Shown here piece by piece: positions 1 through 64,000 of a DNA stretch of 64,000 nucleotides. A program made the position numbers and the translations under genes. Below the pieces are notes generated by a model. It was not told the DNA's origin and searched no databases. It worked only from the letters and a program-made list of their open reading frames with translations. Origin of the DNA: Fistulifera solaris (taxonomy: Eukaryota); assembly GCA_030295235.1 (NCBI GenBank), contig AP026138.1, positions 124,001-188,000 of the forward strand, given 5' to 3'. How positions within the stretch are numbered: the stretch's first letter is position 1; each line of letters starts with the position of its first letter.

Positions 1-12814: not shown

Positions 12815-13892
12815 ATTGAATAGTTGTAGAATCATTTCAAACCACTTGTTTGGATTACTTTCGAAGCTCCGTTATCGTGACGCACGTCGATTGGGCTGGC
12901 CGCTAGAAAGAATTTGTCGATGATTCGGTCGCATAGATTGCTGCTATTATTTATTCCCGTTGATTTTAGCTCAGTTACCGATCACTGACACGAAATTATC
13001 GTCATTACACTTGATCACCTAAGCTTCTGTAAAGTATGATAATCATGGTTTTGCTGGGTGCCTCATGAAATGTATTTTGATTCAATAGTTCGCAGTCCCA
13101 GACGCTGTTTCAAGAAGCATGTGTTACTCGAGGTCGCGGCTTCAATACAGTAGGCTACTAGTAGAGCTATCAGAGGCTATAATGAGCTCGTGACTTCTCT
13201 CTTTTGACGACTAAAGACTCAAGAAATTGACTGACTACGGAGAACTGTAACGAAAAAGACTCCATCTTCTCGCGTTATGAGTCAAAATCCAGTCCTTGGG
13301 ATCTTTCGTACATGTCAGGAGTAAAATCGCTTACAATATCTTCTTTTGCGTTCGACTATTGCAGTGATGATGGACCAAATCGAAGGTCTTCCACCATCTC
13401 TTTGCCAGAAGTGGCTCATTGTCACATCGTGCATGACTGATTCGAAGCCCAATCAAAGTAAGAGAGAACAACAAGTTCAATCACATTTGGCGAGACAATG
13501 GTACATGGCCTATGTGTCGCCGTAGGTACCCATGTCATCAATTGTTGACCGTCAAGAAAACTTTTTACATTTTGTGATTCGGGCCCCAAAGGGCCAATCC
13601 GTGGCCCTACAAATGATACGGAAGGCAGAAACGTCCATCTTTTTCATGGGCTTGGAAGAACCGACAGCTTGAAGCATCCGGTAGAGCTTGACAAATAATT
13701 CGATAGTTTGACTGTGCCTCGAAGCTCGAGGAGCCTTTCCGAAGACGAAAAAGAACTAAGAAACGACAAATCACGCAGTCGGAAAACCTGTTATTGAGAC
13801 TCCATGCTTCGACACAACAGGCCTGCACCTGCACACCTTACATCATTATTAAAATGAAATCATGAACACTTTTTCTGGTCCCTCCAGTATGT

Positions 13893-13988
13893 GCTCCTAT
13901 AGCTCAGTTGGCAGAGCGTACGTCTCATAATCCTGAACTCTAAGAGTGCGCAAGCGTAAGGCCGGCAGTTCGATCCTGTCTGGGAGCA
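13893..13988 (+). tRNA. tRNA-Met (CAT), elongator type, with ~23-nt intron after position 37
   Basis: Acceptor stem GCTCCTA/TGGGAGC+A; D-arm TAGCTCAGTTGGCAGAGC (A box); anticodon stem TACGT/GCGTA with loop CT-CAT-A, then the intron; T-arm GGCAG-TTCGATC-CTGTC (B box). G1-C72 and the TTC T-loop indicate elongator rather than initiator. Confidence 0.93.
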
Positions 13989-13995
13989 TTTTTTT
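13989..13995 (+). terminator. Pol III oligo-T terminator
   Basis: T7 run immediately after the tRNA discriminator base. Confidence 0.8.
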
Positions 13996-14362
13996 GGTTT
14001 TTATGCGCAATGATTTTTACAAGAGGCGTGCTTTTGTATTTTGCAAGTTTTCTCTTGTTTACCAGGTAGTCTTTTTATACTGGACACAATCCTAAACATT
14101 TATTCGTAATTTCCTAAAGTCCGAATGAATTTTCTCATTCGACAGAATCCACTGTTTTTTCCTTTTGTCACAAATATCCCGGTTCCCGGTTCCGATCAGG
14201 GTGCTTGTCGGAAGTCTCTCCGTGACAGAATATGTACACTTAAAGCTTATATGACATGATTTTTACCGATAACGTTGAACTCCTACAGAACTGTATCAAC
14301 AAACATCCGGTTTTTAATCACGTTTTATCTCCTAAATAAAAATTTGGTTCATTCCTATGTAA

Positions 14363-15486
14363 TTATCCTTGTTGGCGTAGAGAGAGATTTCTCACTGTAG
14401 AGAGAAATTTCTCACTATAGAGAGAAATTGCTCTCTCAAAAGTGCATTTTTCTCCCTATAGAGAGAAATTGCTCTCTATAAAGAGAAATATCTCTCTAGC
14501 TCGATTGAGTAAGTAACGAAACTCAACAGCAATAACACGCTTTTCAATTAAGGTTTTTGCGTTTCAACGGAATCCGACGCAAACTCTCATCGCTCATCGC
14601 TCATCGCGTTCACATAATTCACAACACTCGCAAATCTCACTCGTTCAATCTTTTTATTTAGAAAAAGGCCCATTTAGACTATCCAAACAAGATAATCTTG
14701 AAAAATATCTATTGGGAATTCATAGGCAAATGCTGGTTCATGAAATCAGTGCGAAATGTAGATTGGGTTCTTTGACGGGCTCTCACACCGACGGCTCGTG
14801 GATGCGACCGTGAGTTTTCTATCGACCCAGCATCCAAAGCCAACAGGATAGACCTCTTGTTGGTCCTTTCCTTTCTTCTTTGCAGCAGCGTAACGTTCTT
14901 TCTCCCACTCCTTCGGTCAAAGAATCTTCTGGCTCTAAAGCTGCAATTTTTTCGAGTAAGAATCAAGTATTGCTGCTGATAAACGAAGCAGCCCCGGACC
15001 GCGTAAATTTGCCAGACTTCAGTCAGCATGGAAACAACACGCTTTGTTCAAGATGAGCCTCGGATCAAAAGTGCGCTTGTCACAATAAAACAATGGTGGT
15101 GGTGGTGAAATTGGCTCGTCGTAACCAGCACATGAAGCCAAGAATGGCACTCGGCCTGCAAACGCGCCATCCTTCTTTCCAGAGCTAAGCCCCAACAATC
15201 CTGTTGAAGGAGGTTGATTGATAATAAGTAATTAGAAGTGTTTGTGTAACTCCGAAGCCTTGTTTTTGTGTTGCGGTCGATTGCGGTCGCGATGAGAATT
15301 TTCGGTGATGCTTCATTTTTGGAAAAATCATAACCTTAATTGAAACCACAAGTAAGACACGGTTAAAATTTTGAAAGAGAGATTTTTCTCACTATAGAGA
15401 GAAAATGCTCTCTTGAGGGAGCATTTCTCTCTATAGAGAGAAATTTTTCTGTAGCTAATAAAGTACCAACACGTTTTAAGGGCTAA
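14363..15486. mobile_element. Probable non-autonomous (internally deleted) DNA transposon with long imperfect TIRs containing palindromic ~20-bp subrepeats
   Basis: Arrays of ~TATAGAGAGAAATTTCTCAC at 14377-14498 and 15374-15452 align in inverted orientation. Inner inverted matches are TTTCAATTAAGGTT (14542-14555) / AACCTTAATTGAAA (15332-15345) and AAACTCTCATCGC (14581) / GCGATGAGAATTT (15289). There is no intact transposase ORF and the exact termini are uncertain. Confidence 0.7.
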
Positions 15487-15949
15487 GTAATTTAACCGTT
15501 TCGAACGCTCAAAGTAAACATTTATCGCCGATAGCTATTTTTACTGTTACAATAAATTATATCAATACGACATGAATGCCCTCTATTCTGAAACCGGTCG
15601 GACGTAGCAGTTTCCGCCAAGCTCCCTGGCACTTTGCCGAGTGAGTTCTAGGACTTGAAAGTCCTAGTGCTAGTGGAGGGCAAGTCCAGAACCCGTAGTT
15701 GCTTGTCTAGCTAGAGTTTGAAGCCATTTTTTCGCCGGCCGTGTTCTTTTTTTTTGCTGGCTTCTAGGTCGCTACCAATAGTATTAGGGTTAAGGCTTGG
15801 GGTGTCTGGTGTCTCACCGCGTGTCCTCTCCAAACGTTTTTATTGCAAGCGGTTGTTGCAACCATCCATCTTCAACAACACGAAACGTATCGGCATCCTT
15901 GTGATCTACATTCGATTGTAATTAAATACAACCATTATCAGAAAGAAAA

Positions 15950-17253
15950 ATGGTTTCTTATCGATTTCTAGAATTTTTAACGGCAAGTCTTCTCGCCAGC
16001 CCCGGCGCGGCCTTTGTGGTTCCTTCTTCCAAGCAATCTTCGTCGTTAAAAGCCGTCGCCAAGAAGGATTCGTATGCGGTGACACTTCTTCCCGGTGACG
16101 GCATCGGTCCCGAAATTACGGCCGCCACCAAGCAAGTCGTGCAAGCACTCGCGACGCGCTGCAACTTTCGTATCGAATGGAAGGAAGCATTGATTGGCGG
16201 AGCCGCCATTGATGCGAAAAATGATCCCTTTCCCCAAGAATCGTTAGAACAGTGCTTGGCTTCGGATTCGGTCTTATTGGCGTGTATTGGTGGCTACAAA
16301 TGGGACAAGAATCCTCGGGAATTGCGTCCCGAAACGGGTCTTTTGAAAATGCGCAAAGAAATGGGTCTCTTTGCCAATTTGCGACCGGCCAAAGTGTTGC
16401 CGCAATTGATCGACGCTTCCACGCTGAAGAGAGAAATTGTTGAAGGTGTCGATGTCATGGTGGTACGAGAATTGACGGGTGATGTGTATTTTGGCACCCC
16501 GAAGGGTATTGATATTGTCAATGGTACGTTCGGAAGGCGTGTGTGTTGCAGACTAGTTGAAGAATACGGTTCGACTGATTCACTTCTCTTTGTTTCCAAA
16601 CAGGTCAACGGGTCGGCTACAACAACATGATTTACTCCGAATCCGAAATTGATCGCATTGCTCGTGTCGCGGGAGATGTCGCCAGCAAACGGGGCGGGAA
16701 ACTCTGCAGTGTCGACAAGGCCAACGTTTTGGATGTCAGTCAATTGTGGCGGGATGTGGTGACCGATGTCATTACGAAAGACTTTCCCGACGTCCAATTG
16801 AGCCACATGTACGTCGACAACGCTGCCATGCAATTGATTCGCTGGCCCAAACAGTTTGATACCATTGTGTGCGGTAACATTTTTGGGGATATCTTGTCGG
16901 ACGAAGCTTCCATGTTGGTCGGTAGTTTGGGCATGTTGCCGTCGGCGTCGATTGGTGAGTCGGGACCAGGAGTCTTTGAACCGTGTCACGGATCGGCACC
17001 CGATATTGCGGGTCAAGACAAGGCCAACCCGTTGGCGATGATTTTGTCGGCGGCCATGATGTTGCAATACGATTTGGATCGTCCGGAGGAAGCGGCCTTG
17101 CTAGAAAAGGCTGTCGAAGCCGCTTTGGATGCCGGAGTTCGTACTCCGGATTTGAAACAAGAAAATGATGGTTGCAAAGTAGTGGGATGTGCCGAAATGG
17201 GCGAGATTGTGGCGAAATTGGTGGCGGAAATTGATGTTGATATTAAGGTTTAA
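15950..17253 (+). CDS. leuB: 3-isopropylmalate dehydrogenase, plastid-targeted
   Basis: Signal peptide with ASAF-like cleavage (GAA-FVVP). Motifs [51 protein letters not shown] and [16 protein letters not shown] intron 16524-16603 restores [12 protein letters not shown]. Confidence 0.96.
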
Positions 17254-17546
17254 GGGTATCTGTCTGTCCTTCGTAGGTTTAATTATTGAGCGGATGATGA
17301 GATGATTCATTCGTGTTTGCGTTCTGAGTCCCGACCGTTGGGTTTGTACTTTGTACTTTAGAACCGATATTACAGATTGGAGGGAGTTTTTGCGGTGGAA
17401 AGAGACGAACGAAGAGAGGTCGCCGCCTTTTGTGAGAATAGAAGGACTGGATGGAGACTTATTATGATTGAAAACATCATGCTTCCTAGAAGAGACCGAA
17501 GATTACAAATTAGGTGCTAAAGCGAGGGCGAAGGGGAAAGAAAAGC

Positions 17547-20500
17547 ATGGTAGGACCGGGCACGAAACGCCCACGGGGCGAACGTAGTGCATTTGCCCAT
17601 CGCCTTCTTTCCGTAGTGGGCTTCGATTCATTGCTTCATCGCCAGGATCATCTTTCTAGGCTCTCGGAAAAGTTTCAGTCGCCCGACACAACCTTGGACA
17701 CGTCTTGGGATCAGTCGTTTGAGACACGTCGATCGTATTCTTCTCGAACAAGAAGAAGCAAACAACTTCAGCACCATCATCATCAACAACAACGCACTAC
17801 TTTACAGAAGGAGGATGATGTCATTATACCCCAAATTCAGAGACTTCCTATGCGATTCTTTCCGACTACTACGCCGGCATTAAATAAGCAAAAAGAGAGC
17901 ATCCGTTGATACAAGCAACACGGAAAGGAGGCCCGCCGATATCCAGCAAAAATGACTCGAGCAAGAACGATGAGTCGAATGATACTCTGGATTTCGTACA
18001 TCCATCTCAGCACGAACAAGAATCGATCCTGCACCACATTAATGATGCACACTCCGATTTTACCGGAGCACCCACAGAAATCATTCACAACCGGAATCGT
18101 GACAACATTTTCCGTGATCTCATTCAGCAACCTACCATCCCTTACGATCCGCCACCGCAAAGAGAGGAGGAAGATTCCGCGCATTCTTGGTCTGCTTCCA
18201 CAATACCCGCCACGAAAGCCATTTTTCGTCCCCGCCCTGACAAAAGCGCTTTTCTTCATCCATGGCAACGAAAGGAACTACCTTTGTCGTCATCGAGCTC
18301 ATCGATACGGAATAAATGCAGCACCGAGACACCGGATCCCGTCTTTTGTTCCCATCCAGACTACTCATCGCCATCAACAAGAGGAGATTCGTTTGGTTCC
18401 GATTATGTTTCGACGACTGCCTTTCGCGATGAGCGGAGCAAGGAAGACGAGTCGGCTCACTCCGCACGGACGTTACACCGAAATGGTTCTGACGATGCTG
18501 TTGTAGTGAATTCGCTGGACCAGACAAACAGAGATTTGACCGGAGAAAATGATTTGGTGCCTGTCACACGGGCAGGCTGGAGATGGCCACCGAGTCGAAC
18601 GGCCGATGACCGTGTTTTACCGAAAACGGAGAAATCGAATGAATCATCGTACGGTCGGAGTCAGTCGCTTATGGTTCATAACAAACACATGCATAATAAT
18701 AACAATTTCCAAGCGGCAGAAAGGAAACCTGCAACAAAGAAATGGAATGTGGATCGTGGCAGTGGTATTCCGACTACGAACACACTGTCATCTTTCTTGA
18801 ATAAAGACTCTGCAGAAATAACACCTTTGGGGGTCAAAAGCGTGCGAGCCAAGTTTGAAAATTGGACCAGAGCATCGCAACATGAGATTGACAGCGACGA
18901 TGGAGGAAGTGTCAAAAGCTTGAGAGAATTGTTCGAGAAGGGTATTGATGCTCAGGAAGAAGACGATGATGACGACGATAGTGGAAGTGTTCAAAGCCTC
19001 AAAGAGAAATTTGAAAAGCCTCGCGGTCAGACAGAAATGAAAACCGACGTGAAGAAGCTAGCTGCATTGTTTGAATCGAAACAGAAAAGCCGTGTGAATA
19101 AACGATTTGATGGTGAAAACGTTGCTGTCAAAAAGGCGTATTCCAAGTTTGAAGAGCTGCACGCGAAATCCAAACGGGCTACGGCCAGGTCTTTCGAGAA
19201 AACAATGAAAACATGTACAGAGGAGCCTGTAGAAAAGAAATCGGATTTTGTTGGTTGTCGGCCGAAACCAGAAATCAATGACATTGAAGTGGAAGAGGCG
19301 CGTTTGCCTCGTGTGTCGGTGGCAGATCGGGTTAGAGCATTCAGCAATGCGAATAGTGGAAAAGCCACCTTGAGTCGCGTTCCGGTGAAACGATTCGCTG
19401 CGACAAATTCACACATCGTAGAGAAGTCGAGAATCACTCAGCAAGAGCATAACAACCATACTATCTACGAAAAGTTGGACCGCCAGGCACCGGTGGTAGA
19501 TGACTCGTCAGACTTACGCATTTTGACAGATGTTCATTCCGGAGAGCACAATTCATCAATTACAATGGATGTTATCGGTAAAGACGGCGGTCCGCAAACT
19601 CAGGAGGTACCAGTTCCCGGCACCAGTTTCCCTACGCAGCAATCAGTAGCTCAGTCGCGATCCTTCCGGGCCAATAGGGGAAGTGGCAGCATTTATTCAC
19701 AAACCTTGGGAACTTACACTAGCCCGAAATCGGGCCCGTTAAAATCGGAACCTAGCTTCGATTCTGCAACGTCTCCTTTGAAGGCGAAATCCACAGTTTT
19801 GACAACTCAACACGAACGCTCAAAGGCGCCTGTTCCTCAACCCATTATTGTTAACGACGAAATCAATGGAAATAAGACTTCCGGAGGCTCTCAATTCGCG
19901 AGAAGTCCAGCCAAGGAAACACCTTCCGCCAAATTGGATGCCAAACCTACGAGACAAATCGCTCCGGGCCCCAATAAGCGCACACTTCTGGATCCAGTGA
20001 AGTACACCAAATCTCTTTCCAGTGATCCGCTCCTTATGGTACGACGAATGGTCAAAAGCAAAGGTTCGAGTTTACCTTTCAATACAGTGAAGCGAAATTT
20101 AAAGAGCAGCAACAAAGGATGCGACGACTTCTCGGATGCTGTCACACTTGATGCATCCATTGCGGAATTGTCGAATATAACAGTGTCCTCCGTTTTGGCA
20201 TGTAGTGATGAGCGTGATACCAATGTCAAAGATCGAAGCGGGTCATCAACAGCAGAGAAGCATACATCGACCATCGATCAATCATCGGAGATTTGCACGC
20301 CCTTGCGCAAAAACGCGGAACATGAAAATCAGATTTCGAAAGATAGAGACAGTGGTATTGTTTTAGCTCGGCGTGCGACCCCAACAAGTTATAGTTTTGG
20401 CACCAGCAACGATAGACAAGAAGCACAAAAACATTCTAAGGCAAGCACCGCCATACCCGTCATCACTCCTCGCACCTTTCCGAAGATCAACAATATGTAT

Positions 20501-21217
20501 CCGACTTCAGAGGACAGCAAGGATGATACTATTTGGGATTCCGGGTGGAACCTAGAGCAAATTGTGGCTTCTTTTCCGGACACCAATACCTCCGGCACGG
20601 ATATCTTTGAGTTCGATTCCGAATGGCAATCATCGCCTTCGCGTGAAACAAGCAATCTTGATTGTGACAAATTACTCAGTAGCGAGACTGTGGTGAAACG
20701 AAGTCCAACGCGAATGTTGCAAGAATCGAAGTATGACTCTCTTTGTACCTCAAAAATACAGGCAGATCGAGTTTCGAGGATAGAGCGTTTGCTGGACAAA
20801 GACAAAGAGCTCCAAGGTTGCTTGAGTCAAACAATGCTCACAGAGGTTCCATCTACGACAATCCAGTTTTCTTCGGACCAGAAGAAACATTTACCTGTAT
20901 GGAAACGACGTTTAGGTAATTCGTCACCATCATCCACACGCACCATTCCGGATCGAAGCGGGCTACCTCCTCGGGACAAGGCAACGCCGTCCTCTGACAA
21001 CAATCACAAACAGTTCGACAACTTGATGAGTCGACTGGCAAAATTGAAGCAGACACGGAGAATGCGTGCGGCCTCGGCATATTCGGTCCCAGTAGCTCCT
21101 GCACCTCGGTCTGCAACCATCAACCTCTGCGCTGACCTGGATGATGTGTCCTCCAGCTCCTTTTCTTCCACTCATTTCGGAGGAAGTGCATTTATGGAAG
21201 CACTGGAAGTCGATTGA
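17547..21217 (+). CDS. Large Ser-rich low-complexity hypothetical protein with repeated xVxxLxxxFE motifs
   Basis: 1103-codon open frame. A probable N-terminus from ATG 17547 is joined via an A-run frameshift near 17890, so the start is uncertain. Confidence 0.7.
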
Positions 21218-21254
21218 ATCCATTCCTCCTCAACAACGCTAAAATAGAAAAAAG

Positions 21255-22064
21255 CTATTGTAGAATACAAACATTCCTAATTACGGTAAGAATTCCGTAT
21301 TTTTTCTCAAACGCCGCCGGGATCGGCGGCGTCAACGGTGCATCCATTTTGGCAAATTCCCCTTCACACCGTTCCACTTCTTCCACGACCGACAATGTCA
21401 CCCACAACACGCGTAAACTTTGCATGATAAGGGCTTTGGGTTGGGTCGGAGCAAAGAATTGCGAGCACGACTCCCAGACTTCCTGTCCCTTCCATTCCGA
21501 AGACCATTGTCGACGCCGGATCAAGACGGGTGCGGCCATTCCAAAGGTTTCCTGTATTTCTGTTGGAAAGGAATGAGGCAAATTCTTGTACTTCAGTGTT
21601 TGTAATGTAATATAGACAATTTGAATCCATTCATTCCGCAATTGTTCTTCTTCGGGCATCAAGGGCCGACCCGCGCCGGGCGTCGTTAGCGCGTTGATTT
21701 CTTGTATAAGTAAAGCCGGCGGGATACCTTGCACATAAGCGGATTGGACGGCCGCAATCATCAATTTGAGGACATCGACATAACCTTCCGCCAATTGCAG
21801 ACAAGCGGGTACGAACGAAAGATCGACCAGTTCGGCTATTTTCGATACAGTCAATTCTGGATTATCGCTGCGTTTCGCATCACTGGCGTCGGGTGATAGG
21901 AAAAGACGGGATGGTAAATGATGCTTTGACGGAGATTGTTGTGAAGTGAAGAGCACGGTTCGTTGCAAGGAAGGTGAATAAAGAGAGAATCCCTGACAGG
22001 ATCCTAGTATTGAGAGCGCCAGGAGACAGCCAGTCACCATGATTCTCGTGTACCGTTCCTTCAT
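21255..22064 (-). CDS. Hypothetical protein with probable bipartite plastid-targeting leader
   Basis: Hydrophobic signal (CLLALSILGSCQG-F) followed by a Ser-rich transit-like segment and a globular region (FVPACLQLAEGYVDVLKL; AGRPLMPEE). Confidence 0.7.
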   Translation of the reverse strand: MKERYTRIMVTGCLLALSILGSCQGFSLYSPSLQRTVLFTSQQSPSKHHLPSRLFLSPDASDAKRSDNPELTVSKIAELVDLSFVPACLQLAEGYVDVLKLMIAAVQSAYVQGIPPALLIQEINALTTPGAGRPLMPEEEQLRNEWIQIVYITLQTLKYKNLPHSFPTEIQETFGMAAPVLIRRRQWSSEWKGQEVWESCSQFFAPTQPKALIMQSLRVLWVTLSVVEEVERCEGEFAKMDAPLTPPIPAAFEKKYGILTVIRNVCILQ

Positions 22065-22380
22065 TTTGCGGGTTATCACAACAATCTCTCTTCTTTACTG
22101 TCTTAGTTGTTGCACTAGGATTTAAAGGCGATAGATGTAATGATGAGCGATGATAATCAAAATGCATTTGCTTCATTTTTTTTTGCTGCGCTGGAGTGTT
22201 GCATCCGTGAATGAATGGTCTCGAGTCGCGAATAAATTGCAGTTCTTGAGTTCTTGAGAGGACTGATGAGCAAGCAAACTTGGTAGCCTAAAAAGACAAA
22301 ATTTATTACGGTTGTTTTTGCCAAAACTAGAAGAAAATCTATAGGATCTAGGTCTCTAGCCATATGAACGCGCCTTTTCG

Positions 22381-23169
22381 CTACAGCAGTAACCCCACCA
22401 AAGTACCGACCCCGTACGCCAAGCCACCGCCGCATCCCGCAATGATCAAATTTTCCATGGCCGCCGTGGCCGCGTCGGTTCGCGTGGCCCACGTTTTGAC
22501 ACATCCAACGATGAGTAAGGCCGCAATCGTCAGTGCAGCTGCCGCAATTAAACCGATTTCGGGTCGATCAGCACTCCAGAAGAAAGGAACGACCGAAGGC
22601 AGTGATCCTGCTAAAAACAATAGACACGACATAATTCCCGCCCGTATCGGAGATCGTTCTTCCGAATCCAAAACACCAAATTCGAGTGCCTTCATAAGTT
22701 GCCACAGTGCCTGGGGATTGTCTCGATAATACTGCTTCACTTGTCGTTTCAGGGTCTCATCTTGTAAACCAATCAGACCCACCAAATCGTCCATCTCGGC
22801 CAACTCCTCATCCAATGCCTCATCAATATGCGTTTTCTCGAGCGCCAGTTCTCCCGCGATGACTTGATTTTGGGACTTGGTGGCCACGTATTCCCCGGCG
22901 CACATACTCACGGCGCCGGCCAAAGCACCGGCCATGGCCGTCAATAATATATCGCGCGAAGACATGCCGCCTCCAGCCACACCAGCCACCAGCAAGAACG
23001 TCGAGACCAAGCCGTCATTGACGCCGAGGATCATGTCTCTCCAATATTGTCGTGAGGCGCCCAAATGATCGATGCGGTGTCTTCTCATGGAGGATTCTGC
23101 AGAGTGTTGTGAAAGTAAAGCAATTGTTTCCTGTTTTTGAAAGGATGTGATATTCATTATTTGTGACAT
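22381..23169 (-). CDS. VIT1/CCC1 family vacuolar iron/manganese transporter
   Basis: RDMILGVNDGLVSTF, AGALAGAVSMCAGEYVATKSQ, a cytosolic Glu-rich domain, and SP..AGIMSCLLFLAGSLP with further TM helices. Confidence 0.92.
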   Translation of the reverse strand: MSQIMNITSFQKQETIALLSQHSAESSMRRHRIDHLGASRQYWRDMILGVNDGLVSTFLLVAGVAGGGMSSRDILLTAMAGALAGAVSMCAGEYVATKSQNQVIAGELALEKTHIDEALDEELAEMDDLVGLIGLQDETLKRQVKQYYRDNPQALWQLMKALEFGVLDSEERSPIRAGIMSCLLFLAGSLPSVVPFFWSADRPEIGLIAAAALTIAALLIVGCVKTWATRTDAATAAMENLIIAGCGGGLAYGVGTLVGLLL

Positions 23170-23765
23170 TATGTTACGGATTGGATGTTTCCTTCCTTCA
23201 CGTTGCGCTCGGGGGAAGTACGGTGTCACCACCAAATACTTCGGAGTAATGGAATGGGCTCAAAGCGAACGCTGGAAAATCACTCGGTTCGGTTTCTGTC
23301 CGTGAATGAATTATCCGTGTCTCACACGTCATTCCATCTTTGGGGATGTCGCTCAATGGGAGTATGTAGATTCAATGACATCTCGTCAACAAAATTTGTG
23401 GAAAGAAAGCGAATGAATTTCAAAGAAAATGTTTTGCTGGCCTGGCGGATAAATGCCAATGAGATGGTGAGATGTTCATGAATGTTAGCAATTTCGTTCA
23501 GTCACGCTAGTACACAATCCCTTGATTTGAATTTCCATCTTAAGAACAAGAAAAAGTCAACGGTACTGAACTTTAGAAACGAAATTTCTTCTTTCCTTAA
23601 GTACCCAAATTCTTCCGACCATCATCTGCTAAGTATTCAAACGTGTCGTTATATTTGCTATCACAAGCATTTTTCTACTTAGTTGACAACAAAAGTCCAG
23701 AACATTCGCCTCGTGTTTGGTGCAAAACTCCAACCAAACGCCAGAAAAACACCCGATCGAATGAA

Positions 23766-25279
23766 ATGATTCTTTCATTGCATCCACCGATCGAACGCGG
23801 CCCCTCTGTGGAGCTTTTATTGCTGATGGAGAAGAGGTGCAGCATGAATCACCGAAGGGAAGCTACCAGACCCCAAGAACCTGGTTTGGTTCTATCTCCG
23901 CCTCCCCATGTTTCGGCAAGTTTCACACGAGGCGCTCCGTCGCAAAGTCGATCCAGAGCGTTCACGCAGAGTTCCTTTCCCCTGTTTCCACACCAGCGTA
24001 TTCAAGATCAACTGCCGGCAGTTGTGTCAGACGACGACGGGGTTCGGAGCGGCACAAGTCTCACCAAACCAAGCCAACCAAACGCGTCGAAACTGTCCTA
24101 TGATTCTGCTTGCAACCGGGAAAGAGAATTGTCTTGCGTTTCCTTTGCCAGTCGTGAACCAGAAAACTCTTCTTTTTGAAATACTTATCTTCTATTCATT
24201 TTCGTCCACGAAACAGTCAGCCAAAATTGTCTTTACAGAGAGGCGCCGACGTTTCCGTCGAAAACAATTATCTTCTCCGTGATCGGCCAGTGAACAAAGC
24301 AGTTCGAAAGACCACTGAAGACGTAACCTTGCTGTCTTTCTTTGAAAATGGGGAAGATGATGATTCTGTCAGGGATTATTACGCTGATGATGGCGATAAT
24401 TTTCAAAGTCTTCTCCATCCAACCTCTGTGGGTCGTAAAAGCAACCACCATTTCAAAAAATGGCTGGGAAAGTATTCCGAAAGCATCTCGTGTATCCTTC
24501 CCAACTTTTCCTCAGTGAGTCCTTCTTCAAGTCCTTCTAATACGCCAGAGCACCGTTCTTTAGAAGAATACCAACCACACTTTCGTGACGATGAGGATGA
24601 AATCGAGGTAACCTTTTACCCGGAACCCTCCGAGAAGACTCTGAATGATTATACAGTTCTACTTCAAGATCCCGCTTATCTTCACGCTCAACAAGCTGGA
24701 TTCCTGTGGCAATCGCTAGTCGGTCAACACGTACGATTTCCTTATCATTGGTGGAAGGGTCTCCGAGGTCCGCCGATGAGTCTAGAAGGCAACGTGTCAA
24801 ATCCATGGTATCATGTTGGAAGCTGTGCGGTACGCAGTCACAAGGCGCTGCAACGAATTGTAAAGAATCGAGCTGCACCGGGCCGATTGCTTCTGCACGT
24901 TCTGGTTCGAGACGCTTTAAGTGGTGACATTATCTGTGACTTGGCGGTGGGTTGCTACCATCCCAACGCCCGCGGAGTTCGACTGACACTGAAACCCGAT
25001 CCATCCAAGGAGACCACCCGCCACGTTTGGATGGCCTTTCGGAATCGGACACGCTGGTCGGTCGCGGTCATCGAGCAGTGGATCCAATCCGAAGTACGGT
25101 GTCGTTCGCCCATCGGCAAAGGTCCTATTACGAATGGCAACATTCTTGTCGTTTACGGGGAGAAACCTCCCTTGGAAACGCTGCTCCTCTCCGAGAATAG
25201 TTTATCAGAACTGCACGGAAGAGCCAACAAACACTATCCCCTTCCGCTAATGCTTTGTGAATCATTTGTGTTCAACTAA
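23766..25279 (+). CDS. Hypothetical protein with conserved-looking C-terminal domain
   Basis: Two long ORFs (23643-24179 and 24176-25279) abut at a T-run. The C-terminal part has HAQQAGFLWQSLVGQHVRFP, GRLLLHV and AVGCYHPNARGVR. Confidence 0.65.
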
Positions 25280-25705
25280 GAACACCCTCTGTTGTAAAAT
25301 TAGCATGCAAATAAAATGCAAGTGGGGCCAATCATGATGGGGGTCTACTATCAAGCCATAGCTTACACGCTGTCTCGTCTATTGAATATTAGTTCGTCCC
25401 GCAAAGCAACAAAGAAGCTCCTGAAAGAGCTCGCGTAACGGTTCCCTGGATGCAGTGTTAATTGCAGAACAACATGGTATAGAACATTGGTGTGGGAGAG
25501 GTTATTTGAGCGTTAACGACTACTCACTGCCATCCAAACACCAAAACTCCCTCCATGCGCGCGCAAAGCTTTTGACTTCAAACGTTTTGCCTATCTTTTA
25601 CTTTGAAGTGATAAAAGAAAGTGAGAATAAATTGCTTTTATTTTCATCCTGCTGCCTTTCATTTGTCGTATTCTTTTCGTTGATTGAAAAAGGCATTTCG
25701 TGAGT

Positions 25706-25706
<1 letters not shown>

Positions 25707-25737
<31 letters not shown>

Positions 25738-25750
25738 AGGGAGGGAGAGA
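25707..25750 (+). repeat. (GA)n microsatellite grading into (GGGA)n
   Basis: Directly visible upstream of the 25840 ATG. Confidence 0.9.
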
Positions 25751-25839
25751 TCTTTCGTGAAGCTGCTAATATTTGTCGCCTCAGTCGTTGTTGAAATCAT
25801 CTTCATTATTTTGTTGCACACCATTATTTACCGTTCAGG

Positions 25840-28800
25840 ATGAATCAACGCCTCGACGAAGGACATCGTTTTACCGTCACGGAAGCTCAATTGCGATGGG
25901 CCCAATTTCATCACAAACAAAAAGCTCAACAGACACAACAAATGGTCGAACGACTTATGAGGACGCCGTTGTCTCCTGTAGAAGATGATGATGAAATATC
26001 GCAAGACGATGATTCGAAACAACCCATATCCCGAGGTCGAAAAGCCTATTTGCGGGCTTCCGAGCGCGCGTATAAACAACGGCGTCAACGCATTGCGAAA
26101 GAGGGATTTCGCAGACGAATAATGGATGAAGCAGAAGTCGAAGAAGATGCGTTGGCAACGATTTTTGCGGAACATTGTGTTGTAAAAGAAAGCGACCGCG
26201 TCCTTCCACCCAATTTGATATGGCGTTTCGGGCCCTCTTGTTTTCGTTGGCGGCGGCAGCGGCAGCGCAACAACAAGAACCTCTGGAAGTACCGACGAAA
26301 AAATGGACGCGGCCGGCCGGAAGTTCGTCGGAACCGTGGGGAACAATTCCTTCGCAACAACGCCGACCGTCAGCTCAATTTGGACTAAAACCGATGGATC
26401 AGGGCGCTTCGTGGTTAATGCATCTTCCTGTGACTCGTCGATCGTCTCAGCATCCTTCGCATCAACAACAGCGACACAGTGATGTTCATTCGAATGAAAC
26501 GAATGAAACCATCGAGCCAGGGCGACTAAGTGAACCGACGCACCTTCCAAGTTATCCGTCACACAGAGTCTTCCATGCAGAGCACGAGGAGAAGTCCAGC
26601 AATGATCATGAAGCTATACCATTTCCGGAACCAAGTTTACCCAACGATGCTCGGGGGTTTGTCCGGCAACTCGTCAAGCAAATGGAGACTGCGGCGAACG
26701 AAGAACCACTCGTGACCGCGGATGGGAAATTGCACAAGCCGACGTTTGCCAAGCTAATTTTACGGTATCTGGGGCAAATACAAAGTAAAGAAGTCATGAA
26801 AAGTCCGGTGGTCATGGCTCGTTCTCGTCGTGGAGCGGGGTCGATTGCGAAACGCCGGCAAGGTTCTACACCTTCCACCAGTGAAGCTGACTGGGTTTTG
26901 CCGTACAACATGTCTTCGGGTTTTGTGAAAAACTTTATTGCCCAGATAGAAGCATCGCCAGGTGACGAAGAGCTTTCGATTGTAACAAGGGAGGGAAAAT
27001 TGGATATTGAACTATTTGAACGAATGATTACTGGTTACTTGGCGCGGGCTGCGGATCAGACTCTGATGGAAGCCACGCAGCAGCAATACACAACGCCGAA
27101 GAGGGCTCCAGACCAATCTGCGTTTCTTTCTCCTTTGCCCTCTTCGGATGTACTCGATCAAATGCGCAACGAAACTGTCAAGAAAGAGAAAATGGCGTCT
27201 GCGGTGTGGGAAAGTAAGAAATTGATCTCTTCTGTTACAATGAATAGCGAAGAGAATGGAAATGCAGTCACTACAAAGAACAATTTTGATGAAATAAAAG
27301 GGCACATATATGCTGGTGAATCTATTGATGCGATAACAAACTCCAGTGGTTATGATACTGACGAAGCAAAGGATTTTTCGAAACCACAAGGATTAGTTTC
27401 TCGCATGGCAGGATCCATGCCAGGAAGAGTCGGGGATTTTTTGAAGCGGCTACACGCAGGTGCCGATGATGATAGCATAAGCGAAAAGCGCGCATTAGCA
27501 GCTTTTCGAGAAGCACAACGTGAACGACAGTCTCCTGATGACACTTTGTCACATTCTACTTTTCGCGTAATGCCGACTGGTTTTTTGAATGCTGTAAAGG
27601 GCTTTCAAAGGAATCCGGAAGTAACTCAAGATATGGGAGTTCAGGACCTTCAGAACCATTCGTTCGACGAGTCTTTAGCATCTTCGTTTACGCGTGGTAC
27701 AATTCATAGTGGAATAGAATTTCCCCGGGAATCTTTAAACGAAATCAAAAGTGAACTAAATGGACCTTCGGAAGGAATAGTAAGTGAATCCAATCTACCC
27801 TTTATCGATACCGATGGTAGCGAAGCTAGCTTTCCAGTTCAGGAACGCATGCTTTCGAATCTCCTGCTTTCTCCCACGCTTTTAACGAAGCGACACCAGC
27901 AAGCGATGCGCGCTATAGAAAGTCGTAGCTGGGATCAAGTCAAATACTTGATCAATGCCAATCATTGGCTCGCAGAGATGTCGGACATTAAGTCTGGTCA
28001 GTATTTACTGCATGCTTTGGCTTATTATGGTACGGGAGAAGTCGAAGTCGACCCTGAGACGGAACATGTTGTTGCTATTCGATTTCCTCCGGCACCAGAT
28101 CAAATAAATATTGATTTGGTGAGGATGCATGCATCAGCTGTGCACAAGTTCGACCACGATGGAAATTTGCCTCTGCATATGGCGGCTGCGGCTGGAAATA
28201 TGCCAATGATCAACATTCTTGGAGAACGTTTTCCAAGTGGAGCGTCAGTGAGAAACGAAGACGGAATGTTACCCCTCCATCTTGCTATTTTAGCGTGTGC
28301 AACTATGCCTGGTGCTTATCTTGACGAGGATACTTCGGCGGCTGTTGATATCATTCGTACCGTCGTATCATATTTTCCTGCAGCTGTTGGGGTGACTGAC
28401 AACGATGGGAATTTACCAATCCATACCGGTGCCAGTGTGCTTACTGGAGTCTTGGGAGCCGATATTGTCTTTTTTACTTTTAGATGAAGCAGACAAACAA
28501 CTTGCCGATCCTCAAGGTATTCGGTTTCGAAACAAAATTGTGCTATTAAGCAACGGTGACGAAAACGATGACGAGGACGTGGAATCGACATATTCCTCGC
28601 CGCTTCACGAGGATGATCTCCAGTGCACATTGGTAAAAAAATGACCGGGGCGAAAACCCCTTGGCGGCGGCAATTAAAGCAAAGGCGGGATGGGAGGTAA
28701 TTGAAGCCATCGCTTGTAGTCGGGGCGGTCATGAAGCTTCACTGGAGTGTGACTCTGACAAAAACAACGCACTACATCTCTTAGCAAGCGCTTCATACTA

Positions 28801-30345
28801 CGACCCTGACGCAATATTCTCCATCTTAAAAATTGTACCAGCAGTCGCCTCGTCTAGAAACATTCATGGTGTGCTACCGATCGAGGTAAGATCTTTTCTG
28901 GACACCCTGCCCGTTGTGCTGCCCTACTAATCCTTGATTCTGCAATAGGTCGCATGTATGCAGTCGTTACCGCCAGATGTTCTCGTTGCAATAGTTTTAG
29001 AGGATTTACCCATTGACATTGACCAAACTAGTGAAATCTTGATGGTCAGCAGAAGGGGGGCTAGTTGGTGGTACCTAACATGCGAATGCGGTATGTAGCA
29101 CGGACATTCAGATTTAATTTCGAGCAGGGGAATATTTCTCACCCATTGGTTTTTAAGATGACTTCTTCGCCAATATAGTGGAGGACGTAATCTCATATTG
29201 CTCTGCTGAACAAGTCCGTTCCCTGTGCCTCGTTAAAAACTCGTCGGGTGAAACACTCCTTCAACGCGCATCACCGAAATGCAGGCTCGCCATGGAGGCC
29301 GCACTTAGAGTCGCAGGCCGCTTTGAGTACGACGAAACGAATCCAATCTTCGTTGATAATGTAAGAGGCTTACGTATATACGACGCGTACGATCATGGAG
29401 ATATTGATGACATGGAAGCCGACGGAAAGAAAGTAAGCTTGCGTTTATTCTCTAACTATAAAGCTTTTCAAGAAGAGGTAAGAATTTTCATCCTTGCTGA
29501 TGATCATTGTGGATTGGTCCCTCAATGATCCTACTTTCCATCAAGGTTTCTATCATTCGACAAGATCTAGACTTTTCTGTCGTGGAAGAAATTTTAATGC
29601 TTTCCTTGGACCCTGCCGCTCAAGTGGCGCGTTTCAGTGAGCAACAAAAGCTTTTCGTGGTATCTGTCGAAGAGCCTGCTCTATCGTTGCGCAGTGTAGT
29701 GAAGGGCATGCTAGACAGCGAAGAATGTCAACGAAACACTTCCGTCCGGCAGAGATACGCCATGAAAGTTTTTGCGGTTCTACGAGTAGTTGTTAAAGCG
29801 CTGCGCCATCTTCACTCCATGGGCTTGATTCACGGAAAAGTAAACGCGGAGAACTGTTGTAAGTACGGCGACAGGTGGAAAGTACGCGGTGTGCTTGGGT
29901 CGCAGAAAGCCGGAACGACCTTTAAAGTCTCTAGATTCTCCTCTGCTTCGCCCCCTGAGTGTTTTGAATCCATTGACAGCTCCAAAAAGAGTGCATGGTC
30001 AGCTTCAAGAGTGACTTCATAGCTTCTTATTCGGTAGATTCATGGTCATTCGGAAAGCTGTGTTTTGAGGTATTGGTTGGGCGGCCATTGGTGGAACTGG
30101 ATTCGGAGCAACGATTTGAAGATGATCAACAAGCTATGAGGAGCATTCTTAACTGGAATGCCTCCGATTGTTCATCGGTGCGAGAAGACCTACGTGCGGT
30201 TGGCGTCATTGAAAGTGGCATCAAGCTGGTCGCAAGTTGTCTGGACCCTAATCCCCTAAATCGCCCGACTATGGGCGAACTCATGTCAATGCCCCTATGG
30301 AAAGACTTGAGAGATTTTGCAAATATTCCTCGGAAAGAGGTATAA
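25840..30345 (+). CDS. Large ankyrin-repeat protein with C-terminal kinase-like (pseudokinase) domain
   Basis: Ankyrin-type repeats DGNLPLHMAA, DGMLPLHLAI, DGNLPIHTG and KNNALHLL. Kinase C-lobe features ALRHLHSMGLIHG, ASPPE, SVDSWSFG and CLDPNPLNRPT. Introns at about 28886-28948, 29091-29157 and 29477-29545. Frameshifts near 26200, 28470, 28635 and 29985. Confidence 0.75.
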
Positions 30346-30406
30346 AAGTAATGTTTTGTTATGAATTTTCTACTGCCTACATTAGTTGCTATCATATGCT
30401 ATCATC

Positions 30407-32860
30407 TTAGCAAGCAATCCCAAGTGTCAATAGATACTGGCGGAGTCCTTCGAATCGATGGTCGCCGTCAGGGCAATGAGCAATAACAATCACCTGTGTC
30501 ATCAGCTCAGCAACAGCCACATCCCATGCGTCGCGCTCTCTTGCTTCCCGTAAAACTTGTGCGCATTCGTCGGTCAGCTTCGGAACATCGTTTGACAACG
30601 AGAAAAGATTATCACTCAGACGTTTACGCTGAGCATACGGCAAAGGAAGAGCGGGGTAGGTGTATGCTCCTTTCGACTCCCCTAGCTTTTGAGTGGGAAA
30701 TCGTCCGAAATTGCTCTGGTCTCAGCTCCATCGGTTCCATGAACAACAAATCGTCCGGATTTTCGCCATCTGCGTTAGCCTGCGAGTACAGCCTCTTTTG
30801 CCTGATCTCTTGTTCCTACTTCCAAACCGAGATGGAGTATTGAACGAAACAGGAGAATGCAGAGCATTCGAACGAAGCGATTCAGGTGTGACTTGAGCTG
30901 ATGGCCCAGCTGGCACGCCCACTCCAAGCGATGCCGGACGAGCAGGAGATGGTTCTTCACCAGAGATCGAATCCTTCAAATCGACAAAGTTGTTCATTTC
31001 CGAAAGCGGAGCCGCGATTACCCCGGGTTCAGTAGAAATAAAGGAGTTCACTACCGGATACACCATGACACCAATACTTCTCGCCAACGACTGCTGATAT
31101 GTGCACCTGTGATTTTGCTTGGGCTGGCCACACAACTTGCATCGATAGCGCATTTTGGGCTGTGAGGTGCCCGTCGAAGCCATATCTGAGTCGGGGTTAT
31201 TAGCCGGCTGGCAGAATTCATCAGTTGCTTCCATATTGTCTCCCATTCCGGAATCCGCCAACGGCTTCCCTTCATCGTCAAACGTATTGGATCGGCTTGT
31301 TTCTTCTTTTGTAACTTCAACATGTGCAGAAATTTCCACCGGAGGATCTTCCTCAAACTCCCACGACAATCGGTTGTCGTTTTCGTAATATCTTCCCGAT
31401 AAAGCTTCTTCATATTTCAAGCGCTCTTGTGACTTTTGTGTGGGTGATGTGACCGATGATGACGGTGTCACGGTCACAGGTTCACCTTCGTCTTTGGATC
31501 GGAAAATGGAGTCCTTATTGCTGGACACGGACGTCGGGCCATTGTCTCGAATGACTTGACCACCAAACGCACAAATGGACGACTCGACTCTGCGGCGTGC
31601 TATCACAATATCTTGAGGTGTTGGGTCGGCATATCGTCCGGCAGGACCGCCGTACATGGTCTGCTCGGTCAAAGAGGAACAATGAGTCTTATGGTCTGAT
31701 GCAATACGTTTAGTCAAAACATTAGAATGACTTACCGATTCCCATTTCGATTCCATCTTGTTGGAATCGGAGGGAGGCTCTAACAGTGCCGCTTTCAATC
31801 CCGGTAGCAAAAACGAACAATCCTTAAAGGCCATTTTGTATTTGCGCAACAATACGTAGAACGAGGGTTCACCGTTGTCGTAATAGGTTTCACCAAATGA
31901 ACGATGCGGTCCACCGAAACTGGCATGCTCCTCTTCGGGACGCATGCCACCACTCAAACTGTACAATACCTGGGTCGGACTGGGAGACCGACCATCCAAG
32001 ACCATCTCGCGTCGCGGAGGAGCATGATTTCCAAACGAATTGACGGGACTGAATCCAATGGTCAACGATCCGGCCGTCAACAATTGTTGTCCCGTCTTTT
32101 TGAGATCGGAATGTTCCATGCCAAACGAATCGGCCTGCAAGGACTCATTGAAGTAGTTGGCGTCACCAAAGCTGTCAAAGGATTGATTGAATAGGACAAA
32201 GGATGGATTCATATCAATGAGTCCCTGTTTTGGACTCTTTTCGAGTAACGGATCCTCGGGTGGTGGTTTGGGACTCTCCTTTTTGGCCGGTGGCTTGGCT
32301 TCGTCAAAGGACGTGGTCGGTGTCCGCAAGGAAAGTAACATTTTGGGAGGACTGTCTCCTTCGCCCTCGGGTCGGCCACGAAACACCGACGCCCGTTGTT
32401 GTTCAATTTTGGGCAAATGAATGGGCGTACTACCACCCAATACCAAACTCATGCGATTCTTGGGAGGAGGATTCCGATCGTACCGATACTCCTGGTAGGG
32501 CGGTGGTGGTTGCCGGGCGTACCGTCGATCGTAATCGTACCGTTGCGGGCGATACCGACGATCTTCTCCTCTATAGGAAGGAGGATAACGACGATACGGA
32601 TCTTCCGAAGGCCAAGCATCCGTTTCGGGCCACCGCGCGTTGGAAGCAAACGCTTGGGCGGCGGCCGCGGCGGCCGCGGCCGCCGACGATGGATTGGGCG
32701 CCTCGGATGGTGGTGGTGGTGGTGGTGGTCGTCCGCCCATGACGGCCGGAGATCGGGAACGGGTACGACCGCCACGACGACTCGTCGTCGTGGTGCGTGC
32801 CGGAGCCGTGGGGCGTCCCGTATTGATGGCGACGGGCATGCTTCTGTCTGTAAGGCCCAA
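30407..32860 (-). CDS. Hypothetical protein with Pro/Arg-rich N-terminus, CxxC-H-C zinc-finger-like motif and conserved C-terminal domain
   Basis: 712-codon ORF containing YRCKLCGQPKQNHRC and a probable in-frame intron at 31661-31735. The C-terminus (LRPEQFRT; YTYPALPL; AWDVAVAELMTQV...GLRQYLLTLGIAC) is recovered across two frameshifts near 30800 and 30670. Confidence 0.75.
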
Positions 32861-33638
32861 TCACGAGTCTCTTTTTCAATGGCGAATGTCTGTTGCGACG
32901 CACAGATATATCCAAGAACACGTCGAATTCTGCCGTCGAACAATGCTCAAGAGGTGCAACCAGAAGATGATATCACGGGAAAGAGTTGTTGTTTGTGTGT
33001 TTCTTTCTTGCTTCGAACAACACGAGTCAATTGACAATGTTTCCTTTTTTGTGTGACAATCGGCAAGCGCGGAGAATGCGATAACAGCAACTCGATTTTA
33101 ATGAAGCAATGCGAAAGCTGCTGTGCTGCGGCTGCTCTCTTTGTTCAAAGGGTTTGTGCTTTCCAAAGAGGCTCTCAAAAATTTTGTTCGGAGGACTTTC
33201 AATGTAACGCCCGTTGGAACCGATGGCGTTGTAACAAGCCGGTTCGAACGGACGAGAGTGAGTGCGTTGGTTGAAGAGGGATGGTGATAGTAGAGTCTTG
33301 TAGTACATATTTAACAGAATTTATTACGAACCAAATTTTATGAGATACCACCCCTCTAGAACCGCGCCGTACCACTACCAGTCACATAGGAAAACCTCTG
33401 TCTAACAAACCGATTGGAACGGCCGAAAATTGGAAGAACTATGGTGCAATCAGTACAAAAAGGACCTATGTATCCAAATCGTTTCATAGTGAAGTGTACA
33501 AAGGGTTTCCGGTGAGTCGTGCGGGCGTGCGGTGAACGGTCCAATGTCCGATGACGTGAGACAGCATGGTGCACCGCTCTCATTCTTTGCCGCACAATTA
33601 GAAATTTCGTAGTGTGCAAATAATAAACTCAAAGAATA

Positions 33639-35026
33639 TTAACAAGAAATTCCCATAGACAACAAATAGCCACGCAAACCTTCCAAACGGGCATCCCCGG
33701 GCGTACAGCACCCGGCAATTACCACTTGGGTCAAGAGCTCGGCGACGCCTTGATCCCAGGCGTTTTCGAGACGGGCCTGTTCGAGTAACACCGCAATGGC
33801 GGGCATTCCTCGCGCCAACAAAAACAGAGAATCACTCCATTGCTGGCGTTCATAACTGGTCAAGGGAATGGGTGGGTACGTATAGTCGCCTTTCGCAGGA
33901 GCCATGGTACGAAATTGTTCGGGATGCAACGTCGCCCACGAAGAATCACTCAAGGCGGATGCGGGAGAATAAAACGACGGATCGGTGGCATCATTGTTCA
34001 TTTCTGTCAAGGCGGGAGCTTTCTGGCCGGGTTCGGCGGCCGCGTAGGCATGGACCGTCGGGTACACCATGACTCCGATGCTCCGTTGCAGGCTGTGTTT
34101 GCTGTCGTCCGAGCCGGGAGATTCCAAACGGAGTCGTTTGGACGGTGTTTCACTGTCCGGAACCGGTGGATTCTCTTCCACATCCCAACTGATGCGACGA
34201 TCATGAATGGTATAGCGTCGGGGCAGTACTTGTTCGTAGTGTTGTCGCGCTGTGTTAACACGTTTTTCACAAAAAATGGATCGTTTGTTGGGAAGTAAAC
34301 TACCTCCAAAGGCACAAACGGCAGCCTCCACGCGACGAGTGCCAATGATAATGTCATGATGATCCTGTTAAATGGTGTCGTGAGAATAAAATGCAATAGA
34401 GCGAAAGAAATGCCCAACAAGAATCACCTACCGTATTGCTCACTGGAGAGTCGTCTTCTCCACCACACGGAAGTAGATATGTGAGAGCGGAGAGCTGCTG
34501 ACGAACCGAGCGGAGGACGCCATACGGATCACAATAAAGCTTGAAATAAGAAGGGTCGCAATCGGGGGCAACGTACGACACTGCTGTCACACTAGATGGA
34601 TGGTTCGTTTCGTGTTTGGTGGGTGACGAGTCGCAGTTGTGTAGCATTTGAACCGGGGAGTCGTGCGAAGAGGCGTCTTCATCATCCGAGAAATGAAGTT
34701 TTGGGATTGTTATATTGGTCAGATTGAAATCGCTATTTTTGGGAAGCGTTGGCGACGCTACAGGATCCGAAAGACTGAATGTTGTGCTGTCCGTCGAAGA
34801 GAAACTTCGCTGTAGATCGGAAAGACTATCAAATGATTCATTTAATAAAGTGTTCGAGTAAGAGTCTGCGTTGTCTTTCGTCGAATCCGGAGAGTCCGCT
34901 TGAACGGCCTTCTATGATTATTATGGTCAGACAAGGCGGCGGAACAAGCACCAAACGGGGAAAACTTACCTTGGATGATTCTTCTTCATCGTTTTTCTTA
35001 CTGATATTCTTCGTAGGAGTATTCAT
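33639..35026 (-). CDS. Shorter tandem paralogue of the 30407-32860 gene (3 exons)
   Basis: Exon 1 35026-34970 (MNTPTKNISKKNDEEESSK), intron 34912-34969, exon 2 34911-34432, intron 34365-34431, exon 3 34364-33639, all phase 0 and in frame. It shares RRVE..CAFGG, SW..EE.PPV, SL.RSIGVMVYP, PEQFRT and AWD..VAEL.TQV...GLR.YLL..GI.C with the longer gene. Confidence 0.8.
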
Positions 35027-35374
35027 GGTGACAAACAAAAGTACAAAACAATGCGAGCGCCTAGTTGGAAGGCGAAAAAATGAAACTGCTTCGGACAACA
35101 TGTTGCTTTCCAACCGATCTCATTTCGCGCCATGTCGATTCTTGTCAATGCAAAAAATGAGCGCGAAACCATTTCTTGGTGGTCCATTCCCCTCCACGTT
35201 ATGTATTTGGAGCGGATTCAAATGTAAAGAGAGGAAATGGAATGTTCTCTTGTGTTCATGCAGAAATCGTGGGTCGAAATCTATCTTGCCGTACTCCTTC
35301 ACTTAGAGCAAAAAATTGTATGTTCTGTTAAGTACTTATTATCGGCTCTGCGACAATGGAGTTCACAAACTCAT

Positions 35375-35971
35375 TTCGTGATTCGTGACTCGTGACTAAC
35401 CAGTATTCAGTGTCCAGTGTCGTCCGGTGTCCAGTCAGTGTCCAGTGTCATCAGTCATCAGTCATCAGCAATCAGTCATTGCTTTTGAAGTACTCTATTA
35501 ATACAGTAAGTCATAAGTCATAATGTCAGTCTACATTCTAAATAGTGTATGTATATAGTATAGTAATTAGTAATATCATTCATTCTACCAGTGACCTATG
35601 ACCTATGACCTATGACTTCAAACTTCAAACATTCTACATTCTACGTGCTACGTGTACGTGGTACGTGCTACTTGCCACAGTACTTGCTACGCACTACGTA
35701 CTTGGTAGTACGTAGTACGGAGTACTACGTAGTTGTTAGTTGTTAGTTGTTACCGGTAAACGGTAAATCTTACAGGTCATAGTCATTCATATTTCAACAC
35801 AAATCTTTCACTCTTTCACTACTGTCACTACTTAATGAAATGACCTTCCATTATACCAGGTACCAGGGGCGGTCATCAGGTCACAAAGAATATGTGACAC
35901 GTGATATCAAAGATCAAAGATAAGAGATAAGCGTCGAGTTTTATAGTGCGGAATGCGGAATAAATGCGGAA
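35375..35971. repeat. Mosaic of many different tandemly duplicated 7-bp units
   Basis: Examples: TTCGTGA x~3, CAGTGTC x2 (twice), ATCAGTC x~4, ATAAGTC x~2, TGACCTA x3, ACTTCAA x2, ACATTCT x2, CTACGTG x~4, GTAGTAC x~3, TAGTTGT x3, CGGTAAA x2, TACCAGG x2, ATCAAAG x2, AGATAAG x2, TGCGGAA x2+1. Confidence 0.9.
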
Positions 35972-36080
35972 GTGGCCAATGCGACTGGTAAACGTTTGAA
36001 CCAGTCAAGGGGAAAACGTTCTTTGCTCTTTGACCGACTCGCAAAGCCAGCATTTGCTCTCTCACAATTAAAATTTAGAA

Positions 36081-36521
36081 ATGAACATGAATCTTCCTGA
36101 TCAACGCTTAGAAATAACAGTGTTACCTTTAGAGGTAATGAAGCTTGTGAGAGAAGCCAACAGCATTACAATTGTTGGCGACAATGCGCGGCGACCGTCA
36201 AGAGAGTATCGGATTACCAAAGTTCGATCGAATTCCACTTCCGACCCACTCAAATTGAAGGAAAAAATATTATCGCACCGTCGTGGTCTAATACGTCACT
36301 CATCGAATGATATTGGTTTCGATCGATGGGCGACGAGGAATCCGGATGAAGTTCCATCGCGCGCACCGCCGCGTCGGTCGGTGTCGGCGGATTTCGCACC
36401 ATCGTTGCCGACACGCCGTTCCTTTGAAAAATTAGAGACCATTGAGCAGCATTCGTCTTTGATGGACGCTCCTCCAGCCCTGTTTCCCAGAAGGAAGCCG
36501 TCGGTGCGAAAAATCGCCTGA
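36081..36521 (+). CDS. Hypothetical protein (146 aa)
   Basis: ATG ORF with an ITIVGDNAR motif and repeated P..P.R..S segments, of a kind seen in uncharacterised diatom proteins. Confidence 0.65.
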   Translation: MNMNLPDQRLEITVLPLEVMKLVREANSITIVGDNARRPSREYRITKVRSNSTSDPLKLKEKILSHRRGLIRHSSNDIGFDRWATRNPDEVPSRAPPRRSVSADFAPSLPTRRSFEKLETIEQHSSLMDAPPALFPRRKPSVRKIA

Positions 36522-37017
36522 TACCTTGTCAGTTCCAGGCTGATGTGCTCGCTCCAGTGCAATTTCTGCGTTGAGTGTTCCCGAATACACTACTATTCTT
36601 ATTTATAAATGATAAAGCAATAAAATGGCTGGTCTATTCTTCTATTCTGCCTTTTCTAACATGCAAAACGAACTCTACTTGGAACGTCCACGATGACGGC
36701 AAAATGTTTTCGATCAGTTGGTTGTAACCTTAACCCTAACACAAATGGAATGCATTGTATCCTCTCCTTCCGGGTAACGTACAGACGCTTTTAAATAGTT
36801 ACCGTTGAAACGCAGGCAGCACAAATCGCATTGAATAAATCTAGTTATTTGAAACATTTAGTACCTTGTTGTTTATACTACGATAGATTCCGTTGGTGAT
36901 CTCGGCTCGCGCAACACGAACACCATCAAGCAAAGAAACAGGTACATTCTCACGCCTTCTACTCTTGTGATAGATCATTGCCTTGAAGGAAGCACACAAA
37001 GCTACCCGTCATTCACC

Positions 37018-39397
37018 ATGATCGCAATGAGTCAAGACGCCGGTCGATTTCGCCCTCCGCGTCCTTCTACCGTCGGCATTCAACAATCGAACTTTGGTGG
37101 TGGCCGTCACCGCAACCGACGTCGATCTTCGGCTCGATTCTTACAACTCCACAATCGTGGTGGGGCGATTCATGAGGAAGAAACGGAAGAACAGACGGAA
37201 GACAGCAACAACTCTGGAAATTTGCAGGAACTCTACAAGAAGGTGATTCGTATGAATGCGGAGAATAAAATCAATGCGAGTAATAGTTGGTCTCTTCGTC
37301 TTATTGAAAATATTGACACGTTCCTGGAAGAAGACGAAGAGAATGAGTCGAGCGAGGATGAAGAGGAAAAAGAGGAAGATGTTAACAAGGAAAATGCTGG
37401 CACCCTTGTCCCCAAACGTGTCAATTTCACCAAGGCATCGTGCACTTTGGATGCCAGCGTCAAAATCTATTCGTATCGCGTCGATGATGTCCATCTGACC
37501 TCGTACAAGGTGCTCGCAAATCTTCATCGGAACAGCAACAAGGACGACACGGCGCCAGTTTCGTCGAATCGTGACAACCAGGAGGAAGCTACCGGTGATG
37601 AACCGGAAGAAAAAGGACCCGAGAAATCGTCCGGAAACGCACCGACACTGGAGCAAAACATTGGTGCGTTTAAATGTTTTGTTCATGTTGCTTTGTGCGC
37701 TACTCCTTACACCGTCACAATACTGACCTACTCTTTCTCAATTATTTTCAGCCAACATCAACTTGAGCAAGCTCGACTCCGCATTCGATATTGATCCTTT
37801 GTTTTCCAAAATGTCAAAGGCATTTGATGAGGGTGGTGCGAAAGGGCTCTTGTTGGTCAATCTGGGTGTGAGCTCCAATGGTTGCAACATTGTTTTCGAT
37901 AGTAAGGCCGAAGCGGACTTGGATGAAGAGACCGATAACGATCACACTGCGGAAAACGATAAACTGATTGATATTTCTATTCTTATTGACAAGTTGAAAG
38001 AGCAAACCGCGACAGACGATGCGAGAGACATGTTGGCTGCACTTGAAGACTTGCCCCTCGTGCCGCAGCTGTCAGAATTGCGGGCTGAGCACGCTGTTTT
38101 GGAGTCCCAAGGGTTTACCGTCGGTGAAAGTACTGACGATATGGAACGAAAACGTGGTCATTATTTCCAAGTCAGCGAAGAGGAAGAGAAAGAGGCCGAT
38201 CGAAGCATTCACCAAGATGCCTTAGAGCGCAGTCGCGCTAGTCAGGGCCGCCCGTCGTTCTTAGGAAGCGAGGCCGGAGAAGAAATGTCGTACGGTGACG
38301 ACAACGTCTTTGCGGGTGACAATGACGATGATGATGACTTTGGCGGTGATGGCATGTTTCTGAATGTGACGCCGCAGCGCGCGTCATCGTTCTCGGGTAA
38401 CTCTGTCATTGAGACTGATTATGAGACCCGCACTCAAAATCAAGCGACATCGAACTTCCTGGACATGCTTTCGAGCACACATGATTTTTGGTCAACAGAT
38501 AACGATACTCAATTCTTCAATCCCGATCTGTTCGCCTCACAAGGACAGAATCATTGGGCGGGTGTATCCCATTGGAATGCTGGGAAGAAACCAGTTGGAA
38601 ACAAGACGACCGCAACGAAAGAGAAGAATACGAATGCGCCTCGAAGCGAACGAAAGACGCGCAAAAAGCACATGGTCGACTTTTCGAAGCCTCCGAAAGG
38701 TTTCGATTTTGAAGTCGGGCAAGGCTTGACGTGGAGTAGTGCCACTATTGCCAAGCACAGCCGGAACGAGAATGTGCTGCCACTAGATGCTGGTATCTTG
38801 TCGTTGAAGCAACTTCAATCTCTTTTTCTTCGCCCTACACTAACGATCCCATCTAAAGATCAGAATCGGAGTAAGAAAGCTGTGGGTTTTGCCGACACTG
38901 ACGATTGGGATACTGGAGGTGGTTTTGATGACGGGGATGACGACGACGACGGTCCGGGATTCTTCATGTCTTCCAATGATGACGAGGTTGACAAAGAAGA
39001 CGACGACTTTATTCGTGAACTGGAAGGGGTTCGTAAAGTTGAAAAAGTACAAGTGGGCTACGCAACAATTGCAAAGAAAGTCGATGTGAAGAAATTGAAA
39101 ACGGATTTGTGGAAGGAACTCGAGTCGAAGTTTTCTGTCATGAGAAAAGATGACGATGCAATGGATGGCGACGAAAGTGAAGACGAGACCATGGCAGAGC
39201 AGCCTTCTACTGTCCTTTCATTTAAAGAAGCCGTCCAGAACATGGAAGCAAGCAAGTCTCAGTCCGACGTGACGCTACCCTTTTACTTCATTTGCATCCT
39301 TCACTTAGCCAATGAGAAGGGTCTGCGCCTCGTCGACAAGGGACTCGACGAATTTGAGATCATCCACGAGGGGCTCAAGTCATCGTCGAACTTTTGA
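37018..39397 (+). CDS. NCAPH: Condensin I kleisin subunit CAP-H (barren / condensin complex subunit 2)
   Basis: MNAENKINASNSWSL, NFTKASCTLDASVKIYSYRVDDVH, DPLFSKMSKAFDEGGAKGLL, YATIAKKVDVKKLK and FICILHLANEKGL. GT-AG intron at 37664-37751. Confidence 0.95.
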
Positions 39398-39503
39398 AGT
39401 GAGAATGTTGTGTCTATGTTTGAACTAACTAAGCTGATTGCTCATAATTCGCGACTAAAATCGACTAGAGTATCTACTTCTTTTCTCTTTGACTCAATCG
39501 GTT

Positions 39504-40505
39504 TTATATACCCAACGCCTCCTTGAGACTTCCCCCACTCTCTTCTTTGAGTTCCGTCACAATATCCAATCCACCCACCAACTCACCGTCAACATACAAT
39601 TGCGGATACGTGGGCCAATCCGAAAATTTCTTGAGCCCTTCTCGCACTTGGTCATCCTGCAAAATATCAAACGAATCATACGATATGTGTTCTTCGTCGA
39701 GCAGTTGCACGATTTGACGCGAAAAACCACAGCGTGGTGCCGATGGCAATCCTTTCATAAACAGCATGACGCGATGACGTTTCACCAATGCGGCCAATCG
39801 TTCTTGCAATGAGGGAGCAGTCGTCGATGCGAGTTGGAGTTGCTGGCGCAATCCGCCTTCTTCTTGTTTCAGTTCCTTCATGATATCCAATCCACCCATG
39901 AGTTCCCCACGAACGTACAGTTGTGGATAGGTGGGCCAGTCCGAATACGTTTTGAGCTCTTGTCGCACCACTTCGTCCGACAGTATATCAAAGGAACCAA
40001 ACGGAATGTGTTCGTCTTGCAACAATTCCATGGCTTGTCGCGAGAATCCGCACTTGGGAGCCTCCGGCGTACCCTTGATAAAGAGCATGACTTCTGCGGA
40101 TGTAATGAGTCGTTGCAATCGTTGTTTGATTTGTTCTTCCGGTGACAGTTGTTGTATTTGACTCGTAGCGGTGGTGGTTGCTTGAAACAGTCGTTGAACG
40201 CTCTGTGTGATTTTCGCCAGATCGTCTCCGCCTTCTACTTTCTCGACGACTGCTGGACCGTTGCACAAAACAAAGGTCGGAACGAGACTGACTTGGTAAT
40301 GTTGCACAAGTGCGGAGCACTCTTCGGCATTCACACGCCCAAAGAGGACTTCTGTTTCGTCAGCAGTACTCGCGAAAGCCCGCAACACTTGATCCATCGG
40401 GCCTCCTTCTGTCGAAGCTTCATGCCACGGAGCCCAAAACAACAAGACCGCCTTTTGGCCGGTTGCGGGAATGGTAGTTACATCCACTACTTGACTCTTT
40501 GTCAT
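39504..40505 (-). CDS. GLRX3: Multidomain monothiol glutaredoxin (Grx3/Grx4/PICOT; Trx + 2 CGFS Grx domains)
   Basis: Trx-like FWAPW domain followed by two domains each with LF.KG.P..P.CGFS and SDWPTYPQLYV.GEL.GGLDI. Confidence 0.95.
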   Translation of the reverse strand: MTKSQVVDVTTIPATGQKAVLLFWAPWHEASTEGGPMDQVLRAFASTADETEVLFGRVNAEECSALVQHYQVSLVPTFVLCNGPAVVEKVEGGDDLAKITQSVQRLFQATTTATSQIQQLSPEEQIKQRLQRLITSAEVMLFIKGTPEAPKCGFSRQAMELLQDEHIPFGSFDILSDEVVRQELKTYSDWPTYPQLYVRGELMGGLDIMKELKQEEGGLRQQLQLASTTAPSLQERLAALVKRHRVMLFMKGLPSAPRCGFSRQIVQLLDEEHISYDSFDILQDDQVREGLKKFSDWPTYPQLYVDGELVGGLDIVTELKEESGGSLKEALGI

Positions 40506-41074
40506 CTTCTGTTGTGAACTGCTGTAGTTGTATTCAATTGAGGGTAATCATAAACTACTAACCGAAATGATGATGTTGTTGCAAAATGGGAACGCGGACG
40601 AAATACGAACCGAGGATTCGGTTTCAATAAAGTCGCACAGGTAACGAAAGATGTCGTCACGGTTTCACGGACACGTTGTTTCAAGTTGTGACCGTGAACC
40701 GGTATTCGTCTTTACTTTATTTTGTGCAGTAATACCAAAGAGGTAACGCCTGTTTTCGATACTACACACAAAACAGTGTTTGACGTTTGACTGGTCATCA
40801 TTTAGTTATTTAGCCGGTTCGTTGTACGGATTGTCAAGCAGTGGATTATTGCCCCACGACTTCTTATTCACAATTATGTACTAAATAACATGACAGACTC
40901 TATATTGTTCGAATTGAACTTTCTGTTCGTTGTGGTCGTAATCGAAGTCAAAGACTTTCACTTTTTTTTTCTCGTCTCTGCTCTGCCCCTTTCAACAAAC
41001 TCCAAACGGATTCATTCATCCAACAATATTCAACACACAACAACCATTGTGTTGTCCATATTTATTCATTCATC

Positions 41075-42178
41075 ATGATGAAGAATAACCCGAGCGCACG
41101 GCAACCTCGGACCACTCCAGTAGAGGATACTAAATGCCACAATTTGCCATTCTGCGATTACTATTCGTTTCTCAAAGAACGATCCATCGTATTCATCAAT
41201 GATTGGGATGTAAAAATACGAGAAATTGAACATTTTGACAGATACAGCGAGTTTTATAGCCAACTGTGGTATTCGAAACACGACTATACCCTGTTCAGTG
41301 CGCACGATGATCTCATTGTCAAAATTGCCCGGGCGGGAAACTTTTACGAGACCACCGAGCACAGCATTCGGGGTTTGGAAAAGCAACTCAGTGACGACGA
41401 AAACAACAACATCGAAGAGATGGTACTGGAAGCTGTACAGAAAGAGCAACGGAGACAGAGGGAACAAGGCGTTTATGACCCGGACGCGCTCGCTAACATT
41501 TATCGACTCGCGTCGATGAGTTGCAAGCACGAGGCACGTATACGGGGCATTCAGGATGCTCTGCAAGTGCATCAGTCGCCCATGTTGGGATTTTCTGTGG
41601 ATGGGGAACATTATTCTTGTGATGAGACGCCGCGACGACGAAAACCGCGGTCCCAAAGTATGATGCACACATCAGTCGCCGAAAAGGATCCGAGTCATCG
41701 CTCCGTTCGACATTCCGTTCATTCGCATCCCATTTCACGATCCGACCGGAAATCTCGATACGCGTCGCTACACGAGCGAATCATTTACACCGATGTTCCG
41801 AAAACACGACAACCGACGCAAGCACCTCGGCGGAAAGCGCGTTCCTTGAGCTTGTTAGGAAACGTCACAGCCAATTCGTACGCCAATGAAGCTTCTTCGG
41901 AACGACCCCTTTCTCCACAAAAGATAGCACCGAAAAGTGCTTCTATGAACTCTGTCAAGACGAAGCAGGGCGAGTTACTAACGTCAAAATGTGCGTTTCA
42001 AAGGGATGCAGTGACAGAAGAGAGCGAACATTCTTCGACGATCCGCAACAAGATTTCAAGGAAGAGTCTGAACAAGCGTGACGGCAAGAAAGATGTTTCC
42101 ATAAAATCTATATCGGGAAGTCCACGAAAACGCAGATCGTCTCTGGAACTCAATGCGAAGGTGAAGCAAGAACAATGA
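41075..42178 (+). CDS. Hypothetical protein, 'WY...RGLE...AV.xEQxRQ' family, with basic Ser-rich tail
   Basis: LWYSKHDY, SIRGLEK, AVQKEQRRQR, DALANIY and ARIRGIQDA. Same motif set as 3070-3633. Confidence 0.75.
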   Translation: MMKNNPSARQPRTTPVEDTKCHNLPFCDYYSFLKERSIVFINDWDVKIREIEHFDRYSEFYSQLWYSKHDYTLFSAHDDLIVKIARAGNFYETTEHSIRGLEKQLSDDENNNIEEMVLEAVQKEQRRQREQGVYDPDALANIYRLASMSCKHEARIRGIQDALQVHQSPMLGFSVDGEHYSCDETPRRRKPRSQSMMHTSVAEKDPSHRSVRHSVHSHPISRSDRKSRYASLHERIIYTDVPKTRQPTQAPRRKARSLSLLGNVTANSYANEASSERPLSPQKIAPKSASMNSVKTKQGELLTSKCAFQRDAVTEESEHSSTIRNKISRKSLNKRDGKKDVSIKSISGSPRKRRSSLELNAKVKQEQ

Positions 42179-42509
42179 CAGGACTAGGTCATACTTTGGA
42201 AAACACATTCAATTTCATAATAAAATTTGATCAAATGTTAGTTAGAAACTACAAACATCAACTTCTAGAATCTGGATAACTGTTAGCTCCAAGCTTTTCT
42301 TTCCAAATGGCTACAAGCAAATTAATCGTCGGATCATGAATTCAAGGTCACGGAGAAGGCTCAACTTGAAGTGAGTGTTCTCATACTTTTCTTCGTCCTT
42401 CCAAAAGGAAATTAAGCCTTAAGGAACCAAGCATTCTTTTTTTAATACTTAGTAGGGAATCACATTTTTTTACGTCAACTCTTAGGATTGACGAGATAAC
42501 AATAGAAGA

Positions 42510-43561
42510 ATGATCACCGTGTTTGGAGTGGATCGCGCCATTGATGTACCCGAGGATGTCTTTCCTTCGGATCCATTAGTGATTGATGAAATCGAGAAAA
42601 AGTGCTCCGATCAGATTAGCATTCATGGGTGGTTTGACTCGTGCTACAAGGGCGTCAAGCTTCATTATCGGAAATGGCTACCTCCAATGAAACCCAAAGC
42701 CATTGTTATTTTTGCTCATGGCATACAGTCTCATAGTGGGAATGGCCATCTTTTGCCCGATGGACGTAGATTGAATGGTGCATTACGAGTCGATGCTTTC
42801 GTGAAATCCGGATATGCCGTCTACAGCCACGATTACTATGGCCATGGCTACAGCGAGGGCACGAGGTGGTGGATTCCAGAAACATGGGAAAACAACCTGA
42901 CCGATTACGAAACTTTTGTTTCCCTTGTGGCGCAAGAAAACGACAACAGAACTCCCATCATTCTCATGGGCGAATCGTACGGCTCCTGTTTGACGTTACA
43001 TCTCGCACGCAAGTTTCAAGAGCAAGGAGGACCATCCAGCTTTGACAGCGTGATTCTCACATCATCTGCCATTGATGCTGATCTTCCACCCTACATTGTG
43101 CAATTCATTCTTCGACATGTCGTTGCTCCTGTCTTTCCGACATGGATACCTTTCTTTATGCCCAATCCAGTCTCACCGGACCGCATTTGGAGAGACCCAG
43201 TGGCTCTCGCGGCCAGTACCGATCCAGAGAAATTGAAATTGCGCATGGATAGTGGTGGTACTCCGATGAGATTGGGCACAGCGGCAAATATCTTAGATGC
43301 GATGATGCGGTTAAAAACATCGGTAATACCAGGCTTTCGGCAGCCGTATTGCCTAATTCATGGGACGCATGATTTTTCTTGCCCCATATCTGGAGCAGAG
43401 TATTTGTGGGAGGAGAGTAGCACACCAGAAAGCGATCGAGAATTTCACAAAATGGAAGGAATGTATCATGATCTTTTTCCGACTCCAAGTCGGAAGAGGT
43501 GATTGACATTGTGCTTGACTGGATAGAGTCACGTCTGCATAAGAGCGTGAATTCCGAATAA
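42510..43561 (+). CDS. Alpha/beta hydrolase, monoacylglycerol lipase/lysophospholipase-like
   Basis: FAHG oxyanion motif, GHGYSEG, nucleophile GESYG, IHGTHD and MYHDL. A T-run frameshift near 43475 extends the frame to VIDIVLDWIESRL and the stop at 43561. Confidence 0.88.
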
Positions 43562-43776
43562 AGAAAGATGTATCTTTGTCACAGATGATCTTCACAAAGT
43601 CCTTAGCAATCTTCTAACCAGGATGTATGCTTGCCCTCGTCTTCTTTCGTTGCAGAGCCGCATGATATTCATAAATGACTTTAAAATTGTCGACTAGATC
43701 TATCGCTGCCTATTTTCCTCCCATGCATTTGTTTACAAATTTCATTTGTTGATTTTTGTCGCAGGTTTGTGTCGTT

Positions 43777-44373
43777 TTATTTGGAACCGGGGGCACCTCG
43801 TGAAACACTCGATGGTTCATCGTCCTCCATTCGATACTCCGTTTGTTTCCGCACACCATCTTGTAATAACGACAAACTCTTTTCTTCGGTTCGGGATGTT
43901 TGAAAGTTCCATTGATGACGAGTGGGCCGGCATTCTCCTAGAATATCCGGGGGCATGCTAGAACCTTGGTAATATATTTCTTCGAGGCGTCCCGCATTGT
44001 ATTGATCCACAAAACGCGCAAACGCTTGACGTGCTTGTTGCGTATCTTCCATATCCGCAAATGTGGTTTGTTCTTCGCGATACAAATAGACCCAAAAATG
44101 CTGATGATAGGCAAAATAATCTCGTTCCGCGTCCAGCAATCGAGCCGGTGGATGTCCCCGAGGGTCTCCTAAATTCGTCTTCTTGAATGATAGTTTTGTC
44201 TTTTTCTTGACGTCTTTGTGCCTCTTCTTCGACTGTTTTCGACTCGAATCATCTTTTTTGGAGCGTTTGTGCTTTTTCTCTTCCTCCCCGTGCTTTCGTT
44301 TCTTACGATCGTGTTTGGCTAAATATTCTTTCGCTTCCCGCAAGCGTTGCTCGTCTTGGTCCGTCAAATCCAT
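43777..44373 (-). CDS. Conserved Lys-rich nuclear protein resembling the SCI1 (style cell-cycle inhibitor)-like family
   Basis: Basic K/R N-terminus, then DYFAYHQHFWVYLYREE...ARQAFARFVDQYNAGRLEEIYY. The family resemblance is from memory of the motif. Confidence 0.6.
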   Translation of the reverse strand: MDLTDQDEQRLREAKEYLAKHDRKKRKHGEEEKKHKRSKKDDSSRKQSKKRHKDVKKKTKLSFKKTNLGDPRGHPPARLLDAERDYFAYHQHFWVYLYREEQTTFADMEDTQQARQAFARFVDQYNAGRLEEIYYQGSSMPPDILGECRPTRHQWNFQTSRTEEKSLSLLQDGVRKQTEYRMEDDEPSSVSRGAPGSK

Positions 44374-44690
44374 TTCTATTGAGGTATAGAGTAATAGAGA
44401 GCGAAAATGAGATAATTCAGAACAAACGATAATGATATTTTGCATCAATGCAAACAAAATGGATCGCAATAAATATTTAGGATCGCATCTGCAATCTGCA
44501 GTCAGTGCCTTTCCTGCAGTTCACAAAATCTAACGCTATCCTTAGCTATAGGCCCTCCACTATCCGCTACGAACTCCTCCATCAAAAATCCCATGAACAC
44601 CAACAGACTTAAGTCTTATAAGCTCGTTAAAATTTCTATAGTATCATCAAATATTAGCATCACGTCATTCCGCTAACACTTGCCTTATTT

Positions 44691-46100
44691 TTAATCAATT
44701 ACCGAAGCGGCTCCGTAGGCGACGGTGATATCCGGATCAATGTGTGTATTGACCTTACTGTGTAGCAAAGCTTCTTGTACCAGCTGTCGTATTTGCGGCA
44801 TCCGTGTCGTGCCTCCGACCATGACCACTTCATCAATGTCGTGGCTGGTAAGTTGAAAGTCGTGTAGTAATCGATGGATGGGAGCGACGGAGCGGTCCAA
44901 GAGCGGTTGGACGATGTGTGCATACAGGGCGGGCGTCAACTCCAAGGTGATGGGACGCAAGGACGAACAAGCAATATGCTCGACATCGTGTTCCAATCCG
45001 AGGCATTGGGCCTGTACGGAAGTGGCATTGGTAGATAATGAAGAAAGTTGTATTTTGAGTTGTTCCCCCAGGGTATGAAACGAAGAAGCGGTACACAGAG
45101 GATACTCCTGGAGACACGGCAAATCCGAAGGTTCCATGTGTGGCAAATGCCGATGCACGCGCTCCACGACACTCGGATGCTGCTGTAACCAATAGTGCGC
45201 AATGGCCGCATCAAAATCAGCTCCACCCAATTGATCATCTCCATCACTGCCCATAACATCCACAAAACCATCTCCACTGACTTGTAATAAACTCACATCG
45301 AGTGTTCCACCCCCAAAGTCGTACACCAAAATGAAATCGACACCGTCTTTGTGATGCAAGCCGTACGCGAGCGCGGCCGCGGCCGGTTCTTCCAGAATGC
45401 GTTGCACCGCAACACCGGCTTCTCGAAACGCTTGGACGGTGGCTTGTCGTTGTTGGGCATCGAATTTGGCGGGGACACAAATGACGGCCGATTTGACATT
45501 TTCGTGTCCGAGATAGCGGTTCGTCATTTGCAACAAATGTTTCACGACCTTACTTCCCACTTGGACGGGTGTGATGGTTTGATGCTGGTGGTTTCCAACA
45601 TGAAATACGACACCTCCGTCGTCATTCTCACGGAGTACAAACTCGACTTCGTTTTGAAACTGTTGGACGGATGGGTCGGTAAAGGGCCGACCCAATACGC
45701 GTTTGGCTTGATAAATGGTCGAAAGGGGATGTGATTCAATCAATTCTTTGGCGGCTCGTCCTACAATTGTGGACGAAGAAGAAAACGAAACTACTGATGG
45801 CACAATAACGTTGCCAAATTCATCCGGAATGCATTCAATTTTCCCTACACCCTTTTCGAGTTGTTGCACACAAATGACGGAATTGGTCGTTCCTAGATCA
45901 ATTCCAGCGACACTGGCTCGTCCCCGAAATCCCATTTTGGCCATAATGGCACAAATGAGTATAGCAACGCCAATGAAAGAAGGTAAGAGGGCTTCGGGGC
46001 CCGTTTGGTCGGAGGATTTGGGGTTTCGGTGTATGGGACGCCGTGGTGCTTTGTCGCGTTTCCCGCGACGGGGGCGTATTGTTGTAGTGGTGGATGACAT
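44691..46100 (-). CDS. Atypical Hsp70 (HSPA13/STCH-like): N-terminal TM anchor plus ATPase domain, no substrate-binding domain
   Basis: TM segment FIGVAILICAIMA, then GIDLGTTNS, VPAKF, EPAAAALAYGL, DFGGGTLDVS, LGGADFD and VGGTTRMP. The protein ends just after PDITVAYGAA. Confidence 0.88.
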   Translation of the reverse strand: MSSTTTTIRPRRGKRDKAPRRPIHRNPKSSDQTGPEALLPSFIGVAILICAIMAKMGFRGRASVAGIDLGTTNSVICVQQLEKGVGKIECIPDEFGNVIVPSVVSFSSSSTIVGRAAKELIESHPLSTIYQAKRVLGRPFTDPSVQQFQNEVEFVLRENDDGGVVFHVGNHQHQTITPVQVGSKVVKHLLQMTNRYLGHENVKSAVICVPAKFDAQQRQATVQAFREAGVAVQRILEEPAAAALAYGLHHKDGVDFILVYDFGGGTLDVSLLQVSGDGFVDVMGSDGDDQLGGADFDAAIAHYWLQQHPSVVERVHRHLPHMEPSDLPCLQEYPLCTASSFHTLGEQLKIQLSSLSTNATSVQAQCLGLEHDVEHIACSSLRPITLELTPALYAHIVQPLLDRSVAPIHRLLHDFQLTSHDIDEVVMVGGTTRMPQIRQLVQEALLHSKVNTHIDPDITVAYGAASVID

Positions 46101-46556
46101 TGTGCTGATATCCAGAGAAGGGTGTGCTGCGTGTTTTCTTTTATAGGGTGAGAGGGGCAAAGGCGAGTCGTCGATGTTGTGATTGATGTGCGAGAAAAAT
46201 TTTGCGAAGAAACAACGACGAAAAAAATACTTGTGGACGTGGAAGAAACACATCGATCGTCATGTACTTTCGAAAGGACAGTGAACTGTTCATTCATGAC
46301 TCGAAACTCATGATTGACGTACGATGGACGATCCATCACGAGATTTCCGGTACAGTACCAGGTACAGTAGAAGCTAAATAATTAGTACCGGTAAGATGAT
46401 TGAAAGGTACCTTTTGCGGTTGAACTGCAAGCTCCAAAGTACTTACAGTTGCACAGTTCATCCCATCGTCGTCATCACCTTCGTCATCGTCGTGCCTCGC
46501 CGACAAGGGATTGCTTTTTTCATCAACAGCACAAAACACAAGCACAAACAACCACC

Positions 46557-47481
46557 ATGAATGCGTTTCGTCTTGCGAATCGTTTGGTTCCACGAACCAT
46601 GGGCGCTATGCGCTCTTCTTCTCGTATATTAGGAACAACAAGTGAGTATTGAGAGTGAAAGTAAAGAAGAGGAAAATAAAAATTGCATCGCAAGGAAAAT
46701 AATCTTCGCTTTTTGGCGTTGCTGCGGTATTTTTACCGTAGGAAACGTACAGCAGGACGAACCCCCGTTCAAAAATACCTCAATCATCGGCACTTGACAT
46801 CAGGAACACATCGTCTGACTCTTTCTTTCTCTTTTTCTTTCTCTCTCATTTCACTATAATAATTAGACGCTCTTCGTCACTTGTCGGTTCCCGCCACACA
46901 AACCACACAAGCACTCGATCAATTGGGCAGCGTCGATCACGAGTACGAATCGACCCGCGTCGACCGCGTCGCCGAACCGGATCGTCGCGCCTTTACTTAC
47001 CTGATGTTGTCGTCGGTCCAGTTTGTGTACGCATCCGCGGCCCGTCTCCTCGTGGTCAAATTGGTGGCCTCCATGGCACCGTCGGCCGAAGTCTTGGCGT
47101 TGGCGTTTGGGGAATTTGATCTGTCCGCACTCGAAGTCGGCAAGACGATTATGGTCGATTGGCGTGGCAAACCCATTTACATTCGACGCCGATCGGTGGC
47201 GGAGATTGAAAAAAGAATCGCAAGTGCAGTTGGATCATTTGCGAGATCAGGAAGCCGACAGTGATCGTACCATCAAGCCGGAGTTTTTGGTGGTGGTTGG
47301 TATTTGTCCGCATTTGGGATGTGTGCCCTTGCCCAACGCGGGAGACTTTGGTGGATTCTTTTGCCCCTGCCACGGATCGCACTACGATGTCAGTGGACGC
47401 ATCCGTATGGGACCGGCGCCGTTGAACTTGGAAGTTCCGCCGTACAAATTCATTTCGGACACGACAGTTCTAATTGGTTAG
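46557..47481 (+). CDS. UQCRFS1: Mitochondrial cytochrome bc1 Rieske iron-sulfur protein
   Basis: Arg-rich presequence [14 protein letters not shown] intron 46642-46866; RRAFTY TM region; [17 protein letters not shown] and [19 protein letters not shown]. An A-run frameshift occurs near 47210. Confidence 0.95.
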
Positions 47482-47660
47482 ATGCCATACCAGGTTTTAC
47501 AGGATTGCCGTTCGTAGTCCTAGAATAACTAGTCAAGCAATTCGAATTATCTTTACACATTTGCTTTTTGTATGACGTCACCACAGTACAAATCCTTTAA
47601 AAAGCGTACGTCTTAATTTGGAGCAAAAGAAAAGCTGCTTTATCGCATTAAAATTGTTCT

Positions 47661-49056
47661 TCAATTGGGTCGTTTTGTCATCACTTGACTCAATCGTTTT
47701 CGTGTCATGTGATCGGACTTGGAAAGGGGATCCACGTTGTGTCGTGTGCTGCTGGAAGGAGAAACATGGTCCGAATTCGACAAGCGTTTGCAGACACTCG
47801 CTTTGCGCACCAGAGATGCCATCGGATGACTGGGCGATGGTTTGGTAGTTTTTCGACTAACGACCGATCGCTCGTCGCTGTATCTGTCAGGCTTGGACTT
47901 GCGAGTGGAGCCTGTAGTACTCTCATTGGAGTTCTTCATTTTGTTCTTCAACATGTCGTTCCCCGTCAAACTCTTGGAACGTCGACGAGTTGCTACGGAG
48001 CGGTCATCACACCGTCGACGGGGTGATACAGAGCGGTCGTCGGTGCGTTTCGAGCTCTGAACGGCACGACTTTTGACTGTTGCCGTGTCGTCGTCGACAC
48101 GACTTGTTCTCCTTTGTCGACGAGGAGATTCAATGCCTTCTAGAGTGGTGCGTCGCGGTGATACCGTTCGTCGTCGGGGAGACTCCTCGGGTCGCCGAGA
48201 CGGCTTCTCACTCGAAATTTCTTGCTTTTTCTTCACAGGCCTCTTTTGTAACACCGCTTTTGCAACATCATCTTGTCCCTGAGAGGAAGCGACCACCATC
48301 TTTTTCCCTCTTCTTTTATATTCCGAGGGATCACTCACGAGTTCACCACTGCTGCCTTTGCTTTCTTCCGAGAAATCATGCATCAGATCCAGCGACATTA
48401 CCGACGCTGGACCCTGCGCATCGGGTCGTATTGCCCGCGTTCGTCGACGAGGTGAATTCACGCGACCGAGAGATTTGACGGACATTCGTTGTCGAACTTT
48501 GATCGGCGATGCTACGACTTCGGGCTTCACTTTCTCTTTTGTCGTGCCACCTCTTTCGCCCGTGACTTCGGGGCGGTGTCACGTGGGGGAGGAAGAATAC
48601 CCGATGTGGAAGATGAAACGGAATTGTCATCATCTTCTATCTGTTGTGGTCTTTGCGAAACTAGATCGAGTGTTGCTATGGATTTCGGTTTGTTAAAAAA
48701 GTGTATGCTATCCTGAAATGCCCCAATATCACTTCCGAACAAATCTTCAAACGAGCAATTGAACTTCTCAAATGCTGTTTGACTGCTTTTGGGTTTTCCC
48801 TCTCGTTTCTTTTTTTCGATCGGCCATCGCCCCTTGCAAAAAAGCCGAGAAATTGTCTTTCGAGACGTCGGCTTGATAGAGCAAGTCCTCGATTGCCGCA
48901 GCTACGTCGTCCAGCTTCAGTTGCCCTTTGCCAAAAGTGTGGCGAGTTTCCTGCATTATCATGTTTGCCTTTTAGGTGAAGTTGGTGTTGCTCTTCAAAT
49001 GGAGCAAAAGGGCGTTTGCCTCATTCGGCCATCTTTCGGTGAGGACGTGACGACAT
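47661..49056 (-). CDS. Ser/Arg-rich low-complexity hypothetical protein (fragmented; 5' structure uncertain)
   Basis: 289-aa ORF with SPRR repeats, plus upstream same-strand ORF pieces (48527-48742, 48768-48962) that appear to join across A-runs. Confidence 0.5.
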
Positions 49057-49848
49057 AATAATTCGTGAACCAAACTGTTTTTTTTTTTCCTGTGCCATTT
49101 TCGAATGAGAATGAGCGATTAACTTTTCATGTTTTCTGAGTAATTCTGTACAGAAAGAAGAACTTAGGTTGTAAGATATGACACAATAGCTATACTGTCC
49201 CAGAATCTCAATAAGTCTTTGTTTCCCGATTAGTTCCCAAATCCCGAGGCCCAAGGTCAATAGTCAAGTAGTAATAGAATGAGGGCAATATTAAAGAAGA
49301 CACAGAAAACAGAAAGTGTAAGTTGGCCTCGCAATCCGCTTCAATAATTAACGAATACATAACGCTCTGGGCCGGTTTTTGTTCACGATTACCGATAACT
49401 GTTTTTGTGATCTGTGCACTGTGCACTATGGACTGTCATTCGGTGTGAGATGTGAGGCGTCGTCGCAGCGTCAAGAAGCAAGAAGTGAAAAGTGAAACGC
49501 CGCAAACTCCAAAACCCAAAACAGCCTGTTGTTCTCGATTTAGTTCAAAGTTCAAAAATCATCAACAGCTCTGCAGAAGTACTCGTAGACTGTAGAGAAT
49601 TATAGCCTCGCTTGAGCCTTGATACTAGGTAGCTCGTTCCTCACCACCTGTTCCATCGTCTCCACAAATGGGAGCATCAAACAGTCATTCAAAGAGCCTC
49701 TCTAGCTCAAGAGCTACTGGTACCCTTTATGAAAAGGGTTCGAAGTATTGCCTTAGTCTTAGCTATAGAGCATAAAGTGGTAAAATCTAAAAAGGTTCGG
49801 GAGATGATGTTAACGGGAGTAGAATCTTTCAAAAAACACCCTTGTCAT

Positions 49849-52804
49849 CTAGTCTTGATAAGAAACGAATGGCCTGCATTCGAATTGGTAAGGCAAGAAA
49901 CGAACGAGCAATTCAACGGGAGTAGTCTTGCTCGCTTGACGAACGCTTTCGGGCAAACATTCCCGAATCCTTTTCAAAAGATCCTCATCTGATTCTCCAA
50001 AGTCATCGCGATACCATTGGCAGATCCTTGGTAAATGAATCACAAGATCTTTGCTCTTACGAGCCGCGGTCACACACTCGAGATACAAGCGGCTCGCTGC
50101 ATCGAGCTGGCTGTCTAAATCTTTTTCGTTGAAAATGATGATGCTTTCTGGATTGCTCAGTGATCCGCAATTCAAAGCAAAGTTGATACGCCAGTCTTTT
50201 ACATTCAGTGCCAACCGGCCATAGTCAGATTTGGGAATAGCAAAGCGTGATAAAAATTGGGAAGGTGCCGACATCTTGGCTCGGATAATACAGTGTTCCA
50301 GCTCTGTCAGCGAGAAAATATCATCCCCAACTTGGTATGCCACATTGTTGAAGTAATTGATCCACACAAGACCCCAATTCGGCGGACCAAGAACAAGAAA
50401 AGCATGGGATATCATGACATGATATAAGTTCAAAAAGAAGACGAGCTTTCTTTCTTCTGTCAAATTGTTGGTTGTTGTGTCTTTCAGTAAAGCGGCAGCT
50501 TCAAGAAAAGTCCGTGTTGAATCGCCAGCCAGTGCTAGACGAAGCACGCGCGCGACAAGTTCCACGGGATCCTCATTCACGTCCAGCCGATTATGAAACG
50601 AAAAGCGTGCGCAATTCAGCAGTCTTCGATGCTTGCATCGCCACATGGTACTCTTATGCATGAATTCTTCTGCTGGGTTGTCCGAGATCATGTCACTTGA
50701 AACGTCGTCTCTTGCACATGATTGAAGACATCGTAGCCATTCGTCCCGCTGGGCCTCGTTTCGAAACATGAGGTACACAGTTCGACCAGGTGTATCAATG
50801 CTGAGAAAGAAAAACTGGAGTGCATTCGGACAGTCTTCTACAGGCAGACTCTTGACGCCTGTGATTGATGAAACCTGAAAGTGAGCTTTGCTCCGGTCGG
50901 GATGAAAAAATTCAATTCGATCTGGATAAACACGTGCCCATTCCTCGATCCAATGCCGGTCGCTGATAGCGCGAGCGATCAAGCCTTCTGTCAGTAGTTC
51001 AGTTCGTTCTCTGCTGGTTATAGCTGCAAACTTGTAATTTCGCTGTAGAAACAACTCGCCGTAGGTACTAGCCTGAACAGATTTTACTGCCTTGAGTTGA
51101 TTTAGGAGATCAGTTTTAGGATTGACCAGCATTAGTCCCAAAGCGCGCCGAGTCCATTCACTTCCGGATATGCGAGGAGAGAAGTGACTTTCCATTTGTT
51201 TCCGAATCCACTTGTTATTTCGAACAAAATCCTCACAAGCCGAAGCCGGCCACAACGCCCATGGTTCACTTTCGGTTTGAATGGCAAATACTTTGCTGTA
51301 ACCACTCCGACTCGTACACACTTCCAGCCAAAAGGGGCAGGCAACGTCGATTTGTGCCAACAGACCAATTTCGTCGTGCTGCGGAAGATGTACCTGTGCA
51401 GTATCCCGTTCACTTATATCATTTGTCATTTCCTCAGCATCAAAATAGTAATACGCATCTTCCGTACTGTCATCATCAATGGTAAAAACACCGCTTTCTC
51501 GACGTTTCAAATTTTTTTGCGTGGACTGTACCAAAACTTTGGGGCGAGTGGAGCCGGACCATCGGAAAATGTCATTGTCTTCTTCTTCTGGCTGGATTGG
51601 TTCGGTCACCGCTCCCAGATACTTCAACTGCACTCCAAACGCGTACCGCTTGTTGCGTGCAGTATGTTTTTCTTTCGGGGGAGCATCGTAGAAACAGAGA
51701 TTCACGGGAGAATCGCCCCAAAATGTCTGCAATGCCACATCTCCCGATACCGGCAACTGCACCAATTTCCATTGTGCTAAATCAATGTACATGGAAAAGA
51801 ACTCCATCGAGTACGTATCGGTCGTATTCCACGATCCCGTCGACTGTGTTTCTTTTCGAAACTGCATCGATTCCGGGGTTTCCTCCCACATATCCCCCCA
51901 AACGTGGGGGTGTTTGAGACGGTGGCGTCACGATCCATTTTTCCATGGCCGTAAATGCAGGAATGACAATGTGGGCCATTTCCTCGTCGTCGTCCGTCCC
52001 AAACGAGTAATGCACATTCGAATGAAATCGTTGCACTAATTTCAACAAGAGGCGTGCGACACCTTGTGTGACCAATCCCAATCGCATCGGTTGCAACAAT
52101 TCGGCGCCCGCGTACAAGACACCCTGTGGCACTTGGCGGAAGGTGCCTTGAATTTGCCAGACGATGCGTCGTTTCTTTTGGGCAAACAGCCGGGTATGCC
52201 AGTACGGATCTTGGTTCGGTGGAAGCGGTTTGATGACCATGAGACAGTGTCCATCGAACAACTCATTTTGAAAAGGAATGGGTTGTGTGGCATTTAGTGG
52301 AAAAGCAGTATTTGTTGTGTGAGTATTGGTTTGCGGCAGCCAGGTCGCTTGCAGCGAAGGAAGAAGTGATGGTGGACTTTTGTTGTTGCTTGTCTCATCA
52401 ATGCCTGCCAAATATCGCGCTAACGCTCGTCGTCGTTCTGTTTGTGAACAAAACGTTTCGGGTACAAATATAATTTTAGATTGACTGGGCAATCGCAATT
52501 CGGGCAATCTTGTATCGTGCAATTGGATTGTCGTCGTCGAAAGAATCGTTAACTCCGACAACACGGAAATTGCCAAACGACTGGGATGAGGACCTTGGAC
52601 TAGAAACAATGTGACGCCGTTTTCAAAGGATATAATGCAAACAGTGTCGTCAATATCTTCGCGCACAGCATTCGGGAATTGTTGTAACAAATATTGAGCA
52701 TCGTCAGAAAACTGGGGCGTCGAAAGCGTCCACATCTTCGGTGTTTGTTTTGTGTTGGATTCGGCTGCGCCATTCGTATCATTCGAGGAAGATGTATTTC
52801 CCAT
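49849..52804 (-). CDS. DUF1769 + PH-like + DUF547 domain protein, possible N-myristoylation (MGNTSS)
   Basis: DUF1769-like PIPFQNELFDG...KKRRIVWQIQGTF...TYSMEFFSMYIDL; PH-like TPGRTVYLMFRNEAQRDEW; DUF547-like FFLNLYH...FSLTELEHCIIRA...RINFALNCGS. Frameshift at a G-run near 51895. Confidence 0.75.
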
Positions 52805-53166
52805 TGTAGTTTCATTAAGTATTATCGTGCAGGTCAAAAAAGACTCAAGCAAATGAATTGTAGGCTTCTCATCATTATGGGAAAATTACGATTTTGTTTG
52901 TTGTCGTGTTGGTTTTAGAAAGCCAGCGACGCGTTTAGCTCCCAGTCACGTTTGGGGAGAACACGCAGGAACATCCCCCGCTGTGACGTCATTGAGAGCT
53001 GGTTGTTTCGCGCGACGATCTGTCCTTCGCTCGTCGGTTCTCACCGAAAAATCCGACACCGATGAAACACATCATCATCATCGCGACGATGCGACAGGCA
53101 AAGACCGCCCTTATTGTTGGCCCTTTCTTGTTGCAATTCTCATTGATAGCACTAATAAGACTCAAG

Positions 53167-54779
53167 ATGTTTCAACGATTCTCCTTCCACATCAGAAGAC
53201 TCCAACCTTCCGCTCAGAAAGCTGCACTGGCGACTGCGACTGCGGCCACTTGTTACTATTCGTTGTCTCGCCACGTTGAGCCCCACCACACCCTTTTTGT
53301 GATTCCAACGAAACTACTACTACTACGTTACTCAATTGGAGTGGCACACATGCTGTCACTACTTCGCACTATTGGGAACCGGAGACCGTCGAACAAGTCG
53401 AAGCCATCGTGCAACACTGTCAACGCCACCGCCAGACCCTTCGTCCTTTGGGTTCGGCCTTGAGTCCGAATGCCATTGGCTTTGCTTCCGAAGGAATGTT
53501 GCAAATGGCCGGATTGGATCGCATTATTCGTGTGGAAGGACAACAAGTGACGGTGCAGGCGGGGGCGCGGGTCTCGCAAGTCATCGAAGCGCTGCGAGAA
53601 CATCAATTGACGTTGCCGAATTTGGCGTCCATTGCCGAACAACAAATGGGAGGATTGATTCAAGTGGGTGCCCACGGGACGGGACGGACGTTGGCGCCGT
53701 TGGATGCATATGTGACACAACTCAAACTCGTGACACCGGCGCATCCTCGCGCTGTCACTATTACTCGGGAAGATCCCTTGTTTCACTTGTGTACCGTGGG
53801 GCTGGGATGTTTGGGTGTGGTGGTGGAAATTACAATGCAATGTGTCCCAGCTCATGAATTGGTGGAGCATACATTTGTCGTGTCACGGAAGGAAGCGATC
53901 GAACGTGTGCAGGAATGGTTGCAAGAACACAAGCATATGCGGTATATGTGGATTCCGTACACGGATTCGGTTGTAGTCGTGACGAACAATCCACGCGAAA
54001 AGTGGTCGGACGGTTCAGTTCCGACACCCACTGTCTTTTCTCGAGAGGAACAATTTCGACCATTATTGGACTTGTTACACGAACTGGATCCGGATGTGGA
54101 TGCTATCGGAATGGGATTTGGCGAATTGCGCGATGCCCTCTTGGCCTTTGATCCACTGAATTTGGAACATGTACAACGGTGCAATCGTGCGGAGGCAGAA
54201 TTTTGGAAAAGAAGTCAAGGATATCGCATTCGACCCAGTGACGAAGTACTGCAATTTGATTGTGGAGGACAGCAGTGGGTGTGGGAAGTATGTTTCCCGA
54301 CGGGTACACAAGAAGCGACGAATGGGAATGATATGGCCTACATGCAAAAGCTATTGCAGGGGATTGAAGAAACGCATCAAATACCAGCACATGCACCGAT
54401 CGAACAACGCTGGTCTGCCTCATCGCCTTCGAAAATGTCACCGGCTCATGGAGATGCGAATGGCTTGCACTCATGGGTCGGAATTATTGCGTATTTGCCT
54501 TCCGAAGATGAGCGTCAACGACGACAGATCACTGACATGTTTACTGGGATCTATTGTGATTGGATGCGTCAAGTGGGACAGCCGTTTCACGCAACGAGTC
54601 ATTGGGCTAAATTAGAACGTCCCGCATCGATGAATCGTCTTATTGATTTGCAATTGTTTTTGCAACAAAGATTTCCCTTACATGAATTCAATGCGTTGCG
54701 AGCCAAACTGGATCCGCACAATATACTGGCAAACCCATTATTGAATCTGATCTTGGGTGATCCTCGTAACCTAGACTGA
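53167..54779 (+). CDS. GLDH: L-galactono-1,4-lactone dehydrogenase (mitochondrial, ascorbate synthesis)
   Basis: Presequence MFQRFSFHIRRL; after a frameshift near 53290, LLNWSGTH; RPLGSALSPN; NLASIAEQQMGGLIQVGAHGTG; HMRYMWIPYTD; FDCGGQQWV; IPAHAPIEQRW; HWAK; LDPHNIL. Confidence 0.93.
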
Positions 54780-54892
54780 ATAAAGAAGGGGTGCTATTAT
54801 ATTTAGTTTTATTCCAAAAATGGGAATCCTTTGCACACAAAAAAGTCTCCGAACACAAAACGTACTAACCCATACAATAGAACGATATACTG

Positions 54893-56161
54893 TTACAATA
54901 TCTTTGGTATCGTCCCAGCTTGCTCGAGCATATCCATCGATGTTCGAAACATTTCAGCGTACATGGAAATATCGGGCCCCTCGGGTGCGATGTCGCCATT
55001 GTCGTCGTTTCTTTGTTTCTCGGAGGCTTTTTCAATTTTGGAAAGCCGTGTCTTCCATTCAAGATCCCTCCACGTCAACTCACTGGTCGAATCATCGCCA
55101 TCTTTAGTTTCTTGTTGTAAAGTTTCCAAGATTAGGCGTTGCAAAATTCGATCCGCGCCATTGTTTTTCCACATTTTCCCGAAAGTGCTACAGTATTCAA
55201 TAGCTTCTTCCAAAGAACTTTGTGGAATGTCATCCGCTTCTTGCAATTCATCCTGATATTCAAATACTTGATCAAAAGTGTCATAAAATGCTAAATAAAA
55301 CGCACCAAACGGATTGTTCCGTATGGCCGCTACCATGCGTGCGTCCGGAGAACGCTGCAATTCGACCGCCAACCAAGCAGCCGAAAAGACCCACCAGACG
55401 TCGTCGGACGGAGGATGCTGTTCCAGAAATTGTTCCGCCTGTGGATAGTCTTCTTGATCCATATACCATTGCAAAATATCACGTGGTGCGGTCGTCCATT
55501 GCACCGCATGCAGTCGTTCCAACGTCATGCATTCTTGCCAATACGGAATGGGACTATTGTTACTACCACCACCCATTTCGACTTGCAAATGACCACATTG
55601 CATCAACGTAGACAGGTACTCCCGCAACACTGACGCCGCGCGTTCTTCTTTTGTTGGCAAGGGCGTTTGTAATAAATTTTGGAGACGCGATTGTTTCGAC
55701 TTATAATCGTCGTGCGCTTTTTGATGAGGACATTGATAACGAGTATCAAAATCGTACACCAAATGAGCCGGACGAGCGGCACCTTTTAGTTGCCATGTTT
55801 CGGGACCCGGCCGAACCCATTTCTTCTTTTTTATGCCTTGTTCTTGCTCTTGTAATAGCAACAATTGCTTCTTTTCCTCTTCTTCTTCTTTACGCTGCAA
55901 TTCGGCTTCCACCACCGGATCCCATTGCATCAATCGTTCTTTCAATTGTTCCCTCATTCGACTCGTCTTCGTAAAATGCAATTTGACTCGTAATTGTTGT
56001 CGTTTGTCGAACGTATCGTGCGTCAACAACGCCGTTCGTTCGTGTCGACGCGTGTGTTTCGCATCCTCGCGTTGTCGTTTCTTCCGTTCGTTGTGTTCGG
56101 CATGATCGGCCGCCGACCAATTGCCTTGTTGTTTCCGTTTCGTTCCTTTGGATTTGGGCAT
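54893..56161 (-). CDS. Conserved hypothetical protein (basic N-terminus, helical C-terminus)
   Basis: Long clean ORF with RPGPETWQLKGAARPA...YDFDTRY and SLEEAIEY. Confidence 0.75.
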   Translation of the reverse strand: MPKSKGTKRKQQGNWSAADHAEHNERKKRQREDAKHTRRHERTALLTHDTFDKRQQLRVKLHFTKTSRMREQLKERLMQWDPVVEAELQRKEEEEEKKQLLLLQEQEQGIKKKKWVRPGPETWQLKGAARPAHLVYDFDTRYQCPHQKAHDDYKSKQSRLQNLLQTPLPTKEERAASVLREYLSTLMQCGHLQVEMGGGSNNSPIPYWQECMTLERLHAVQWTTAPRDILQWYMDQEDYPQAEQFLEQHPPSDDVWWVFSAAWLAVELQRSPDARMVAAIRNNPFGAFYLAFYDTFDQVFEYQDELQEADDIPQSSLEEAIEYCSTFGKMWKNNGADRILQRLILETLQQETKDGDDSTSELTWRDLEWKTRLSKIEKASEKQRNDDNGDIAPEGPDISMYAEMFRTSMDMLEQAGTIPKIL

Positions 56162-56536
56162 ACTATTAGCAGAGAAACAAGACGAGGATTTCCGCTTTGA
56201 TTGAACAAGATAGTCATCGTTATAAGACAACAAATAAAAATGGCGCGATTATTTTCGTGGTTCGTGGTGTTCGTTCGTGACGGGTGACAGACAGGCATTT
56301 ATTGATGACGCAGGATTCGGGACCCTTTGCGTCCCGGCAGCGCAAAGAGGAGCAATAAGGTCTTGCACACTTTTAACTTGCAACCAAGCAATCATCAGCT
56401 TCCATCCAGTACGGGTCTAGTGTGAGAAAATTAAATGTCTTTCTCGCTCTACATTAAATATCTGCATCTGGATATTCTATCGTTAGAACTAAAATGTAAT
56501 CCCTCTCTATCAAGAACTAATATGGCATCGGATGCT

Positions 56537-57697
56537 TCAAATCACATTTTTGTAATCCGGAGTATCCCGAAACTGGCCAGGCGAATGGATACTGTGAAGA
56601 TTTATGGGATGATTGGAAGCATCATCCAAGTAGCTATCACTCAAGTCCTCATCATCGTGAAATTCCCGATGACGATGATGATGATTCTTCCGAGGGAACC
56701 AGGTACGATTTTGAAACTTGGCCACGGCCCGGCGTGTAAACGCATGGTAGCGCCATCGACGGGATCGACATTTCCGGCGGTACAAAAACATCCCACCCAT
56801 CGCTAATAAAACAAGCAACACCGAAACGACCCACAAAGCCGTTCTTCCAGAAGATGAAACAATGATATCGTCGGGTGCCAAAGATGCTCGAACATCACAA
56901 GAAGGACCCGTCCATCCGGAAGGACATTGACAGAATCGGAGGATCATACCGTGATCGTTTCTCGTCTCTCGACATGTCCCATGATTGTAACATCGAAATC
57001 CTTCGTTGCAATTTTCGTACGGCGTTTCACACAATCGGCCCGTGAAATATCCCATACACCGACAAGTAAATTTGGGTTTGCTTTTGTCGTTACTATCTTG
57101 TGTCGAACGACAAATACCGCCATGTTGACAAGCCAGAGGACAAAAGTGTTCACAGCGCGAGCCAGTGTACCCATCGGCGCAGACGCATTGCAAAAAGGTT
57201 CCTTGCCCTGTTTCTGTATAGCGACAGGTACCTCCGTGGAGACATTGAGCGTTGCTGTTGCAGGTTTGGTGTAATATTGGAGATTCACTCGTAGCGACGG
57301 GTAAAAGAGCGAATATCAGGGCGATCGGTATTCGACGGAACGAATTCTTCGTCGTTTGTTGCGGTCTTTTTCTAACATCTGTTGCACTGTGGAGATTCAC
57401 TGACCCAAAATGGTTGCCATTGTTGTTACTTGTGGCGTTGCTGTGGCAAGGCTGCTTTAGTGGATTGCAACATTCTTCATGGCAATCATCTTCCTTTTTC
57501 TCTCCAACGAATGTCTTTCGGTGGCGGCATTCAACGGATCGATCGCGGCTCGCGGCCCGAGTGAAATGCGGTGAGACGTCCGATTGTACACTCTGTGCAT
57601 GTGTTCGACACACGAAAACCGGACTCGTTCCACAAGAAGCAAGACTCAATCGTCCAAAGAAGAGACCGGATTCGTTTGTACACTCTACTATCAGCAT
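56537..57697 (-). CDS. EGF-like repeat single-pass membrane protein (start uncertain)
   Basis: Three EGF-like repeats (CLHGGTC..CVCADGYTGSRC; CQHGGIC..CRCMGYFTGRLC; CYNHGTC..CQCPSGWTGPSC), preceded by hydrophobic IPIALIFALLPVA and followed by TM ALWVVSVLLVLLAMGGMFLY. Confidence 0.8.
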   Translation of the reverse strand: MLIVECTNESGLFFGRLSLASCGTSPVFVCRTHAQSVQSDVSPHFTRAASRDRSVECRHRKTFVGEKKEDDCHEECCNPLKQPCHSNATSNNNGNHFGSVNLHSATDVRKRPQQTTKNSFRRIPIALIFALLPVATSESPILHQTCNSNAQCLHGGTCRYTETGQGTFLQCVCADGYTGSRCEHFCPLACQHGGICRSTQDSNDKSKPKFTCRCMGYFTGRLCETPYENCNEGFRCYNHGTCRETRNDHGMILRFCQCPSGWTGPSCDVRASLAPDDIIVSSSGRTALWVVSVLLVLLAMGGMFLYRRKCRSRRWRYHAFTRRAVAKFQNRTWFPRKNHHHRHREFHDDEDLSDSYLDDASNHPINLHSIHSPGQFRDTPDYKNVI

Positions 57698-57914
57698 TAT
57701 AATATAATCTGTATGTATGAAAACCGGTATGTCAATCCTATGACTACACTTTTGTATCGACTTTATGCGAGATTGGACAAGAACAAAAACTGGTCTCCAA
57801 CAAGGCGGAGACGCTTGATTTTTTTCCCATTGCACTTCATCACTTTTCTTCTCATAAAAAGAAAAGATCATCATTCTTTTAGTCTATCAACTCATCAAGC
57901 AACGAAACAAAACC

Positions 57915-58998
57915 ATGGCAGGTGACGACTTGGATTTAATGCTCCAACATGAATGCTTCCCCACCATGGTCGAGCTCACGCTCCTGATCCAACAAGGATA
58001 TCAGGCCATCCGCGATCGAACAGGACGGACCTATACATCCCAACAAAAGCTCCCAAAGAGTAGCTTGACCTTGGACGAAACCATGAAGGCCACGCTTCAC
58101 ATGCAACAAAAGCTCCTCTCCAATCCCAAAGTCCCACGAACCGTCGTTCGTCGTCGGCAATATCCCATCACCGATGCCATTATCGATGACTCATTGCGCA
58201 TCCTCCGACGAGAATATGATGACATTCAAAACTATGAACAAGACCCGAAAGCCGCACAATCGGTCCACGAACCATCATTGAAGAAGAAAGGGTCCAAAAG
58301 GAAGCCATCGCCATCAAGTATGCCAAGTGGCAGACCGATATTCTCATGAAGTGGATGGTCGATCACAGTGAAGAACCCTTTCCCGATCAAACCGCGATTG
58401 CCCAACTCATGTCTCAAACAGGTTTATCGCAATCGCAAGTCGTCAATTGGACCACGAATGTGCGAAAGCGCAACAAAAAGGCCACTTGCCAAGGCGGAAA
58501 GAAACCCCATCACTTTATTGACTTTATGTTTCTCGTTCAAGAACGAGAGCAACAACACCAACTGGGACCGCCGCGTCGGAAAAGTTGGCGACACCGGCTT
58601 CCCGCCGTGCGGCGGCCATGGTGTCTCCCTCATCGCAGTGCAGTGCAAACTCGTTTCCTTTGGAAGACGACGATGTCTTGCTCATCGAAGATCCCGAAAC
58701 GGAATTGATGCAAGAATTTGCCAGCACGTGGCTCAAAAATGAACAAGAATCAACGGAACCGTGGTTGGTAGACGAGGACGTACCACTTGGTGATGCCTTT
58801 GAAGAGTTCATGGCCGAAACGTATCAGCCTCCGCACTTGCTACCGAGCGTCACCGATGACAGCACCGAGCAGGACATGGTGGGTCTAAAGCGGTCTCGAT
58901 CCTTCGATATTGATGACAGCGAAGTAGACAGCGACTTTGAGGAATGGGTTCAATCCTTCGATTTGAATGAAATGGATCTGGAGATGGAAATCGCGTAA
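57915..58998 (+). CDS. TALE-class (KN-type) homeobox transcription factor
   Basis: YAKWQTDILMKWMVDHSEEPFPD...TGLSQSQVVNWTTNVRKR. Three ORF pieces are joined by A-run frameshifts near 58298 and 58582, and the C-terminus is acidic. Confidence 0.85.
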
Positions 58999-59150
58999 TC
59001 TTTGTCTGTGTGTGACAGTGAAAGTATAGAAATAAGTTTTAAATGTTTTTCACAGAAAACGAGGCGTACTCGAGTGCAGCGTAGTACCAGTAGTATGATG
59101 CAATGGGCATTCGGCAACTTGGTCGCTCTCTTCTTTCTCGGTGTCACTTT

Positions 59151-60467
59151 TTATTCTGTATTATTCTTTTTCGTCGTCGGCACCAACGAACTCCAATCTT
59201 TCCCCAAATACACCGTGACCGTCTTGAGACGCGCATTGAGATAATGCTCTTCCCATAAACAAATCCCCCGATATCCCGCCAAAATCGCGGCGTGTCCAAC
59301 ACTTTGTCGTTTCGTATTCCGTGGCACATCGTACAAGACATGGGGTGTCACTGAAGCCGCGAGACGCAACAATTCCACCCCATTGACACAATTGCTATCA
59401 TCAACGGCATGATTGAATTGCGCCCGACGTTCTTGTTTGCGTTGATTCGTCGCAATAAACGAATCAAAGAAATCGTCTTGGACGGTCGTTACATTGGCCC
59501 GTCGCGGACGTTCAATTTTCATTTGGTGCTCGAGATCGTATCCGTGTTTCCCAAACAAGACTTCATAATCCACACCACCCCAGGGTGGATCCATAAAGAT
59601 GGTATCAATGGTTCGCGGCAGCAAATCAATGCCCCCAATTTGGTATCCCTCATACACTTCGGTCGCGACCGGCGGTGGCATGGCTTCCATGAGCGCTTGC
59701 GCTTGTTGAGGACACGCAATGGGTTGATCCAGTATGAATTCTCCATTCTTGTAACAGTATTCCAACAAAAATAAGACATTGCATTCAATAAAGACGAGTC
59801 GGTGTGCCGGAATTCCGTACAGACGGGCGTTGTGGGCGGCTTTCCGCAACTTCTGACGATCCACATCGACCGCCACGACTTGTTCCGCCACCACAGAAGC
59901 AAATTGAATCGCATTTCCACCACATCCACAAAAGGCATCTAGTAAGACGCGGGGAGCATACTGCTGCAAAGTAAATTGCGCGACATGTTGCGCAATTTGT
60001 TCCGGTGTCACCGAAAACCATCCTTCTTCATCCAATTGAATGCCTTGATCGAATTTATGAAACAACCGGTGTCGTTGATTCCAATATTTGGTAATGGCCG
60101 GTAAAGGTGATGGCTTCGTCGTATCCATAACTTGCAATTGCCTCCAAAACGGTGCAGGTGTGGTGGGTGTCGGCGGAATCCGAGCAATGGCAATGGAACC
60201 GGAAGGAATGGAAGACGAAGAAGAAGGATCAAAGGAATACGGTGTCAGCAGAGGAATAGGATGAAGATCCAGTGTCGTAGTAATTTCGTGTGTCGGAACA
60301 AAACCAGAATCATACAAGTCTACACGAGTCACTAATACGGACATGGCGTGTGGTTGATGCGGATGAAACGGAGGTGTTCGAGGAGGCGGCGGAGTGTGAT
60401 GGTGGTTGTGATGATGAGTGTTGTTGTGACGTCCTTTGACATCGTTTCCTCGTGGCGGAGTCGACAT
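59151..60467 (-). CDS. TGS1: Trimethylguanosine synthase (RNA cap guanine-N2 methyltransferase)
   Basis: KYWNQRHRLFHKFDQGIQLDEEGWFSVTPEQIA, LDAFCGCGGNAIQFA, HNARLYG and FMDPPWGG. Confidence 0.93.
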   Translation of the reverse strand: MSTPPRGNDVKGRHNNTHHHNHHHTPPPPRTPPFHPHQPHAMSVLVTRVDLYDSGFVPTHEITTTLDLHPIPLLTPYSFDPSSSSSIPSGSIAIARIPPTPTTPAPFWRQLQVMDTTKPSPLPAITKYWNQRHRLFHKFDQGIQLDEEGWFSVTPEQIAQHVAQFTLQQYAPRVLLDAFCGCGGNAIQFASVVAEQVVAVDVDRQKLRKAAHNARLYGIPAHRLVFIECNVLFLLEYCYKNGEFILDQPIACPQQAQALMEAMPPPVATEVYEGYQIGGIDLLPRTIDTIFMDPPWGGVDYEVLFGKHGYDLEHQMKIERPRRANVTTVQDDFFDSFIATNQRKQERRAQFNHAVDDSNCVNGVELLRLAASVTPHVLYDVPRNTKRQSVGHAAILAGYRGICLWEEHYLNARLKTVTVYLGKDWSSLVPTTKKNNTE

Positions 60468-60736
60468 GGTAGTAATTGAATAATTAGTATTCGAGATTGT
60501 GGGAGGATATTAGATACTAGTCGAGAGAAATGATAATAATGTAATGATTAGCAATGAATCTTTCAATAGTCAATGAAAACAATGCCGCGTCGTCACGCGC
60601 AATCAGCAGCGGCCATTGGATAGCAATGCCGGATGCGATCATGACTGTAAGCGAACAAGTACTAGCAATCAAGATTACTGTCACACCAGTTTTAGTTTAA
60701 GGTGACGCGTCACACGGCGCAGGAATCTAGCTTCTT

Positions 60737-61946
60737 CTACTTTTCATCGCCAACTTGTTGTTGTTGAATTTCCCACGCATCATTGATGACATCCCACAAC
60801 AATTTTAGCAAACAGGTTTGTTCCGTACTCATATCCCGAGGCCACTTGTCGGGATGCAAAAAGAATCGGACATGCTTCATGTTGCTGCGCTTTTGCGGCC
60901 ATGTGTCAAAATAGGCGTGATGTGCCACGAGGGCAAAATTGTGATGCAACGTCGGTAGCAATTGCGACAAATCCCGAAGGCATTGGTAGGCCGGCGGTCG
61001 TAAGGCCCAGTCCCGCGTCACGCGTTCTTTCAATTGGGCCGGTGTCAAGCAGGGCGTTTTCTGTGATGTTGTTGTTGTTTTGAGATCCGGTGGAGCACTG
61101 GAACTTCGATGCAGTGATTGTGCTTTCAAAGGGGGGAGTGGGAAGTGGACTGGGTCGAACGGGTTGCGAGACGGGGGCGCTGTGGATGCGGGTGGCTGGA
61201 ACCGCTGCCGGTCGATGCATCGTCGCCGGGGGCTGCATGGCGGGCGAAGAATACTGAGGCGGGCGATTGTTCCAGGAAGGTTGCGGATAATGTTGAGGAT
61301 AATGATAATGTTGTTGTGGAAATGTTGATTGTTGCGGGTGCGGAAAATTGCGATGTTGAAGATGTTGTGAATGATGAAAATTAGGTGGTGGCTGCTGGTG
61401 ATGCAAGGGACGCTGCTGATGCAAAGGCAGAATCGGTTGCGAGACTCGTGGCATCGGTCTGACAGGGTCATCAAACGAAATCAGATTGTTGTCTTCTGGA
61501 ACTTGTGGAATCGTTGGCGTGGTTGTTGTTTGCAACAATTGCCCCACGAGACGAAGGGTCGAGACCCAATTTCGTGCCGCCTCACGATTTCGTGGACATC
61601 TCAACACAATGTCGTCTTCTGCTGCTGCCAAGCGAATTACAAACCGATGTTCTCCCGCGGACAAAGCATCGTCCTCGTTGAATTCGACCTGCCCCACCGC
61701 TTCGATGGGAAATTGATGCAACGTTTGCCGTGTTTCCGCTCGTTGAATTATGACAATGGGTGATCCCTGTTTCATCAGTGATACGAGAACCGGTTTCCAG
61801 ATACGCGTTAATTTCGAACGACGCAATTGTTCTAAAGTTCCTTGGGCAATGAACTGACTTTCGGGAGGAAAGGTTTGAAAGTAATGTTGCGACGAAGCAG
61901 ATTTTTGTGAAGATGACAACCAGTCGTCGTCATTCCTGTGATTCAT
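60737..61946 (-). CDS. PH-like domain + Pro/Gln-rich linker + C-terminal auxilin-type J-like domain protein
   Basis: N-terminal PH-like (QGTLEQLRRSKLTRIWK...LRCPRNREAARNWVSTL) and a DNNLISFDD motif. After a frameshift near 61040 come WALRPP...LRDLSQLLPTL...RFFLHPDK...LWDVINDAW. Confidence 0.65.
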
Positions 61947-62391
61947 TCTCTCGCTTCTCGAACGAAAAGACTGTTGCGTCTGTTGCTCGAGGAAGAGAGA
62001 AATCAAGGAAGGAACTATCAATGGAATACTTGTAGCTGTTACTACGTATGATTGATGTTGTCGTTTGGTTTATGTTTTTGTTTTGTTTTTCGTCGCAACA
62101 AATAATAGACTATAAATAGAGGGGCGAAACAAGACTGATTTTCCGTTGAAACATCGAGGTACACTCAAGTGCTATAGTCTTATTCCACGTAACCTGAACC
62201 TTACGACCGACAGCTAAAAAAGCGGTGCACTTTTTTTGCGTTGCAGGTTGCAGCACAATTAAACAAAGAAGCATAATCAACAAGGATCCTTTGACATTCA
62301 TAACATTCGTTCGTCTTTCTTCTCATTCTTCTATTATTTCTTGTTCTCCCTGTTTCACTTTTTCCTTCGCGAAGCGAAAAGAGCATTCATC

Positions 62392-64000
62392 ATGAGTACG
62401 AACAAGAAGAAACACGATACTATTATGCACCGCAACGAATCCATTTTACGCTGTCAAGAACAGATTCGGACCTTACGACACCAACTGCAACAACACAAAC
62501 GGGCTTGGAAACAGCATTATACTACAACTGCCCTCCGAAGGATCGGAGGAGATGCCTGGCTGGATTTGTCGATGAAAGAACAAATCTCGAAATCGAATTT
62601 GTTGCTTCTCTTGCAGAAAGAAAACGAAGCTTTGCCGTATCCCCTTGGCGGCAGTCACTTTTGGACGCAGCAATTGCCATCGCATTTACAGAGTGATAAA
62701 GAGTTGTGGCTGGCACGCTTGAAACGACCGGAATTGGGTTGTTTGAGCGAAGTGTGTGGCATAACGTTACCCGAGTCGTTGCTGCACGATCGCGATGTGG
62801 TGATCGCGGCCGTTCGGGCGTGTCCCAAATTCTTGCTAGAATGGGAGACTTTGGCTGTAGCAGAATCCTTCTGGGACGATCGGCGCGTGTTTCAGGCCTT
62901 GTTAGAAGCCCAAGGCCGTCGTGATCCTTATGTGCGACTCTTTTCGGTATCTTTGCGCAGTGACGCGGAACTCATGTTAGAGGCGCTGCGGCAGGGCATT
63001 CGTGTGTTTGAAGTCTTGCCGAAAGCCCTGCGGAATTCCAAATCATTTGCGTTGCAAGCTGCGGCTATTTTACAAACGTCGAGTCATAAATCGTACGGAC
63101 TAAAATCTCTCAAGGCTTTTTCGCCGCGCTTAAAGGCCGATTTGGAGGTGGTACGAGCGTTTTGTCAAGCCGATGGTACGTCACTGGCATGTGCATCGTA
63201 TGCGGCACGTCGGAATCTCGACATTGTGCGGACGGCGTGTTTCCAAGAACCGACGGCTTTTGTGTATTGTGTCAAAGGAAGGACACGGACCAAGCTCAAT
63301 CAGCATCCTTCGTTTTGGTTGGAAGTGCTGCAGCGCGCTCAAGTTTTGTGTGAATGTTCCCTGACGGTCGTCAACGGCAAACTTGTTTTGGATCCACGCA
63401 TTGCGTTATGGGATCGATTATGGGAGAATATGCCACAGAACATTCGGACGAACCGCGAAATTGCTCTGCTCCTGCTCGAAAAAGCACCCTCGAGTAGTCG
63501 GTATCGGTCACTCCCGTTATCGGTCTGGTCGGAACCGTCCTTTTGTTGCAAGTCGCCAAAATGGGTCGATTGCATTCATTGCCCGTGGCGGACAATATGG
63601 AACTGGGTCTCATGCCATATCTCCATTTGGATTTTTGTTGTCAGCTGGTGTCGCACGAGTACCTGTGTCCCCATGTCGTCCAAGCGATGATGCACCAGCT
63701 CCCTACGGCGGCATCTCAACGGCGTTTTTGGGAATCTTGGAATCCGAGCCAAATGGAGGAAACCTTGGAATTTATTTGGGAGCAAATGCCCGAAGACATT
63801 CTGAACGATAAAGCCATTATGATGAAATTTGCAAAATGCGACGAAGCGGCGGAGCATTTGGCGCGTATTATTTTATGGGAACCCGAAGATCGAGATATTT
63901 TGGAGCAATTGTTGCGCACGTATCCCGAGGCCCTCGAGGAAGTTCCCAATCACATCCAAGAGCTCTATCCGGATCTAATTGCTCAGTGCATTGCGGATTT
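62392..64000 (+). CDS. DUF4116-like repeat protein (3' partial, frameshifted)
   Basis: Repeated units LHDRDVVIAAV, LRSDAELMLEAL, LKADLEVVRAFC, RRNLDIVRTAC and IRTNREIALLLL. Coding-like sequence continues past a frame break near 63545 to the window end. Confidence 0.7.

Follow-up and report, generated by a model that had tools for sequence, protein, structure and literature searches.

The window, i.e., the whole 64-kb stretch of DNA analysed here, is nuclear DNA of a pennate diatom; its HSP70-like ORF was 93% identical to the best named match, which belongs to Fistulifera solaris. It is gene-dense and carries ordinary housekeeping genes. A second copy, ca. 15% diverged, was present in the same sequencing run that held 98% of the sampled words, which fits an allodiploid. 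The locus of interest is a spacer between two divergent genes and comprises the following features.

33639..35026, minus strand: left flanking gene, multi-exon, with its ATG at 35026 and an intron near 34916–34983.
35027..36080, unstranded: divergent intergenic spacer holding the patch; GC ~0.40; 1,054 bp (774 bp in the per-spacer run counts).
35375..35971, unstranded: heptamer stutter patch, with 19 exact runs of different 7-bp units, 22 extra copies and older imperfect doublets.
35592..35667, unstranded: micro-hotspot of five abutting or overlapping runs (TGACCTA x3.6, ACTTCAA x2.3, ACATTCT x2.3, CTACGTG x2 and GTACGTG x2).
36081..36521, plus strand: right flanking ORF of ~146 aa, starting at 36081.
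From ~37018, downstream of the 36081..36521 ORF: condensin subunit 2 gene.

The DNA letters at 35375–35971 matched the earlier description on direct reading of the window, and the divergent setting between genes starting at 35026 (minus strand) and 36081 (plus strand) agreed with the reading frames. In the left flanking gene, the homoeolog contig has 71 other letters where the window has the 68 of the intron near 34916–34983. No Rfam family was detected in the patch spacer, where the best candidate, SCARNA7, was sub-threshold (17.5 bits vs. a gathering score of 65). The AT-richness remarked upon in the original prediction was present in that the spacer GC was below that of coding DNA (0.40 vs. 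0.47 overall), but it was ordinary among the spacers of this window, which ranged from 0.34 to 0.50. A centromeric or origin role, which had been considered conceivable, gained no support from this ordinary composition, and the lowest-GC stretch of the window lies elsewhere, at ~13.5–15 kb. According to the accessible part of a nanopore preprint on F. solaris (10.1101/2021.11.10.468027), diatom centromeres are low-GC segments of 1.4–2 kb, one per chromosome, rich in 100-bp windows with a GC of 32% or less, and small-scale repeats are reported in some of them. The 1.5 kb centred on the patch had a GC of 0.427, compared with the window minimum of 0.397 at ~14 kb, and contained 134 such low-GC 100-bp windows, compared with 252 at 14001. 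The spacer at ~13.5–15 kb, with the most 100-bp windows of this kind, would thus be a better centromere or origin candidate than the patch; it also carries a 20-bp tandem repeat (14378–14498, six copies, 75% matches).

The heptamer stutter itself is real and statistically very strong. Lag-7 identity in the patch was 0.529, compared with 0.261 ± 0.018 in 500 dinucleotide-preserving shuffles (z 14.7), none of which exceeded 0.31, and lags 2–6 and 8–13 were at or under background. A sharp lag-7 peak against shuffled controls had been set beforehand as the check, and a sliding lag-7 scan of the whole window likewise had its maximum (0.66–0.71) in the patch. Between 35375 and 35961, there were 19 exact runs of 7-bp units (16 doublets and 3 triplets, the longest with 3.6 copies), and Tandem Repeats Finder reported 12 separate period-7 arrays in the patch. 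All 13 heptamers named in the original prediction were found as exact adjacent copies (ATCAGTC as its rotation GTCATCA), but no run reached the four exact copies that had been given as the upper limit. Collapsing the exact 7-bp runs in 35301–36050 removed 22 copies and shortened the segment from 750 to 596 bp; collapsing 5-, 6- and 8-bp units removed 2, 1 and 1 copies, respectively. Rare departures from the 7-bp rule were seen at 35804–35832, where TCTTTCAC x2.1 (8 bp) and TCACTACTG x2.9 (9 bp) interlock. The runs consist of 19 different heptamers, in line with the claim that the units are unrelated, but some neighbours are partly alike. After removal of the exact copies, the residue retained a lag-7 identity of 0.362 (vs. 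0.262, z 4.8), indicative of an earlier layer of 7-bp doublets that has since decayed. Iterative collapse of the patch exposed no second round of exact copies.

Independent contigs indicated that the patch is no assembly quirk of this record. In run X1, possibly the source sample, one contig spans 34804–36332 with 0 other letters and 1 gap. In run X2, a metagenome from another study, the contigs were ~99% identical, one lying over 34630–35557 (4 other letters, 10 gap letters) and a second over 35610–37455 (9 other letters, 1 gap). The former has 932 letters on 928 positions and 10 gap letters, a balance that is compatible with changes of +7 and −3 without proving them. The alignments of contigs to the window gave 331 indel rows, and the 12 listed all lay outside the patch. 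The X2 contigs break at 35557–35610, inside the patch, with loose ends and odd joints at 35447–35480; that assemblers broke contigs here implies that such regions are prone to misassembly. The summed contig depth in X2 was 113 at 35337–36003 and 84 at 47343–48009, compared with ~12–30 elsewhere; short repeats here attract unrelated contigs.

The 7-bp signal was not restricted to the patch. In the non-ORF DNA of the window (18,253 bp, ORFs of at least 120 aa being excluded), exact tandem duplications of 7-bp units numbered 39 against 1.3 expected. The corresponding counts were 98 against 59.1 for 4 bp, 23 against 17.7 for 5 bp, 8 against 4.5 for 6 bp and 4 against 0.3 for 8 bp, with none at 9–12 bp. 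Over the whole window, 44 exact 7-bp duplications were observed where ~4.1 were expected, five of them in ORF-covered DNA; 5-bp units were at expectation (58 vs. 55), and the census contained no exact duplications of 14-bp units. These counts support the idea of a length-specific process that has repeatedly duplicated 7 bp. The original prediction was nevertheless wrong in treating this process as peculiar to the patch site, since 25 of the 44 duplications lie outside it. Thus, a 7-bp-specific duplication process very probably acts window-wide, and the patch is its hotspot. The other places where it is visible include the following.

4309..5045, unstranded: third cluster, six different exact 7-bp runs, between the gene starting at 3633 (minus strand) and an ISWI-type gene (plus strand).
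14586..14607, unstranded: isolated triplet CTCATCG x3.1, one example of the scattered 7-bp runs.
49302..49556, unstranded: second cluster, six different exact 7-bp doublets, in the spacer 48486–49848, upstream of the gene starting at 48485 (minus strand).

Four runs of the third cluster are inside the spacer 3634–4933 and two just beyond it, and 13 further 7-bp runs are scattered outside the three clusters. The spread was very uneven: the patch spacer held 19 runs, most other spacers of 300 bp or more held none, and a few spacers were 10–40 times more densely hit than others. A homoeolog-like contig of X1 joins 48967 to 49837, skipping 869 bases that include the second cluster, and this spacer therefore differs grossly between the two subgenomes. 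The 4-bp excess in non-ORF DNA is separate from the 7-bp one, giving two modes; a 4-bp mode is the expected product of topoisomerase II-type fill-in or of ordinary slippage.

A condensin profile search of metagenome contigs provided related loci for comparison (62 loci, 417,572 bp, best condensin match 54%), a set in which the contigs encoding 100%- and 90%-identical condensin proteins were absent. When the 62 loci were pooled against a shuffle null, 7-bp duplications numbered 113 against 36.2 expected and 8-bp duplications 24 against 8.4, so that 7 bp was not uniquely enriched; an internal lag control gave 105 at lag 7 compared with 36–74 at neighbouring lags other than multiples of 3. Dropping 16 near-identical loci left 46 non-redundant loci (293 kb). 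Clades were taken from the topology alone of a midpoint-rooted FastTree of condensin, for which 47 of the 62 loci had enough aligned residues. An Attheya-containing clade (nine loci, 67 kb) had 32 exact 7-bp duplications against 6.1 expected (P 1.6e-13), with small stutter clusters in two of its loci (L018, 13413–13682; L059, 1894–1924). Raphid pennates had 19 against 8.9 at lag 7, yet 20 at lag 8, which is not specific. The counts at lag 7 were 9 against 4.8 in Thalassiosirales and 3 against 3.4 in the window's own wider group among these loci. The 7-bp signature is lineage-patchy and was seen in two separate lineages.

The structure of the duplications bears on how they arise. At lag 7, there were 44 exact direct repeats at least 7 nt long against 4.6 expected, and the same test gave 7, 6, 6 and 5 at lags 8, 10, 11 and 13 (expected: 4.1, 4.7, 4.7 and 4.6). 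With lags 8–13 at background, and hence no excess of pairs separated by 1–6 bases, the 7-bp copies abut without filler bases. Among the 39 doublets, the overhang beyond 2 × 7 was r = 0, 1, 2 and 3 or more in 22, 8, 5 and 4 cases, compared with chance values of 21.6, 11.1, 4.2 and 2.1 (P 0.45), which implies that the window doublets have no junction microhomology; the Attheya-like clade gave P 0.078, overhangs of r = 3 or more being slightly over-represented. Simple doublets accounted for 39 of the 44 runs and near-triplets for the remaining 5. Given this dominance of doublets and the lack of both four-copy runs and 14-bp units, new duplications rather than array expansion prevail. Some runs overlap in shifted frames (e.g., 35375/35383 and 35906/35918), as expected from independent 7-bp events at arbitrary offsets. 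No target motif was apparent by eye in the small sample of 22 unique-phase events. Processive stutter was considered for the chain of abutting doublets at 35592–35667 and set aside, as on a rough estimate the density was not clearly beyond clustering in a very hot patch.

These features make it improbable that the doublets are replication errors with a 7-nt ruler, whether through slippage, re-ligation of primer-length Okazaki flaps or polymerase-theta template switching. In favour of such an origin, short insertions in many genomes are most often tandem duplications, and the RNA primers of eukaryotic primase begin at ~7 nt; the 4-bp excess (98 vs. 59) likewise indicates that ordinary short-duplication processes also act here. 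However, slippage, flap and template-switching routes require junction microhomology and yield broad, decaying length spectra. Neither was found: microhomology in the window was at chance, and the non-ORF census had a single sharp peak at 7 bp, 5-bp units lying at background and units of 9 bp or longer being absent. Slippage also rises with copy number, yet doublets dominate, and a universal cause is ill-suited to the patchy lineage distribution.

Microsatellites and minisatellites with variant repeats resemble the present case in being short head-to-tail repeats in non-coding DNA, some with three copies and some imperfect. They differ in that many unrelated units here share one period, doublets dominate, and there is neither a copy-number tail nor long-range periodicity: the 19 exact runs of the patch have different units, and the collapsed patch gave only z 1.0 at lag 14 and z 1.5 at lag 28, with a weak signal at lag 21 (z 2.2). 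An old heptanucleotide satellite, i.e., one ancestral 7-bp array that was point-mutated and locally re-homogenised so that the period reflects no more than whichever unit founded the array, could account for the common AC.T skeleton of the in-phase units at 35594–35650, for the residual lag-7 identity of the collapsed patch and for its weak lag-21 signal. This origin is already disfavoured and appears very improbable, since the collapsed patch has no lag-14 signal, and since the 25 unrelated exact doublets elsewhere in the window and the same excess in other diatoms are left unexplained. Elsewhere in the window, a compound perfect trinucleotide array, (GAC)9.7 (GAG)11.7 (GAA)23, occurs at 12677–12805, just downstream of a Brix-domain ORF (11508–12518).

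The doublets are young or short-lived, as the excess was confined to exact copies. Exact lag-7 pairs in the window numbered 48 compared with 6.5 at control lags, while pairs with one mismatch (71 vs. 65.6) and two mismatches (329 vs. 336) were close to their controls. The Attheya-like clade had the same age pattern, with 32 exact pairs against 6.2 and 69 one-mismatch pairs against 74.8. If pairs evolve neutrally, the ratio of the one-mismatch excess to the exact excess (~5.4/41.5) would place the mean doublet age near 1% divergence per site. The homoeologous copies immediately left of the patch are ~15% different (46 other letters and 9 gap letters over 34984–35291), and the doublets would thus be far younger than the homoeolog difference. 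Such youth implies a recent process or a rapid loss of doublets. At 35291, the homoeologous spacer leaves the alignment (80% likeness); both this loss and the weak older layer in the patch fit fast turnover. Under a steady-state neutral model, by our own arithmetic, each non-coding site would gain roughly 0.2 duplications for every substitution, and each site in the patch more than 2.

Another possibility is that direct heptamer pairs are kept by selection as sites for tandem-binding transcription factors. A location in spacers adjoining gene starts would suit such a regulatory architecture, but the units are diverse and without a common motif, the lack of a one-mismatch excess means that nothing is conserved over time, and beyond 35291 the homoeologous spacer can no longer be aligned at 80% likeness. 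We therefore give this explanation hardly any credence.

A mobile element is a more serious candidate, although we still consider it unlikely. A cut-and-paste element with 7-bp target-site duplications, perhaps hopping locally, could have entered accessible spacers and later been excised flush, with the target copies joined. The target-site duplications of DDE transposases and integrases have a fixed length that is set by the stagger of strand cleavage, show sharp lengths with minor shoulders of one base either way and prefer spacers near genes. The same traits were found here: the non-ORF duplications have one dominant length (39 against 1.3 expected) with small shoulders at 6 bp (8 against 4.5) and 8 bp (4 against 0.3), and they cluster in spacers adjoining gene starts. 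Eukaryotic families with duplications of this length exist, judging from partial accounts of Galileo and the P superfamily (7 bp) and of Dada (6–7 bp). A patchy distribution among lineages is in keeping with a mobile agent, and the chain of abutting doublets at 35592–35667 could be the trail of a walking element. Unlike at known insertion sites, however, no element lies between the copies, and no 7-bp-flanked element was found in the 64 kb of the window and the 293 kb of related contigs. The window contained 0 terminal-inverted-repeat elements with 7-bp flanking repeats, the 46 non-redundant loci yielded one candidate, which was a trinucleotide-repeat artefact, and the 38 window ORFs scanned included no transposase family. 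Moreover, when hAT, P and Tc1 elements excise, filler or nibbled bases are usually left in the footprint, yet the copies here abut perfectly, with lags 8–13 at background. The diatom transposons described in the parts of the literature accessible to us (CryptonS and MULEs) do not fit a 7-bp length either. CryptonS elements of diatoms are described with 5–6-bp terminal direct repeats, mostly TATGG, with Cryptons reported in one diatom; duplications of the MULE superfamily are 8–11 bp, the passages in question giving no length for diatom MULEs. The accessible portion of a further account of diatom transposons (PMC2806351) likewise offers no fit to 7-bp duplications.

The explanation that we favour, at a probability somewhat short of even, is that an enzyme cuts with a 7-nt stagger, after which fill-in and blunt rejoining of the ends leave a 7-bp tandem duplication. 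This reading draws on the sharp ruler, the blunt junctions, the absence of microhomology and the arbitrary targets. The candidate enzyme would nick both strands 7 nt apart and leave 5' overhangs; fill-in of these, followed by end joining of the resulting blunt ends, would convert the stagger into a tandem duplication. Repeated hits at one spacer would accumulate as a stutter of unrelated doublets, the copies of which would soon be lost again or decay. A transposase/integrase-like or recombinase-like activity on accessible spacer DNA seems the likeliest class of enzyme. Transposon target-site duplications arise through the same geometry of staggered double cut and fill-in. As fill-in would predict, each duplication is an exact abutting copy of one fixed length with no inserted DNA, and junction microhomology is not enriched in the window (P 0.45). 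Among the three mechanisms named in the original prediction, fill-in of 7-nt staggered cuts thus fits best; an element with 7-bp target-site duplications is weakened by the lack of filler and of any such element in the DNA searched, and slippage by chance-level microhomology and the dominance of doublets. Against fill-in, we know of no cellular nuclease or topoisomerase that has a 7-nt stagger and acts without sequence specificity, and transposases cut target DNA solely during element insertion.

Known systems provide partial parallels to cutting and fill-in. The crossover regions of tyrosine recombinases (6–8 bp, 7 bp in the case of lambda integrase) are similar to the present proposal in that two cleavages 6–8 bp apart leave a 5' stagger. 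These enzymes are sequence-specific, however, and a motif of the TATGG type, the one given for CryptonS in the sections accessible to us, was not seen in the heptamers here. To our knowledge, no topoisomerase has a 7-nt stagger. Duplications of 2–4 bp made by Top2 and NHEJ in yeast and human tumours and the +1 insertions at staggered Cas9 cuts are nonetheless similar to the 7-bp doublets in that the exact tandem copy corresponds to a 5' overhang, microhomology is unneeded, no element is inserted and arbitrary scattered sequences are affected. They differ in length (4 bp or less, compared with 7 bp here) and in setting, as they come from mutant or drug-treated cells, whereas the present duplications are a standing feature of wild genomes. 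The accessible text of one study describes how a 5'-staggered break filled in by c-NHEJ gives a templated insertion, with a 1-bp case at staggered Cas9 cuts (PMC13269935), and that of another how trapped Top2 leads to de novo duplications of 2–4 bp via NHEJ (bioRxiv 10.1101/2020.05.03.075358).

The signature rests on the 64-kb window and 293 kb of non-redundant related contigs. As a rule, indel spectra taper off gradually with increasing length. An isolated sharp spike at 7 bp, where junctions are blunt and no element is resident, points towards one particular enzyme at work on the genome; we know of no such enzyme described in diatoms. Nor did a search of the openly accessible literature yield any published account of a 7-bp-specific duplication signature in this group. 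More tentatively, a DNA-cutting activity that has gone unrecognised, perhaps that of a domesticated transposase, integrase or recombinase, might be active in some diatom lineages, making 7-nt staggered breaks in accessible spacers with nothing inserted. By writing and erasing 7-bp duplications at a high rate, such an activity might contribute to promoter variation on a scale comparable with point mutation, a possibility we regard as open to considerable doubt. If confirmed genome-wide, the pattern would amount to a new mutational signature of natural origin, and the responsible gene could be sought by using it as a marker in comparisons of diatoms with and without it. Confirmation would also mean that 7-bp tandem doublets are a frequent class of polymorphism in non-coding DNA, and it would explain why some diatom promoters diverge so rapidly that their homoeologous copies in the present allodiploid can no longer be aligned.

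The condensin subunit 2 ORF (37811–39397) had a 100%-identical counterpart among the proteins of a 22-kb contig (sources: NCBI and JGI), and 73% of the words sampled from the patch region occurred in a wetland metagenome run; together, these matches indicate that the organism, or a very close strain, occurs in environmental samples.
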